Part shown: piece after piece, positions 1 through 64,000 of the stretch
Layout of the letters: every line of letters begins with the position of its first letter
Position numbering within the stretch: the first letter of the stretch is position 1
Assembly: GCA_029953675.1 (NCBI GenBank)
Contig: JAMWBK010000003.1
Location: 3,100,001-3,164,000 of the forward strand
Reading direction: 5' to 3'
DNA length: 64,000 nt
Source of the DNA: Rhodosorus marinus CCMP1338
Taxonomy: Eukaryota > Plantae > Rhodophyta
Notes under the pieces: generated by a model
What the model was told of the DNA's origin: nothing
Seen by the model: the letters and a program-made list of their open reading frames with translations, nothing else
The model's database searches: none
Translations under genes and position numbers: made by a program

Positions 1-3000
1 CTCCGTGTTGTCGGGAGAATGTTGTACGAGCTTGGAAAACGAGCCCACGAGTTCCACACGAGAAGCCAACTCGCCTATAGACGAAGAGCGAAGAAACTGA
101 TCAAGTGTGGACAGGACCCCCGCCATTCCAGAGCCGTCCTCGGGCTCAAGCAAGTGCCTTCGCACGATCTCGAACATATGAGGGAACCACCTGCCTGTGA
201 TCTCCTTTGGTGCGACGATTCTGGAGGCCAATATATTCGGCCAGGATGAGATCTCATAGCTGCGCCATTTTGCAGTGAGAAAAGCCAGCTGCCTCTCGTC
301 TTCACTCAGTTTTAGGTCGCTCTTCGCATAGAAGCGATTCCACTCATCAACAAGTCGTAAGAGACCTTCTACTGAGACCGTTAGCCTCGACAGCGATGTA
401 GAATAGTCGCTGTTAGAAATTTTTGCGGCAAGTGACTCAATCCGGCCCAAGACCGGATGCTCCTCCATGGACAAGTCCCGCTTCAACCTTCGAACGTTCT
501 CCGTTAGCAGGGACAGACGCACGACTATGCTGCGAATCTCCTCCGGGAATGCATCCTTGTAAAAGTTTCGACTAGTCTTGCTCGTGCTCGGTAATGCATA
601 GCCTATCCAAAAGAACAAACAAAGCAGGGTGCGGTTGCAAAAATAAGAACTGGGGCCTAGTTGAGTACTTGTCGTTTGACATATCGGTCCACTGGATAGT
701 CCCACCGTTCTCCTTGAGGCATAAAGTTGCAGAAAGGTGCGCGACGGCCGCTTGCTGGCTTAACACTCTACTGGACATTGGCTGCATGCATGGGTTTTTT
801 GAAAGCAGCTCGTAAGCAACGTGGAAGGATTCCGCATAGGTCTGCACCAAAAACTGGCTCTTTGAAGATGCGTGTTGTTTCCAGTCCGCATTGACCAACC
901 CCCGAAAGATCTCCCATATTTGTTGCATGCTGTCTGTGACGCTCTGACGTTTTGGCTTATCACCTGCATTCTTCTCCGCCATTGAGATCCCTCCGAATGC
1001 GTTCGCTATGTCATAGTCAACTTCAACGTCGCCGAAGGTTGCTCTGAAATCTCGTTCTTCTGCTTCCTCCAAAGACTCGTTAGGCCTGCAGACGCTTCCA
1101 TAAGTATACAGACTCTGAGCATTCGTTATTTCCCACAGCTTAGCGTCTTCTAAAACTCTCCACGACTTGATATGAGCCTCCACAGCGCTATATATAGAGG
1201 ACCATTCCTCGCTTACGCTCGAGGCTTTGTAGGCGAGCCTGAGCAACGTGACCTTCTGAAGTCCCAAGTTCGTTGCGAATCGCTGATGAAAGGTTTCCCT
1301 TAGGTTGGACATTGGCATGCTGACAAGGTTATCCACCGTACTCAGGACAGCGTCACCTCCTTCATGAACTTTCAGTGATGTCAGGTAGAGTCGAACGCCG
1401 AGGCGAAGCCTCTCCAGGCCCAAGGCCACCCCACCGAGAGCGTCACGCAGGTGACTGGCAACTCCATCGATTTTGTAGTCCCGCGTGACATTCGCTACTG
1501 AACCCTGCCACGCTCTTTCCAAATCACTAGCCCTTCCCACGTCAGTGCCCATCCTCTTAATAAGATCAGCTACCTTGTCTCCGGACGCGATCTCGTCGCA
1601 GAACCTCCGCAAGCGATGCCAATGCCTATCATAAGGATCCAGCGTTTCAAGTCGAGGCACAATTCTGTCTGCCGTCACCTCAATCAGAGCACGATCAGTT
1701 TCCATTTCAGCTTCCAGATTTTTTTGTCGGGTGACGGTTGCCTTCTCATCATGCCCAAGACGAACTGCGGCCATTACATTCATCGCGGTGACTCTTGCTT
1801 TGAATCGGACCAGAACTTCCGTCGCAGCATTTGACAGCTCCTGAGCAGCCACGGCAGGATCAATTTGGTGCCCCGGAAGAAACTTATTGATCAAGTCCTG
1901 CCCGGAAGAGATCCACATCCGTGCAACTGCATCAAGATGAGCCTAATCAGAACAAGAAAAAAGGGCGAAAAACGTGTGAGTTTTGTAGTTCGAAATCTTC
2001 GTGTACCCTCACCCGCTTTTGCTCTCCAGCCTTCCTTACCTTCACGCCGTCGACCACAAGCGGGTCCCCTTTCGCTAACGTGCTTAATCCCTCAAGCGCT
2101 TCAACTCCTCCCAGCCATGAGTTGGAACCAGAAACCACCGTGCCAGCAAGTCGGAAAGTCTCTTCTAGATAAGTAGATCTGTTCTCTATGGTGAGGTTTC
2201 GAGGTCTGCTTCCGATAAACATGGAAAACAGCAAAGGGAGGATCAGCTCGTACTCTTTTACGTCCTTGATTCCACCAAGCTTGGGTAGGGGAACTCACCC
2301 GCCCCTGTGTTGCAAGGAGAGCATCATTTTCAAGGGACCATCGAAGATCAGAGCTGAAGCCGGACCGGTAAGGGCCCAGTCAAGGCTACTAGGAGGATCG
2401 ATTCGCTTATTCCACTCCCAAAGCCGCTGCAGCCACTGCAGCTCAGATTCAATCTCAGAACCTGATCCCCACAACACTCTTTGCAAGGACACCAACGAGT
2501 TCGGAGAGACGCTACTGGATTGCAAGCCGTAGGTCAAAGCTGCCAAGGCATTGAGTTTGGACTTGGAAAGGAGAGTCTTCAGAGAATATGCCAGAGAAAC
2601 TCCATCGAGATATTTCGCTGTCGGGACGAGCTTCGGATCCTCAACGTCCACGCCGCTACCCATCTTTAGCAGGTTGGTAAAGCCATGTAGCTCCGACGCA
2701 AGCGTTTTTGAATTGTTACCTACGTCCGTTGATAGTGTACAAAGTGCCTCCACAACAAACTTTTTGGTCTGCGGATCTCTGATGACCTTTCCTTCACCCT
2801 CGAGCACCCTGAGCACGGACGTTAAGGACGTCTCCAGTTCCAAGAACAAGAGACTTTTGGGAACTGGTAGGTCCTTAACTCGAACCAAGGCGCCCAATGG
2901 TTCGTGGAGAAGAAGGGCCTCGGCAGATGCCCCGTCAAGCAGCTGTATAAGAGATGGGCTGGTCGCTTTCAGGTAGTGGAAGAGAACGATCAATCTCTCG

Positions 3001-6000
3001 GCCACAGACCCATGGTGGTCTTCACTACTGGAAACAACTATTGCCTTCTTCAATATCTCCAGGGCTCTGAGCATGGACCTCTCATCCACGTACTGTTCTT
3101 GCGAAATTGTAGCTTCTGCAAGCTCCGCCACAGCTGATATTATTCGCAAGCTACGATCAGATCGCTTTGAACCTTCCATCCCTTTCCTCATGTTGCGCTT
3201 GATGCTGCAAGCAAGATGATGACTTCGGCTCGAAGGTTGCTCTCGGACACTCAACAGTGACAATTTCGCGATTTCAGCGGTCTCACGTATAGCAGCATCT
3301 TCCTGCTCAAAGGAGGACAGTTCATCGATACGGATTTCTCGATCACGTTCCACGTAATTCGACACATACTCAGCGAAGACCTCTTCAATAATCTTTGAAC
3401 GGGTGCTGGCTTTCGGGTATAGCCCTAACATCGCTACAGGCATCTCGCGGCTCTCGGAATTGCGGAAGCCATTCAAAAAACGTGAGACGTAACCCGCGGC
3501 TACGAAGCCAGTATTCTCTGCCTCAACATCAACCTTAAGCAGGTTGTGGATTGCGACTGCCTCCATGTGTGCCTCGAAGCAGTCCGTATTGGCTCCAATT
3601 TCTGCAGCAGAACGGTCCAGAATACCATGTTGATGCTCCTTCACTTGGAGAAGCTTGTCAAGTATTTCCTTCGGCAACTCACGATATAGCTCTAGCGTTG
3701 CCTCTTGAATGGCGCTGAGCCACGGTTTTCCATGAGCAACCAACAGTCTGGATCGTAGCGGGATCTGTTGTGATGGTGGCTTTTCGTTTGGAAACTCATA
3801 TGCAACCCATTTGTCCAGCTCTACGAGGAAGTTTGAAACAGACCCCAGAGGTCCCGGAATACCTGATCCAAAGGCAAATGCCGACAAGTTGTCATTCGAG
3901 GCACACGCTTTGCCCCCCATTGCAATCTCCACGCAGCGGTTGCGCAATGCTTTTGATATGTCCCCATCCCTGGGGTCCATTGTCATGAAAAGTCGAAAAT
4001 TCCGATGCGGTCGAAAAACTTGTGGATCGCCGTTGTCGTCCGGTGGTGCTTCCGCAAGGATACTTTCGCCACCAGGCTTCTCGAGAAGAGGATTCAATCT
4101 GTCCAAAACGGCATGGGGAATCTGGAAAAGCTCATGCGTATTAGATCCGTAGGTTTTGATCACAAATGCTTGCGTGTTTCGACGATTCCATATTTCTTCG
4201 ACAAGTACCTGGTTAGCATTCCTCAACAAGACCCAATCACCACGTTCAGCTGCTTGAACTAGTTCGCTTCGGGTCCATCGGAACGCCGCCCCGTCGGAAA
4301 TTGGTATCGAATCTAATTGCTCCCGGATACGCGACAATCCTGAAGAATCATGCGAGCTCAAGCGAGAGCACACGTCAAGGAGTGCCCGAATCTGTTCCAG
4401 CAACGATTCGTCATGAAGCTTGCCATTGTAGTAGGCCTTTACCTATCAACGCAAGGGTTCACCAAAATCAGCGACCGAGCAATCTCCGCAACGAAACCAA
4501 AGACTTGTGAGAAAGCCAGGAAGCTAGGGTTTCCAACCCACCGCGTTATCAGCAGAGATCCTCGCGTGTTCAACATTCGCTGCTCCAACATCATCTGCGT
4601 CGGAAATTAGGCTGCGTACTAAATGTGAGGCTATGCTGTCAACCTTTGACTTCACTTCTAGGAACCCCTTCATTTGATTGTGCTGCTCATACCCGCCCAG
4701 CAGGTCACTTGTGTCAGAAGCGGAGGACAGCCATACCTAACCATTCGGAGTATTCGAGGGAAAAAGAGTTTGTGTTAGAGATATAACAGGGCAGGTTTTC
4801 TCTTTGGACTTACGGACCTGCCTAAGCTGAACTCCACAAATGTTGGCAAACGCGTTGAGAAGCGATTCCTTGCCGGAATCAGAAACACCTCTCAGGCAGA
4901 CAGGCCAGCAATGCCCCTAAAGAAACCAAAAAGAAGGAGCATTTAGCTACCAGGGCAAAAGGCTCTTGTTTAGAAATGGCCAGCTTACCACGGATAACGC
5001 GATGGAACGGAGGTGACCCAGTTGGGAGTTGAGAATCTGTGGATGCGGCTTCAGACCAGGTCTAAACGCGTCCTCAGGCAAATAGTCACCTCTAGGAAGT
5101 GTTTGCGGGCCAATCGTCAGAGTTTTTGCGCTGATTTGAAGCCTCGGTTCTTCCTCAAAGATGGCACAGTAGCCGAAGGCCTTTTCGAATATTCGCCGGG
5201 ACACCTCTTGGATCTCGTCCCCGTCGTTACCACTCAGGACGAGTCGTTTCCGGATCAACGTGTCATATACATCTTCAACGCTCACCGTAGACTTTCGCAA
5301 CTCAACCCACCGCAAAACATCGCGGAGGTTTAAGTCCAGCAAACCCTGCTGGTAAAGCTCGCGCATCAACACTGACAAGGAGGTTAGCTCTTGTGGCTCA
5401 ACCCATGGGTAAAGCGTACTAGCAATAAGCACAATGTCCGTGTCATCCAGTCGACGCACGTAAACTCTCGTGAACCTGTTTATAAAGCTTTGGGGTAGAC
5501 GCCTTCTTCCACCCCCCTCGTTCGCTGGATTTTGAGCACCGAAAAGTCGGAATCCGTTCGCAGCTTTTACCTCTCGCTGCAGCTCGGGAATGAAAGCAGA
5601 CTGTCTGTGGTCAAGTACAGAGTTCAACCCCTCGAGAACAGACTGTGATGCTAGGTTCAACTCATCTAGAAGAATCCAATGACCACCTCGCATAGCGCTC
5701 AGCAGGGGTCCTTCCTTAAACCTGAACTTTCCAGGTATGGCAGTTGGAACGTCACATCTACAACGGCACGAGCAAACAAAGCTTTCAGACTCTCTTGCTA
5801 TACATTTTGCTCTACAAGAAAATGCTGATTGACAAAAAAAAATTTGCGAGGATCACTACCCGAGGAGGTCAGCCATTTCAGTGTGCTCCGACAAGTTAAC
5901 CCGCACCAGGAAGTACCCGCTGGCTTCAGCGAGCGCTTCAACCATGGACGTCTTGCCTACTCCTGGCGGCCCTTCAAGCAGAATAGCCCTTGGCAACAGG

Positions 6001-9000
6001 AACGCCCGTGCCACACGAGCACAGTTTCCAGCAGTACCTCGTGTATTGTATGCGTACCTGTTCGAGACGGCCGATGTGAGATGTTACGTCGCAATGGAAC
6101 CGCATCTTGGCCTTGGCATAAAAAAAAGCGTGGGCCTTACCTTAAGGCTTCCGTTTGGTTTCTTCGAAGGCCACGTCTGATGCGGAAAACAGCAAATTGA
6201 ACTCCTTCTTCATCAACGATCATGTCAACCGTTTTCGTGAAGTCAGCCTCTCTAGCCTGAGCCCGGACATCCGTCTCCTCGATGCTGTCGATAATCCGTT
6301 CCCATGCGAGTTTACTGATGTCTGAGGTAGGAAACCCTCCAACAAGGCTGTTGCCGGACATAAGCTCCATTCCATCGAGCAGAATCAAGCGCACTCCATG
6401 TGCGAGACCCACTTGTGGTCTTATACTGTATTGTTCTGCAGCGTTTCGAATGAAGCTGCACCAAGCTGTAATGTCTCGAAGCGACAGCGTGATATCGTGC
6501 TCCGAACCCCATTTGGCAAAGTCAACGATCACATCCGCGACCATTCTCTCTTCCGTAAGGTCACCTTGCAATAAATCTCTCGTCAGCCTCTCAAAATCTT
6601 CTGATTCTGGAGGTGGACACCATATTTCCGTGAACCTATTCTGCAAAGCAGGGGACAGCTCCTTCTTTCCAAAATCCCCTCCTGGATTCATAGTTGCGAG
6701 AACTTGAAATTTCGGATCAGCGACAATGATTTCCGCTTGAGGATCACCCCCCTTTTCTGCGAGGAACAAGGTCCGCTCCGGTTCCAACACAGAATTCAGT
6801 CTTTCTGCCACAGCATGGTCAGCCATGTTCAGCTCATCGAGTAGAAGGCAGGATCCGTCGCGCATGGCTGCTACAAGTGGCCCATCACACCATTCAAACA
6901 GCTTACCGGAACTTCTATCAGTAGTCCTCGTCGGTCGATAACCACCGAGGAAATCCGATGCTTCTGAATTGCGATGGAGGTTGACAGTGTACAGAGATAC
7001 TCCGAGCGCCTCGGAGACTACTTGGCACGCCGTAGTTTTGCCTCCGCCGGTTGCGCCTACGAGAAGCGCTGGTTCTCCGTGAGTTGCGCATTCCCAAGCG
7101 AGAGCGACCATTCGCATCATGGCCTTGGTCGGGTATACTTGGAGTCGCTGGACCACTTCTTGAATTGCTGGATTCGACCAGACGCTTTCGTATAAGTTGT
7201 GGCTGCAGATTGATGCTCGGCAGTATTTCTCTATTATTCTCCGTATCGTATCCACCTGTCTAGGGTCTCGCGCTCTCTCAGCCAACAGAAAAAAGCCAAA
7301 GTTCGCGAGCTCTTGCCGGTCCCTTGGCAACCTTGAAGCCCAGCGAAACAGATCCTTTGCGTGAGAGAAAGAGGCAGAGAAGTCCTGAGCATGGCGTACA
7401 TACAGAAGGTGAGAAACAGTTCTCTGGCGACTTACTCGAGCGGTAACAAACCCGTCCTTGCCTTGGAATAGTTTTGATGAGCTTCGCTCTATCTGGAGGT
7501 CGTGCATGATTGCTATCATACTCTTTGCAAAAGACTCAGGAACTCGGCCCCGGTGACAAAGGACTGCACTGAGTTCCTCGTCGGGCATACTGTTTATATG
7601 GATTTCGATGAATCGACTCAGAAACGCCTGAGAAAGCTGCTTCCTTCCACCGTACAGGCCGGGAGGGTTTTGAGTGGCAAAAAGCGCAAATTTCGGGCTC
7701 GCCTTCACCACCTCCCCGGTCTCGGGAATCGTCAGCTCTCGATTGTCGTCCAGCAATCGATTTAGGGCTTCGAGAACTTCTCCCGGGGCAAGGTTCAGCT
7801 CATCAAGAACGATCCACCACCCTTTCCGAGCAGCTTCGACTAGAGGACCTTCCTTGAAACATGGGACACCGTCCTCATTCACTATGTAACCACCAAGGTA
7901 TTCGGCGACATCTGTGTGCTCGTGGTTGTTGATACGAATGATCTTGTGCTTGGTCCTTCTTGCCAAATAGGACACCAACGAGGTTTTACCCGCCGCGGTT
8001 GGTCCTTGAAGGAGTACCGGCAGCTTGTTCGTACCGACTGCCACCGCTCTAGTGACTTCTTCCAAGGTCTTAGCAACGCTTGGAGTAATCACGAAGGCGT
8101 CGTGCTGTACCACCTCACTAGCGTTCCCCGATTCAACCAAAAAACCTCCAATTTTGATACAGTCCGACACTGAAATAAAGTCCGAAATCCTCCTCCACGT
8201 TGAACCTGCGAGCAGTATTTCCCGGGAGAGTCTGAGGACGGCATCGCGGGAAGAAGCGGGAAGAGGTGTGACAAAAGCGAGTATTGAACCCTCGTAAAGC
8301 GCTACAGAGGCGAGGTCGCGCGGGAGAAGCTCGAGCTGTCCACGAGCAAAGTCTAGCATTCTAGAGAGAGACCTCAGGCTGAAACGTGGCTTGCGACCCG
8401 CTGCGTCCTGAATGAGTCCATCCTTGGAAAGCTTGCGACAGCTAATGAAGAAGCGTGAAACTCTGTCAGCAACATTGTGATCCTCTTTCGAAGCGCTGGC
8501 GGCGGTACGATGCAACCTGGAGAGCACAAAGATCAGCAGATCATCATGAGACTCCATGTCCGCCACGAAAAATTCTGTGAACCTAGCGCGAATCGAGTCT
8601 GGAAGCTTCTTCTTCCCCATGTCTGTTGGTGGGTTCATGGCCGCGAAAATCGAGAATCCAGAATTCGCCCTTACGAACCCTCCCTGTCCTTCTGGAGCCG
8701 GCAGGCAGTAATCGTCCAGTAGACTAACCAAGCTCTCAAGCGCTTCCACAGGTGCGAGGTTGATCTCATCGAGGAGCACCCAAGACCCTTTTCGCATTGC
8801 ATTCAACAACATACCCTCTGCATAGTGAAACTTCATTGTCCTTCTCCGCTTGTGTGGAGACGGAGATTCGGTGGACTTGGCCTCTTCACCTGCCAGCACT
8901 TCCAGCTCCCTCAGCCCACTTTCTACCGCCCTCCACAGGTTCGTGACGCTCTCGCTTGTACTTCTTCTGCCGGACGGTAAAGTATTTAACACTTTTCTCA

Positions 9001-11432
9001 TCAATCGGGCAGACTTGTGCAACTGTTTTCTTCTAGCCATTCGAAACAAACTATCGAGGAGCTCCTTGTTCTTTGACAAAGAAAACGAAGCCCGAAAAGC
9101 ATGGTCGAACAACGCTACTGTCGACTGCAGGGTTCTTTGCACATCTGTTGGCCGATATCCACCTAGACAAGGGATTCCGGCCGTATGAGAAAAGAAAAAC
9201 ACGTCTCTGAGGATATACCTTGTGGTTTCCGATATGAGTGCGTACCAACAAGTTCATTTACATCGCTCTGCTGGGACATATTTACAACCACCAACGTCTT
9301 CCCGCAGAGCCTCGCTAATTCCTGTACAATCGCAGTTTTCCCAGTTCCTGATTCACCATTTAGTAGTACAGACTCACCCACCTCGACACATCGCCCAACA
9401 CGCTCCAGGAGACGTAGAGACTCCCCTGCTGGCGCAAGCTTGAGCCTCGCAGTTTCACTCTTGCGAGCTGACTCAAGAGTAGCCCGACCGATCTTCACAA
9501 ACCCTGGTTCAAATTCGACAGTAGGCTTAATCAAGGAGTCGAAATTCTGCCCAACCTCAACAGGTGCACTCCAGGCATCACAGATGGCCGCAATCGCGGC
9601 TGTCCGATTATCTGGTTTCATTTCCGAAGCGCACATAACGTCCACCGTTTCTACGACCGCAAGCTCCACCGTCACTGAAGAAGAAGAATGGCAATGAGCA
9701 AGAAGAAACGGGGCAAGGAAATTGCTTCTAAATAGTAGAAACCGTTACACTAAGACAAGACGAAGCCATGAGACCACGCACCTTCCTTCAAAGCAATTAA
9801 ACGCTTGCATACTTTGATTCCTTCCCTCACTGAGAGCTGTTTTGAGAGATTTTGAGATTGCGAGGGCAACTGGGATATCCGGTCGATGCTCTTAACAACT
9901 CTTGCGACACATTCCTCAACTTCAGGAAATCGCTCACATAATATCCAACCCATGGCCTCCTTTGAGTAGCTTGCCATTTGAATCCTACACCATGTCTGCG
10001 ATCCACCCGGGGGTTCCCATGCTCGATCTTCTCCTGCAAAAATGGGCAACCGGAAAACATTCTGTTCTTCAGCAAGGACTTTCCACAAACGATCTAGCGG
10101 CTCGTTCAACATGTACCAAGACACTTACGTGTTGTCCTGGTAGCAATTATCTGATACCCACTAGCTACTTTCAAACTTTCTCCTCCGCCACGTACTTGAA
10201 AGCTATCCCCAGGCCTTAGATTCACAAGTGCCTCAACTATGGCCTGTACACCACTGGAAGCAGCCTGTCTGGTGGGTCCAGGCAACCCTTCCAAAACCAC
10301 CCATCTACCATCTCGAATGGCACATCCAAGTGGTCCAGGCCTCCATCGAAACTCACCATTCTTCTCCGGAACAACTGAACCAAACATGTCGTTAAGATCC
10401 TCCTCTGCGCTCGAGCTGCCATCCAAGTGTATTCTAGCAAGCCCGCTGATGTCGGTGTACATGTCCATGAGCACAAGGTCACAAAAGGACGGCAAATCAT
10501 TCAGTGAAGCGCTCCATAAGCAAGGCTCAGACGTCCGAAAAAGCCGAGCTTTAGCTTCAGAACGCGAGATAGATTCGAATGACCGAGAATACGCAGCACT
10601 TGTGCTGAGATGCGCGGACCCCATAAGCACAGGGTTGATCTGGACCGCGGCTTTCCTGATCTAGAACTGCAATGTAACGATACGCGCTGTCCCGATTCAC
10701 GAAAACGGGCCTAAAGACTTGACATAGACCTTACCCGGATTTGTGCATAGCTTGAACAGACCCGTTCCCGGTGACGGTGGCCATGAAGTTGATCAGCTCC
10801 GACTTTCCGGAACCTGGTGGCCCCTCCAAGACAATAGGGACACCACTGGAAAGGCCCGAAGCAAAGAGCTTGGCTGCGTAGATGAGCTTGTCATTACACC
10901 ATACGATGGTAGCTTGCGGTGGATTGGAAGATTGTTCTGCTCTGATGTGTATATTCACGCCGTGTATGTTCACAAAGTCAGGCGAACTTTTCGTTTCCAC
11001 ATCTGGCTTTGATGCGTTGTTGACGTTTTCACTAGCCGAATCTCGCTGCAGAAGGAAATTTCTAGCCTCCCTTACACCTTCAAGTTCACACATGAGCTCC
11101 TCCGGAATTTTTTCAGGTAGAACGGAAGCGTTTGAATTCAGATACGCCCACGCTGTTCTGGCCATGTTTGATCCAGCGGCAGCTCTTCTGACGAGGCCGT
11201 CTCTATCGATCAAATACTGGGCACGAGCACCCATTCCATAACACAACAAAGCTGCGTGCACGTCGTCTTTCACGGAAATACCACTTGACAGCAAAACAGC
11301 TGCCACAGCCTCGGAACCTCGGCAGATAGCCATCACCCGACATACATCCGCCTGGTTTCCATCCATGATCAGCTGATGTGCTCGACGGGGCATAAACCCC
11401 TCCCCATCACGGCAAAGCTCGAGATAATTCAT
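1..11432 (-). CDS. MDN1: Midasin (Rea1/MDN1) AAA-ATPase for 60S maturation; multi-exon, 3' end beyond the left edge
   Basis: Consecutive minus-strand ORFs carry repeated midasin AAA motifs: GPPGSGKS, GESGTGKT, GPTAAGKTS, GATGGGKTT, WVLLDEINLA, WIVLDELNLA, WILLDELNLASQSVLEGLNS, FATQNP, FRLFMTMDP. My translation of about 554 to 1 is open (LLRLVDEWNRF...KWRSYEISSW...FLRSSSIGELASRVEL) and fits the midasin linker. ATG at 11432 has an in-frame stop upstream. Confidence 0.96.
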
Positions 11433-12242
11433 CCTTACGACGACGCTCAGATCCTCTTTCTAGTGTTCAACCATGTCCTTCTCCAGAACTCCAATCCATT
11501 TCCTCAAACCCATCCACCATCGAAAACCAAAGATCCCGAAAACCGGCAAGCACACGCTCCCTGGACCACTTATACACTAATGGAAACTTCTCTCTGAGCT
11601 TAAATGTTATACGGTTCTACAGGTCAGCGAAAACCTAACGCAGAATACCTGCTGTTGTCGTTCAGTCCCGAAAGAAGCGGAAGAAGCACATCGCTCCGAT
11701 CAAAGACATTTGTCTCTTCGAAACGCTTGCGAACGCCAAAATTGCTCGTGAACTCACCCTGAAGTTTTATTTTTCTGGTTGTTGTCACCTGCTTTTGTGC
11801 AACGACTACTCTTTGACGGGTCCCTTTTGGCAGTGAGACTCGATACTTCTTAAGAGAGGACAGGTTATTGAAAGTGCGATGCGAGACGAGGCAAACTGCT
11901 CTTGGCAATCGCTCATATAATAGCTAAACGGGCAAAGCTCCGGGTTTCTGTTCGGTCTGCTAAGGGACAGCCTTTTTTGTTGTGAGCGGTGCGGCAACGT
12001 ACACAACTTCGGTATATTGAGACTCCTCTGCTTAAAAATTCGTCTGTTTCGTCGCTTCACAGTCACCCTTGTCGAGTGGTTTTTATTTTGTTCTCGGTCA
12101 GCACAGGCTTTTCTCAAATGGTACACCCTCAAGATGTGGCAATGAACACTTTGCTGAATTCGAGTTGTTCGGGTTATACAGAGTTTCCTTTATATGCATC
12201 AGCTCTTGGCTGTTTTGTGCTCCTAATACGCAGGAGAACTTC

Positions 12243-12937
12243 TTAGTGAATCGAAGGCTTTGAATACCCATGCTGAGGATAGGGAGTTGGTCTATGTGCA
12301 ACGACGTCTCTTGATGCTACAGAGAGTCGTCTCGTCAAGAAGAACGCCAGTACAAGGAAGATTCCGAGGAGCACAGATTTGTAGGAGAGCACTACGGGGA
12401 ACGCATTCAACAGAACTGCAACCAGAATGCTTGACCTGCTGTGTATAGCTTTTTCGTCCATTAGTCGACAACTCTGCATTGACTCACAAAACTCCTCCAT
12501 TGCCGGTACAAGGGTCTCCGGGTCGCCGCAACCTTCCTTAGCATAAGATAGTTCACATTGGTCTTTCACAACGCGCCGCTCCAAGATCTCTTGGCGAATA
12601 CGATCTCTGGTATCTAACGCTACTAGCACCGCAAAGGTCACAATCAAAGCGGTCATAAACAGAGTTGCAACGACTGTAAATCCTGTTGCACACCATGAGC
12701 GAACCCTCTGAATGCATCATCAGATAGCAAGAGACAGATCAGTCTCAACAATCAGCAAGAACATGAAAGAGAAGGAACCATTACCACATACGCACTTACC
12801 AAGTTGGCTTCCTCCGAATAATCCCTTTTCCCATACGCGAGGCACTCGCGGGTTGAAACACCACCGGCATGTTTCTCTCGATAAGCATAGACAAACTTCG
12901 CCTCGTGCTCGTGCGGAGCACTCCAGTTTACTTCCAT
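12243..12937 (-). CDS. Brr6/Brl1-family nuclear envelope membrane protein; 5' end uncertain
   Basis: ORF 12243-12656 has TM - C-x3-Y-x4-C...VPAMEEFC...C - LLNAF...LSYKS - TM, the four-cysteine Brr6/Brl1 pattern. A phase-0 intron 12708-12799 (gtaagt...ttcag) joins it to the upstream exon (EEANL|RVRSWCATGF). First in-frame ATG found is 12937. Confidence 0.75.
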
Positions 12938-14314
12938 TACGAGAGAAGCCTTGGCAAGTGAGAAGTACCTCAACCCATCTGCACGAAGCGCCCAATCCCC
13001 TTCTCCAATCGCGGCTTTTCTCGATATTCAACTTATAGCCTGATTTGTCCAATGCAGGCGTTTGCTGAAGAGTCAGTTTGACACCTGCTTCGCTAGTCAA
13101 ATCCGGACCTTGTTCAAGGCGGCAGTTAACGACACCTGAGGCTAAACCTTCAGGAACATTTCTTGAGTCGGGAATTACATGTCCATATGTCCATAGACAA
13201 GCACCTGCAAGGTATCGGTGTGACATCCTCGCATTTGCCGTGAGAGAAAAGATTTCTTAGAGACACGCAAAAGCGGGTCAGAACGCGCTCATTTTTACCC
13301 TCGAGAGGCGAGAGGCTACCTCGTCAAGCATCGTCTCTGAATAAAAATTCTGCACGAGTCCACTCGGTTACAGCAATCACAACGGATCGTGGGATGGAAG
13401 AATCCCACCCCCGGCCAAACACGCGGTCCAACAATACCTTTTTGACTGAGTAAGAATTGAAAACGATTGCATTTGTATTTCAGTAAAACAATATACTTCC
13501 GAACAAATATATTAGAAAAATGTCATATCTACTAGAAATACCTTAAAACTAATACAAAACAAACGTTTAATGTCCCAAAACACCGGAGTCATCCCTGGAT
13601 CTTTCCCAGTACTTATTTGCTTCTTTTTTCTGGCTTTTTACGGATCAATTAATGAATTCCGGCAGGGACATTGCATCATTCCTCATAGTTTTTGTTTTTA
13701 CTAACTTTTTCAGGTTTGGTAGGAAATACTAGATCCGTTCAGTTTGTCTAAGCCCCACTAATCTCACTATTTTTCCAATGATTGGAGTAAAGGTTTTCCT
13801 AATTCAGTATAATTATTATAATTGGATACATATATTTCCAATAATAATAATAATAATTTATATATTCGCATAAATACTTTTTTATTGGATACTATGGTTA
13901 TAATTCGCCGAAGGATTGGGGAAACTCCTTAGGACTTTGTTATCTTGCATGCAATTGGTTAAATATTGATTGAGAACAACCATTTTTCATGAAAAGCATT
14001 TTGCTCGGGCACGTTCTGGATCAGTGGACCGGAAAAGGCCAATGTTTGCTGAAAATCGTGAGGGGGGGTATGTTTTCTTTTTTTTAAAGGAATTTGGAGT
14101 TAAACGCTGTGTGTTTGCTGTGTTTTTTGGGGGGTTGGAGTTGATGGTTTGGGATTTCGATTTCACGTGTATGAGGTTTTGGGGTTTAGATCTGAGGTAG
14201 GTTGGTAGTTGGAGAAAGAACTGAAGACAATACTGGTCTTTAGATTCTTGTTCAACTCCATTCGTAGGACTTTGAGGAAAACGAGGAGGTATTTGAAGAC
14301 CAGTTGTTTTCAAT

Positions 14315-17300
14315 ATGCGCGAAACGCGATCGCGGAGACGGCGTGTAGAAGATGATCAGGCCGGGCAAGGGTCTCGAAGTCTTCGGTCGCGTGCGAGCAC
14401 TGGGGGAGATGAAGCGCATTCGTCCAGTGACTCCGATTTTAAAGCAGAGGTTGATTCCTCCTCTTCTGAGGCATCGGAGTTGTCCAGTGAAATTCTTGAT
14501 TCCTCGGAAGACATTTTTCGTATCCCCAACTTCGCGTCTGACGAGCTTCCTATTTCAGAGGAGGAGCAGGCCAAGCGACCTCGTCGCGCACGTAAGAAGA
14601 AGGATACCTACAAAGCATATGACTGGGAGACGGAGTATAGTCGTGAAGCTTACGAATCTAAGATTGCCGAGCATGTTGATGAAAATGGAGAGCTGGACAC
14701 CGACAAGTTGGTCAAGCGGAAGATCCCAGAGGTCATGAAGCAGCCAAAGCAGCTTACTTTGCCGTTGCTACCATTTCAGGAAGAGTCCCTTTGGTGGATG
14801 GCGAATCAGGAGGATACGCGGTACAAAGGAGGAATCCTCGCTGATGAAATGGGAATGGGGAAAACACTGCAGACTATTTCACTGATCTTAGCGCGTAGAA
14901 AGCGAGAGAAAGATCCTTCCTTGGTATGCGATTCTCCAAAAGATGGGCTTGATGATGTTAGAGTCGGAAGCTCCTCTTCTGATTCGTTCAAAACTTTCAT
15001 CCTCTTCTCGGCAGAGCAAAACTACTCTCGTCGTCTGTCCTCTTGTAGCGTTAAACCAATGGCAGTCGGAGATCAAGAAATTCACTGAGAAGGGCTCTCT
15101 TTCAGTTCTACTCTACCATGGGCCGAAGAGACCCGCGGATCCGGCAGTATTGGCGGAGTACGATGTTGTCTTGACCACGTATTCCATTGTCGAAGCAGAG
15201 TACCGAGCGAAGATGGGGTACCAGAAAACCGCCTGTCAGTATTGTGGAAATCGGTACTACACCGAAAAGTTGAAGGTCCACAATAAGTATTTCTGCGGTC
15301 CCGATGCAAAAATGACAGCCAGACAGGCTCTCACCGAGAGGAGAGCACCACTGAGGCGTTTCGGACGCTCTAATATTGATTCGGAGTCGAGTTCAGACGA
15401 TAGTGAACCTCAACCAAAGAAGCCACGAGTAGCCAGAGGCAAGACTCGCCAGAAATCCTCTACAAGGTCACGCAAAAAGTCAACAAACGGCAATCATTCG
15501 AGGGACAGCTCAGAATTTGATGACAGTGACGATGAAGTCTACAAGAAGCCTGGGCCAGCGGGAAATAAGAAGACTCCAAAATTGATGAACGCGGAAGGTA
15601 AAAAGGAAGCGGGGACAAAGGGAGCGAAAGATCGCCGGTCCGCCCTCGAGAAGGCAATGGAGCACCCGCATGCGGGAATGTCCAGGAGGGAATGGGCCAA
15701 CGCAATCGCCAAGGCAAGACAAGAGTTGGCCCCAGAGTATAAGAAGCTATCGGAAGAAAATAGTACAAGAAGCCCTCTCCATTCTACGATTTTCTTCCGG
15801 GTCGTCTTGGATGAGGCTCATTTCATCAAGGAAAAAAGTACCAGCACAGCAAAAGCTGTGTTCGCGTTGGAATCCAAACATCGATGGGCTCTGTCCGGTT
15901 CGTTTTCATGGAAAACCAATACACACAGCTTTTCGAAATCATAGCTGAGAGTTCTAAACACAAGTGGTATCTCCTACTAGGTACTCCGTTGCAGAACAGA
16001 GTTTCCGAGCTGTTCTCATTGGTTAAATTTCTCCGAATTTATCCATTCTCGTTTTACTTCAATGTGTCCGGAACTTGTTCATCCGTCAACTGGGACTTCG
16101 ACATCGATACCGGAAAGTGCCGAACGTGTAATCTGAGCAGGTCGGTGCATTACGCGTGGTGGAACAAGCTGATCATGAATCCAATTAAGCGTTTCGGATA
16201 CTCTGGGGGAGGAATTACGTCAATGATCCTTCTCAAGTACGGGGTTCTTGACGAGATCCTTCTAAGAAGGACAAAGCAGGATCGAGAGGCTGATTTGGTT
16301 TTGCCCCCAAAGTTTGTACATATGCGGAAGGACGTTTTCGACGAGCAGGAAGACGATTTTTACATGGCGTTGTACACTCAAAGCAAGGCCCAGTTCAATA
16401 CTTACGTTCAGGTACGCAGTGGGCACCGCCTTGCTCCCCTATTTGTGCAGTCGAATCCGATCGGAAGTCTTAGTGAGCTCATCGTTTTCTTCCTTTACCA
16501 ATGGACAGTCTGGGACCGTGCTGAACAACTACGCGCATATTTTCGACCTCCTAACACGATTACGACAAGCAGTGAACCATCCGTATTTAGTATCTTGCTC
16601 CCAGAAGGCTTATTTGGAGAGCACACAGACCCTCTGCGGTTTGTGCAAAGAAACCGCGGAGGATTGCATAGAAACTGGATGTGCACATCGATTTGACAGA
16701 ACCTGCCTGACTGACTACATATCTGGGTACGATGGGGATGATTCACCGAAGTGTCCGGTGTGCGAGTCGCTGCTGACGGTCGATTTAAACTCGCCCGCTA
16801 TTAAGCTGGATCGGCCCGCTTCAGAATCCAGGGCTCCCGGCATACTCAGTAAGCTCTCTGTTTCTGTCTGTAGGACGTTTCTCACAGTATTAACACGTTT
16901 CCTCTGACCTCACTATCTAGAACGCCTTGGGAACCTGGAGCAATTCCAAAGCAGCACGAAGGTTGAGGCCCTGCTGGAGGAGCTTCAGTGGATGCTCGAA
17001 CGGGACAGGTCTAGCAAGGCAATTATCTTTTCGCAATTTGTGAGCATGCTGGACATAATCGAGCACAGGCTCAAGCTTGCAGGTTTGAGTTGCGTCAAAC
17101 TGGTCGGCAGCCAGACATTTAACAAGCGAAATCAGCAGATAAACAGCTTCATGCACGATCCGGACGTGCCGATCTTCCTGATCAGTCTGAAGGCGGGAGG
17201 GCTCGCACTGAATCTTACGGTGGCTTCACACGTTTTCCTCATGGATGTAAGTCCTGATTGCATTATTCAGTTTCCTCGACTCTCCTGAGACCTAACGGGT

Positions 17301-17647
17301 GAACTTTGAATCGACTCGTTTAGCCCTGGTGGAATCCTGCTGCTGAGCAACAAGCTATGGATCGAATCCACAGAATTGGCCAATACAAGTACGTAACGTA
17401 GCTCTGAAAGCACCATGTTTAACTACTAGCGAGTACTTTGCCCTCCTTACTCACTGCAAGCAATTGAACCCCTTTCAACCCTTGCAGACCAATAAGAGCC
17501 ATACGACTCACCATAAGAGATACTATAGAAGACCGAATTCTGCGTCTGCAGGAGAAGAAGCGATTAGTGTTTGAGAGCACAGTCGGGAAAGACAAGGAAG
17601 CCCTGAACCGCCTTACTGAAGCCGATATGAAGTTCCTCTTCCAGTAG
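14315..17647 (+). CDS. RAD16: Rad16/Rad5-like SNF2 helicase with RING finger
   Basis: GGILADEMGMGKTLQTIS, TLVVCP, VVLTTY, RVVLDEAHFIK, GTPLQNRVSELFSL, RING (CGLC...CAH.FDRTC...CPVC), KAIIFSQF, FLISLKAGGLALNLTVASHVF, WWNPAAEQQAMDRIHRIGQ. Ends KFLFQ* at 17647. Introns are canonical, e.g. DPSL|SKTTLVVCP. A CQYC...H...C insert lies in the first ATPase lobe. Confidence 0.93.
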
Positions 17648-17859
17648 TAGAGTGCCGGGCGCGAGACGAGTTCACACTGCCGTTCCATACCATGTACCAC
17701 GAGCAGCCAGCCGTACTGTCTCAGGGTTCATAATGTTCACTACTAAATTAAGTCCATCAGATAGGAGAACCAGAAGTAGCCCGCTTGAGTTGTTGAATGA
17801 TTTAAAACATATTACCGCTACATATAGAAAACAGAAGGTATCCCATTGTACCCCTCCGG

Positions 17860-19977
17860 TCATGACCTGAACCTTGCGAAAGGCTCCCCTGGCATCCACT
17901 TCGGAGAAAAGCCTCGCACCAGCAGGTCGAAAAGTACTCGTGCTCCGACTTTAAACTCCTGCTCTGCTCCTGAGTACGGATCCCCTTGCTCGTGCAGGTA
18001 CTCATAGGTGTCCACAGGCTGGAAAGAGTGCATGCATTTTTTACGAGTTGAAGGGTTCACAGTCAGTTTTAGATAGAGTGAAGCCGAAGATGTATGCCCA
18101 GGAGGGCACAGCAAGGATTGCTTCAGACGATTCTGTCCAGTATCGAGCTCTTGTTATGCTCCGTTATAGTGCTCTTTTGCAAGGCTCCGGCTTACCTGGT
18201 GGTAAACATTTCTGTTGTAGTCCCAGACCGTGGCATTAAGATACTCATCAATATCCTAGGAATGGATTGCGCTCGTGCGTAAGAAGCTAGGGGTTGACTC
18301 CGAAGCGAACGTATTGCTGACTTACCTGTTCATGGTTTGTGAAACTGAAACCGTGCGTTATTTTCATGGCAGGTACCCCCTTTCTGGCAAATGGGAGCTG
18401 GTCACTTCGGAAGAACAGGCCTTGTTCGGGAGCAGGATCCGGAGCAACTCTCTGGCCCTCTTCGCGGGCGGCGCGGGCGAGAATGTCACCCAGAGTACTT
18501 CTTTCGGATCCAATTCCTACAGAATCCGTGGTAGGGCCCCAAACGTTCATCCCGTCCATGTTCAAAACCGCCGCACACTGGGCTAGGGGAAGCAGGGGAT
18601 GATCTGCATAGTAGGATGAACCCAAAAGTACTGCTTCCTCGGCAGTGGGCGTGATGACAACCAGCTGCGGCGATTATACACAAGAGACACAGGCTTCCGG
18701 TCAGCGGCAAGCAGCTTGCTTAGAGCGTCTTTTTGCGCAGCAAACCTTTCTCTTGCAACACCGCGCTTGGCTCTTCATCGCCGCAAAGTACGTGGCAAGC
18801 TCCAACAGTTTGCCCACGCCAGAAGCGTTATCCAATGCCCCTGGATAAATAACTTTTTCGCCGTTTCTTTCGATCGCCCCCAAGTGGTCATGGTGTGACG
18901 TCAGGATCACATGCTCGTTGTTTCCGGCAGACCCGTCAAGCTGACCGATGACATTCAAACCGTATAATTCACGTCTTGTAATCTGGATTTCATACGCGTT
19001 GGGAATGGAGTTTTCCTGAGTCAGATGGTAACCAAGACACCATCCTCCTGGACATAAAACTTACGTCCAGTCTGACATGCAATATCATATCTGTCTCTTG
19101 CATACAGAGGCCACCTCTGTTCGCCTCCTCGAATGCTCTATCGATTGAAATTTTGAGGATTCTTTCAGCGATATGCTGGGCTACCCAAGCTCTGATTTTC
19201 AGCCCTTCTTCTCCGTCCTTGGACATCAGCCTGATGTTCTCTCCTCCATCCGGTGATTGTAGAACGTTCCATCCATAACCGGCGCTTTCAGTTGTGTGAA
19301 CAAGTAGGACTCCAGCTGCGCCTCTTCTTCTAAGCTCCTCAACCTTATAAACCCACCTGGTGCGTGTTACGAACATTCAACCACTCTCAGGTTGGCCCGT
19401 GTCCACTAAGCTTCGTTGAATCCTCTTACCTGCCATAGTATGTCAACGGTCCTTCGAAAGGGTCATTTACAAGACACAGGATGACTCGACCGCGGACGTC
19501 AGTGGAGCAAAAACTGTCGTAGTCTTCCGGATTCCCGTCTGTTTTAATACAATATCCACCGTACAGAATTCTTTCGTCTTTCAGCTCAACTATGTTAACG
19601 TTTTCAGCTTCGCTTGTTATGACGAAGTCTTGTCCCCGGCGCAGGTTGTCGGAACCGATCGACAGATTCACGGCAGGGAGAGTGACACCTTGGAGTGGGA
19701 CAGTTTGAACTGTAGTTTTGAACCCAATAGTGTCTAGGACTCCTCGGATGTACTGCACTGCAGAAATTTCGCCCTCTGTTCCCACAGCTCGGCCTTCAAG
19801 ACTGAGAGAAGACAGATACTTAATGTGACTGTCCAGCCTAGCAGTGTTTAGAACAACCCCCGGAAACCGATCCTCGGACATGAGGAATCCTAGTCCACCA
19901 AATAAGGCGACCACTGTAAAAAGCGCAACGGTCAGCCAAACAATCCGAATTCGAGGCCGACGACGATAAACTGCCAT
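17860..19977 (-). CDS. M28 zinc metallopeptidase with PA domain and N-terminal membrane anchor, bacterial-type
   Basis: Spliced motifs: SLEGRAVGTEG, LVNDP, TYYGR|WVYKVEE, NVIGQL, TSHHDHLG, GALDNASG, TAEE, LNMDG, FFRSDQLPFARKGVPA, LHEQGD, PKWMPGEPF. N-terminus MAVYRRRPR is followed by a hydrophobic helix. Confidence 0.9.
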
Positions 19978-20937
19978 GCTGTGTGTCAAAAAAAAACTCG
20001 AACTCCTGTCCGCCAACTGCGCAGCCACTACGTCCAGATCATCCTCAAACCAAGGATCCCATGAACCGCCTCATACGCTCTCATACCCCTAGCTTAGCAA
20101 CATCAACACACCCCATTGAGTCAGACAACCTGTCAGCTATATACGGACTCACGTACAACGACCTTATACAAGTTCTTACATAGTGATCAAAATCTTCATA
20201 CCATCATTCTAAAAGATGGCAGTATTCGTCTACAAGCACCGAGCCCCCCTCCATCCAGAGCGATCGATCAATCGTAAAAGCGATCAACAGGAACCACCTT
20301 CAAAAAGACTGACATATCTTATAAAGATTGAAAAGCAATCAAAAACCTCTTTTTCGGAACGTAGCCCGATTTTACGAGAAATTCACAGTATCTATTATAT
20401 TAAATAATTTACGAGGTGATTCTGAAGCATTTTTTACCTTAATTATGAAGATCTATAATCTATTAATGACTATATATAGCTCAATGCAGGTAATTATTTA
20501 CGAATAGTGAGATTCTATCCGTAGATATAGATAAAATAGAGTGCAATGGAAGATGGCCTAGAAGTCCTTATTATAGTCCTTATACTGTCCTTTACTATGG
20601 AGTTTGTTTGTAAAGAAGAGAAATTATCGGTTGATTGTCGTAAATATTAGAACAGATATGGTCTTAAATAGGGACTATCCGTTGACATGAGAATTTGCTT
20701 GTTGGGATTGGAAAAGGGGCAACGCTGGCTCTGCTCTGCCTTCGACTCTCTGTGGAGATTTTGAGTCATTGCTCTTCCAGTTCGTTGGAAGTGTGGGGTC
20801 TCCTCGCTGTTTTTGAAACAGATCAGTCGTTTGTAGTATTGAACAGAGCGAGAAGTTTGTGCATAGGGTTTTGGTGTTCACGTTGGAAGGCTTGTTAGAG
20901 GGAAGTGGTGTGTGTTTAATGTTTTTATATTTATAGA

Positions 20938-21776
20938 ATGGTGGTTGGGTTTGTGGGTGCGGTTGGGTTGAGAACGGAGGGGTTGAGGAGGAGGAGAGGT
21001 ATGCAATTATGCGCTGTCGCGAGTGACCATGAGGGTCTGCTGCTTTCTATGGTTGCTGGAACTGATCGGGGGAGAATTTTGGATGAGAAGCAGCGCTCGT
21101 CAGTCGAGAATGTTATTAGCTTGATGGAAAGAGAGAATGAGATGGAGATGGCGTTTCCACAGAACTTGTCGATGCTTGATGGAAGATGGAGGTGTGATTA
21201 TTCTCACCAAACAGAATTCCCATTGGCTTTGCGCGAGCTCACCCCATTGGAGACGATCTCGCCTCATTTGCACTTTTTTTCAGGTTGATCTACACGACAC
21301 GATCAACGCCATCTGCGACTGTTTTTGGAGCTGTGAGGGGAGTCTACCAAGTGTTTGACACGTCGAATAGAACTGTGGAGAACAGAATCGAGTTCAGCTT
21401 GCTTCCAAACATGCCTCGGAGTCCTGCCAGGACCTCTGTTGCTATTACATCCAAGTTCGAGACGATCGACAACAGTCGACTGCGATTGAAAATAAGCAAC
21501 CTCTCAATTCAGCTTGGCAACCTGGTAAGCATTTCTTTCTCTCAGTGCCTCGGTGGATCACGTCGCAACGAAACCCTCGAGCTGAAACCTTAGACTGCTT
21601 TCGCATTCACGCTGAAGGAACCGAGAATGCTTGTATCTATCCCGCCGGAGCTTGCCCCCTTTAAATACCTTACAGATGGCTCCGATGACGTCGACATTAC
21701 GTATGTGGCTGATACCGGTGTTCGTGTCCTTCGGTCTATGAGGGGCGAGCTTCGAGTGTTCGTGAAAGATTTCTGA
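20938..21776 (+). CDS. Plastid lipid-associated protein (PAP/fibrillin family)
   Basis: Transit-peptide-like MVVGFVG..., GTDRG, LDGRWR|LIYTT, VYQVFD, VENRIEF, DITYV...RVLRSMRGELRVF. Stop at 21774-21776. Confidence 0.85.
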
Positions 21777-22291
21777 AAACGAAGAGAGACAGGATTGAGA
21801 ACAGATCTTAGTAGCAGCCTCCGATTACGTTTCATCACATACTTTCTCCTCGTGTGTATGGTGTGTGCTGTACGGCGTACGGTTGCATGGGTATAGATAT
21901 TCGCGGTGGGTTTTTTTAATGTCCTTTTTCTACTCCTCAACGGAGGTCTGTAGAGCAGTTAGATAATCGTAAGCAGGTGTATAACAACATTGTATAATAG
22001 TCAACTCTAGTCTGGACACGCTAATTCGCTTGATCATTACTATCTCACATGGTATGAGGCAAATCACACTGCGTTCCTTGAGATAATAGTTAGCCCCCGA
22101 TTGCCCATCTTACATACCACAACCCTCTTCCTTCCGCGGCAGCCCCACTTAAAACGCTGTCAACTTCCCACATCGCACATCTTACATACCACAGCCCTCG
22201 GCCTTCTAGCTAAAGCCCCATTGAAACTTCGTCAACTTCCCACATTTCCATCTTACAAAGCTCCCTGTACAAGTGACTCCATTTCGTATTT

Positions 22292-24140
22292 CTAAGGTTT
22301 TACCGAGAGCAGCCAATAGAGTGGGTACTGCAGCAAGGCGATGAACAGTAGAAAGTAGTTTCTTGTTGCGGTATCAGCGCTCGTCAAGCCCACACTCCCT
22401 TGGTCTGAAGGCAACAGAATTCTCCTGTACGTTCTGATAAGGAACAGCCCCATCATCGAAGCACTGTACAGCAGAAGCGGAAAGTACATGAACCTGGCTA
22501 TGCATCCGATCAGGAGAGACACAACAAGCCTACAAAGCCAAAGGAGCCGGGAGCAAAGAGTCAGCGAAGGGAGGCGTCTTAACGAAACTCAGACCCTGTT
22601 GTCAACAATGCCATCCTACCCAACAAACTTGTACCCTCGAAATGCGATGAAGTCAAGCCAAGGAGCACTCTTGGCATTGACCAGGTAGAATCCCAAGCGG
22701 ATCAAAAGCACTTCAAAGGTAACCACCCCAATGGCCACTGAGGCAGTGCTCGCCATTTTCTGGTCCCAGCAAGGGAGAAAGAGTATGCGGTTCAGCTGAG
22801 GCGCTCAACACAACTAACGCACAATCTCACCCGCGCATTCCGGAGTTATTACCTCTGGAGTGAAAACACCTTTAGTGCCAGAGATGAAGCCCACGAGTAG
22901 CACATACGTAACCAACGCCATGACCGGGATGTAGAGATCAGGTGCATTCACATCATCCCTCGGAATCGAACGTGAATATTGTTCGTCTGTGGTTGGCTGA
23001 TTGTAGTTGCTCGAATCGATTGTTTTCCTCTGCCACGTCTAAAAGAAACAACCGAAGACGTTTAGGGTGTTTTGTTTAGAGACGAGAACGAATGGACGGA
23101 GCAGATTCAACCCTTCGTCCGAATGAACGTGACTTGCCTTGTTCATGAACGGACAAAGAATGAGGAAAAGTTTCTTCAAGACGTAACGATTGTCTACGGC
23201 AAAATACGGTTTGGGCACTCTGAAAAACCCTTTCACCTGAGAAACAGGATAGGCGGGAGGAGCGAAAGGGAGTTAGAACAGGCTTTGAGACACGTTGCGC
23301 TTTTGATATTGAGTTCTTCAGCGTACCTGTTCTTGATTGTTGTTCATCAACTGCTTCCCATACTGCGGAATAAACTGCGATGATACTGTTGCGAACATCT
23401 GCTGGGCGAAATTGTTGTCATTCGGTTGAAACCCCAGGATGTTCGGAATGCCGGGCTGCGCCTGGCCTCCTGGCTGAAAGTTCGGCTGTGGAGGTTGTTG
23501 CTGCTGTTGTTGCTGCTGTTGTTGCTGTTGCATGGGCACTGGCTGAAATCCAGGATTCTGCTGTTGTGGTGCGGAATTGTCCATCATCCCCTGCTGATTG
23601 GGCTGCGAAAAGCTTGGTCCTGGCACAAAATTATTCTGCATCGGCACAGAGTAGTTCATCGGTGCAGCCTGGTTCGGTTGCATTCCCGGCTGCATCATCG
23701 GATTTGCCGGTGCAGAGTTCTGAGGGGCATTGTAAAAACCTCCACCAGCTTGTCCTGAGCTCACATAAGGGTCTACTGGCATTCCGTGACTTGGAGGCCG
23801 TTGCGATCTCGAATAAGGATCTGCTCCCATTCCTTGACTCGGAGGCCGTTGTGAGCTCGCGTAAGGATCTTTTCCCATACCTTGACTTGGAGGTCGCTGA
23901 TTTCCAGGCATAAACGGACCTGGTTGATTCATATTATTCGGTGGTTGCCCGCCTAGTATTTTACAGGGTGAAAAATCCGAACGTCAGGACCAAGACAACC
24001 CAACCTAGACTCAACCCCTTGCAACAACCAAGGAGAGCCTTGAGACTCGCTTTCCAGAAGCGAATCGAAACTCGAAACTTACCGTAAGGATTTCGATTCG
24101 CATTTGAATCTCCCGAGTTGTAAAACTGCTGATTTGACAT
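22292..24140 (-). CDS. YIF1: YIF1/Hrf1 ER-Golgi trafficking membrane protein with long P/Q-rich N-terminus
   Basis: [47 protein letters not shown] and C-terminal TMs ending QYPLYWLL. Exon 1 (ATG 24140, MSNQQFY...NPY) splices in phase 1 to [12 protein letters not shown]. Confidence 0.9.
23495..23530 (-). repeat. CAA/CAG poly-glutamine tract (about 12 Q) in the YIF1 N-terminus
   Basis: The ttg/ctg triplet run on the + strand reads MQQQ...PP on the - strand. Confidence 0.9.
23757..23900 (-). repeat. Three coding 48-bp tandem repeats, QRPPS(Q/H)GM(G/P)xDPYxxS, in YIF1
   Basis: Visible in ORF 23318-23932: [16 protein letters not shown] / [16 protein letters not shown] / [16 protein letters not shown]. 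Confidence 0.85.
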
Positions 24141-25327
24141 TGCCGCCAAATTTCAACACTAAAACCAGAAGCACTTATATTTCCGATCAAAAAATACCTA
24201 TCAAACTACAGAAAACCAGGACTCAACACACCCTAAAGTCACCCCGAAACCTTCTCCTCAAAAAACCATCCAACGCACTACTCAACCAAACTCTTCGCGA
24301 AACCTTCTCTTCGTCGAAAACCCGGAAAGAAATACCTGAGGCTTACTTTCGTTCCCAGTTCTCCTCCAAACCGAACCAAAAAGAAACAGAACAGTATCTT
24401 TACCCTCTTACTCAACCGCCCCAACCCAGCTTGCAACTTCCGATTGTCATGATAAAACAGTCCAAACAGCACTCTCATTGTTCTTCTCTGAAAAACAAAT
24501 TTTCGGCCCTTTTTTGAGCCAACTCTATCGATATCTAGTACACTGACACTATTACAACGTGAATAGAGAGCAACGAATGAAACTTCGCATTCGGAATATT
24601 TTAATGAATATACTTTGAGTTCTCCTCGTTATTTTTCGATGATATTTCTTCTGTCTTATAATATGTTGGATGATTCGAGTTTGGTGGATTTTTTTGGATG
24701 CAGCGATAATCTTATTCTTTAAGTTTTTATCGCTAAGAGTTTCGCACCAATCTTTTCTTTCTTTCGCGTTCGAGAATCGTAAATTTGGTGGCTTTTTCTT
24801 ATAAGAAGACCTTAGTCCTACATTAAGGTTGATAATTCTAAACAAAGGCCAGATGGCCATGCTTGGAATTTTGTTTCAAGCACGTTCGGTACGGATCGGA
24901 TTTTTCCTTTTTCGCGGACCTCGTGTGTGAAAAGCTGTGTCCGTCCCTGATGACTTGGTTGATCCTTCCACAAAAAGAAAGCTTTGGCTTTTGCATACCG
25001 GTCCTGTGGGCGTATGAACTTCGGTTGATAACTTTCGGGAACGCGATTCAGCCGTGAAACAGGCGTGAAAAAGGAGGCAATAGTGTTCGGCTCATGGAAC
25101 GACACTTTTCCTTCAATACCGGGGTTCACATCTCACAGCGTTTCACAGGACTCGAGTTGCGAACTTTGGACCCAATCATTGACAGAGTCATGAACTCGCT
25201 CGGTTCTGATCAGCACTTAAAAATCAGGCGTCGTCCAGAGCTCCTTTCAAAAAAAAGCGCTCCCACCAGAAAGAATTCTTCAGTTCGTTTCGTTAAGCCC
25301 AGGTCAATACTTTCAAATTCGTTGTCT

Positions 25328-26254
25328 TTACAGAATGCCGCAATTAGATATAAGTATACTCTTCTGCGGTTTGTTGGTTGGCGGAGTTGCTTTAACCCCT
25401 TCGATTCTCTTCACAACCTCCATTCCAGCGATGACCCTTCCAAGCGCCACGAACTTTCCGTCCAGATAGCCAGAGTCCTCGCGAGTTCTGATACATAGAA
25501 GACCAATTTCAGCTTCATTGTACACGAAAATGGATAAGGGCTTCACAACTCACGTAATAAAAAACCTCGAGTCCACATCTCCGTCCTTAGTTCTTGCCAT
25601 ACTTAGCGTGCCCTCTACATCGTGTCTACAGTTGTTATGACGGAGGTTCAGGTTCACAATATGTGAGACAAGGACAGGTTGACAGGAAGCGAACTTACTT
25701 GACTTTGTAGTTCTCAGCCGGGAACGAGCTTCCGTAAATCGACTTTCCACTCTTCCCATGACTTCCGGTGACGTCCCCACCTTGCACAGTCAACCCGGAA
25801 ACTACTCTGTAGAACTCGGTACCCCTGTTCACAGTGCAAGTTTTGAGGTCAGATTCAAGACGTACACGGGCTGTACTAATTCGGGTGAAACGACGGTGTT
25901 GGCATACTTGTATCCAAGTCCTTGACTCCCTTCACAAAGTACGGCAAAATTCTTCACAGTCTTTGGCACGGCATCTACGACGTCACCAAGAGTCAGCCAA
26001 CCTCAGAGAGCTGAACAAATCGTCGACTACTGAGTGGCTTTAAGCCTGAATACATGCTTACTTCCATAGAGTCCTAAAACTATTCTTCCAGCGTCCACCC
26101 CGTCTACCGTAATGTCCCTGAAGAATAAAACCTCGCAGTAATCAGACGACTGGGGTACGTTCGAATGCTTGTCGGCGGAAACTCACATGAAGCACTTCTC
26201 CGTTATTTCCCGAGGGTTTTTTTGCTCAACGGGTGAACTCTCATCTGCACGTGC
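25328..26254 (-). CDS. Cyclophilin-type PPIase domain, divergent active site, probably thylakoid-lumen type; 5' end unresolved with an apparent frameshift at 26218-26223
   Basis: Hand-spliced: PREITEKCFMDITVDGVDAGRIVLGLYGNAVPKTVKNF...GYKGTEFYRVVSGLTVQGGDVTG...GKSIYG...MARTKDGDVDSRFFIT...YLDGKFVALGRVIAGMEVV...ISNCGIL*. Confidence 0.88.
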
Positions 26255-26541
26255 CTGAGGGATGAAAAGCAGAGAGAATTCAGGCTCCATGTTTCCTCAT
26301 TTCTCCTTTTCGCGTTGCTTCATGCGGCGGTCCATCGTTTCCTTTCGGAGCTGTTGGAGCCGGGCAGAATCCTGCGGATTATGATTCAGGCAGTGGAGCA
26401 AAAGCGTATTAGAAATATTCAAGCCGTTCAGCTTTGGAATACTTCCGCCACTAAGTACACTGGACGGTGACCCCGGGAGAGTTGTCGAGGAGAATCTGTC
26501 TATTGAACGGGCGAGCTGTCCGCAGTTTGCAAGCTCCTTAC

Positions 26542-29500
26542 CTTGGGTGCTCCGAATCCCAAAATAGCCAACCAGATCCCAGCGAGTGCAATGAAGAACA
26601 ATTCTCGTCTCGTAAGTGCGGGCGAATACGCGAGTTCCTCTCCGTCTTTAGCGGAATCCTCTGCCGACGAGACATAGCTCGCACCCGAGCTTGTAGGAAC
26701 CGCTGAGCTTGCTGGAGGAGCCGAGGAGGTTGTGGAACGCTCTGGAGGTTCAGCAAAAGGAGTTGATTGAGTCTTGGACCGCGTAGGCGGGCTTGGAGAT
26801 CGCGCTGGCGAAGTCGAATAACCCGCTCTCTGGGTCCCGTACTCGCTTGCCGAAGATCCCGAGGCCGTATCCGGTCTCGAGGACCTGTAGCCAGGAGCTG
26901 GGGTTGCGGAAGCAGGCCTTGAGGCCCCATAGCCATCCGCTGATTTAGCAGGGCCTGACCACGCTGCGCTGGAACCCGCACTTGATGGGGCAGAAGTTGC
27001 CGGTGGGGCCGGGTTGCTTGGCCTTTGGGTGGCAGATTCTGTCGACGAGTTTTCGTATGCGCCCCTTGACGTCCCGGAACCCACTGAGGGGATTTCATAC
27101 CCCGCTGGCACTGTGCCGTTACCCGCTGCTGAGGTACTGTATCCCGCTCGCGAATTCCCGTATCCCGCCGTTTGCGTCCCGTACCCCGTTTGCGACGATC
27201 CATAACCAGAACTAGCCGGCGCAGAGCTCGCTGGGGCGGAACCGACTGGCCTAGGAGTCTCCAGTGGTGCGGTGTTCCTGATGAGCCTAATTCGTCAAGC
27301 GAAGCAGATGAAGAATCAGTCGAAACAGGAAGACAAAACGGCGGTTTCAACTGCGGCTTACCATTCCGCTTCTTCACCGTTCACACGTGGGAGAATTCTC
27401 TCCCGAACATCGCGGTGGTACTTGTTGATCCAACCAATTTCTGCTGGGGTCAGCATCTTAACGTCAATCATCTTCCTCTGAAAAGGTGCGTGAGTGAGCC
27501 TCGAGAATCCAAAGTATCTCTTGTCGTTGAATTTGTTTGCGGTGTCCGCCTCCTTCACTATGAGCAAGTTTTCGATCCGGATTCCAAATTTTCCGTCCTC
27601 GTAATACCCAGGTTCGTTGGAAACAATCATTCCAGGGACCAGCCCGGTCGTGTTAGGTCGGGGGGAGATTCCGTGAGGTCCCTCGTGCACGTTCAGACAG
27701 GCTCCCACTCCTACAGCAATGGCGGTCTGTCAGAATTCCAGCCAGTGTCTCACTCAAATTCTATGTAGACGGACTTAAATCGTACCATGTCCGGTTCCAT
27801 GTCTATAGTCTAGACCAACCTCCCATAGTGGCATGCGTGCTAAAGGATCTAGCATGTTCCCTGTTGTTCCCTCTGGGAAGACAGCGTTATCAATGGCAAT
27901 GTGGCCTTTCAAAACCCTAGTAAAGGACTCAACCTCCTGTCTTGTCGGTGTCCCTAAGTGAATAGTCCTAGTGACGTCAGTTGTTCCGTCCGCATACTGA
28001 CCACCGGAATCTAGCAGGAACAGCTGATTCGTGGTGACATCTCCGCAGGTAGCCGGCACCGCTCGATAGTGGATAATTGCTCCGTTCGCGCCAGAGCCCG
28101 CAATCGCTGGAAAGGATTCTCCCAGAAAGTCTTTCTGCTGACTGCGAAAGCGCTTCAACGTTTTCGCAACCTAGTCACACACATCACCAGCCCGACGTAA
28201 AGGTTCAACTCTCAGCGCCTCAACCAGAATGGACATAATTTAAAGACTCAAGTCAGCTCAGCTCCCCCAACTTACCTGCACTTCGGATATGCTCCTTCGT
28301 GAGACGATCTCCTTCTCAAGCCAAGCGAAGAAATTGCACAAAGCAGCGCCGTCCTAGTGCATAACCCAAACAACATCTCGTGAACCCTGAGAGCCGACAT
28401 TCACATGGTTCTCATCGGCAACCTACCTTGTAGTGGGCATTCAGCATTCCCTGGGCTTCTTGGACGTTCTTGACGGCCTTCATGAGAGGAATTGGAGTAA
28501 CCTTCACCACCGCTCGGTCTCTCTGATTCGCCGCAGTATGCATCGCGGCAGACGTAGATGCAGGGTCCAACCAGAATTTCTTTCCACAAGCTGCCAATTT
28601 GACGACTGCGTCCCTCGCGTTCTCATAGCTGTCCGTGCGCACACCAGCTTTCTTCAGATACGACCTCACCGATTCACGTACCTTTTCATTTTCACGACAA
28701 ATCCCAAAGAACTGCTCTTTAGAGTACTGCAGAATACTGAAGTTTTACCTTTCCAAGGACCAGCTTACCTTCTTCTGGTCAACAAAGAGGGTGACTGTGT
28801 CTTTCTGCACAATAACATATGATAAGACGACTGGACAGCACGGGATGTCATCGCCTCGAATGTTCAGTAACCAAGCGACCTTGAAGAAGAATATGGGAAG
28901 TCCAGGAAAGATATGCGTGAGCCCGTGAATCTTGCATTTTCCAAAGTAAGTCGTTGAGACTTTCACGTATGGTTACCTCATCCAACATTGAAACTAACAT
29001 GCAATCCACATCTTCTGTCTTCATCTGCTCACGAATCTTCTCCAGCTTCTCAGCCGCACTTGTTCCCGCGTATTCTATTGGGTGGATCCTGATGGGGGCA
29101 TTTGGATAGCCTGGTCTGCTTCGCCAAATCACATCAATCTGCAGCGCAAGCACGAAAGGTAAAGGAGTGCTTCAGGAATCAGATCGGCAGGACAAGGAGA
29201 CAAAATGTTGAAGTTAAAGCTCACTGGGTTCTCCTCGAGAAAGATTAGTTTCTTATTGGCCTTCTCAAGAGCCTCTCGAAGCGTCCCCGTGTTGCTGATT
29301 GAATGGACGTAGGGGTCTATTCCGACAGAACCTTTGGCTTTCACGTTTTCCGCAAGCCATTCCTCGATTGAAGGTACTCCAGGGGTACCAGCTAGGTGGA
29401 GAACAACGAGGTTTGCGATGATCAGAAAACCATCGTACTTGAAATCGCGGTTCGTTCTCGTCAGACATACCTTTCATTAGTTCCCACGCGGGGCTCAACT

Positions 29501-29974
29501 GCTCCTCGGCCTGAAGAAAGTATCTTCCATCGGTCCACAGCAAAGCCTTCTTCAAAGTAATAACAACAGTTCCGGCACTACCATCGAATCCAGAAACATA
29601 GGTTCGACGGTTGAAACAATCGCTCGCGTACTCGCTGTTGTGCGGATCTGGAGATGGAACTATGAATGCGTCGATCTGCTCACAAGCATGGATACTAGTT
29701 CTTCAGCAAAAAGCTAGAGCATGAACACAAGTATGGCTTCTTTTCTGCTTACCTTTTCGGAAACCATCTGCTGTCGCAGTCTTTTAAGAATGTCCTTCCT
29801 CAAATCTACCTCGCTTGGGCTAACTGCACTCATCTTGATCTTCGTCCCATGTCCTCTGCTTATTCTGCCCTGCCGCGAGCTTGTCAGATGCCATGTCCTG
29901 CCATTGAGAGACCCAATCCGACACCCTCCAGACTTGCGTACCAGACCCGACCCAAGCCCTACAAAAGCGGTCAT
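26542..29974 (-). CDS. Xaa-Pro aminopeptidase (aminopeptidase P, M24B) with transit peptide and long C-terminal extension; true 3' end unresolved
   Basis: MTAFVGLG... presequence, DAFIVPSPDPHNSEY, ALLWTDGRYFLQA, AWLLNIRG.D, SFPAIAGSGANGAIIHY, LLDSGGQYADGTTDVTRT, HGTGHG, HEGP, SNEPGYYEDGKFGIRIEN. The last conserved helix (W|LIRNTAPL) needs the 27287-27361 intron. Confidence 0.92.
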
Positions 29975-30279
29975 CTTGCTCCAAGTCCTCTGTGTTTCTA
30001 TGTTCTAATCATACTCTTCAGTAGCGTCATGTACACGCTGCTTGCAGCCAACTACCACGCTACGCACTTTTCACTCCCGCTACTCCCCCTAACCTCTCGA
30101 AGTGGGTCTTCCTCACGCAGTTCAACGAGCTCAGAAGCAAAAATGCCGAATCTGCGGATCTCCGTAAAGCCCTAAAAACTGGAAAATCAAGGGATCTCCT
30201 TCAACGATCCACATGGGATTTTGAAAACTGGTTTCCCGCCAACGACTTGGTGTGGTTCAATTCGTCATAAAAAGGAACA

Positions 30280-30368
30280 AGGACACGTGCATTATTTTCA
30301 TTCATTTAACTTCCAGTCATGACGCGTGCACATTTATGATTTGCTAATATCTTGACAAGACACGTGGA
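30280..30368. promoter_or_regulatory. Cluster of G-box/ABRE-like motifs upstream of aminopeptidase P
   Basis: gacacgtgc (~30282), gacgcgtgc (~30321) and gacacgtgg (~30359) lie within 90 bp in the divergent intergenic region. Confidence 0.35.
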
Positions 30369-32157
30369 GACCAATTATTCATTGAATATTGGGGTTTACG
30401 TATCTTTAAGCCACTTTGTCTTTGTTTTGGGTAGGATCCCAAACTGAGTTCGTAGAAGACCTGAAGTAGTGTAGCGCAGAACGCGCCTTTTGAAAATCCA
30501 CGGCATGGGGAGCAAGAGGGCAGAATACTGGTCTAGAACGAGGGCAGTAGTATACTAAAACTAAGGAACGAAAAATCGTAGAATAGGCACGAATAAAGCT
30601 ACAAATTATTAAACAAGCAAGCGGCCTCGCTTGCTATATTTAAGGGCCTAGGACCTGTAGCAGAGGAGTCCCAAAACTGGAGGGACTGGGACGTGCCAGA
30701 TGTCGAATTCTCGTGCGGGTCGTAATAATATTTATTGGAAAAAAAGAAGATCGAAAACGGGACAGTACCCGGAAACTGAAGGTCAAAAATCCAAATATTG
30801 AACATATCCGGTTTGGATACCCTAATATTCCTACCCCTATTCTTATTCGTTCTCCGTTCTCAAATAGTCTATGATTTAATTGAAGCAAACAAACCGAGAT
30901 GAGACGTATTCTGTTGCTCGTCGACCAGAAGCCATTTCGCTTCTTTTTTTTAGATCGTTTTCGACCACGTTGTTCGGCCTGAAAGTCCTCTAGTCAAGAA
31001 CGGTTGTTGGCATACCCAATATTAATGTCCCTTTTCAACATGTTTAATAACCATTTGCACCTGAAAATGATTGGAGACCAATCGTTTTTATGGTTGAGGG
31101 AACCACTTGCGTGTATCCATCATCTGGTACGGAAAGATATTTGACACTCCAAAATGCAGTCGACTATGATGGCTTTTCAGAAAAAATCTCATACACATCC
31201 TACCTAGTTTCCAACCTCGGCCGATACACGATACGCTGAGACACAACAGAAATGGAACCGTCGATGAGCAGATTATATTTTTGAAAAATACGTTCAAGTT
31301 CCTCTTCGGGATGTCCCCGGAAACCCCGTGCGAGTCAATTACGTGCGGGGTTCTAGAATATTTCCAATTTAAGAATTTATTTCTAGTTTATTCTGAACAA
31401 ACTAAAAAAGTCGTATTGCATTCTTGAACAACCGAATAATTACTCCAAGTTATAGACTGCCGCAGAAAACGTTGAGATAAAGATTGGTTTGGTGGCATGA
31501 TTTATCCACATGAATGACAGGGCCGGATGACAAGCCTAGAAGCTTTAACCCGATCAATCAAAAAAAGGAAAAATTGCAATTCCAAGGAGACTACAAGACA
31601 TGTGCGTTCATGATTGGCCGCAAAAACAAGAATACGTGACCAAATAGAAAAGGCTTAAAAATCACGAAAATCAGATACCCAAATTTTGTCCATTCGTAGC
31701 GAGAGATGAGACTACAGGGAATTATCTGTAATTACAAAAGAAAAAAAGAGCAAAGCTTGAGTTTCGTGGTGAAAGATCAGGAATCTGCTTGCTGAATAAT
31801 AAAAGAAAAAAATGAACATCTGGACGCACGAAAAATAAGAGGAAACAAATTGGAATGGTCTGGATTCTCAAGGGATCATTTTTTATTTGAAATATTGTTG
31901 GGTAAAAGTGAGCAGTTGACAGGTGACATCCGTTTGTTACCATCACTTGCAAATATCTCTCTGAGCATAAACCCCCCCCCAAACCCCGCGCTACATATAC
32001 CACGTATATATAGGGATTTCAGCAAAGTTTTGGCTTACAACCGAGGTGGATCGGTCTGAGAGGTCTTGCGAGTGTTGAGAATGATCACTGGAGGTCGTAA
32101 GAGATACTGGAATTAAGTTTTTGGTGGAGGTTAATGAGAATTGGACATTATAGAAGG

Positions 32158-33269
32158 ATGGCATTCCTTGCGCCAAACGCAGTACATACTCAATTTGGGA
32201 AGAGCACAAATGGGCTTGTGCAGAAGAGGTTGGGGGGGAAAAACTGCGTTTTGATGAGGCAGAATCCGTACGGAATCTTCTTCAGGAATTTGACGGACTT
32301 TGCAAAAGGCAGCGCGGTCAAGATGTCGATGCAAGTGGTAGGTGCTAGCTGTCTCCGGCTCAGTTGGGCGTGTGCTCATCACTAGTCTTTGTGTCGGTTT
32401 TTATCGGATCAGGCTGACAAACACGCGGTGTTAGGGAACCCAATGGAAGCTGACTTCGCCTCTCAAGGTCTTGCGACGGCTCTCGTTGGACTAGGTTGTT
32501 TCTGGGGAGCTGAGAGAAAATTCTGGGAGATGAAAGGTGTTTACTCGACTGCGGTTGGATACTCGTAAGCTAGGACTTTATTGTGAGACATGGTTCTCTC
32601 CCCTGCATGTGAAACTCACAGCGTTGTCCCTCTCTATTTTTTTTGCAGGGGTGGTTCTAATGCACAGCCATCGTACAAGGCGGTGTGCTCCGGCACAACT
32701 GGACATGCTGAAGTTGTACGAATCATTTACGACCCCTCAATCGTCAGCTTTGGCGAAATTTTGGATACATTCTGGGACAGTCATGACCCGACTACTGTAA
32801 GTCTCCCGACAAGGAATCTAACACTCCTCATCTCATGTTCCGGAGCCCTTTGTGGACTTACCTAGCGCTTGCTCGGTAATGTCCCTCGACCTAACTTTGC
32901 AGTTGAATCGACAAGGGAACGATGTCGGAAGTCAGTACAGGTCTGTAGTATATTATTCCACTCCAGAAGAGAAGGCTGCTATCGAGGACTCTCGGGATCG
33001 TTTCACCGAAGTACTCCAGGCCAACGGATATGGACCGGTTGTCACGGAAATCAGCGAAATGCCTACGTTTTATTTTGCTGAGGACTACGTAAGTAATTTG
33101 CAGTCAAGATCCGTATGTTCCGAATGAGCAGGGTTAATGACTAGTCGTTGTGAATGCATTCTCCTATCCCCAGCATCAGCAATACTTGCACAAAAACCCT
33201 TGGGGGTACTGCGGACTCGGCGGCACTGGATTGTACCCACTCGTGAAGGAAGCGGCCGCCGCACGCTAA
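32158..33269 (+). CDS. msrA: Peptide methionine sulfoxide reductase A, copy 1, plastid-type presequence
   Basis: GCFWGAE, AVGYS|[22 protein letters not shown]|[21 protein letters not shown]|[13 protein letters not shown]. An alternative ATG lies at 32134. Confidence 0.93.
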
Positions 33270-33339
33270 TTTCCACGAGCCACGATAGAAACTAACCAAC
33301 CGGGATTAAGTGTTCTGCGCGTAGATACCAAATTTTGTG

Positions 33340-34150
33340 GAATATTGTTCTTGGTATTATAGACGAAAGAATCGAAAATATGGAGACAGGAAATACTGCA
33401 AATACACTGCACATGCTCTCCAGGTAGCAGAGTAGGATGTTGTTGGTAAGGGAAAGGTTTCGGCCTTTCGAGGAGTGTGTTTCCTACCTCGAAACCATGA
33501 GGAATCCCAGTTTACGAGTACATACGATAGTGAGAAAAGTACTACTAAACATACTCAGGACAGACGGAAAAGTGAAGCCCAATGAGAAAAAAAACCTGTG
33601 CCACCCTCGGGATAGTAAAGCAACTATCTCGACGCCGCACGCTCAATCGCAAAATTCAAAACTGCAGCGCCCGATTTCCAGATGCGTTTCTCAATGCTAC
33701 GTAAATACCGCTTAGCTGTTCCTCCATAGAATGATCGATACCGCCAGCGTACGGACGTGTAAGGGCACCGATCCCTAGATGGCAGTTACCGAAACAGTCT
33801 GCGCTCGAATTTACCTTGTGGACAGGTCTTGGCGGAGGTCTTGGAGCACTTTGGACCGGTCTCTCTCGAATCTTCCCCCTACATCAGTAGTTGGTTTGCG
33901 CGATTCGAAAAATACCGCCAGGGCATTAATCAGGATGTACATGTTTTGATCGGAACTTAAAAAAACCAGCCAAGCAAAACCCGTACCCAAATATGCATAA
34001 TCCAACAAACACCCTAACCCCTCTCCTGCTCCCACCACAGAGTCCCATACCAAGGAGAACAGATTCAGAGGGCTATGAAACGCCCAAGACGAATTGTCTC
34101 TATCAAAAAGGAAATCACTTCTTGATTCTCACACGCTGCCGTTTGTCATT
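33340..34150 (-). CDS. Possible small multi-exon hypothetical gene between the MsrA copies
   Basis: Splice-compatible segments RFERDRSKVLQDLRQDLSTR|(gtaaat...ctag)|DRCPYTSVRWRYRSF. No family recognised; boundaries approximate. Confidence 0.25.
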
Positions 34151-34701
34151 ACTTCGAAAATTCTTCAATGGAAACAAGTTCAAAAAACCAAAAACGCCTC
34201 TCAAGTCAAAAAAATAAATTTTCATCTACCCTTTGCCTCGACCAACCACAACACCCCCTCGACGCCCAAAAACCCCAAAAATACCTCTAAAAAACCGAAT
34301 ACCTCCAAATACCCCCAAATAACCTCCTTTTGACCAACTCCCATTATCACCTTCAATTGAAATCCTATCAATTACGCAAAATCTTATGAGTTACAATGTA
34401 AATCTCATTCAGTCAATTCCATCCGTTAATCAAAATTTTGAATTGCTGCTAAAATTCCGTATCGATTTGAGGAGATATGAAATCTTTGGAAGACAACACG
34501 AATTTTTTTTCACTTTGAAAATGGGGAATGTACGGAAATGGACTTTGCGATGGGTAGAAAAGGAAGGGGATGTGTGAGTTGGATGGTTGGGTGGCGGGGT
34601 GGGGGGGAGCAGGAAGGAAGGGGGATGGGTTGTGTTGATGTCTTGGCAATTAGGGAGTTAAGTAAGATCTGAAGTTATTGAATTTTGTTGAGCAAAAAAG
34701 G

Positions 34702-35918
34702 ATGGCTGGATTTGTACCTGTTTTTCAATGGAATCCGGAGGTGGTTTCGAAGTGTGCTAAGACAGAGCGTCGGGATGTTAGCTTGAACGTAGCTATGGGA
34801 TATGGGAACCGTAATATGGATGCGTTCAGAGAGCTAGCCGGGGATATTTTGTCGAATATGAACATTGAGAAACCGGAAGTGAGTGAAAGTGATGCGAAAG
34901 TTGACTCCTTGGATTACAAGAAGAAGGTGGAGGGCATGCTGCAGAGGATTGAATGGGAAAAGAGGGCAACCAGAATTCAAGTGGTGAGCTGTCTTTTAAT
35001 CGGTCGTAGATCAAAACGCCTTGCACCGCAGATGCCGTGGCTGAATTCTTGAATTACCTCATCCTTCTTTATCTAGGCTGAAACTCATGTTGTACTAAAC
35101 ACCCCAATGGATGCCGATTTTGAGGCAATGGGATACGAGGTACTTGCAACCCCTAGCCTTGAACTTGGTCATCCTCCGGCATGATAGTGTCTAACCTGCT
35201 TATCTTTAACTATTCAAACGACCTCTAGGTCGCACTTTTCGGCATGGGATGTTTCTGGGGGCCTGAGAGGCTGTTTTGGGAGGCTGATGGAGTTTTCTCA
35301 ACTGCTGTTGGTTACGCGTACGAGAACAGACCCTCACCATTGTCCTCGGCTCAAGGTGGCACTTTTTTCTGACATGTTAGCTTTCCCTAATGCAATCTTT
35401 TCTTCAACCCCGTTCAGTGGAGGGCCACTAGTGAATCCCACATACAGGGAAGTTTGTGCTGGTGATACAGGACATGCTGAAGTTGTTCGAGTTGTGTACG
35501 ATCCGGCGAAGACTAGCTACCTTGAACTCCTTCACAAGTTCTGGGGCAATCATACGACGACCACGCCAAACCGCCAAGGAGCTGATGTGGGCACTCAATA
35601 CCGCTCGGTTGCGTACTTCTTTAACGAAGAGCAAGAGAAGGCATTGTTAGCAACTAGATCGCAGTATCAGAAGCAGCTAAGTGAGCAGGAGCTGGGAGAC
35701 ATCAGTACTGAGATTAGACCGGCGCCCGCCTTTTACTTTGCCGAGGATTACGTAAGCGGCACATGATTCTTCGCCTGGCCAACGAGTCTCTCTTGTTCTG
35801 AACTTTCCTTCCTCGCTTTTATGGACTTCAGCATCAGCAATATTTGGAGAAGAACCCATGGGCTACATGCAACCCAGTTGGACCAGGAGTCTACCAACCC
35901 ATGGAGAACTACCTGTAA
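34702..35918 (+). CDS. msrA: Peptide methionine sulfoxide reductase A, copy 2, plastid-type presequence
   Basis: [14 protein letters not shown]|[38 protein letters not shown]|[13 protein letters not shown]. Stop at 35916-35918. Confidence 0.93.
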
Positions 35919-36957
35919 CAAGCCACTTGAAGGCCATATCGTACAGCTCATGGTATTTGGGAATAGTTGTCTTCGCTTTGCATATCGGGGGATATGCGAA
36001 GAGGTTGAGCTTGCCGAGATATTGGGTTAGGCAGGCTAGGGAACGCAACAAACAAACTGACAAGTTCGGGAACAAACGTGATCGATAGTTTCACCCACGC
36101 GTTGAGGGACAATCAAAAGGCATGGATCATCATATCTTCTTGAGTTAGGAGAGGGCAGCTTGCTTGTCAGCTCAAAACAATCTCCATTTGAAGACTCTTA
36201 AGGTCTCCCGGCATTCTACTCCAGAGCATGTTACGAGAACCAACACACGTCACTAGTTACAGGCAGTCCAATACGCTCTTCCATAGCACGCATGCAGCGT
36301 TCCGGGTCCAGGCTGACTCTCCTCCGCTCTGTATCAACCCTCAGCTGCCAGTGACATTATCGTAAACTGTTCGGGGACTGACGAACAGAATGATTACCCT
36401 TTTAGTGAAAACTTGTCCATTGAGGTTATTCGCAGCAGTAAGTAGAGCAGAGTCCCAATGCAAAAGTTGGACAACTGAATCCAAAGTCAATACGTTCTGT
36501 CAGTCACCATATCGGCCGCTTCAGTATCATCATTAGGACACAGGTTGCTTAGCCCTGAGGACCTTTTGACTTTCCTGCCTTGGCGTGGAACCCCACTCTA
36601 AGGTTTCTGACGTCAGATGCAGAGACGATTGGACAATAAGATATTGGATCCCACACTGTATTGCTCTCTAATGAGGACTCCAGGGCTTTGCAGAAAACTA
36701 AATCTTCCTCAGAGCGTAGTCAAGAGAGAGCCTGCCAACAATAGAGTGACAGAACAACAACGACCCTATTCCAGATTTAGACTATAATTCTTAATTATGA
36801 AACTATTTTGAAATATATTTCATAAAATGATAATTTCTGTGTTTTTTACTAGATGTGAAAAATGTTCCTAAAAATGAAATCGGGTCTTGAAAAGAGTTAC
36901 TGTCAAAAGGGAAGGCGATTGGGACCAGCTTTAGGCTTGGGGGGAAGCGGTTGGATC

Positions 36958-38990
36958 ATGCATTTTGGCGAAATGCAAGTGAAATCCTGGATTTTTGGAT
37001 CCTGGTTTCTTTTTGTTTTGAATATATGGTCTGTAGGTGCGCATGTGTGCAATGTGGATGGAACTGGAAGGCTACATCGATTGGTTCGGAGCACCCCTCC
37101 AGCCGAATGTCGACTGGCTGAGGGCGTCGACCTTGGGTCATATCCTTTTGAGAGGTTCGAGCCAGGTAAAAGCCCCAAGATTGACCGGATTGTGAACGCT
37201 ACGCGTCATGCTTGGAACGGATACGCGCAGTACGCTTGGGGCTACGATGAGCTTGCTCCACTGTCGAAATCCGGAGTAAATACCTTCAACGGTATCGCCG
37301 TGACGATTATTGATGGCATCGATACGCTCTACATGATGGGACTCGAAGATGAATACAATCAAGCTCGGGACTACATTCTCCACCACTTTTATCCAGAAGA
37401 AATTGGTCTGGTCAGCGTTTTCGAAACTACAATCCGCATCCTGGGAGGACTGTTGTCCATCTATCACCTCACAGGGGATGAAGAATTCCTGGACGTCGCT
37501 GAGAACGTTGGAATGAGACTTGGCGTTGCTTTCAATTCTCCCTCGGGACTTCCATTCCCTCAATGTACTCTCTCAGCACCTTATTGTACAACAGTGGCCT
37601 TTCATGGATTCTCAGTGGTCTTAGCAGAAGCTGGAACCCTTCAGCTCGAGTTTCGAGCACTTGGTGAGGGATTATTCGCCTTCCGCGAATGAAGAGAACA
37701 TTGCGGAAACGCAGGGAAGACACTGAGCACTCAACTTTCCTGTTTCTAGCCTACCATGCGAGGTCTGCGGCTGTCAGAGGACTCCGAAAGAAAGCAGAAG
37801 CGGCAATTGACGTCCTTCTCAGCTCAAGTCCGCTTGATTCACCTGGACTGCTACCGTCCATGATCGATATCCGCACAGGAGCTCGTGCCGCAACGAGCAA
37901 GACTTTTGGAGCTGGAGCGGATTCATACTATGAGTACATCGTGAAGATGTGGATTCAGGTAAAACCTCTACGTTTTCCACAAGACCCTCCTTTGAAAGCC
38001 GTGACCTCAACAGTGCCAGCTCTGGGCTGTCCGCAGGGAGGGAAGAAGGAGGACAAGTACAAAGAAATCTTCAGAAGTTGGATGCAAGACCTCCGAAGAG
38101 TCGTGCTGGAAATCGACGATGACATGTATTTCGTTCAGATGCTTAGCGCGGACAGGCTCACACCCAGAATGGACCACTACACCTGCTTTCTGCCAGGCGC
38201 GATCTACCTCGGAATTGAAGCCGCGGTCAGCGAGGCTGAGCGACACACCTGGCAGTCAATAGCCGAACGCATCACTAGAACGTGCATGGAATCGTACAGG
38301 AAAACCCGAGTGGGCTTGTCAGGTATGTAACCGCAGACGCGAAGGTTGCTAGCATTCTATAACCAGTCCACACGGGGTAAACAGTGGGAGTCGAATACAG
38401 TTGCATTGGACAGACCACCGAAGGACAAACTCCAGAGCCTGATTTGAGGGACCCGGACATGCTTCCGCCCACAGCTCTCGGCAATGAACGATTTCGTTTC
38501 AGCAGATAATCTGCCTCGCCAACATTGTGATCGCCCCACATCCGGCTTGTAGAACTGACTATTGAGGACTAGTAGGATGTAATAATCCTATCTAACCGCT
38601 CATCTTTTCAATATCTCAGGGGACGACTTAAGACTTTTGAACGGCGCCTTGCGAGTGTTCGGAGGTCACCACTTGCGTCCGGAAGTACTGGAAGCGATCT
38701 TCTACATGTGGCGCTGGACGAGGGATCCGATGTACCGAGACTGGGCGTGGGAAATATTTGAAAGAACGGAGCGAGTGTGTAAAAGTGAGGTTGGGTACAC
38801 CCCCGTCGCCAATGTGAATTCGTCGCGGCCTAAGTACCTCGATGTTATGCATAGTTTCTTTTTATCTGAGAGCTTGAAGTATATGCACTTGATATTTTCT
38901 GAAGACCGAGTGCTTCCGTTGGATAAGTACGTGCTGAATACGGAAGCGCATCCTCTGCTGATTATGCCAAATATTGGAGAGGTCGAATAA
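36958..38990 (+). CDS. Class I alpha-1,2-mannosidase (GH47)
   Basis: Signal/anchor segment, HAWNGYAQYAWGYDEL.P, TIIDGIDTLYMMGL, SVFETTIRILGGLLS, LAEAGTLQLEF, GADSYYEYIVK, HLRPEVLEAIFY, SFFLSESLKY, LNTEAHP. Start is 36958 or 36973. Confidence 0.95.
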
Positions 38991-39016
38991 ACAGCAGAGG
39001 CACCGCATGCACAAAG

Positions 39017-40598
39017 CTACCTGAGATATTCCAATGCATCACTGATGATCGTTCCTCCACGATCCAGTAGGCTCCGGCGCCAATCACAAGACGAGACTCG
39101 ATAGAACATGTCCCTTAGCCAAAGAGCTGCAGGCGACCTCATCATCGGTGCCCAGTGCGTCGCGGCGTTCTCATACCTCATAACTATGCTAATCAAGAGT
39201 GTTGGATAAGTACCAAACTCATGGCACACTGGAACGGCCTATTTCACAAGTAGTCCACACAGAGCAGACAGCCCTCAGGTCAATAGCTGGCCGAAGCTGA
39301 TTCACCACTGCAAACCTGGGATTTGCAAACAAGTACTCACAACTGCTGCTTTTGGGAAGAGTGAACTGAGTACGCCGACACCAACATCACCGACAACGTC
39401 ATCATATCCGATCATTTCACCCTCCCCCATCCCAACGACATGATCTGACTCGCTGCAGAAGATCTCTTTGCCCAGGGGCATCGCTGACTGAGGCACGGCC
39501 ACCGTATCATACCCAGATGGACCCAAACCGGTGTGAACATCGACCAGGATGACCTTCTCAACTTTGGCGAGGCCCTGAAGAAACGTGGGAACCGCACGAA
39601 TGTTCAAATTTTTGTGGTCAATGCCGACGATAGAGTTCACGCCGTGTGCGCGTTGCAGGGCGACCTACCTTAGCTCCGCCCAGGATGCTGGTCAAAGTTT
39701 CTGGAAGCAATTTATTGGATGGTTCTAGCTTATCACCGCCGTACCACAGTCCGCGTTTTTTTTGGTATGTTCCTGTAAGCAGCGCCTTCCGAGTGAATTT
39801 ACTACCTCGCCACGCACGCTGGGGAGATTATGAGCATTCAGAACTGAATCGCCAGATGGGAGGTTTTGACACGCTTACTTGCAGAACAGCTCCAGCGATT
39901 GAAAGTAGGTCAAAGTAGCGAGGCACGTATGCTGGGTTTAGGTACCACTCGAAGTCTTCATATCCATGCTGATTTGGGTCTGCTGATAACCGATCAGCTC
40001 TCTGCTCGTCTGTGAGAAAATTTCTATTGAGGTCAACGTTGTTCTCGTTTGTCCTGCGAAGCTAGAGAACGTACGAAGGAAAGGAAAGGGTTACTCTGAC
40101 GTGTAGGTAGTCGAGGACTAGTGGGCGGGCAGAATATGTCCACTTTTAAGTCCGGTGAACATGCCCTACCGCTGCGAATCCGTACGGATTAACCGCATGC
40201 ACGAAGATAATAGTCGGGTCCTTTGATGGATCCCACGGCTGGGCTTTAGAGCTTCGCAAGAACGCGGATTGGATAGCAGATCCAGCAAAACCCTCCACAC
40301 CGTGCGTTCCGCCCAGGTGTATCAAAACTCTGTCGGATCTTCCATTTTTCACGGCAAAGTCCATGATTAGCCCAGCCCGATTTTGTTCATCGAGTGGCAC
40401 GGAAACGAGCCGATCCGCTCCCCACGCTCTGGCGCTTTCCAAAAACAATCGCCTCGCATCGTTGTAGTTGTCGCTGAAGGTCTCGTCGTAACCTGTCCCA
40501 CACTTACCATACCCAGACCCAGCCTGCGTATTGTACCAAATAGCTGCACCGATTGCGATCAACCCTATCGCAACAGACCACATCCCGTCCTTCTTCAT
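39017..40598 (-). CDS. DUF2817 (M14-carboxypeptidase-like) protein with N-terminal signal/anchor
   Basis: FSDNYNDARRLF, GTHGVEGFAGSAIQ, VHAVNPYGF, ENNVDLNRNF, VDVHTGLGPSG, EFGTYP, YENAA.HWAP. The HGVE...NP.G...N.VDLNRNF...D.HTG order is the M14-like zinc motif pattern. Confidence 0.82.
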
Positions 40599-42826
40599 CA
40601 CTGGCACGAGACGTGAAACTCTCTATCCGAACTTCAGCCTAGCACCGAGTCACAAGACGAAGCTGTGTTATATACAAGGCTTCTCCACGTTACAGCCGGC
40701 AACTTGAGCTCTCGAATCTGTCCGTTTATGGATACATCTGCTCGGCCGGATTGCCTCTCATTGCGTTCAATCGGCTGTTGTAATCACGCCAACCTCAAGC
40801 TCTAATCCTCAGAAAATCAATCGTCTCTCCTCAAGCTCTTTATTCTCAGAACCAAAATCTTAAGGACCGCCCTTCGATTATCTCGCAACAGGTCCGATAT
40901 GTAGACCTTTCTGAACCGTCAAGTGAGATGCTGATAGCGCGAGTCAAGCAATAAAGCAGCGTTACAGCACAACAGTTTTAGAAGCAGCTCCGAAATGAGG
41001 GTGAAAAACGGCCGGAGGAATTGTGAAAGACACGGCGAAGTCATCCAGAGGCAGCAATTTCTAATGACCAAAGCACCGGATAGAGTAGAAACCTACAAAC
41101 ACGCGTAATCCCAGAAGGGTCGGATAAATCATAGCCATAGCGTCTACCTATATAGTAGGGTCGTGCCAAGTGGGTACCAGAGAAAAGCAAGCCAGCATTC
41201 AAGAACTGTAGCTTTTACTCGTAAGGGAAATGTCGCGTAGAGTGCACACGATTGCTATTCCACCTCACATCTACGAAGTTGTACTATCCTCCGACATTGA
41301 AAAGTTGATTCCAACTGAAAGTACTCAGCTAAAACAAATTCCATATAAAATTAATCGGACCAATTAAAACCTATCACACGTTTGTTCTCATGAAGCTAAT
41401 TGGAATTTAAAATATTCCCAGAGCATTAGATAGAAAATAGTACCTAAAGTTTTAATTATACATTTTATTCTGTTTTGTTTTTACTAATGAAATATATTGT
41501 ATATGGTATTTACTACCAATAAACTTATATCCATTTCGCCGCCATCAGTTGAAGAAGTGGGAAAACCGAATATAGTATTTCAGTAGTTTTCAGTAATATA
41601 TGAAGTTTAGTAGTTTCTCGAGATGGACAGGTGTCGATAAATCGATGTGGAGATCTAGACCAAGGCACGGCAATATGTCAGTTGGGAGAGTCCATCATGA
41701 AGTGGTGGTAGTGGTTTTAGGAAGAGTGAAGGAAAAAAAAAAAATAGACAAAACCAATGTCAGAGTTTGGCAAAAGAAATTCCAAGTGTACGGAATGCTA
41801 GATGGTGGGTAGACAAATTGTTTTGTGCTGGACGGATGGACATTAGCACAACGTTTACTCGTGGGCTCGACGATGCACCACCACTTGTGGTATTTTGCCG
41901 TGCTCCCGATAGGATCGGATCGGGTGATTCGTCATCTACCCGGGGGACCTGTTAGTAGAAGGATCGTAGGTACACTTGTTTACTGTGCCCTCGTCAACAG
42001 CGTAGACTCTAGTTCCGAATAGTGGTTAGTAAAATCTTGGAATTGGACTTCACCACGTACCTACCATCCTTCTGCTAACAAGTCCCCCCTGGGGGGGGGG
42101 AGGGTAAATCCCGAGCCACCCGACCGACTCCATTCCTCTTTTTTCAATTATTTTGTAATTCAAAAGGTATTTTGATTAAATGATTTATATTTTTATCTAC
42201 TGATCGAATAATTTTTAAAGAGATCCTAAATGTACGGAAGGTATTACCAGACTTGGAAGGAGGGAGAGAGAAGCGGACGCTGGTGTATTGCGGTCCATTG
42301 TTAACGGACTTTTAACGGAATGAATGTACTTGGATAGTTTCATAGGCACGAGATTGGATGCGTACTTAATCCTTCTGAGTGGCTTGCCGTAGGCCACGCA
42401 AACCAATTAGTTCAGCTTGCATCGAGGAGGAGGTACGGCTCTATCCTTGATACTTGATAGGCTAGTCACCCGATGTCTCCGAATGGAGCAGCTCCATTTG
42501 TTGCTGAGGCTTCCTGTCATAAGCTATAGCGGGGGTAATCGAATGCTGGTAAGGGGGATGAGGCTGCAGGCTTGTCTACTTCCGCCCGGTGGAGATTCCG
42601 AGGGAGATCGAGAAGCCTACTTAAACTCGACTTGCTGAGTTGCCTCGCATGTCAGTTTCTCGTGTAGAGTTGGGAACACCTCGGAGCGGAAGTCTACCGT
42701 AGCCCTTTAGCTCCGGCCATGAGATCCAAGTGTTAGTAGATTTCACGTTAAGAATTATTTTCTTCTCGTCAAGAAGAAGAAGCAGCAACGTTCACCAATG
42801 GATAGTTGATCAATCTCACCTATGGA

Positions 42827-42923
42827 TTTTCTATCTCAACTGACAGTATGCGCCTTGTTCGTCCTTTTGGGTTTTTCTATCTCAACTGAAAGCATGCCAT
42901 GCGCCTTGTACGTCTTTTCGGGT
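42827..42923. repeat. Imperfect ~46-bp direct tandem repeat, two copies
   Basis: ttttctatctcaactg...atgcgccttgt.cgtc.tttt.gggt occurs at about 42827 and 42873. Confidence 0.8.
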
Positions 42924-42970
42924 GATCGATTTCTCATACGCCAACTTGTGAGCAGCGATCAAGAAGATGC

Positions 42971-43238
42971 GTTTTCCATGGACTCATCCATCTATACATC
43001 GTTTTCCTGTTGAACTATTGTTCACCAGATCTGTCGGAGCGACCGGGCAATGTCTTTTGACGCCAGCCATGGTCGATCTATAAGTTGAGCTGAAACGAAC
43101 GGAGCTGACCTGCCGTTTTCCATGGACTCATCCATCCACTACTGTTCACCACATCGGTGGGAGCAACCCAGCAATGTCTTTTGACGCCAGCCATGGCTGA
43201 GCTAGGTTGAGCTGGAACGAAAGGAGCTGACCTGCCGT
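42971..43238. repeat. Imperfect direct tandem repeat, 144 bp and ~123 bp copies
   Basis: Shared blocks gttttccatggactcatccatc, gcaatgtcttttgacgccagccatgg and ggagctgacctgccgt; copies start at 42971 and 43115. Confidence 0.9.
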
Positions 43239-43526
43239 GACCTACCTGATCTGGCTATCTAGCTGGCTTGGTGTGTACGGGGTAACAGCTCCATCGAATA
43301 TCGTCTTGTGGGGCCAACATGTAGGGATCCGGTTGATCAAGGCAGATGTTGGCTAGAGGTCAACTTGAAAATCATTTTCTGGACTCGCTTATTGAGTTTG
43401 AGGCTACCAAGGCAATGGTTTTGATCCTAAAGAAGCTTTGAGGTGTGAAGAGGGAATATTTCGTCGTTGTTTGTTTTGCTGTAAATCGAACCATCAGCGA
43501 AATTGGAACTGTTTTTGGTTGTTGAG

Positions 43527-44440
43527 ATGGTTGGGTATGGATTTGTAGTTGGTCATCATCAATCCCTGTTAGGACAGAAGGAGGGAAAAGATTCAGCTTG
43601 TCAGAGGAGGTCGGCAAGTTCATTTCGGGAATGGAAAACCCCTAGAGCGAGTTTGGAGGAAAATGAGACGTCGACCGGTGGGAACGGCACAGTGAAGCTG
43701 AATCTATCCAGAGGTGTTTGGTACTTTGCGTATGGATCGAATCTATCTCCACGAAAGTTTGGCGAGGAAGCTTCAGCTCTCGGTGGCCGGCGTATCAAAT
43801 ACATGGAAGCGAGAAGAGTCCGGCTTCGGGACTACCGGATGGTGTTTGACTGTCCAGGAATTCCTCCATTTGAATCAGCTATGGCCAACCTGAGAGAAGA
43901 GCCCGGGGCGACCTCCCACGGTGTCATCTACTTGCTTTCCAAGGAGTCGTTTGGCAAGTTAAGAGCTTCTGAAGCGTTTCCAGTGGAGATAACCGTCAAG
44001 GTACTGATATAAGATGCATCCTCAGGGCCAAGCAACTACATGGTCTGGGGGGACTTTGTCCTGGTTATTAATCCATGCTCCGTGGAACGGCTCAGATTTT
44101 CATGGCAAGATTCTCACAAACAATGGGCTTGTTGGTTCAGGTAACAGACGATGATGGGATCCAGCGGGAAGTGCAGACGTTCAAATTTCCATCTTCAAGG
44201 GAATCAGAAAAGGCAGGGCCCTCGGAAAGATATCTGCGGATTATCCACAACGGGGCGAGATACTGGGGTCTTGAGAATGAGGATGAGCTTTTGAGACTGC
44301 TGAGGAAGCCGCGATCTTCAGTCACAAAGTTCATGTATGATGTTACGAACTTTTCCACGGGCGTGACGCAGGGTATGTTAGTCGTGTCCTGTGTTCACCA
44401 ATTCCTTCATTTTTCTCCCGAATTGTAAGATCTTGGTTGA
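43527..44440 (+). CDS. Gamma-glutamylcyclotransferase-like (GGCT/GliK-type) domain with transit-like N-terminus; possibly fused to the downstream gene
   Basis: WYFAYGSNL, FDCPGIPPFE.AMAN, HGVIYLL, KLRASE (catalytic Glu position), PSERYLRIIHNGARYWGL. Intron 44001-44140. Confidence 0.85.
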
Positions 44441-44444
44441 ACAG

Positions 44445-47023
44445 CTTTGATCGTCACGTATGTCATATTCTCTGCTACTTGCTGGACAGGCATCTTCAGT
44501 CCACAGCGTATGCTACGGCGGGAGGAAGAGTTGGTTCTCAAATCAGAGCCTTGGCGAGAAGGTGGCATTCGACTGATGAAGACAACGAGTGGTGAGGGTG
44601 TATCCTCGGACAAAGATCTTCTTATATATCTACCGGGCATCGATGGGACTGGTCTTGGAATCCTTACGCATGTGGAGGACTTGAAGAAGGCGTTTGAGGT
44701 GTTTTCTATAGTGATACCTGTGGACGATCGCTCTGGGTGGGACGTCGTCTGTGAAAAGGTCGCTCGAGAGATTAAGGGTCTGCTGGAGAGTACTGGACGT
44801 GATCAGGTATTGTCTTGAAGGTCATTCGGAATGATACTGGAATCGAACTGACACCCACGTCTCTGGTTTTTGGGTAACGATTTAGTTGGTGCTCCTTGGA
44901 GAGAGCATGGGAGGCGTTTTGGGGCTATTGCTCTCGAAAAACTATCCCGAGTTGGTCAAACACGTCGTGGTTATCAACCCGGCAACCTCCTACAAAAATT
45001 CAGGGGTTGCAACCCTCTATGAGGCGATAGGGAAGTCAAGTTCGATTCCACCACAGGTGTACCAACTTCTGCCGTACATCTCGCTTCCAGTGCTCATAGA
45101 CAACGTTCAATTTGCCCGATCTCTGCTTACATCTCCTGAACGCGCGTTCCACATGCTGGGCTCGGTCTCTAAGATAGGCCAGCTCTCGGATATACTGAAA
45201 CCGCCTGTTTTAAAGCACCGCCTCTCGCTGCTGAGGAAGGCGTCCTTGGGTGACGAGGAGTTGAAAACGATCAAAACCCCTACAACAATTTTCGCGACGC
45301 AGAACGATATTTTGCTGCCCTCGCTGAAGGAATCCGGACGTCTTGTTCGGCTAATTCCGAACTCGACCCGGTAAGGGATTTGACTTCTGAACCGATTGAC
45401 CGGATAAACCGTCCGCGTCCATATGTGGCTGAATGGACCTGTTTTGCATCATAACTGCTAGGATCACGCTTCGCGAGGGAGCCCATACACCGATGCTTGC
45501 ACTCAAGCCCGAGGAGCTTCAGCTCGCTAATAGGATCCAGAGAGCCATGAAGGTGCAGGCGGGAAAAGCGGAGAACCCCTCCCTTGAACCCGATGAGACA
45601 GTGGATAATGTAGAGTAAGACTTTTATCCATGAAATGATCGACAGGTATCCAACATCGCAGCTATTTCTTTGATTGCTTCCTTTGAGCTGTGCATTCTGG
45701 ATGTCAAACAGAGCGGGGGAGAAATGTGACACCGCTTTGTGTGCCTTCTTTGAGCCCGACGAGCGTTCCCTTCTCTCTCCTTTCGTTTGTATGTGGCGGT
45801 TCTCTCTTCGATGAAGATTCGAGATCAACTCGGATGCGGTCAATGAAGCTCAGAAAATGATGGACAAGATTAAGCAAATACACTCCCCAATTTTCGTGGG
45901 CATGGAGAACGTTCCTAGCAGTCATGAGAGGCCACTCTTGTTCGTCGGAAATCACACTCTGTATGGAGTTTTGGACGCCCCGCTTCTCATATCACATTTT
46001 CACGAGACGAGGCGAACACTACTAAGAGGTCTTGCTCACCCCGGGGTGTGGAACGCATCTACGAACATAAAATTCTTGCGGGACAACGGGGTCGATTCTG
46101 AAAAGATCCTGAAGACGTTTGGCGCTATGCCGGTGACTCCGAGAAACATATACAAGCTTCTGAGAGCGCGGCAATCTGTGCTGCTGTTTCCTGGTGGAGC
46201 AAAGGAAGTCTGCAAGACCAAAAAGGACCGCAAGTACGAGCTCCTGTGGGAAGAATCCTCTGAGTTTGTCCGGCTCGCGTATCGAACGAACGGGCTAATT
46301 ATTCCAGTAAGTCAGTCATCTGCTCATCACAGGCATGGACGACGATTGCTGTTGACTCGGATCCACCTCTTCGCAGGTTGCTTGTGTAGGTCCAGACGAC
46401 TGCTACGAAATAATTTTCGACAGTGACGGTAGGAAGGTCAACCGGAAAGCTAAGAAGGCGTGATCGAGGTCAGACCGCTGATGTTGGTTCTTACGAAATT
46501 TCTTGTCCAAGAAATGCTTGCAAGTCCGATCCTCGGTTCAGAGATCCGCTCCCGAGTCAAAAAGCTCGCGGACAAGGAGCGAGCGCGCAAGTGGAGAGGC
46601 TCACGGGACCTTCAGAAAGACGCTAGAGGAATCATTCAACCACTCTCGCTTCCGAAAGCTCCCCAAAGGGTGTACTTCCAGTTCGGCAAGCCCATCGACC
46701 CCTGCCAGGCCAAGTTTGAGGACATTGCAGAAGAGAGGGAGCACTGTGCTGGCCTGTACGCTGTGGTTAAGCGAGAACTTGATGGTTTGATTACTTGGTT
46801 ACTGGAGGTGAGCCTAGCTGACCGCCAGTTCAAAGCCTAGTGACATTACGTGGGGGTCTCACAAACAACACCGCCTGTTTTTGTCTGTCTCGTTGATCCA
46901 TTTTAGAAGAGAGAGTCTGATCCGTTCCGGGATCCTGCCCTCCGAATCGCGTTTGAAAAAGTGAGTGGAGCAAAAGCCCCTACGGCCTGGGACTGGTGTG
47001 ATCGGGAGACGTATTATGATTAG
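44445..47023 (+). CDS. Phytyl ester synthase-like esterase/lipase + DGAT-type acyltransferase
   Basis: LIYLPGIDGTGLG, LLGESMGG (GxSxG), VINPATS, DILLPS, LFVGNHTLYGVLD, LLFPGGAKE, PQRVYFQFGKPI. Last exon KRESDPFRD...YYD* ends at 47023. Confidence 0.92.
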
Positions 47024-47101
47024 AAACTCTCGAGAAGAAATCGCTCTTTAAGCGTGGCACTGCAAGGCAACGCCTCCTGAGTTGATTGGTTTGCGTTGTT
47101 T

Positions 47102-48198
47102 TCATCTCGCGTGAGTCGGATAACTACCAAGTACGCGGAAGTAGGGCCTAGTACGTGTGCAAATAAAACGTTGGAAGAACATGGTAGGAAGGTCATTAGA
47201 GAAATGAAGCCTTAAATCCGTGCTCTTCTGTGTGGCGGTAGATTTCGGTGTGGGTGGGTGTGTGGCAGGACGTACGTGATCTGCTGTAGTAGCGTAAACG
47301 CAGTTTGCGTTTTTGGATCGTTGTAGTCTGCGGCAATGTCAATGTAGAACACATATTCCCATATCTTATCTTCTTCGCCGTCATTCTCGGCCGTGGACGG
47401 ACCTCGGAATGACCTCCGATGCCTAGACTCGATCTTTGTCATGAACAGGTCAAGAGCTGAGAATATTCCGAGAGCCTTACACAGAGCGCCTGCTTTGTTC
47501 TCCAGCGTGATTGCAATTGAAGTCTTGTAGTCGAGCCCAGCTATACTTTTAGGAGCCGCTTCCAAGGATAATATCAGGAACCTGGTAAAGTTGTGTTCGT
47601 CATCTTCGATATCTGCCTCAATGAGTTTTAACCCGTAAAGGTCGACAGCTCTTCTGCTAGCGATTGCACCTGCATTCTCAGTGAGATCCCCATCACTCAG
47701 CATCTTCGCACTGCCGGCGGTATCAAAGCCTTCGACTGGTACTAGGCCTCGATCTTTCATGTACCTGTACGACAAAGGAATGAATCGGGAGCAACCGGAA
47801 TTCTTGAGACACTTTGGAATACCTCCCAGCGTAGACGAGCGCGAAGTGCATCACCTTTCACATTGAGCAAGTGCCATAGGATGGCTGAAGACCCGCTTCA
47901 CCTTAGAAGTATCTGTTTCCTGCCTTGTCATCAGGCAATGCCGAACCCGAAAATCTAGCTCGCCAACGATATGAACATCATCGTTGGCCACCATCAAGTC
48001 CAGGTTTCTATGGATTGTGCCCGCGAGCGAATTTTCGAACGGTAGCGCAGCGCGATCTGCCTCCCTGCTCAGGAGCTTTTCAAAAACCAGATCGAAACTA
48101 GCACATGGAATCAGCAGCGCGTCCTCACCAAAATATTCCACCGCAGCAGCCTCTGAATAAGCACCAGGAATACCCTGGTATGCAATTTTCAACGTCAT
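47102..48198 (-). CDS. Prephenate/arogenate dehydratase with ACT domain
   Basis: IAYQGIPGAYSE, LPFENSLAGTIHRN, SHPMALAQC, DTAGSA, AIAS, NFTRFLIL, KTSI, TKIESR, YVFYID. The terminal exon QQIT|PYFRVLGSYPTHAR* restores the conserved RVLGSYP ending. Confidence 0.94.
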
Positions 48199-49257
48199 CT
48201 CTGTATAAATTGTTTTCCACCCACCAAACCAGACGTTGATCCGCACAGTCTAACCAAACTTCTTACCAAGCCTGCAAAGACTTATTCATATCAATCGCCC
48301 AATGGATCTCAAGCTCAAACACCTGCAGACTCTTGCAGGCCACGCGAACGTCGACTTGGCTGGGCATCGGGTTTCCAGTTCACCCCTACACGCGGGCAAA
48401 GACAGGTCGAAATTTCTATGCTTGAGTACATAGAATCATGTTGCTCTGATCTTAACAAGCAAGGAGTGTACTGCAATAGTTGCTCGCCACATTAAACCCC
48501 AAGATCTCAGTGAGCAAAAACTATGGTGATATAGGATTTTCTTGTTCGTCGATGTTTTGCTTATGAAAACGAATTTTTGGTTCAGAGCTTTTTCAGTCTG
48601 CTTATCAATCTCGATGGCAGCCGTCGTTGTAGACGGGGGAGGAGATGCATTGGTGTGTGCTGTTGAGGCCTGTCTTACTCTCGAGCATTAGCAGCAGGTT
48701 TAAATTCATCTCTTATTAGACGATCATCGCCATCGATATGAAGCCTGAACATCGATTTGTGAGTTACTTATCCCACTGCCTGACCTATGTGAACGGGTGA
48801 CGGCAGCCAAATCATTCGCTCAGAGACTGTATCTATATCAGTGCCCTCGGCTGTAAACTGAAAGCATAGGACATTCATGTTTGCCCCTCAAAACGCGTAA
48901 TCCCCTCTAAGGTCACCGTGGAGTGCCCACTTCACCACTACCAGATACCTTGTTTAGCTGAAGATTTATTGTGGCCAATGTGAGGGAAGCTAATTTTACA
49001 ACAAGGGAAACATCAGCCAACAAGCTGGGGTTGAGTGGAAAGAATGAAAATTTTGGAAGCCCTTCCGAGGGGAGTTGGAAAGGAGGATACCTAACGGTTC
49101 AGAGCGGTGAATAGATCGTGAGTTGGTTTGATGGAGGCTTCTTGGGCTTAGGAGAGCGAGGTAGTGAGCTTCTAGAATTGGACGAAGTTTCTGATTTGCT
49201 GATGATCTGAAGATCTCTCCTTTTGGAGTAGGTGTTCTTCGCATCGAAAGCGAAACG

Positions 49258-50431
49258 ATGAGGAGTTGGCATGTTTTGGCCCTTTTCGCCCTCTCTCTGG
49301 TCGTCCAGATCGATGGAGTTAAGTACAATTCTTTTGAGTCGGCCATGGTCCAGGAGAACAAGAAACTGGGTGGTCAGCTGATGAGGCTTCCGGTTCAGCT
49401 GTTCATGGACTACGTTGTTTCAGGAAAAGCTCATGAAAAGCTCAATGTCATAACGATCATGACTGCAGTGGGTGACTGCGAGCCTTGCAGGTGAGAAGAA
49501 AGGACAATCTTTCTAACAGAAAAGAATCGCCGATTTTTACTGACGCGATCACCGTCGGCGCAGGGATCAGGTTGCCAAGTTTGAAAACAGCGCAAAGTTG
49601 TTTCACAGACTTCACGGATTTGACTCCGGATTTCTGTTCGTTAACGTGGAGATCGATCCAAACCAAGCGCTCGATGGACAGGTCGCCGGCGCCCTCGGTT
49701 TGGAGTTTGTACCGATCGTGTACAATTTCAAGCCGACAAGGGGAGGAAATCGACCACAGATTCGAAAGGGCGATAGCGAGATGCTGCCCGTAGACGTTCC
49801 GCCAGACACTTCTGTTATCAATAGCTACATTGCTATGCAGACCAGCCGAGTGATGCCGTCAGTTATGAACGGTCCGATTCACATAGTTCCTATTCTCGTT
49901 GCGTACGAGTGGACAATCATCGCTGCGGTCATTGCAGTGCTAGCATTTTGTGCAAAGAGGGGATTGTATAGGGAAAAGAATTTCTGGATGGTCATCGTAT
50001 TTATAGTGTTCTGTTTCTCCATTTCTGGAGGGCACTACGACTTGATTCAATCCGCTCCACTTCTCGTCTTCTCCAACGGAGTACCGTTGCCCGTTTCCCT
50101 TGAAAACCAGAGGAACCAGTTTGTCTTGGAAGGGTTGCTGTGGTGCTCGTTCGTAGGAGTCGTTTCAATTTTGATGTTATCGCTCAGAGACGTTGCGGTT
50201 CAGGAATCTGTTACCCGACAACACGTAAGCATCATCCCCGTTTCGCTTATCTTCTGTGGACAGATCTATCGACAAAAAAAAGAAAACATTCTCTAAATTC
50301 GCTTGTGGGTTTTGTTGTCATCCCAGGTGCTGTGGTGTATAAGTATGGTCGCAACTATGTATGCCATCTTTGGGATTACGAGCAGAGTGTTTTCAGTTAA
50401 GACTCCTGGCTACCTGAAATATGCTCAGTAG
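49258..50431 (+). CDS. Oligosaccharyltransferase OST3/OST6 (MAGT1/TUSC3-like) subunit
   Basis: Signal peptide, thioredoxin-like CEPC, TMs, FSISGGHYDLIQSAP, NQFVLEG, ending FSVKTPGY. Confidence 0.8.
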
Positions 50432-50668
50432 TTCCATCGCTGCTCCGCAACGGAGCAAGGCATCCTCAGTTGTGTCCAACGGAGCGAAAGACTTTTCGGG
50501 GAGGTACACCATTGAGGGGGAAAGATGGGTTCACTCGAAAAGACCTAGAAACCGAAGAACCAAGGCTAGGTTGAGAGTCGATCGACATTGCCGTAGCGTT
50601 TCAATTTATTTCTAAGACCGGGTATAATGCACAATCTGGGAGCGAGGCATTCTGACCTGGTCCAGTCG

Positions 50669-51816
50669 TCAGTCTTTGCCACCCGGTTTGTCACCACCTT
50701 CCGATTGCACTTTGGCATCGCTGGGCTTGGGTTTATTCTCTAACCTTCTGGCAAAAGTTAAATAACTTGTATGAGTCATGATCTCCCTGTACGGTCGTGA
50801 TACGAGCTCCACGTCACACTTTTTTACGATGTCGTCCTTGTCCGGTATCCCACTTCTCTCTCCGGCCTGGTTTCCTCGCCCTTCGCTCACGCGTTTACGC
50901 TTTCGCTCTTGCTCGGTCTCTGATTGCGAGTAGTCCTTTGACCTAGCCCGGAAAAGCACTCAGTAGAACAGTGAGCAACTGAGAAAATATCCCTATCTTA
51001 GAGAGCTTTTTGTGTGATGGATATTATTAGTGGAGAAGCATACCTCTTCTTTGTATCCCAGGTACGGAATCCAACCGTGCTCGTTTCAATTTCTGAAAAG
51101 TTGAGTTTTGAGAGTTCCTCGTAGGTTTGTTGTACTTGTTCTACACACGGAGAGAACGTCGCAAGCACACCGTCAACTCTCAAGATCCTCTCCGCTTCAG
51201 CGGCGACATCCCATACGGCCGGCAGATCGAGGAACACTGCATCGACTGAACTCTCGGGGATTCCTTTAAATCCCTCCGTGCCAACATTTCGATGTGTCAC
51301 GGTTATGTAATCAGATATTCCAAGCTTTTCGAAGTCTTCGGTGGCTTTTTTTGCTCGATCCTCGTGAATTTCGAAGCTCACTACTCTTCCGGTGGGAGCG
51401 ACGGCCCTTGCCAAGGAGGCGGTCATAGATCCAGAGCCTGTTCCTGCTTCGACCACAATAGATCCAGGTCTTAAGTCCATTTCCGCGGTGATCACAGCAA
51501 TATCATGAGTGTAGACGATCTGCGTTCTGTGAGAAAGACTTAGGGTCCATAGTTCCGGTGTTGGGCGTAACACGATCACGAACCCAGCACCAGTTGCAAC
51601 TTTGCCTGACGCAGTAATCCATCGTCTCCCAGCGTTTTTCCCCAGAAGATCGTCGTGATTAAAAATCCCGTAGCGATTATGAAAATTGCCATGCTTCTTC
51701 AGTTCAAGGTTCAACAGCTCGTCAAACCGAGAATGTACCACCACAATGTCACCACCATGGATCTCGGATGTCCCAATTCTCTCGTCGTTCCACGAGTTGA
51801 CCTCTTGACGAAACAT
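50669..51816 (-). CDS. TRM61: tRNA (adenine-58-N1)-methyltransferase catalytic subunit
   Basis: LRPTPELWTLSLSHRTQIVY..DI, VVEAGTGSGS, SFEIHEDRA, DAVFLDLPAVW, FSPCVEQV, MTHTSYLTFA. Confidence 0.96.
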
Positions 51817-52732
51817 CGCCAGGATCCAAAGAGTTCTGGAACTTGTCTATATACAGAACAACTTTTTAAGTTCTCAAAGCACTCCCGTCCTCCTCATCCC
51901 TCTCCCAAGCCCTGCAGAAGCCTCTTTGCCGGACGTAGACACCTTGAGAACCGGACATTAGGTGTCAGAGTTGACTGGTCCAAGGCAGCAGCCGGGCGTT
52001 CTCTTTTCGAAATCTGGATCCTGTCGTCGCCTCTTTAGAATACCCAAGTCGTTCAGGAAACTGCCTCTCAAGAGACTGCTGAGAAACGGAGAAGGGATGA
52101 TACCGGTTTCGGTCACGGTTTGTTGGACTCGTTTCTTTTGGAGTCTCAAATGATATCCTCTATAATACTGAGAGTGTCGCATAAGGACTTCAGTTACGCT
52201 CTAGCAAGTGCTCTTCAGCTCGCCCCTCTTGGATAAGTTCTGGCAACATGTCGCGCTCAGAGCGACTCGGAGTGAATGCTTGGCTTGTCGGAATTGGAAC
52301 GGATGGCATGTGAAAAACACACATCTGCAGTACAAATATGGCAGGCTGATTCAGATGCGTAGAAGTGGCGATCTTGTTAACAGCTCTCGCGTGAATCTCA
52401 TTCGCGAAGAAAATCTTAATGATAGTTGCACGGGGCTGCAGTAGTCTCCTTTTGGACACTCAAACACTGCTACCGTGAAAGAGCATGTCTCCACTCGGCA
52501 ACACGTAGCTATACAGACGAACGCGAAGTAGTATAGCCCACTTCCCATGCGTTTCATTCTCACCGCAAGAGATTTTCAAGCAACCATTAGATATCTCTCC
52601 GCCTTTTGTTTATCGCACAAGTATTTATTCACAGGTATTGAGTATATGTGCATATCAACGAGCTTTGATGACTCTTGGACGGCAGCAGCAGCACCTTCCA
52701 GTAAAACGTTAATATAGTCAGAGTACTGGTGC

Positions 52733-55700
52733 TCAATTTTCCTTCTTTCCGGTTTGATCCATGAACACTGGCAGGTGGTCCTTAGGGTGTAGACAAACTT
52801 TCATGATACTGATAGCAGCTTTCTTGTCCAAGTTCTCGTTATAGTATCCACAACGTGTAATCTGTTAAGAAATGACAGGGCGAGAAGGTCGTGAGTGACA
52901 GCTTCGAACCTAGCCATTGTGCAGATTCTGGCCTCTTACCTGGATGCAGGATGGACAGCCTTCCTGGGTATTGCCGCATTCGCAAGTTTCCAGACGTTCC
53001 AGGGCGTAAACGAGTATCGACTCAATGTGCTTGGAGTATATCTCTCGAACAAGTCCGACACCGGAAGGAATGGTCTCATGGAGGAAGATCTGAGGTCGGC
53101 CAGTGCCGTCATGCAAGGAGACAGTCCAACCCGAAAGGTCTGACGACTCTAGCAACAGGAAAAGATGAGCAAGCGACTGAAGAAGATGCTCAATTGCGTG
53201 CAATCCGGCGAAGAACGAATCTTCGCTAAGCTCAGGGAAGTTCGTCATGGGAGGAATATCGATCCAGAGCGCAGAGGTCGTGTACTCAAGCGGCGGAAGG
53301 TCCAGCTTGACTTTGTCAAGATTCTGGCCGCACAGGATATTCACTTTCAGGTACGCATACACTGTTGTCGTCACATCCACCACGCCATGGTGAACCCGCA
53401 GAATACTATCTGGAAGCTTGCTGCTCCCCGCGACTGGAATTTCTCGGAACTCAGCCTCGGAAATGATCTTCACCCTCGTCTTGTCAAGGATTGACGTATA
53501 GTAGCCTGGATTATCCGAGACCTGCACCACAGTCGCGGTGCCCTCATCATAATCCAACTCCTTAACCATGTAAGTTCTGCCAGAGTTCAAGTAGACAGCC
53601 CCCGGATGCACGAAGAACATGGCTTTGCTCGATTCAATCTGCTCTAAAACATCGCCGGAGCGTTGAACCTTAACAGTGATTTGATTATCATCGATGAACC
53701 TTATAGAAAAGTTACGTTCCATTTTCTTTCCACTTGCAGTCAAACGAAACGTTCCTCCGTCCTCCATTTCCATTTCCCCGGAGTAGACGAGGTTCATCAC
53801 TTCCTCTATTCCAGGTCCACCAAAGAACTCCAGAATGTCCTCCTGGGAATAGCATGATTTTTCTGCGACCGCGCATACAAGGTGCTTCCGAAGCAGAACG
53901 TTGTTCGCAGGATCGATTGTCACAGCTTCCGGCAGCTCACGAAATAGGTGATCTGCGTGCTTCCCGTAATGTTGATCAAGGGGAGAATCCATTAAGACCA
54001 GAACGGATATAGAAGCCTCCTTGCGCGGCACTCTGCCAGCCCTGCCGATCTGTTGTCGAAGTGCAGAAATCGAGCCAGGAAACCCCAAGTGGACGGAAGT
54101 CTCCAAGTCTCCGACATCGATTCCGAGCTCCAGAGCATTCGTAGAAACGACAGCTTGGATTGAACCCGTTTTTAATGCAGATTCAATTTTTCGGCGCTCT
54201 GTTTTCAGGTACCCGCCTCTGTAGGAGCGGATCTGAGATCGCAGATGCGAAAGGCCCTTGCCATCGAGAAGCTCCAGCACCGTTTTCGTCGTAATCTCCA
54301 CGAGCTTTCTAGATGCTGAGAATGCAATGACTCTTTTATCCGCTGACATGAAGTGTCCAATAATTCGCGCGGTCTGGAACATGGAAGATCGGCGTATGCT
54401 TTTCGATCCTTTGACCTCGGCCTTTTTCCTCCAGCCGGTTTCGTCCTCCTCCTCTTCTTCCGCCCCTTGTTTCAGTGGAGGGTTCCAAATTAGTATGGTC
54501 CGTGCCGCCTTCGCGGACCCGTCTTTATCTACCGTGTGTATCGAGCTCCGCCCGCAGAGACGCTCAACATGCTCCTTCGCATTCGACACTGTTGCTGAGC
54601 AGAAGGTCATTCGAACGTTGGTATTGTATTCTCTTTTGCATAGCGACAGTAGTCTTCGCATCACCATCGCACAATGTATACCGAAAGCTCCTTTGTACAC
54701 ATGAGCTTCGTCAATCACAACCAGCCGAAGCCCGGAAAGGAACCTCTTCCATTCTCTGTGCTTCGGGAGCACAGTCACGTGGAGTATATCTGGATTCGTA
54801 ACGATCAATCTGGCCTTTTCCCTAACTAGCTTCCTCTGGTAGCCGTATTCCACATCTCCATCGAATGGTTGCACTTCATCGGCCTCCAACAGCTTGCTTT
54901 TCACGAAGAACTCCGCCGCAGCCTGCAGCTGGTCTCGTGCCAGAGCCTTCGTGGGGAATATGTACAAGGCGGTGGCATTCGAATCCGATGCAAAGTACTC
55001 TCCCGCAGCGATATTGTAACAGAGCGATTTCCCGGACGCCGTTGCAGTCGCGAGCATCACGTCCATGTCGAGTCGGAGCAAATGGTCAACGGCCTCCGCC
55101 TGATGCTTGTAAAATTTGTGCTTTTCAATGCCCAGAGCTCGACATCCTTCAACGACCTTCGGGTGAAGATCATACTTAAGCTCACCGTATACCGGTGGAG
55201 CCCGATTCTCAACTTCCATGTGAACCACCTGATCTTTATACCAATCGGTCTGTACCAGCGATTGAAGCGTTCCACTCCGTGCAGCCACCATTGATCTGGT
55301 ATCACCGGGCTCCGCACCCTGGACAAGTGATTCCTCATGTAAAGCTACTTCTGGGATATCAGGTGCGTTAAGTGAAATCTGCGAGCTCCAACTAGTGCGG
55401 TCATCGGGTTGATGTTCCTCGTTCAACCATGACATGTACTCCTTAAACTCGCAGCTTAGATAATCGTACAGACGAGTTTCAAAGTTCTTGTTGAGTTTCC
55501 CGATCTCTTGCGCGACTCTCGCTATTCCCAAACTGCGCTTCTTCGAGTGGTCGTGATTGAGACTCAAGCTTACAGATAGTTCTCGCTGCGAATTTCCGTG
55601 CTCGTCCTGGACCAGCTGCAGTCTGAGTTTAACCTGAAGAGAAAGAAGAGGTGGCCATTGTGAGTCCCGTTGGTGCATTCCTTCTGTTTCACTGCAACGA

Positions 55701-56091
55701 CGACGAGAGCCAGTGTGGGCAGTCCACGTACAGACTCTGGATCGACGGTCGCGAGTTGACGAAGATGTCTTTCTGTGAATTCTCTTCCTCCCAATTGGTT
55801 TTCTACAGTCGCCTTTAGCGTTTTCAAGTTTGTGGGAATGCCTCGCCGCTGCAATAGAGCGGACACCGTTGCCACCGCCCCATGGATCGCGATTAAATCC
55901 GTGTACTTCACTGGCAGGGGTTTCTGAACAGGCGAGAATGCAGCAGGGCCGTGCTTAAGCGCGATGCCGTAGATAGCAAAACTTCATCAATGACCACAGC
56001 AAACACAAACCTTAGTAGGAGGGCCAGAAGCTAGCCTTTTGCTTGGTTGGCCCTTTTGCTTCCCTGAGTTGGTCCTTTTTCTCGCAGTCAT
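52733..56091 (-). CDS. HRQ1: Hrq1/YprA-like RecQ4-family DEAH helicase with DUF1998 zinc domain
   Basis: YKHQAEA, TATASGKSLCYN, ALYIFPTKALARDQ, TNPDILH, VVIDEAH, YRGGY, STNALELGIDVG, QQIGRAGR, VHPGAVYL, C.C...GCPSCIQ|ITRCGYYNENLDKKAA. Exon 1 (MTARKRTNSG...) starts at ATG 56091. Confidence 0.94.
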
Positions 56092-57336
56092 TTCGTGTAC
56101 ATGATGCCAAAAAACCTTCAACTCCAATTTCGAGTCTACACCAGTTCTTTCCGTCTCTTAAGAACTCAGCAAAAATCCAAACCGGATGAAGCGAAGACTC
56201 ATCCAGTTCAGCTCGATGAACAACTGCACAAAACTTCGTATCATGCTTCTCTCGTTCCAGCTAAGATAATCCTTTCCAGGAGTCCTTTACCTCAAGGACC
56301 TTCAACAGGTCCAGACGCCTTCAGCGACTCTGAGCCGAACTTCGGAACCCCCTCAAAAACTGAGCCTGTTTTCCGCCACAGCATTCGCTCACATGAGATA
56401 CAATCCGATCCTATATAAACGAAAATAATTTCATAATTATGCCATTTTCAAACAAATTATTAATATTTTCAATATTATTGGAAATTATGTTTAAATAAAC
56501 AAACGCTTGAGGAATACTAACATTTAATTTAGGAGAGTTTGTAACGGCAGTTTATGGTGGAGGGTTGTGGCAAGAGTTCGAGAGTTCAGAGTTTATTGAC
56601 GTAAACTGCACATGTGCGCTATGATTGAGGCCTCCTCCGAATAGACAGAGCAGTCCGAGTGGAAATGGAATTATCAGCACTATTGTCCTAGGCTAGAGGT
56701 ACCTGCTCAATGCTTGAGCTGGACATGGTAGGAACCTGATTCGGTGATTGTGATAGAAAAAGACGGCGAACTACTGCAGTGGGATTGGAATGGTTTCAAT
56801 CCCTGCGGATGCCGCCGGCTCGAAGATTAGGGTCATTAGCTGGGATTAGAGTGCATGCACAAGTTTTTAGAATACGCGCACGAGTTTGTAATCGTCCTAC
56901 CCTACGAAGCTGTACTTGGTGCAGTTCATACGTTGCTGTACTTTCCAGTCCTAAAGAGATTCGTCCGCATCCTTCGGGTCTTCCTTCTGGCGCGTGTTGG
57001 GTGTTGGTGAACATGCACTCAGAAGCCTTCCACTTTGTATGTCGATTCCTTGCGTTGTCCTCTTCAAATAAGATTGACGTCGTTGATCGGTCGACGAATC
57101 TATCGTCTTCATGTCAAAGTTAAGCAGTTCAGCAGTTGGCATAGCGTCTGATCCAATGGTACATGTTGTGATTGACGGCTTTGAACATGTGGAGGTGTTC
57201 ACGTTAGTCTGGGGTAAATGTGCCGGATCCTAACGTCGATGGCGGAACTAGGGTTTCTTATCCGTTTATCCAACGGAGAGTGAAGGTAGGTAGGTGCTGA
57301 GGAGAGAATTGGGCTGTTGAAGAAAAAGAGAACGAA

Positions 57337-57817
57337 ATGGGAAAACAATCTGATGTGATGAAGAGCAACGAACAAGAGAGTGGTGAGCGCTCATCTCATT
57401 TTGATGTGCAAACAGACAATTTCGAGTTCGAGGATGAAGAAGGAACGGCGATCGCCAGAGTGCAAAATCTGTAGGGTGTTCAGCTCCGGACTTGTATTTT
57501 CGCTTGACCTTATGTTTCGCTTGTTTTTACTGAGTTCGCTTTTTGACTACTGTTTTCAAACTGGTTAGCCTGGACGGTGCGAAAAAGTATGTACTACAAC
57601 CGATGCTCATCGGATTCTCAGCAGCGTTTGGAATGAGCGTTGGTAAGCTTCTAAACTCTAACTTCTTCCGGCGCTCCAGGAAGTTGCAAAATTGGAGCAA
57701 ACTGGTCCATTTCTTCCGATCGTCGCCTAATTCCCTTGGCTTTGCTTCTCGACTGCAGGGTATGCATTCTATGACTATACGCTATCATTGCTGAAGAGGA
57801 CAAAGGCGGAGACCTGA
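57337..57817 (+). CDS. Small single-pass membrane protein (about 77-88 aa), Mim1/Tom13-like motif spacing
   Basis: Canonical introns 57471-57568 (phase 2) and 57643-57758 (phase 1) give an acidic N-terminus + LLDGAKKYVLQPMLIGFSAAFGMSVGYAFYDYTLSLLKRTKAET*. The gene model is well supported; the family call is tentative. Confidence 0.65.
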
Positions 57818-58308
57818 TAGTGGAGTACCAACTCGTAACGAAGGCTACGTCGTGGAAAACGACGAGCTGGTTTGTAACACATATCTCAACGAAGTTGGAG
57901 GACCAGATCCTGCGCTGGAATGTTCGATTTTTGGTTTAAGCAGTCTGCAACCGATTCGACCTCGTTCGTTTCCATGCCTCACGTGAGAGCAGAGGGTCAA
58001 GTCAAAGGTGCCGGTGCGCCCCGCAAGATCTCTAAATGAAAGTAAAGATCCAACTCAGCTGGTGACAAGCTTTCATGGGAGAACCCTATTCTCTCCGACA
58101 ATGATGACTTTCACATAATCGTGACCTCCGATCATTGGATGTTTCATTATGACCTTCGAGATACTCTGGACTTCTACTGCCGCTCGGAGTGAAGGTGCCA
58201 GGAGACGTTGCACGCGGAGCACCTGCAGAGGAAACCGTATCAGATATCCTGACTCTTTAGTGATTCCGGCTCAGTCCTACATAATCCAGTCTGGGGTTTC
58301 CTTGAGTA

Positions 58309-59370
58309 TTAAATAATGGAGCAGGAAAACGGCTTTATAATTCGTCGATTCCTGTAGTACTGGGCCACAGACATCTTCGCCCCGCGTTCATTGGCGGACG
58401 CTGGGCTGGCCTCGATCGCGCTGTCGTACGCAAGGTGCTCAAGCCGGAGCTCAGTAAAACCTGGGGGAATTGCGATAATGGAGCCATTGTTTGAGATGTC
58501 CAGCTTTTTCAGACTTGTCATCGTTCCCATTGTCACAGGCAGCTCTTTTAGTTCGTTGCCGGCAATGTAAATCTCCTCGAGACTAGTCAGCTCAGAGATT
58601 TCCTCAGGGATCTGCTTGAGATTGGTCCGGCTCAGGTCGAGCCGTCGAAGCGATTTCAGCCGAGTCACTATGTTCGGAAAATCACCAAAGTCGTTCATCA
58701 TGAGGGCAAGCGACCTGAGCTGCTCGAGATTTTCGAGTTCTTCGTGAAGCAGTTCAATTTGGCACGATGCAAGACCAAGGCTCTTCAGGCTCCTAAGCTC
58801 AGTGATGATAGTGGGGAGTTGAGGTCCGAGTGGGTTCCCGGAGAGAAAAAGTTCTTCTAGTTCGAGCCGCCCAACGGTAGCCGGGAGCGATGTCAGTTTG
58901 TTTCGCGCCGCAGATAGGGAGCGGAGACGAGGGAAGGCCTTTGAAAAGTTTTCAGGCAGCGCCTGGATGCAGTTGCCCGAGATATCCAGGCTGAGCAAGT
59001 TTGGAAACTCCGAATCACACAGCGTATCAATAAGGCCATTCTCCTCGCGATTATTATTTGCCAGAGTCAGCTCCTTCAGGTTGTGAAGTCTTAGAACCGT
59101 GCGCGGCACTCTACCGAAACGATTGTCGCTCAAGTCAAGTTTGGAAACTGACTCGGGAAAAATACCTTCCGCAATGTGTTGCTCCTGAAGTCCATTTGAG
59201 GATGCAAGGACGCAATCAACATCCTCTCGGCCGGGGATTCCCAAAGCCTCCCTCAGAAACTCGCTAAATCCAATCCCAAGATCAAGCTCGCTCACATCCA
59301 AACTCCCATGACGAAATTCTCCAAACTCTTTCTCCTTTCTCTTCAACGCTTCTATGAAGGTCTCGCTCAT
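58309..59370 (-). CDS. Leucine-rich repeat protein
   Basis: 353-aa ORF with about 10 LxxLxLxxN repeats (LKELTLANN, LLSLDISGN, LRSLSAARN, LEELFLSGN, LRRLDLSRT, LKKLDISNN). Confidence 0.9.
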   Translation of the reverse strand: MSETFIEALKRKEKEFGEFRHGSLDVSELDLGIGFSEFLREALGIPGREDVDCVLASSNGLQEQHIAEGIFPESVSKLDLSDNRFGRVPRTVLRLHNLKELTLANNNREENGLIDTLCDSEFPNLLSLDISGNCIQALPENFSKAFPRLRSLSAARNKLTSLPATVGRLELEELFLSGNPLGPQLPTIITELRSLKSLGLASCQIELLHEELENLEQLRSLALMMNDFGDFPNIVTRLKSLRRLDLSRTNLKQIPEEISELTSLEEIYIAGNELKELPVTMGTMTSLKKLDISNNGSIIAIPPGFTELRLEHLAYDSAIEASPASANERGAKMSVAQYYRNRRIIKPFSCSII

Positions 59371-59599
59371 TCAGACCTTAAAACGCCCTCCACTCTGTTC
59401 CAAGTTTCACTAAGAAGGGTTTACCAATGCCTCACGATTCTACTCGCGCCAAAAAGAAAACCGAATAGTGCAGAATTACTGGATCTCAAAATGTCCCTAC
59501 TGCTGAGTCTTCATCTAGCCAGACTTATCCCCTAAAAAGACGAATACACAAAAATGGGAATCTGGAACTTCACCGTCCAGCGCACCCTCAAGAGCTCCT

Positions 59600-60291
59600 T
59601 CAATAGACGACTATAAAAAACAGATGATTCCGTACGCATGTTGGGCGATTGGCACTTCTGTTGTTGGCTTGCGATCGCTGGTTGATCGATCTCCGCTATC
59701 TACAATTCAAAAGTGTAGAGTATAGAGCGACGTGTCTTTCCTGATGCTAGGTCCGCCTGAGGTCTTGGGAAGGCGAGTTACGCGACCGTACATAAGTTTG
59801 AGGATGGTTCGTGGTCTCCCAGGGGGAAAGGTGGGTCCCAGATGGGATATGCGCTGCCATGAACTCTCGAGACCCGAAGAGGGTGTTCGGGATTACGTTA
59901 CGGATAGAAAGAGTGGATCATGTCTCTCGGTTTCCTGGCCTCTATTCCCATGATGATCGATGTTCCCGCGTTGCAAAAGACGATTCCACAACACGTGTCC
60001 CCCACCTGCATATATTGCATATACTGGCACCACTCGACATGTTAAGCCTTGTGAGATCACCTTTAGTTCTGGCTCTCGAGCGGCGACAATTTGAGCACTA
60101 GGAGCTGCAAAAAAGTCATGATTCATATGTTCGAGGCTGAAAGTGGTTAAATACTCTGCCGTCAACATCCAACGTCGTGAATGCGAGTCGCGAGTGTCCC
60201 ACAAGGGCTTGGCGCTCGATGTTGGTGGTGGAACTTTAATGGTTACCAGGGCGGCGCTAGCCGATGAAACAACTTGTTTGGGGTATCTCAA
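59600..60291 (-). CDS. Possible small multi-exon hypothetical gene
   Basis: Frame-compatible GT-AG joins can be drawn (EPELK|VGDTCCGIVFCNAG...SFYP|AYPIWDPPFP...). No family recognised. Confidence 0.25.
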
Positions 60292-60449
60292 GCTTCAGAT
60301 CTGATACTTGCATGTTGTAGGTTTCGTAATGCATTTGAGAGGCAATTTGTACTCGATTTGCTGTGTTTAGAGGAATGGATCAGTGAGGTGAACAGGGTTT
60401 TGACATGACTTCGGCGATGTAAATGTATGCGATGTATTGGTTTTGAAGG

Positions 60450-62955
60450 ATGGAAACGGATACGGATGGGACTTTGGGCTCCGAATTGAGCTCTGCTGTG
60501 AACTCCATGGACAGAGTCGAAGGAGATCGGGAGTTCGTGGAAGACTCGAAAGCTTTGGACAGGCTAAAGGACGATGTTGCTTTTTGGAAGAGCAAGTCTG
60601 AGGAGCTGGAGGATGAGGTGTCCAGACTGAGGGTGATGTTGGACGGGGAGAGGAAACTGCGAGCGGACTCGAAAAGAAAAAAAGTTGTCGTCGTTCCGGT
60701 TGAACATGTGAGGCATACTGTTCGGGAGCTTCTGCCTTCCGACCTCCGCGCCTGTCCTGAAGTGGCCATTGACGCGCTCATGAAGGGCTTCACAACTCGA
60801 AAGGACTTGTCGGACCTCGGAGACGTTTGCTCACATATTAACCAATCGAGATCATACCAGATCATCGAAAGCTTCTTTAGAGTCGTGGTTGAGGTTTTGG
60901 ACACGAAGAAAGAGCATCTCAAACAGAGGGACGCTCAGCTGTCTCCTGAATGGTACAAGGAACCCTGGTATGTACTCCAATATAATGGTAACTTGAGAAA
61001 ATCGGCAAGCTTCTTCGACAGCTTGATGGACTACCTCGAAAAGCTTGGATTCCGAAATCTATTGCTGCACTCCAGGACAGCTCTCCCCGCAGATGAAATA
61101 CCGCACGGGGTTGGTGATGATTACAGCGAGTTCGTAGAGAAGGCATCGAGAAGAGGTTTCAGAGTTGCTACTGAGGCCGTCTTGAGCGAGACGTCGGTGG
61201 ACCACAGCTGGTTCCGAACAGCAGTCAACGGGTCTCAGCGGTATGCGGACTACTACGTGCAGGTGAACGGTAGAGAAAAGATAAACGAGTTTGTTCGGGA
61301 TGGTGATGTAGTTTGTACCTATCGTGATCCCGATGGTCTGGTGCAGCAGCTGGTTTGTTCCCATCCTGGAATCGACAGGACCCATGGGATATGGGTCGCC
61401 ATCCAGGGCAAAACATATCAGTTCTTCAGGGATTCCTATCCAGATCGAGTGAAACTCAACCTTCGAAATCCGCTTCTATTGGAAGAAATTTTCAGATTGT
61501 TGGGTGAAGAGTTCTCTGCGGGAACCCTTGGAAAACGATTCAGTAAGGTTGACAAATGGTTGCTGCATAGGAGTTCACCGGTGGACGGGGTGGGCGATGA
61601 ATCCCACGCCCTAGTGGCGCTTTTCAAGAGCCTCATAAGGCATCTGTGTCCCATTGGCATTGTCCTTCCAGATGCTGCAAAAGCTGAGGATTTGCTGGCT
61701 TCCTTCGCCGGAATGAGAACGACGATAGCTCGGAACCAATGCTCATCCGAAGGCGACCTAGTGGGTGCTCATGGTTTGCGCGGCGCATTGTTTCACATGA
61801 TTCTAATGGAGAACATAGCTCCGTTCTGGAGAGTTTTGTCAAAGATGCCGCAGCTACCGCCTGGAGCATCCTGGACGAATTTCCTTGAGCACAACGAGGC
61901 GTACGATATGTTTCTTCATCCTATTGGTGTGAGAGAAAGAATCCTGGAATCGTTCCCTTCGAAACAGCTTCAGATTCGTAAGCAAAGCCATCAATATGCG
62001 GGCAGATTGATGGACTGCCTTGATAAGAATCAGCGTAGATTGGCTGGAGCGATATTTTGCCTGTACGTAACTCCTGGAGCGCCGTCAATCTTTTCTGGAC
62101 TGGAGCTTGGGTAAGCACCCCGCGTCTGCCACTCAAGGACCCCACAATACGCAAGTTCTCCCGAGTGGTCCCTCACTACCGATGTCAAATCCGTGGCCGT
62201 TCTTTCTGTTAGCAAAAGCAGTGGCACCCAGTACGCCCAGGAACAGAAGGTTCTCAGATGCGAATTGCTGAGATCCTCCGGATTTATGGCAGACGAGGAG
62301 GATTGCTATGAGATACGCGACCTTCATCGGGCTCCTCTGACAGAGGAGGATATTCAACAAGCTGATTTCGCACACTCCAGCGTTATTCAACTGATCCAAA
62401 GACTGAACCAACTAAGCATGAAGTGCTCGGCCCTGAGCTCCAACCAGGTAGGTGTCCCCATCGTGGACAAAGCTTTTTGCTGGGGCAGATTTGTCCGAAA
62501 ATGAAGACGTTCCTAATCGCACTGGTCGCTTCCCATCTCTCATCAAAACCTGCGTAGGCCTACCCTATTGAAACTACTCAACTGCAAGTCGTGTGTTTAA
62601 TTCGAGCCGATAAAGAGTCAGTTGTACTCTGTCTGGCCAACGTTTCCTGCCAACCGCGTTCTTGCAAGATTCCAAAGTGGCAGATAAATCGCTACACGGA
62701 TGTTCGTTCCTCTATGCAAAGCTCAACTGGGACACGATTGCTGGACAAGACCTGACCATTGTTTTCTTTAATCCCCCTGTCGTTTTACAGTCTCCGAATA
62801 CCTCTCAAGGACTTGTTCATGACCTGCTGACTAATGACTACTTGAGCCTCGAGCTGGAGGATGGTATCTATAATTTGACATTGTCACCGCATCAATGTCT
62901 AGTTCTCGACATGCGTGGGCGCGGTGGTGACAGCAGTGAAGGCCCTTTAATTTAA
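60450..62955 (+). CDS. GH13 trehalose synthase (TreS)/amylosucrase-like protein with N-terminal coiled coil; catalytic residues substituted
   Basis: Colinear with TreS from memory: PEWYK, DYLEKLG, RGFRV...TSVDHSWF, LNLRNP, ESHAL, PQLPPGASWTNFL, TPGAPSIFSGLELG, RDLHRAP, VLCLAN, LTLSPHQ. Splicing of the last exons is approximate. Confidence 0.8.
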
Positions 62956-62994
62956 TATATGTGAAGTTTGTACAAAGCCCAATTTTTTGGGGTG

Positions 62995-64000
62995 TTAATA
63001 GATTCCCGCATTAGGTTGCGGAGATGCTGCCGGAAGGCTTGACACGCTAGGACGGCTCCGAAAATCAATATGATCCTGTAAAATAAGTTCTCGTGTAAAG
63101 AACTTCCGATTTTGCCCGGAAACTCGATCAGATCTTCTCTTTTCGTACGGGTCAAACGATGCCGGACGCGCTGGTCTGGCGAGTAGGTCGCGTGTCTGTG
63201 CATGGTGAGCAGATGTTTTCACCCTGTAATAGTGCAAGAGCATGTTAGAGATATCCGATGCGGCATTTTGTGTTAAAGCCACAGCAAATCTTACCCCGAG
63301 CTCAGCAATTTTGACCGAAAGCAGGTCACGGACAGATGGAGACATTTTCTTCAAGCTAAATGATAAGCCGCTTCTCGGGTTATCTACCGCAAACTCGCAT
63401 AGATTTTCAAGCCCTTCGTTAACAGAACCCACCGAATTAATCTTCTTCAAGATATCTGATAATCGGCTGTTGAGGACTACGGCGCTCTTCTCCTGGTTGG
63501 GGTTTGGCGCCGGTGTCATGCTGCTTTTGGCGCTGTTGCCGGCAGGATCAAAATCAATGGTGAGCTCGTCAGTTGCTGCTAACTTGTTGTGGTTGTCCAT
63601 TGAACCGAATGCACTTTTATGTCTGTCCAATACCTTTCTGCGACCACCATTCGTTCGCCGTCTTTCCGACTGCAACCTTCGCGGAAACCTTGTTTCCGCA
63701 GCATTGTTTCGATGTCAGCGAGGATTGGCGGTTTCGTTTCCGTAGGTACCTGGGAAAGGAGCTCGTAAACCCGTTCACCCTCTAATTTGATCAACTCGTT
63801 CAATATTGTACGCACGCATCGGAGAGGAAGGAAAGCATCCTCTATGCGAGAATTTGCGCTTCGTCGCTCGTGTAAGGCGAGGAACACATGGGCGTCTCTC
63901 AGAAGCGATGGTTTATGCACACCCTCAAAGTTGCTTCGGGTCAACTTCACAAGGCACTTTACGCAGGTCCGCATGCTCCTTGAAATACTCTGACTCGGGA
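62995..64000 (-). CDS. XMAP215/ch-TOG/MOR1 microtubule polymerase, C-terminal part only; gene continues beyond the right edge
   Basis: VKCLVKLTR...LLRDAHVFL...PLRCVRTILNELIKLEG and LSDILKKINSVGSVNEGLENLCEF resemble the ch-TOG/MOR1 C-terminal helical domains. The exact stop is uncertain. Confidence 0.8.

Follow-up and report, generated by a model that had tools for sequence, protein, structure and literature searches.

Aminopeptidase P and cyclophilin in one probable transcription unit of the red alga Rhodosorus marinus, with a candidate splicing switch

The window analyzed here, a stretch of 64,000 nt from Rhodosorus marinus CCMP1338, carries on its minus strand a locus (25328-29974; Table 1) that the GenBank models present as two genes: an 886-aa peptidase (NDN08_003688) and a 194-aa cyclophilin (NDN08_003687), with a gap of 30 nt between the two annotated CDSs. 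Aminopeptidase P and cyclophilin probably belong to one transcription unit with presequence, linker and RR segment, which can be spliced to one precursor. The GenBank models are wrong in that a single gene was cut in two, and the intron modelled in the extension shifts the frame. The order encoded would be a plastid-type presequence, a complete aminopeptidase P, a disordered linker of about 210 residues, a twin-arginine hydrophobic segment and the cyclophilin. Splicing of donor 26541 to the distal acceptor 26255 would give an in-frame precursor of 1075 aa and create RR-hydrophobic-PKARA^DE (carets mark splice junctions or cleavage sites). Such a fusion had been suggested as possible in an earlier note made from the genomic letters; a sister strain's transcript-derived protein, P0144, carries its junction GAPK^ARADESS, and both parts occur on one cDNA in two strains. 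Both enzyme families are well known and act on Xaa-Pro bonds. The unusual feature is their joining, in which a lumen-type twin-arginine signal follows a complete enzyme of 650 residues and then a long linker.

Table 1. Coordinates of the features of the aminopeptidase P-cyclophilin locus in the window.
Feature	Position	Strand	Remarks
Aminopeptidase P, exons 1-9	27362..29974	-	eight GT-AG introns of 73-105 nt
Exons 1-5	29974-29753, 29675-29471, 29391-29225, 29138-28977, 28879-28769	-	
Exons 6-9	28681-28427, 28353-28276, 28170-27786, 27710-27362	-	
Intron, phase 2, 75 nt	27287..27361	-	GT-AG, GTAAGC...TTAG
Exon 10, 248 codons	26542..27286	-	peptidase end, ~210-residue linker, RR-hydrophobic segment
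RR-hydrophobic segment TRRELFFIALAGIWLAILGFGAPK	26542..26613	-	twin-arginine motif and 17-residue hydrophobic core
Intron common to both spliced forms, 170 nt	26372..26541	-	donor AAG^GTAAGG, proximal acceptor CCGCAG^GA
Alternative segment, 117 nt	26255..26371	-	part of the exon if the proximal acceptor is used, part of the intron if the distal one is used
Cyclophilin, six exons	25328..26254	-	stop included; starts ARA^DESSPVEQK when joined at 26255
Cyclophilin exons	26254-26187, 26117-26062, 25974-25908, 25824-25699, 25625-25554, 25487-25328	-	

Coding parts of the locus

The peptidase contains, in this order, the Pfam domains Creatinase_N (E = 4e-24), Creatinase_N_2 (3.5e-53), Peptidase_M24 (1e-47) and Peptidase_M24_C (2e-22), i.e., the domain set of an aminopeptidase P (M24B). 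The motifs LLDSGGQY, GTTDVTRT, HGTGHGVG, SNEPGYY and GIRIEN, which we take to supply the metal ligands D, D, H, E and E of the pita-bread fold, lie at residues 452-576. Domain set and metal-ligand motifs are the same as in eukaryotic aminopeptidase P (MEROPS M24B; human XPNPEP1, plant APP1/APP2), and identity to the plant and algal enzymes is 50-56%. The spliced peptidase is 92% identical to transcript ORF P0017. As read earlier, the unspliced ORF (27358-27708) terminates with EEAEW and a stop codon. Removal of the 75-nt intron restored the last helix, EEAEW^LIRNTAPL, and only then was the Peptidase_M24_C match complete (residues 594-653). All sister-strain transcript-derived ORFs have this previously predicted intron spliced out and read EEAEWLTRNTAPLE at the junction. 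The helix EWLIRNTAPL is the usual end of eukaryotic aminopeptidase P: the other red-algal and Logan/ENA enzymes read end 10-25 residues past it, whereas the Rhodosorus protein extends for at least 240 residues. The named plant enzymes, at 600-750 aa, are about as long as these and have no Pro_isomerase domain.

The composition of the extension exon, exon 10, agreed with its first description as a long open stretch rich in S/A/P/G/T with repeated GY units: 68% of its residues are S/A/P/G/T, and eight GY units were counted. The frame is open in three strains, and no in-frame ATG occurs in any of them; thus, the RR segment is translatable solely from the peptidase start. Between strains, the dN/dS of the linker was 0.33-0.35 at a dS of about 0.4, which indicates that the linker is translated and weakly constrained. 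The 32 codons around the RR/transmembrane segment showed 0 nonsynonymous and 10 synonymous differences. Exon 10 ends with TRRELFFIALAGIWLAILGFGAPK at the donor AAG^GTAAGG, present as the note had it, and the Kyte-Doolittle mean of the hydrophobic core is up to 2.4 over 17 residues.

The cyclophilin matched Pfam Pro_isomerase over its full length (PF00160, E = 1.8e-35), its best PDB match was cyclophilin B (E = 9e-46), and its dN/dS between strains was 0.2. Once its five GT-AG introns (66-87 nt) are removed, the frame stays open to the end, so the frameshift suspected just downstream of 26255 was unfounded; within an A7 run (26223-26217), one sister-strain cDNA assembly has an extra A. Aligned with cyclophilin B, the sequence keeps the residues corresponding to R55, Q63 and F113, and seven positions are changed (H54Y, F60L, M61T, N102R, Q111R, W121Y, H126F); the canonical active-site residues in cyclophilin A numbering are R55, F60, M61, Q63, N102, Q111, F113, W121 and H126. 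Since seven aligned positions are changed, enzymatic activity of the cyclophilin half is uncertain.

Splice forms and the 117-nt segment

In two sister strains, cDNA contigs place the extension exon on one RNA together with a fully spliced cyclophilin. Every cDNA contig reaching the 5' side of the cyclophilin extends into the extension exon. This argues against two independent genes as in GenBank, with the peptidase ending in a membrane tail, translation of the 194-aa untargeted cyclophilin starting at ATG 26290 of a separate mRNA and the joined transcripts being read-through noise. Apart from the GenBank models themselves, that arrangement would fit the conservation of ATG 26290 in three strains, the 194-aa 'complete' ORFs given by ORF callers (P0137, P0141) and the contigs L004 and L005, which start only 33 nt upstream of the donor. 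It is very unlikely, however, as a promoter would not fit in the 30 nt between the CDSs, MEPEFSLLFIPQ consists of the pyrimidine tract and CAG of a strong acceptor, the cyclophilin's relatives have lumen-type RR signals, and Cyanidioschyzon merolae and the transcriptome contig L007 (see below) carry the fusion as a single ORF.

At least three splice forms exist, the fusion being one. The proximal junction was present in all four junction-spanning cDNA contigs (L001, L002, L004, L005), in the ORFs P0143 and P0140 and in the GenBank model; this isoform was assembled most often and ends before the cyclophilin. ORFs P0017 and P0142 represent the form retaining the 170-nt intron, in which the ORF stops at 26502-26500 after GAPKVRSLQTADSSPVQ. 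The sole sighting of the distal junction was P0144, a predicted peptide without nucleotide contig and with a repaired frame further on (CFMEDITIDG). In L001, all five cyclophilin introns are spliced out. L001, L002 and L005 have the layout of a polycistronic mRNA, with the stop of ORF1, a 6-nt spacer and a complete cyclophilin ORF that in L001 and L002 reads through only with the extra A of the A-run set aside. L004 shows the same stop, spacer and ATG, and its cyclophilin ORF stops after CFM via an alternative donor.

No other AG of the 287-nt interval scored as high as the distal acceptor 26255 (CTTTTCATCCCTCAG^GC), proposed earlier as phase-0 acceptor, and its score is within the range spanned by the locus's 14 other acceptors. 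From there, the frame continues as ARADESSPVEQK into the six-exon cyclophilin. Of the alternatives considered, the nearer acceptors 26500 and 26496 are unused; the alternative that is used, 26372, was absent from the earlier note.

The segment between the two used acceptors reads, in one frame, DSARLQQLRKETMDRRMKQREKEK, TGA (26299-26297), GGAAAC and ATG (26290). This ATG, 6 nt past the TGA, is the annotated cyclophilin start, and the segment also holds the pyrimidine tract of the distal acceptor. Only 1-2 differences between strains were observed (98-99% identity), whereas identity was 87-96% in the cyclophilin exons, 81% over the final 300 nt of exon 10 and 75% in the 3' UTR. The three differences in the segment are all nonsynonymous in the ORF frame. 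Since the deciding segment is almost invariant between strains, acceptor choice is probably regulated, with this stop-bearing segment as the candidate splicing switch.

With the proximal acceptor or with intron retention, translation would stop past the membrane segment, yielding a tail-anchored peptidase without cyclophilin. In both short isoforms, the only transmembrane segment lies no more than about 30 residues from the C-terminus: 26 residues follow the hydrophobic core (...LGFGA) in the proximal isoform and 15 in the retained-intron isoform. TRRELFFIALAGIWLAILGFGAPK may be either the signal/anchor of the cyclophilin or, in the short isoforms, the tail anchor of the peptidase.

In SR-protein genes, stop codons are brought in by conserved poison exons and by alternative 3' splice sites. 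The Rhodosorus segment is likewise short and stop-bearing, with nucleotide conservation far above that of the adjoining coding exons; it differs in that its stop also yields a plausible functional short protein, the tail-anchored peptidase. To our knowledge, no segment of this type has been described from a red alga. The proximal and retained forms might be unproductive NMD targets that tune the fusion mRNA, the segment acting as a conserved 'poison' element, given that the stop lies upstream of five exon junctions and that nucleotides are conserved without a synonymous/nonsynonymous pattern, as in poison exons. We regard this as unlikely, since decay targets are not usually the forms assembled most often, as these were, and since the 24-residue tail is conserved and a plausible tail anchor.

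The dominance of the proximal isoform in the assemblies, and the conservation in three strains of stop, 6-nt spacer and ATG in one frame within the near-invariant segment, could also mean that the functional mRNA is the proximal one and bicistronic, encoding the tail-anchored peptidase, with the cyclophilin produced by termination-reinitiation 6 nt past the TGA or by TGA readthrough. Reinitiation past a 916-codon ORF is not expected in eukaryotes, and its product would be without any targeting signal, while readthrough would add 39 residues between membrane segment and ARA. In addition, C. merolae and L007 have no stop at the corresponding point. This possibility is therefore judged improbable.

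The fusion outside Rhodosorus

Two-domain proteins were sought among relatives, and the same order was found in C. merolae and in the contig L007. In C. merolae 10D, both domains are encoded by a single intron-less ORF of 1084 aa (XP_005536250.1 / BAM79964.1 / UniProt M1V7P5). As in Rhodosorus, the polypeptide runs from an N-terminal presequence through the four aminopeptidase P domains and a hydrophobic segment to a cyclophilin at the C-terminus, and the cyclophilins are of a common type, (D/G)(S/G)RFFITT...GYLDGK. With the same domain order and an intervening hydrophobic segment in one ORF, the C. merolae protein qualifies as an orthologue. Unlike the Rhodosorus locus, the C. merolae gene is free of introns and of alternative splicing; its product has RK instead of RR before the hydrophobic segment, a more degenerate cyclophilin, and a spacer of about 150 residues after the membrane segment, ahead of the cyclophilin, whereas the Rhodosorus linker precedes the segment. 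In two hot-spring contigs (L010, L011), an uninterrupted 1084-aa ORF likewise encodes both domains. The C. merolae cluster alone shared the architecture among the best 150 of 1.84 billion representatives.

L007 stems from a red-alga-like transcriptome of another organism and encodes a MAFV-presequence, aminopeptidase P, a 12-residue linker, SRREIMASLGGLGLATVLGGLGGSKEASA and cyclophilin. Its signal, SRREIMA...GGSKEASA^SE, is of the form SRR-hydrophobic-ASA. The ORF is interrupted only by one retained intron of 68 nt, located at the same phase-2 position as the first cyclophilin intron of Rhodosorus.

The arrangement is thus conserved from Cyanidioschyzon to Rhodosorus. The architecture, not recognised in the earlier note, was already in public databases, but under an entry named solely as an aminopeptidase: 'X-prolyl aminopeptidase, cytosolic aminopeptidase P'. 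The C. merolae annotation hence omits the cyclophilin half and bears the label 'cytosolic', and the R. marinus gene is split. Though present in the C. merolae entry, the aminopeptidase P-cyclophilin arrangement has never been discussed in print.

Predicted targeting and topology

The N-terminal presequence (MTAFVGLGSG...) comprises 47 residues, 44 of which are conserved between strains, L007 starts with MAFVLAPSCF, and the product of the neighbouring PMSR gene begins with MAFLAPNAV. Red-algal plastid transit peptides have phenylalanine-type starts, and the MxxF and MAFV starts suggest a plastid presequence.

The fused stretch TRRELFF-IALAGIWLAILGFGA-PK-ARA^DE combines (S/T)-R-R-x-hydrophobic, a hydrophobic core, a basic residue in the c-region and AxA, which arises only when 26255 is used as acceptor. 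Rhodosorus and L007 have the T/S-RR-x-hydrophobic ... AxA pattern in common. The stretch starts at residue 870 of 1075, behind peptidase and linker, and not at the N-terminus of a stromal intermediate, and its core is more hydrophobic than typical Tat signals, which counts against the Tat reading. No Tat-signal hit for the segment was obtained in NCBIfam at E <= 10, a weakly informative result as the models are bacterial, and no TAT_signal family, likewise bacterial models, was among the Pfam hits of the fused protein at E <= 0.01. The fusion can work like a Tat substrate, but not a canonical one.

The stand-alone relatives of this cyclophilin combine plastid presequences with N-terminal RR signals, and its nearest plant structure is the lumenal PnsL5/CYP20-2 (PDB 7wff_j, 7eu3_5). 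Stand-alone algal cyclophilins and plant CYP20-2/PnsL5 share with it the fold, an RR-hydrophobic-AxA signal immediately ahead of the cyclophilin and a comparable distance, about 20 residues, to the conserved start ITxK(C/V)(F/Y)(M/L)D. Their RR signal stands behind a normal N-terminal transit peptide, whereas that of Rhodosorus lies about 870 residues in, behind a folded enzyme. The Rhodosorus RR segment occupies the position taken by the RR signals in the stand-alone relatives and in L007. Since the stand-alone relatives carry N-terminal RR-hydrophobic-AxA signals, the segment looks like the cyclophilin's own lumen signal.

Judged from these motifs, the peptidase would be stromal and the cyclophilin lumenal, with use of the Tat pathway and cleavage at ARA. 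The precursor would be imported to the stroma, where the internal RR segment would loop into the thylakoid Tat translocase. The cyclophilin would cross into the lumen and probably be cleaved after ARA, leaving the peptidase on the stromal side with the spent signal and the long linker as its tether. As a tentative proposal, the locus may encode a two-compartment precursor with a cleavable internal Tat signal and the 117-nt splice switch for the cyclophilin, a system possibly ancient in red algae and common to Cyanidiophyceae and Stylonematophyceae. Alternatively, the presequence of a real fusion could lead to the mitochondrion or to endomembranes, the segment being a plain transmembrane anchor with the enzymes on opposite sides. 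The very hydrophobic core, the lack of RR in C. merolae and the 'cytosolic' entry name are in line with this, but it is given little credence in view of the phenylalanine-type starts MTAFVG and MAFVLAP, the RR ... AxA pattern conserved in L007, the signals of the stand-alone relatives and the lumenal PnsL5/CYP20-2 match.

If the two-compartment topology holds, the locus provides a natural test of whether the thylakoid Tat system inserts signals as loops, tolerates a large N-terminal passenger and allows one precursor to supply both sides of the thylakoid membrane. Since C. merolae permits gene targeting, the model is directly testable there. Plastid polyprotein precursors of Euglena and dinoflagellates carry one targeting sequence for several mature proteins, which are split from each other once imported. 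The fusion resembles them in its single targeting sequence; the polyproteins, however, consist of tandem copies for one compartment, whereas two unrelated enzymes on opposite thylakoid sides are predicted for Rhodosorus. The Rieske protein of Streptomyces likewise has an internal twin-arginine signal that transports only the C-terminal domain (PMC13186574). That signal follows transmembrane helices and is uncleaved (PMC13186574), whereas the Rhodosorus one comes after a large soluble enzyme.

Gene structure and annotation of the locus

The gene models were reconstructed by hand (see table). Across the 2.8 kb that were aligned, the region matched locus L003 of the Rhodosorus marinus CCMP1338 assembly (GCA_029953675.1, JAMWBK010000003.1) with 100% identity; the genome is described in PMC10250338. 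Unspliced, the peptidase frame terminates at EEAEW, and the 75-nt intron that the earlier note had placed here to restore W-LIRNTAPL was confirmed. The open stretch that the note had followed was also found, with TRRELFFIALAGIWLAILGFGAPK at its 3' end, at the donor AAG/GTAAGG. Among the next 287 nt, the phase-0 acceptor at 26255, likewise proposed there, was the strongest AG, with a score similar to those of the other 14 acceptors at this locus. The frame after it reads ARADESSPVEQK and continues into the cyclophilin. In the joined protein of 1075 aa, Pfam detects the four domains of aminopeptidase P together with Pro_isomerase. The nearer acceptors considered before, at 26500 and 26496, would give introns of 42 and 46 nt and were used by no transcript, and the frameshift suspected at 26218-26223 was not borne out, the frame being continuous through the cyclophilin once its five introns are removed. 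No tandem repeats were found at the DNA level in exon 10, and no Rfam matches anywhere in the window.

Features of the peptidase-cyclophilin locus (window coordinates; a slash marks a splice junction)
Feature	Coordinates	Strand	Details
Aminopeptidase P, nine exons	ATG 29974 to 27362	minus	GT-AG introns of 73-105 nt
75-nt intron	27361-27287	minus	removal gives EEAEW/LIRNTAPL; Pfam Peptidase_M24_C then reaches residue 653
Exon 10	27286-26542	minus	248 open codons without Met; 68% S/A/P/G/T; eight GY units
Joining intron, retained		minus	ORF ends ...GAPKVRSLQ..., stop; P0017, P0142
Joining intron, proximal acceptor (170 nt)	26541 to 26372	minus	ends ...GAPK/DSARLQQLRKETMDRRMKQREKEK, stop; P0143, P0140, L001, L002, L004, L005
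Joining intron, distal acceptor (287 nt)	26541 to 26255	minus	GAPK/ARADESS; P0144, 1030 aa
117-nt alternative segment	26371-26255	minus	in one frame: 24-codon basic tail, TGA (26299-26297), GGAAAC, ATG 26290
Cyclophilin	downstream of 26255	minus	six exons, five introns of 66-87 nt

In GenBank, the locus is split into NDN08_003688 (peptidase, 886 aa) and NDN08_003687 (cyclophilin, 194 aa, ATG 26290), with 30 nt between the two coding sequences. The peptidase model includes a 70-nt GT-AG intron (26842-26773, minus strand) within exon 10, which moves this exon into its other open, arginine-rich frame (…SSASE/LNQLLLLNLQ…). All sister-strain transcript ORFs contradicted this intron by staying, uninterrupted, in the S/A/P/G-rich frame; it is therefore probably an annotation error. 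Over the full length of exon 10 (26538-27377, minus strand), two of the three frames stay open (248 and 279 codons), which is an effect of composition and probably led the gene predictor astray. An ORF of 134-140 aa runs antisense to the 3' end and UTR of the cyclophilin (window 25094-25498, plus strand; sister-strain contig L004 561-983, minus strand); it was predicted as a gene on the JGI contigs, has no domain match and is probably spurious.

Splice forms of the joining intron and the alternative segment

Transcripts were taken from a 90% protein cluster of R. marinus MMETSP ORFs, about 92% identical to the window, and from five cDNA contigs recovered from two JGI transcriptome samples, all of which represent sister strains. 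In these ORFs and contigs, the joining intron between exon 10 and the cyclophilin was handled in three ways, namely retention and splicing to a proximal or a distal acceptor. The short forms, which lack the cyclophilin, were those most frequently assembled; the proximal junction is also present in the GenBank peptidase model, there in the wrong frame. L001 and L002 each span the linker, the proximal junction and the cyclophilin with all five introns removed. Therefore, both annotated genes share one RNA in the sister strains. A cyclophilin 5' end independent of exon 10 was found in none of the cDNA contigs.

The distal junction was observed, exactly as the earlier note had predicted it, in one predicted peptide, P0144. 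The observation of that note was upheld, with the exception of its frameshift caveat. P0144 bears a repaired frame further on (CFMEDITIDG), matching an alternative donor 4 nt downstream that was seen in L004. The 117-nt difference of P0144 at the joining intron should not be producible by such repairs. A second candidate for an in-frame fusion, P0139 (1068 aa), was rejected: its stretch AEGFCPAPTAPKGNDGPPHEATRKGEMRK is an exact +1-frame reading of the proximal-isoform cDNA and so a frame repair by the ORF caller, presumably ESTScan, which we take to have produced these EukProt/MMETSP peptides. P0139, which like P0144 comes from MMETSP0011, skips into the +1 frame across the proximal-isoform stop and then returns. 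Silently frame-repaired peptides such as P0139 and P0144 can mimic in-frame fusions.

Further differences were noted in the sister-strain contigs. In one strain, the alternative donor GTATGT of the first cyclophilin intron gives CFM followed by a stop (L004 214-222 versus L005 214-218; window about 26182-26190). One additional A (922-929) is present in L001 and L002 at the run matching A7 of the window (26217-26223) and breaks their cyclophilin ORF; JGI took MRVHPL... as its start. This extra A probably reflects an error of assembly or sequencing, and it may be what had been sensed as a frameshift. L001 and L002, otherwise near-identical and from one strain, differ at 1-140 within the GY repeats of the linker, which could reflect allelic variation or repeat assembly ambiguity.

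Selection was assessed by strain comparison with the Nei-Gojobori method. The dN/dS of the linker was 0.33-0.35 at a dS of about 0.4, so the linker appears to be translated and under loose constraint. The 32 codons around the RR and hydrophobic core showed 0 nonsynonymous and 10 synonymous changes, and the dN/dS of the cyclophilin was 0.2. The 117-nt segment between the two acceptors differed by 1-2 nt from each of two sister strains (98-99% identity), while identity was 87-96% in the cyclophilin exons, 81% over the final 300 nt of exon 10 and 75% in the 3' UTR. All differences in the segment (3/3) were nonsynonymous in the ORF frame; it is therefore the nucleotide sequence, and not the protein it encodes, that is constrained. 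Its 3' end is the pyrimidine tract of the distal acceptor, and no unusual RNA fold was predicted across it (z = -0.75). Since the segment contains a stop, the choice of acceptor selects between a membrane-tailed peptidase and the peptidase-cyclophilin fusion. The segment may be a regulated element of splicing or a poison segment, and the short forms may encode a functional tail-anchored enzyme, be targets of decay or serve as bicistronic messages.

Conservation of the fusion beyond Rhodosorus

Outside Rhodosorus, the most similar cyclophilin, P0150 (62% identity), is encoded on L007, a 2.7-kb cDNA contig from another transcriptome. L007 holds an ORF of 722 aa; without one retained 68-nt intron, located at the phase-2 site of the first Rhodosorus cyclophilin intron, it encodes a single protein of 868 aa. 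Its order is a presequence (MAFVLAPSCF...), aminopeptidase P (64% identical), a 12-residue linker, SRREIMASLGGLGLATVLGGLGGSKEASA followed by SE, and the cyclophilin. A cyclophilin-subfamily scan of metagenome contigs yielded two hot-spring contigs with peptidase and cyclophilin in one uninterrupted 1084-aa ORF, whose exact-sequence cluster includes Cyanidioschyzon merolae 10D XP_005536250.1 (UniProt M1V7P5), named 'X-prolyl aminopeptidase, cytosolic aminopeptidase P'. In the C. merolae protein, the hydrophobic segment GRKQVPFQASAIILAVAWSALSLWLPFASVDAAMA follows directly after the peptidase, about 150 residues ahead of the cyclophilin.

When the fused protein was compared exhaustively by HMMER with 1.84 billion representatives, only the C. 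merolae cluster showed the same architecture among the best 150. Longer matches (P0285, P0286, P0289, P0327 and others) were dismissed as peptidase duplications or N-terminal fusions without cyclophilin. The other aminopeptidases inspected (Gracilariopsis, Logan and ENA contigs) end 10-25 residues past the last helix, and the named plant aminopeptidases among the homologues are of normal length and lack a cyclophilin domain. The fusion is therefore rare; Cyanidioschyzon, Rhodosorus and the L007 organism share it, and so far it has been seen in red algae only.

Databases have contained the combined architecture since the C. merolae genome, under a peptidase label only, and one JGI fragment was auto-named with both functions. 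No literature was found that joins aminopeptidase P, cyclophilin and Cyanidioschyzon, or both Pfam names as one architecture. Already known are the two enzyme families, RR-cyclophilins of the lumen, bacterial internal Tat signals, plastid polyproteins and conserved alternative segments that contain a stop. New are the recognition of a conserved red-algal fusion via a lumen-type signal, the corrected split annotation in R. marinus and the conserved alternative-acceptor switch.

The RR-hydrophobic segment and a proposed targeting route

Stand-alone relatives of the cyclophilin share DSRFFITT and (Y/W)(L/A)D motifs with it and carry an RR signal immediately ahead of the domain. This signal is GRRAFLQRVASSVPLAVLLPALAEGA in L008, preceded by a transit-like N-terminus, LSRRDALIQIAATAAALQFSHTSVSA in L012, and HRREFVKTVSTTAALLATSAAVPHSSVA in L009, preceded by a signal peptide that bears an AFAP motif, as known from algae with secondary red plastids. 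Among green algae, the closest match has a presequence of lumen type, and the nearest plant structure, cyclophilin B aside, is lumenal PnsL5/CYP20-2. Judging from the RR signals of the relatives, the Rhodosorus RR segment thus looks like the ancestral lumen-targeting signal of the cyclophilin, and the stroma-targeting part of the presequence appears to be replaced by peptidase and linker. Since exon 10 lacks an in-frame ATG in all three strains, the RR signal can be translated only from the peptidase start codon. In cyclophilin A numbering, the cyclophilin retains R55, Q63 and F113 and is changed at H54, F60, M61, N102, Q111, W121 and H126. With these seven positions altered, its isomerase activity is uncertain, as in several plant lumenal immunophilins.

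The data show that the locus is a single transcription unit with an in-frame fusion isoform, that the order of the fused parts is conserved in three lineages and that the RR-hydrophobic segment is under strong constraint at the protein level. In the most likely targeting route, the precursor would be imported into the plastid by its MTAFVG presequence, and the internal TRRELFF...PKARA segment would loop into the thylakoid Tat translocase. The cyclophilin would enter the lumen and be freed by cleavage after ARA, and the peptidase would stay at the stromal face, held by the spent signal and the flexible linker, which is about 210 residues long. A review (PMC13186574) lists a 1998 paper by Fincher and colleagues that concerns a loop mechanism in the thylakoid delta-pH (Tat) pathway. 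Alternatively, the RR segment may be a stable anchor and not a cleaved signal, since it is not N-terminal, unlike in a textbook Tat substrate, its core is very hydrophobic, C. merolae has RK in place of RR, and it matched no bacterial Tat profile (no Tat-signal match in NCBIfam, whose profiles are bacterial). For the internal Tat signal proposed here, the Streptomyces Rieske protein, in which such a signal moves the C-terminal domain only (PMC13186574), is a precedent. A cleaved cyclophilin would have the N-terminus DESSPVEQK and a stand-alone one MEPEFS.

At the other end of the precursor, the second in-frame Met, Met48 (29834-29836, MSAVSPSE), lies exactly at the mature peptidase start, as does Met47 of the L007 fused protein, and the EukProt peptides begin at this Met48. 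Alternative initiation at Met48/Met47 could yield a cytosolic in addition to a plastid form. An ORF of the adjacent gene for methionine sulfoxide reductase (PMSR; about 32134-32300, plus strand) has an internal MAFLAP near its beginning, which resembles the phenylalanine-type plastid transit-peptide start of the peptidase.

Follow-up and report, generated by a model that had tools for sequence, protein, structure and literature searches.

A gamma-glutamylcyclotransferase-like domain fused to a phytyl ester synthase-type core in Rhodosorus marinus and other red algae

The locus and its gene model

The window, i.e. the whole stretch of 64,000 nucleotides that was analysed, consists of nuclear DNA of Rhodosorus marinus, and its positions 43527..47023 on the forward strand correspond to the public gene NDN08_003693; the 3497-nt span matches contig JAMWBK010000003.1 of assembly GCA_029953675.1. 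Splicing of this span with an acceptor at position 44489 generated a construct of 871 aa that is exactly identical to GenBank entry KAJ8907212.1 (P0001). Public gene models of R. marinus were produced with BRAKER2 and RNA-seq mapping (PMC10250338). The original prediction for this locus had envisaged a novel three-domain plastid protein, of which the fused protein is upheld, while the novelty of the gene itself is not, its model and sequences already being present in GenBank; as a subject of study, it is the architecture that is undescribed. The features of the gene are as follows (window coordinates, all on the + strand; residue numbers refer to the 871-aa protein; GGCT, gamma-glutamylcyclotransferase; PES, phytyl ester synthase).

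43527..47023 (+): whole gene from CDS start to stop, nine exons, 871 aa (NDN08_003693; construct equal to KAJ8907212.1)
43527..43703 (+): presequence, aa 1-59, putative plastid transit peptide (pLDDT <50; presequences of relatives)
43704..44000 (+): remainder of exon 1, first part of the GGCT-like domain (profile against human GGCT)
43722-43745 (+): YFAYGSNL motif (aa 66-73), exon 1 (aligned to human YFAYGSNL)
43971-43973 (+): Glu149, candidate catalytic residue, exon 1 (profile alignment, invariance)
44141..44372 (+): exon 2, GGCT-like domain continued (PSERY motif), followed by the first part of the interdomain linker (AIG2_2 match, Foldseek)
44373..44489 (+): intron 2 of the public model, 117 nt, GTATGT...ACAG, with the AGs at 44428-29 and 44443-44 inside it (acceptor 44489 reproduces the GenBank protein)
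44490..44806 (+): exon 3, linker motif GIFSP, then start of the alpha/beta-hydrolase (LPGIDGTG) (homolog alignment)
44886..45370 (+): exon 4, hydrolase core (Abhydrolase_1, invariant columns, Foldseek)
44904-44906 (+): predicted nucleophile Ser348 in GESMGG, exon 4 (invariant in homolog alignment)
45306-45308 (+): Asp482, putative triad residue, exon 4 (invariant in homolog alignment)
45462..45614 (+): exon 5, His511 and a low-confidence interdomain segment (invariant His; pLDDT)
45484-45486 (+): His511, putative triad residue, exon 5 (invariant in homolog alignment)
45817..46306 (+): exon 6, acyltransferase domain, NH(x6)D and FPGGAKE (PF01553, invariant motifs)
45953-45955 (+): His600 of NH(x6)D, exon 6 (invariant in homolog alignment)
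46377..46428 (+): exon 7, acyltransferase domain, VACVGPDD... (gene model, alignment)
46512..46807 (+): exon 8, C-terminal part of the acyltransferase domain (gene model, alignment)
46907..47023 (+): exon 9 with TAG stop (47021-23), conserved tail R..D.F...W.W...Y.D (gene model, alignment)

Predicted parts of the protein

The larger part of the protein is formed by a core whose first domain matches Abhydrolase_1 with 40.9 bits (cut-off 25.8) and whose second domain matches PF01553 (Acyltransferase) with 27.6 bits (cut-off 23). PF03982 (DAGAT) scored 19 bits, i.e. below its cut-off of 22, and is matched in 11 of 20 relatives. Ser348 of GESMGG, Asp482 and His511 are invariant in alignment A1, as are the NH(x6)D and FPGGA.E motifs in the homolog alignment, and Foldseek retrieved alpha/beta-hydrolase structures with target TM values up to 0.75. 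Additionally, a profile of the core matched 'phytyl ester synthase 1, chloroplastic' of Lactuca sativa (E 4e-113, 30% identity, 92% coverage), as well as 'acyltransferase-like protein At3g26840' and, in Galdieria, a protein whose name refers to At1g54570. As judged from sequence, the core would belong to the PES/ELT family, with the hydrolase located N-terminal to the acyltransferase, a DGAT2/PlsC-like domain and similarity over the full length. Its chemistry is presumably PES-like: acyl groups would be passed to phytol, diacylglycerol or another lipid alcohol, and the hydrolase may be their supplier.

The same two-domain core behind an N-terminal presequence is found in Arabidopsis PES1 (At1g54570) and PES2 (At3g26840) and in the PES/ELT proteins of plants and green algae (such as Chlamydomonas PES-alpha as well as PES-beta), and proteins named after PES1 and PES2 share approximately 30% identity across >90% of the core together with the Ser-Asp-His, NH..D and FPGG elements. 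Unlike plant PES, the red-algal proteins carry a GGCT-like domain of approximately 160 residues and a linker between presequence and hydrolase; neither AIG2_2 nor GGACT Pfam domains were detected in the named green-algal and plant PES matches (630-1040 aa).

Assignment of the additional domain to the GGCT fold relies on profile and structural comparisons. In a profile search the family matched human GGCT (2pn7/2i5t, E 8e-6), with YFAYGSNL aligned to human YFAYGSNL and Glu149 aligned to the human catalytic Glu (E98), the position occupied by Gln in the mutant chain 3cry. This Glu is invariant in 20 sequences, and so is the PSxRY motif. Foldseek analysis of the structure model, in which the domain has a pLDDT of mostly 75-94 (two blocks lie near 75), retrieved human GGCT chains 3cry_A, 2i5t_A and 2rbh_A (E 5e-9 to 2e-8, target TM 0.68-0.73, approximately 180 aligned columns), and the domain is accordingly modelled as a member of this fold. 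The AIG2_2 Pfam match of the Rhodosorus protein (aa 132-202) scored 19.4 bits, below the gathering cut-off of 27, while 12 of 20 relatives match at E <=0.01 (best 4.9e-15). With human GGCT (C7orf24; 2pn7, 2i5t, 2rbh, 3cry) and the AIG2_2/GGACT superfamily the domain thus shares the fold, YFAYGSNL, the catalytic Glu and PSxxY, although identity to the human protein is only approximately 22% and the red-algal domain is fused to a lipid acyltransferase behind a presequence. The domain may well be an active enzyme. In many other red-algal copies, including those of Agarophyton and of florideophyte-looking Logan contigs, YGSN is replaced by YF(A/S)N (YFAYF(A/S)N(M/L)), so that the motif Gly of the human enzyme is a Phe, which may have changed the GGCT chemistry of these copies.

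The sole presequence lies ahead of the GGCT-like domain, as had originally been proposed. Residues 1-59 are disordered in the structure model (pLDDT <50), and the relatives possess F-containing presequences of the red-algal type in front of this domain (MAAIPLFAPP, NAFIAPFP, SFIASAP, SLAFVAPTP and MSFVFHSFP). The Rhodosorus N-terminus (MVGYGFVVG...) resembles red-algal transit peptides less well than do the N-termini of its relatives, and the 59 residues are regarded as a putative plastid transit peptide that would direct the protein to the plastid. Residues 218-232 are likewise disordered and the interdomain segment of residues 538-554 (exon 5) has a pLDDT <50, while the three domains are modelled with confidence; at a pTM of 0.46 the model does not predict their relative arrangement.

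The fusion in other red algae and the splice junction

The proteome search that had been suggested for proteins combining GGCT with hydrolase/acyltransferase domains was performed and recovered the fused architecture across the Rhodophyta. Presequence, GGCT-like domain, alpha/beta-hydrolase and acyltransferase occur together in six red-algal classes, with named fused proteins in Cyanidioschyzon merolae, Cyanidium caldarium, Galdieria partita, G. yellowstonensis, G. sulphuraria, Porphyridium purpureum, Pyropia vietnamensis and Agarophyton chilense; for Gracilaria domingensis only a 444-aa GGCT-containing model was found, which stops before the hydrolase part. Furthermore, a single uninterrupted ORF encodes the fusion in Galdieria (L002) as well as in three Logan contigs (L003-L007; probably florideophytes), with in-frame presequences of the red-algal type upstream, and it is present in assembled transcript ORFs of Agarophyton, Compsopogon, Madagascaria and one MMETSP entry. 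These single ORFs and transcripts bear out the view that the GGCT and the PES-type esterase/acyltransferase constitute one gene and one protein. The linker motif (I/V/L)(F/Y)SP is found in most homologs (Galdieria, Cyanidium and Porphyridium lack it or have a changed version), and PGxDG is invariant in the homolog alignment. The fusion is probably an old, fixed trait of red-algal PES orthologs and not a splicing device specific to Rhodosorus. A search of the open-access literature on PES, GGCT/AIG2 and red algae returned no description of this architecture, and the PES papers do not mention a GGCT domain.

The junction between the two parts had been described as an exon ending in ...ACG CAG G at 44372, followed by a GTATGT donor from 44373 and by two competing acceptors, and this reading of the sequence is correct in its details. 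Use of the AG at 44428-29 gives G+AT CTT GGT TGA (TQDLG*) and hence a protein of 238 aa, use of the AG at 44443-44 gives TQ-ALIVTYVIFSATCWTGIFSPQR... in frame with the remaining gene (886 aa), and an ATG at 44510 is located 70 nt past the stop codon of the short form (44438-40). While both acceptors of this list are present, a third in-frame AG at 44488-89 had been overlooked, which leads to TQ-GIFSPQR... and 871 aa and is the acceptor chosen by the public GenBank model. The TQ-GIFSP junction is gap-free in homolog alignments. Based on the public model and on homology, the AG at 44488-89 is most likely the main acceptor, rather than 44429 or 44444.

Depending on the acceptor, the intron would be 57 nt (44429), 72 nt (44444) or 117 nt (44489) in length. 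Ten other introns (70-202 nt), only three of which were added from neighbouring genes, served for comparison; for the latter, sets of GT-AG introns were enumerated from the spans and product lengths of four genes, and two genes with hundreds to thousands of solutions were dropped. When pyrimidine content and branch-like motifs were compared with those of the 10 introns, the three acceptors could not be told apart. In-frame AGs that lie close together at the junction are not above chance, AG dinucleotides being common, and a run of 15 codons, as between 44444 and 44489, would lack a stop in roughly half of all cases by chance alone ((61/64)^15 ~0.49). Neither the 238-aa and 886-aa forms nor a 253-aa form with the intron retained had an exact match in a collection of 15 billion proteins that is devoid of R. 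marinus transcript proteins. A scan of the junction for bacterial-type promoters and terminators, a method not suited to a eukaryote, gave no signal.

Taken with the distribution of the fusion, these data are probably best explained by one gene that encodes one four-part fused protein via the acceptor at 44488-89, the fusion being of old red-algal origin. The product would be a protein of approximately 95 kDa, composed of a disordered presequence (probably a plastid transit peptide), a GGCT-like domain of the C7orf24/AIG2_2 type, a flexible linker with the widely conserved (I/V)(F/Y)SP motif, and a PES-type core in which a predicted alpha/beta-hydrolase with a Ser-Asp-His triad precedes a DGAT2/PlsC-like acyltransferase. 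The splice junction would then fall inside the flexible linker, and the GGCT-like domain would most likely free 5-oxoproline from a gamma-glutamyl compound in connection with the role of the core in lipid or chlorophyll turnover.

Three other readings were weighed. It is distinctly unlikely that the AG at 44443-44 is the true acceptor, in which case the 886-aa protein would carry a hydrophobic stretch of 15 residues, ALIVTYVIFSATCWT, between GGCT and PES, perhaps as an anchor in a membrane or lipid droplet. This acceptor preserves the reading frame and its 72-nt intron lies within the range of the 10 other introns, but it is unused in the public model, possesses the weakest pyrimidine tract of the three candidates (pyrimidine fraction 0.45) and would yield a protein that is absent from the above-mentioned collection. 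Moreover, the inserted residues (translated from 44445-44489) are aligned to gaps in the homologs, with the exception of a low-complexity stretch of Pyropia P0007, and their composition is that of a translated T/C-rich intron tail, i.e. the hydrophobic look of the peptide would be explained by the pyrimidine tract that it seems to represent.

A switch between alternative acceptors is very unlikely. Here, the AG at 44428-29 would give rise to a stand-alone, plastid-targeted GGCT of 238 aa beside the fused enzyme, with the ratio of the two being regulated. Judged by sequence only, this acceptor seems usable: it has a good pyrimidine tract (pyrimidine fraction 0.75), with the branch-like motifs TTCAC and TTCAT located 32 and 20 nt upstream, respectively, and the fold of the GGCT domain is complete ahead of the junction. 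Additionally, the related locus L012 retains an intact ORF for presequence and GGCT before a decayed PES remnant, a hint that GGCT is able to exist on its own. Against this, the 57-nt intron is shorter than the minimum of the 10 other introns (70 nt), the 44429 acceptor is unused in the public model, and the short protein is also absent from the collection. The stop codon of the short form precedes six further introns, and its transcript would therefore be a likely target of decay. A conserved intron with competing acceptors was not found in Galdieria or in the three Logan loci, where the junction lies inside an uninterrupted ORF; the switch is thus without comparative support among the sequenced relative loci, and any such switch would have to be lineage-specific.

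The last reading, that two genes were merged by the model (one for GGCT that stops near 44440, and another for PES that has a promoter of its own and begins at ATG 44510, an in-frame codon 70 nt beyond the short-form stop), is most improbable and was rejected, given that the widely conserved IFSP linker motif lies in frame upstream of this ATG, that a PES starting there would be devoid of a presequence, and that relatives carry both parts within a single unbroken ORF and on single transcripts.

Possible role of the GGCT-like domain

PES enzymes detoxify the free phytol and fatty acids that arise from thylakoid breakdown. Other neutral lipids of the plastid, such as acyl-plastoquinol, may also be among their products, a matter that was flagged as open for eukaryotes in 2025 (PMC11973298). 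That the GGCT-like domain has been retained in the fused protein throughout the red algae, without loss of its catalytic residues, may be taken as a 'Rosetta stone' hint that gamma-glutamyl/5-oxoproline chemistry is linked in this lineage to the turnover of plastid lipids or chlorophyll. Catalytic coupling between the domain and the PES core or, in a weaker variant, the additional production of a stand-alone GGCT by Rhodosorus via 44429, is a speculative and rather unlikely proposition. If the two were coupled, a gamma-glutamyl-linked intermediate (as acyl acceptor, donor or protecting group) would participate in phytol, chlorophyll or neutral-lipid turnover of the red-algal plastid, with the domain releasing the gamma-glutamyl group as 5-oxoproline, a step that would have no counterpart in the green lineage. 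Cyanidioschyzon merolae is a red alga with established gene targeting and hence offers a direct test system. With respect to annotation, in-frame AGs that lie close together where two domains meet are not in themselves a sign of regulated splicing.

A GGCT-fold enzyme and an acyltransferase also act together in butirosin biosynthesis, where the gamma-glutamyl protecting group is removed after acyl transfer (BtrG/BtrH). These are separate bacterial proteins that act on an aminoglycoside, as opposed to the fused red-algal protein, and the likeness is one of analogy only. The gene neighbourhoods of the bacterial stand-alone relatives of the GGCT-like domain revealed no lipid or acyltransferase link and no functional hint. 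These proteins, the closest stand-alone relatives found, are members of the GGCT family from Nannocystis, Myxococcales and metagenomes (31-41% identity, with AIG2_2 and GGACT matches) and, unlike the fused red-algal form, consist of a single domain of 160-250 aa.

Gene model and the acceptors of intron 2

The window comes from the nuclear genome of the red alga Rhodosorus marinus (Stylonematophyceae; contig JAMWBK010000003.1 of assembly GCA_029953675.1). The interval originally predicted, 43527–47023, agrees exactly with a gene call of 3497 nt in the public annotation. Its product (P0001) is deposited as GenBank KAJ8907212.1, "hypothetical protein NDN08_003693", of 871 aa. Gene prediction in R. 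marinus employed BRAKER 2.1.5 with RNA-seq mapping (PMC10250338). The following exon chain was built from sequence reading and translation in all frames.

Exons of the gene
43527–44000, +, exon 1
44141–44372, +, exon 2 (followed by the acceptor choice)
acceptor-dependent start to 44806, +, exon 3
44886–45370, +, exon 4
45462–45614, +, exon 5
45817–46306, +, exon 6
46377–46428, +, exon 7
46512–46807, +, exon 8
46907–47023, +, exon 9

The original prediction had proposed that a gamma-glutamylcyclotransferase (GGCT)-like part is fused to a phytyl ester synthase (PES), possibly with two acceptors of intron 2 switching between a short and a fused product. Its reading of the sites was accurate: CAG G closes the exon at 44372 and GTATGT follows from 44373; the AG at 44428–44429 yields TQDLG and then TGA at 44438–44440, i.e. 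a product of 238 aa, 70 nt ahead of the ATG at 44510; and the AG at 44443–44444 yields TQ-ALIVTYVIFSATCWT-GIFSPQR..., a frame open to the end of the gene (886 aa). A third in-frame AG at 44488–44489 (TQ|GIFSPQR..., 871 aa) had been overlooked. Since the construct using 44489 is identical to KAJ8907212.1 in every letter, the public model encodes the fused protein through a junction other than the one proposed; the fusion is supported, the 44444 junction is not.

The public model, homolog alignment and pyrimidine tract all favour 44489 over 44444. The 15 residues of ALIVTYVIFSATCWT lie opposite a gap in all aligned homologs (24–36% identity) except a low-complexity stretch of Pyropia, and GIFSP, directly after the junction, aligns with a recurrent (I/V/L)(F/Y)SP motif (EIFSP, EIYSP, RIFSP, LIYSP). 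Of the three candidates, 44444 has the lowest pyrimidine fraction in its tract (0.45), 44489 is typical (0.65, with a branch-like TTGAT 39 nt upstream), and 44429 reaches 0.75, with motifs resembling branch sites 20 and 32 nt before it. Judged by sequence, 44429 is a plausible acceptor; its use would, however, produce an intron of 57 nt, shorter than all 10 other definable introns (70–202 nt), although this small sample is not decisive. The hydrophobic peptide reads as the translated T/C-rich tail of the intron, and a run of 15 open codons has a chance of about one half.

The fused protein across red algae

Homology indicates that the GGCT-PES fusion is real and old. Searching with the fused protein retrieved homologs covering 90–96% of its length, and both parts occupy one uninterrupted ORF in a Galdieria contig (L002) and in three Logan contigs that are probably of florideophytes (L003–L005, L006, L007). 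In-frame upstream extensions of these ORFs carry the N-termini MAAIPLFAPP..., ...NAFIAPFP... and ...TSFIASAP..., which resemble typical red-algal transit peptides, followed by YFAYF(A/S)N(M/L). The gene calls P0003, P0004 and P0005 begin too late (upstream in-frame parts at L003:2–328, L006:1066–1344 and L007:3204–3554), so that their database lengths fall below the true ORFs; the extension adds a presequence to all three, and the YFAYF(A/S)NM motif to P0003 and P0005.

A profile built from the GGCT part alone, used in an exhaustive HMMER search, gave 3462 matches at E ≤ 0.001 and 13 at ≤ 1e-30, and 13 of the 150 matches listed were 860–1060 aa long. Cluster look-up identified fused proteins in Cyanidioschyzon merolae, Cyanidium caldarium, Galdieria partita, G. 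yellowstonensis, G. sulphuraria, Porphyridium purpureum, Pyropia vietnamensis and Agarophyton chilense; a Gracilaria domingensis model (444 aa) comprises the GGCT part only and stops short of the hydrolase. Transcript-derived ORFs were additionally found for Agarophyton (complete, 950 aa), Compsopogon caeruleus, Madagascaria erythrocladioides and one MMETSP entry. Motif scans located the GGCT motifs in these sequences and, in the full-length ones, the hydrolase and acyltransferase motifs on the same chain. The fused proteins span six red-algal classes, Rhodosorus included. In contrast, no AIG2_2 or GGACT domain was found in named green-algal and plant PES homologs (630–1040 aa, core-profile matches), and a Volvox match to the GGCT profile is GGCT-only.

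The proposed splice switch

A functional alternative-acceptor switch at intron 2 appears very unlikely, and this headline mechanism of the original prediction is not supported. At the junction, the sequenced relative loci (Galdieria and the three Logan contigs) are free of introns, so that a switch could not be an ancestral feature. Furthermore, the stop in the short transcript would precede six introns, and the short, intron-retained and 886-aa products are all absent from a collection of 15 billion proteins, a weak argument as R. marinus transcript proteins are seemingly missing there too. A locus pointing the other way is L012 5001–6477 (Logan SRR19164831, a red alga), where an intact ORF of 262 aa with presequence and GGCT-like domain, matching the family profile at E 3.8e-60, precedes a decayed PES part: linker and hydrolase remnants are recognisable, yet frameshifted and stop-ridden (PGIDG to VGIKC, GESMGG to FESTWL). 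This locus would be a pseudogene, or else a paralog of which only a stand-alone GGCT is left, and suggests that such a protein may exist somewhere in red algae.

Domains, proposed role and neighbourhood

In the core of the Rhodosorus protein, the Pfam domains Abhydrolase_1 and Acyltransferase exceed their cut-offs, and Ser348 (GESMGG), Asp482, His511, NH(x6)D and FPGGA.E are all invariant in the homolog alignment. Proteins matched by the core include "phytyl ester synthase 1, chloroplastic" from Lactuca sativa (E 4e-113, 30% identity, 92% coverage) and others named after At3g26840 and At1g54570. Pfam AIG2_2 is weak in the Rhodosorus protein (19.4 bits against a cut-off of 27), with relatives reaching E 4.9e-15. 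The GGCT-part profile matches human GGCT (E 8e-6, residues 15–164 of 188), aligning YFAYGSNL of both proteins and placing a conserved Glu opposite the residue changed to Gln in the mutant chain 3cry, the catalytic E98. Neither this Glu (E149) nor a PSxRY motif varies among 20 sequences. Since these catalytic hallmarks are kept across a deep phylogenetic span, the domain is probably an enzyme rather than a relic. YFAYGSN(L/M) occurs in Rhodosorus, Galdieria, Cyanidioschyzon, Cyanidium and Compsopogon; many other copies, including Agarophyton and the florideophyte-like Logan contigs, have YFAYF(A/S)N(M/L) at the site of P0001 residues 66–73. The Gly of the substrate-binding motif is there replaced by Phe (e.g. 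YFAYFSNM) while the catalytic Glu remains invariant, a change that may reflect altered specificity.

An AlphaFold2 model (20-sequence alignment; mean pLDDT 77.6, pTM 0.46) predicts the domains confidently but not their mutual arrangement, with residues 1–59 (presequence) and 218–232 (the linker closely preceding splice junction 236|237) disordered. In a Foldseek comparison with the PDB, alpha/beta-hydrolases were matched at a target TM of up to 0.75, and human GGCT at E ~5e-9 with a target TM of 0.68–0.73.

On the strength of the public model and homology, the gene most likely uses the 44489 acceptor and yields a single mRNA for a single protein. The presequence would direct the protein to the plastid, where the core, by family likeness, most likely acts as plant PES do, acylating phytol or other lipid alcohols. 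BtrG/BtrH of butirosin biosynthesis is the only precedent known to us in which an enzyme of the GGCT fold works together with an acyltransferase, and is cited here as an analogy. Automated names cover one half each ("Gamma-glutamylcyclotransferase" for C. merolae in UniRef, "Acyltransferase-like protein" for Porphyridium), and no description of the fused architecture was found in the literature searched, PES papers included. The sequences are already public. The fusion, which adds a lineage-specific GGCT-like module to a member of the PES family, offers a lead into red-algal plastid metabolism.

Public gene calls place a prephenate dehydratase (PDT; 47102–48198, −), an OST3/OST6 subunit (49258–50431, +), a GCD14-type tRNA methyltransferase (50669–51816, −) and a DUF2817 protein (39017–40583, −) nearby, none with an obvious functional tie to the gene. 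Two tandem copies of a ~124-nt unit (85–92% identical) lie at 43014–43238, ~290 nt upstream of its ATG, and may be a duplicated promoter-region element; within the window their 25-nt core, CAATGTCTTTTGACGCCAGCCATGG, occurs at these two sites only. Two other tandem arrays, both short (2–3 copies, ~80% matches), repeat every 72 and 48 nt and are situated at 22105–22257 and 23757–23893, where the GC content of the window is lower.

Follow-up and report, generated by a model that had tools for sequence, protein, structure and literature searches.

NDN08_003700 of the red alga Rhodosorus marinus probably encodes a cytosolic pseudoenzyme that belongs to a red-algal GH13 family lying between trehalose synthase (TreS) and amylosucrase and that persists by a non-catalytic function; we assign this reading a probability of roughly 60%. 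Its fold is predicted to be whole and retaining catalysis appears to be gone, while family-specific residues of the N-domain and of domain B stay invariant. Our interpretation of this combination is that a non-catalytic function was already present in the ancestral enzyme, where it would have been carried by the conserved surfaces of the N-domain and domain B. The most likely form of this function would be assembly through an N-terminal heptad helix, after which the protein would bind or regulate a partner in the cytosolic metabolism of α-glucans or disaccharides; that the former active site still holds a sugar is less likely.

NDN08_003700 is transcribed, spliced and under purifying selection

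The gene lies near the end of the window, the whole stretch of 64,000 nucleotides that was analyzed, and encodes 734 amino acids in four exons (Table 1). Its translation is 100% identical to the GenBank entry "hypothetical protein NDN08_003700 [Rhodosorus marinus]". An earlier sequence-only reading of the window had placed the start of the open reading frame at 60450 and quoted a peptide from it, and the translation agrees with both. The single long, intact frame that it described is instead a four-exon gene: the exon model gives the GenBank protein exactly, and confirmation comes from a sister-strain transcript product spliced in full (P0006, from MMETSP0011). Below, P0001 denotes NDN08_003700 itself, P0003 an orthologue on contig L003, and P0004 a further MMETSP transcript. 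Intron-retaining forms are also present, with intron 2 (62448-62557) kept in transcript product P0007 and intron 3 (62702-62790) in P0002/L001. The C-terminal strands of domain C encoded by exon 4 are conserved in P0004 and P0005. The exon 1 donor (GG/GTAAGC) falls in the same codon as the donor of contig L003 (GG/GTAGGC), and the position of intron 1 and a divergent LRR neighbor are shared with that contig, whose orthologue is 43% identical. The synteny comparison found no neighbors shared with the intact Porphyridium gene or with the P0165 contig.

The gene yields correctly spliced transcripts and evolves under purifying selection. Over 680 codons, dN/dS against the sister-strain transcript is 0.144 and uniform across domains, a value obtained from one pair of close strains. 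The earlier reading had proposed checking whether orthologues share the active-site losses under such selection, and orthologues of 42-43% identity do carry losses of the same kind. Because the N-terminus is acidic and has no presequence-like features, consistent with the earlier remark that no presequence is evident, the protein is probably cytosolic.

Table 1. Features of NDN08_003700, with positions counted from the first nucleotide of the window
Feature	Residues	Position	Strand	Basis and remarks
Whole gene, start to stop codon		60450..62955	+	Exon model gives GenBank protein exactly; spliced sister-strain transcript aligns
Exon 1, phase-2 end	1-554	60450..62110	+	Coiled coil, N-domain, TIM barrel with degenerate regions I-IV, domain B
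Long N-terminal heptad helix	27-76	60528..60677	+	Leucine-zipper-like; AF2 block pLDDT 73-85
Helical N-domain	84-163	60699..60938	+	AF2 helices pLDDT 86-98; family-specific, matched by amylosucrase/sucrose-hydrolase N-domain
β2-α2 loop remnant	210-221	61077..61112	+	11-residue deletion relative to all relatives; AF2 pLDDT <50
Region I, ATEAVLSETSVDH	240-252	61167..61205	+	Asp to Glu, Asn-His to Ser-Glu; alignments
Extended domain B	268-340	61251..61469	+	Signature YVQVNGREKI...C.YRDPDG...DRTHG...YQFFR..YP..V.LNLRN, almost fully conserved
Region II, GKRFSKVDKW	361-370	61530..61559	+	Arg363 kept; nucleophile Asp to Ser365
Region III, GIVLPDAAKA	403-412	61656..61685	+	Acid/base Glu to Asp408
Region IV, NFLEHNEAYDM	477-487	61878..61910	+	His to Asn482, Asp to Glu483, Glu to Ala484
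Exon 2	554-632	62213..62447	+	Transcript L001 junction maps 62117/62214; exon model confirmed
Exon 3, domain C start	633-680	62558..62701	+	Transcript alignment and exon model
Exon 4, domain C end	681-734 and stop (62953-62955)	62791..62955	+	Exon model; spliced form in P0006

Fold and dismantled active site

The AF2 model (pLDDT 84.7, pTM 0.84) predicts an N-terminal heptad helix, a helical N-domain, a (β/α)8 barrel, an extended domain B and a domain C. The resemblance to GH13 is far above chance, because PF00128 scores 25.4-29.7 bits against a gathering cutoff of 22 and Foldseek matches TreS at E=1e-29; amylosucrases follow at ~1e-27, and TMt reaches 0.78. The model gives no preference between TreS and amylosucrase, which match its structure equally well. 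The barrel, domain B and domain C are common to NDN08_003700 and bacterial TreS (Thermobaculum terrenum 5x7u; Deinococcus radiodurans 4tvu; Mycobacterium 3zo9/4lxf), which is the best match among solved structures by sequence (E=9e-16 for the protein, 5e-81 for the family profile) and the best Foldseek match (TMt 0.78), but TreS has neither the heptad helix nor the helical N-domain. With amylosucrase and sucrose hydrolase (1g5a, 3ucq, 7esh, 2wpg, 3cze), NDN08_003700 has all five parts of the architecture in common, among them an all-helical N-terminal domain recovered by AF2 (residues 84-163), Foldseek and profiles; the heptad helix is extra in NDN08_003700. The Foldseek alignments with these enzymes cover ~700 columns, ~100 more than those with TreS, at a TMq of 0.64-0.67 that exceeds the TreS value, and the profile matches start 35-45 profile positions upstream of the barrel, within the N-domain. 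Sequence similarity to amylosucrase is nevertheless lower than to TreS (175 vs 276 bits with the family profile), and the catalytic residues of amylosucrase are gone. The label "TreS-like" given in the sequence-only reading thus holds for the closest solved relatives by sequence, but the protein fails the TreS equivalog model TIGR02456 and its architecture is as near to amylosucrase and sucrose hydrolase.

The heptad-like segment noted earlier corresponds to the predicted helix of residues 27-76. Its a/d positions (L36 L39 V43 W46 S50 L53 V57 L60) give a hydrophobic periodicity score of 0.82 over residues 33-60, which none of 300 shuffles reached. The segment is not an addition made by the pseudoenzyme, however, because the same helix is significant in catalytically intact red-algal members; the coiled coil is ancestral in the family and not a gain specific to scaffolds.

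The four motif substitutions that the earlier reading had aligned by eye are all present at the codons it gave. In region I, the peptide EAVLSETSVDH (residues 242-252) has Glu247 in place of the conserved −1 subsite His. S365 (AGT, 61542-61544) lies in GKRFSKV and is Cys in the orthologues, D408 (GAT, 61671-61673) lies in VLPDA and is Asn in P0006, and E483 (GAG, 61896-61898) lies in FLEHNEA. In HMMER alignments with 5x7u, 4wf7 and 8uqv, S365 faces the nucleophile Asp of TreS, D408 its acid/base Glu and E483 its region IV Asp, and a 52-sequence family alignment puts them in the same columns, which bears out the claim that the catalytic Asp/Glu/Asp triad is lost. The original list was incomplete, as the region I Asn-His, the region IV His and the GGYDxxxY loop are also gone; in the family alignment, the 11-residue deletion of Rhodosorus removes this substrate loop (GGYDVSxY). 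A one-residue register shift in region IV, which would make His481 the catalytic His, was considered and rejected, since neither register restores the Asp and the unshifted one is backed by the family alignment.

The triad that GH13 catalysis requires reads Ser365/Asp408/Glu483 in NDN08_003700, Cys/Asp/Glu in P0003 and Cys/Asp/Gly in P0004. Among the residues that assist at the −1 subsite, only Arg363 is kept. All three lineages (P0001/P0006, P0003 and P0004) have lost seven of the eight canonical active-site positions, against 19 among the 128 family-invariant ones (hypergeometric P=3.9e-6), and the replacements differ among orthologues: SE, DQ or HQ in region I, S or C at the nucleophile, and NE, SE or EG in region IV. 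On these alignments, NDN08_003700 is a well-supported pseudoenzyme that should no longer be able to perform GH13 retaining catalysis. Its lost catalytic residues, spliced transcripts and dN/dS also correspond to the operational definition of a pseudoenzyme.

An uncharacterized red-algal family

An exhaustive search of representative proteins recovered an uncharacterized red-algal "TreS-like" family with ~18 intact members, including proteins of Galdieria, Cyanidium, Gracilariopsis and Porphyridium, that carry GGYD, D..NH, GKRxDA, PEV and HHDE. Four of these are named trehalose synthase or maltose α-D-glucosyltransferase (Galdieria sulphuraria XP_005707911, Cyanidium KAK4537254, Gracilariopsis chorda PXF44851 and Porphyridium purpureum KAA8494957). 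They are 26-36% identical to the Rhodosorus protein, have the same heptad helix, N-domain and domain B signature (NGREKI...DRTHG), and form one clade with Rhodosorus in a neighbor-joining tree, but they keep all of the active-site motifs that the Rhodosorus clade has lost. Their "trehalose synthase" labels are automatic annotations. The Rhodosorus clade itself (P0001/P0006, P0003 and P0004) has 100% bootstrap support, and the red-algal clade that contains it has 72.5%.

The three lineages of the Rhodosorus clade have intact reading frames and a mutual identity of 42-43%. They keep 81 of 121 (P0001), 92 of 120 (P0003) and 86 of 128 (P0004) family-invariant positions, including every signature residue of the N-domain and domain B. 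In the N-domain of NDN08_003700 these are A109 G113 D119 C127 F142; in domain B, every dead lineage still has N273 G274 R275 K277 E280 C289 D293 D309 R310 T311 H312 G313 Q324 F325 R327. The p-distance of P0003 to its cyanidiophyte homologues is 0.51, compared to 0.48-0.57 for intact proteins. A second degenerate lineage (P0005/15/16), in a Gracilariopsis-related clade, is independent of the Rhodosorus clade. A single ancient dead paralogue joining P0005/15/16 with P0001/3/4 was rejected, as none of 200 bootstraps recovered it. Degenerate P0005 and its intact relatives come from different samples. No sugar-metabolism operon was found in the gene neighborhoods of the bacterial sister proteins.

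Neither NDN08_003700 nor its intact relatives are recognized as TreS by the curated model, and the TreS isomerase residues are missing from both. TIGR02456 scores 62.6 bits for NDN08_003700 and 150-182 for intact red-algal relatives, against a cutoff of 678.35. The isomerase and +1 residues of D. radiodurans TreS are N253, E320, E324 and the motif NHDELTLE (PMC11342931). The Asn two residues past the acid/base and the NHDELTLE motif are absent from NDN08_003700, which has PDAAK and EHNEAYDM; in the intact relatives, with PEVVR and HHDETYLG, Val stands in the column of N253 and Gly in that of E324. A pathway map of C. merolae draws a red-algal "trehalose synthase" (PMC13306765). Our comparison shows that the red-algal genes drawn under this name are not demonstrable TreS enzymes, which affects the reconstruction of trehalose and maltose metabolism in red algae.

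Possible functions and known pseudoenzymes

The sequence-only reading favored a protein whose active site, though dead, has kept its binding of α-glucan, maltose or trehalose, so that it would serve floridean starch metabolism as a scaffold at starch granules or as a sensor of sugars, in the manner of ISA2 or PTST. We consider this unlikely. Floridean starch is made in the cytosol; PTST combines a coiled coil with CBM48, and ISA2 is the inactive subunit of the ISA1 complex. The retained GH13 fold, the heptad helix and a probable cytosolic location with an acidic N-terminus would suit such a role, and plant starch pseudoenzymes provide precedents; BAM9, for example, is reported to activate AMY3 (PMC12046210). 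However, the former active site is unlikely to bind sugar, because every canonical −1 residue but the region II Arg is gone. The replacements follow a different course in each orthologue, so that a conserved pocket is not evident, and Rhodosorus lacks the GGYD loop as well. Pfam detects no CBM20, CBM48 or CBM53, which, with the state of the −1 subsite, tells against a glucan-binding or sensing protein, and neither a partner nor an interaction motif was identified for NDN08_003700. The coiled coil, being ancestral, is not specific to a scaffold. The analogy with ISA2 also needs an active partner paralogue. A query with Porphyridium P0019, which also missed homologues such as those of Galdieria and Cyanidium, gave no intact Rhodosorus paralogue, and neither did scanning metagenome and transcriptome contigs with patterns from the intact-family alignment; as these searches were limited to words and patterns, this is a weak negative.

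Alternatively, NDN08_003700 may still be an enzyme with altered chemistry, in which Ser365 (Cys in orthologues) would be a new nucleophile and Asp408 or Glu483 the general acid/base. Two potential nucleophiles do alternate at the old nucleophile position, Ser in P0001/P0006 and Cys in P0003/P0004; P0001, P0003 and P0004 all have Asp where the acid/base Glu stood, Arg363 is conserved, and the gene is under purifying selection. Nonetheless, we judge this improbable: the sister strain, at 91% identity, has Asn at position 408, the replacements in regions I and IV vary within the clade, only Rhodosorus has lost the substrate loop, and to our knowledge no GH13 enzyme with a Ser or Cys nucleophile has been reported. 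In D. radiodurans TreS, even the conservative change of Glu to Asp at E320 or E324 abolishes isomerase activity (PMC11342931). That the gene is a relic decaying into a pseudogene without a function of its own is scarcely credible and largely refuted, since its multiple active-site losses, accelerated branches (p-distance 0.63 vs ~0.5 for P0001 and P0004) and intron-retaining isoforms are set against intact frames in at least three lineages only 42-43% identical, a dN/dS of 0.144, correctly spliced mRNA, 81-92 of ~120 family-invariant positions kept, and conserved intron position and synteny.

The reading that we prefer, a cytosolic pseudoenzyme maintained for a non-catalytic function, may be part of a broader pattern, which we put forward tentatively. 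We speculate that red algae have a GH13 family of their own, with its own specificity and wrongly labeled "trehalose synthase", in which the heptad helix, the N-domain and the enlarged domain B would serve an ancient non-catalytic function. Because catalysis would have been lost independently at least twice, in the Rhodosorus and Gracilariopsis-related clades, while these surfaces stayed invariant, the losses would expose this ancient second function. The dead copies would then be devoted to regulating cytosolic carbon storage or compatible-solute metabolism, or would form structural parts of it.

Pseudoenzymes derived from glycoside hydrolases organize plant starch metabolism, and we found no description of a comparable pseudoenzyme in the cytosolic floridean-starch system of red algae in the literature searched. 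As a candidate, NDN08_003700 is clean and testable, since the gene is old, is expressed and is maintained by selection, and its active site has been precisely dismantled. ISA2, BAM4 and BAM9 in plants, like the GH13-like heavy chains rBAT/SLC3A1 and 4F2hc/SLC3A2, keep glycoside-hydrolase folds under selection after catalytic loss and act by protein-protein interaction. All of these embody the same concept as NDN08_003700 but differ in GH family or subfamily, lineage and parent enzyme family; if the broader pattern is true, the dead copies of red algae would be the counterpart of the plant starch pseudoenzymes, drawn from a different enzyme family. The heavy chains have a transmembrane anchor, whereas NDN08_003700 does not.

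Gene model and active site of NDN08_003700

The window is eukaryotic nuclear DNA, and the open reading frame from position 60450, which yields the peptide quoted in the sequence-only reading, forms the first of the four exons of a gene. Splicing gives a protein of 734 aa (P0001) that matches GenBank "hypothetical protein NDN08_003700 [Rhodosorus marinus]" without a difference. Introns 1 and 2 are absent from L001, a 3.2-kb transcript contig of a related Rhodosorus strain that is 89-93% identical at the nucleotide level, and all three introns have been removed in the MMETSP0011 product P0006. Sister-strain assemblies also contain isoforms in which intron 2 (P0007) or intron 3 (P0002/L001) is still present, both of which end at early stops and lose domain C. 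Given the spliced transcripts and the exact GenBank match, NDN08_003700 is a real, expressed gene with a correct exon model. Approximately 1 kb of L001 (1-1015, compared with window ~60110-60449) lies 5' of the start codon, and its alignment to the window is limited to the proximal ~180 nt and short patches; this segment could represent a 5' UTR of unusual length, or the assembly may run into the shared promoter region.

Coordinates of the GH13 gene, its substituted catalytic positions and neighboring features (window positions unless stated)
Feature	Position	Strand	Remark
NDN08_003700 exon 1	60450-62110	+	
Exon 2	62213-62447	+	
Intron 2	62448-62557	+	kept in P0007
Exon 3	62558-62701	+	
Intron 3	62702-62790	+	kept in P0002/L001
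Exon 4	62791-62955	+	spliced product = GenBank protein
S365	61542-61544	+	opposite TreS nucleophile Asp
D408	61671-61673	+	opposite TreS acid/base Glu
E483	61896-61898	+	opposite TreS region-IV Asp
LRR protein gene	58309-59370	−	LRR_8/LRR_4, E≈1e-24; divergent, ~1.1 kb upstream of GH13 gene
LRR neighbor of P0003	L003 1201-2472	−	39% identity to window LRR protein, E=7e-49
226-aa ORF	62995-63675	−	tail ~40 bp past GH13 stop codon; no Pfam match

An AlphaFold2 model of P0001, built with a 28-sequence alignment (pLDDT 84.7, pTM 0.84), predicts one long helix over residues 27-76, then a helical N-domain over 84-163, a (β/α)8 barrel whose domain B is enlarged, and a domain C folded as a β-sandwich. 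HMMER alignments to solved trehalose synthase (TreS) structures (5x7u, E=9e-16) place S365, D408 and E483 opposite the catalytic triad, and the codons previously named for these residues proved correct. Further losses came to light: region-I Asn-His is Ser-Glu, region-IV His is Asn, and the −1 subsite has lost its GGYDxxxY loop to a deletion of 11 residues. The site of this deletion (residues 210-221) is the only poorly predicted stretch of the barrel (pLDDT <50).

The active-site motifs are substituted in P0001, P0006 and two relatives, P0003 (43% identity) and P0004 (42%; an MMETSP transcript). Across the P0001, P0003 and P0004 lineages, region I NH has become SE, DQ or HQ, the nucleophile Asp has become Ser, Cys or Cys, and region IV HD has become NE, SE or EG; the acid/base Glu is Asp in this clade, with Asn in P0006. 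Residue 408 is therefore not fixed even within Rhodosorus, being Asp in the window strain (VLPDA) and Asn in the 91%-identical P0006 strain (VLPNA). Among 128 positions that are invariant, or deviate in at most one sequence, in intact red-algal members, 19 are altered in all three lineages, including seven of the eight canonical active-site positions (hypergeometric P=3.9e-6). The dead lineages nevertheless keep every family-specific residue of the N-domain and domain B (NGREKI...C.YRD.DG...DRTHG...QF.R), and 81-92 of ~120 invariant positions survive overall.

Age of the loss and retention of the protein

Between the window gene and the sister-strain transcript, a single strain pair, dN/dS is 0.144 (Nei-Gojobori; dS 0.275, 680 codons), with similar values across the helix, N-domain, barrel and exons 2-3. 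The window gene and the P0003 contig have a common exon-1/intron-1 boundary (GG|GT, in the same Gly codon), and a divergent LRR gene lies beside the GH13 gene in both, a conserved head-to-head pair; these features indicate that the two loci are orthologous. P0001, P0006, P0003 and P0004 form a clade with 100% neighbor-joining bootstrap support. P0003 has diverged from cyanidiophyte homologues no more than intact proteins have, and P0001 and P0004 are somewhat accelerated. Together, orthology, clade support and selection show that the active-site loss is old and that the protein has been kept since.

A second degenerate set combines its substitutions differently. P0005 has the nucleophile Asp with E→D and D→N changes (GKRLDSV/ISDV/EDHNE), and P0015 carries GKSLNAS/VPNI/ENHDE. 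These two and P0016 fall in a clade with Gracilariopsis (84% support), and their grouping with the Rhodosorus clade was rejected (0/200 bootstraps). From this separate placement, catalysis appears to have been lost independently at least twice in the family.

What the retained protein may do

The pseudoenzyme interpretation of the sequence-only reading is supported: the protein keeps its fold, its active site was dismantled long ago, and its gene is both expressed and subject to purifying selection. P0001 is best read, on sequence evidence, as a long-lived GH13 pseudoenzyme of an uncharacterised red-algal family, ordinary in kind but previously undescribed. It would persist through a non-catalytic role, probably involving cytosolic assembly and partner binding, and the heptad helix, N-domain and enlarged domain B would be the invariant surfaces that carry this role. 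Residues 33-60, inside the long helix, show strong a/d hydrophobic periodicity (L36 L39 V43 W46 S50 L53 V57 L60; matched by 0/300 shuffles), which bears out the proposed coiled-coil N-terminus. The pseudoenzyme did not acquire this feature, since the pattern is also significant in intact members, among them Galdieria, Cyanidium, P0164-P0166, P0010 and P0175, and is thus ancestral to the red-algal family. The helix is probably an oligomerisation element.

The earlier suggestion that the old pocket binds glucan, maltose or trehalose is weakened, as the −1 subsite replacements differ among orthologues, the substrate loop is deleted in Rhodosorus, and Pfam shows no carbohydrate-binding module in P0001. 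Altered chemistry, with Ser or Cys as nucleophile, is unlikely because a 91%-identical strain has Asn at position 408, where Asp would have to serve as acid/base. Simple gene decay is contradicted by the dN/dS value, intact frames and splicing.

The red-algal family and known enzymes

A word-indexed protein search found four relatives only; a profile search run exhaustively over 1.84 billion representatives brought up 147 at E≤1e-30. Those in the top tier make up a family of their own, which has bacterial sister groups. Its named members come from red algae (Galdieria, Cyanidium, Gracilariopsis, Porphyridium) and carry the automatic annotation "trehalose synthase" or "maltose α-D-glucosyltransferase". 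Eighteen members of red-algal type have the near-invariant set GGYDVSxY, D..NH, GKRxDA, PEV and HHDE. Degenerate motifs also occur outside the red-algal clade, in P0021, P0026 (a sister pair in the tree), P0044, P0047, P0054, P0056, P0104 and P0137 (for example GKYVDAV/LPSV/ENQDE and GRCPEAV/IPTV/ESQDE). Literature searches yielded no study in which a red-algal member is characterised, and no clue to function came from the genes around the intact Porphyridium gene or around the bacterial relatives.

The TreS-like label given to P0001 holds as similarity only. Against the curated TreS model TIGR02456 (cutoff 678), P0001 scores 62.6 bits and intact relatives 150-182 bits. In Deinococcus radiodurans TreS, mutagenesis found N253 and E324 (NHDELTLE motif) essential for maltose-trehalose isomerisation (PMC11342931); these positions are Val and Gly in most intact red-algal members. 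The low scores and missing residues cast doubt on the "trehalose synthase / maltose α-D-glucosyltransferase" annotation of P0011, P0012, P0014, P0019 and their kin; the specificity of the family may be a different one. A C. merolae pathway map carries the entry "TS: trehalose synthase" (PMC13306765). In Foldseek searches of the PDB, the P0001 model matches TreS (5x7u) at E=1e-29 with TMt 0.78, and amylosucrases and sucrose hydrolases about as well (E ~1e-27). The amylosucrase alignments are ~100 columns longer than those to TreS because they include the N-domain, and the red-algal family profile also reaches the amylosucrase N-domain.
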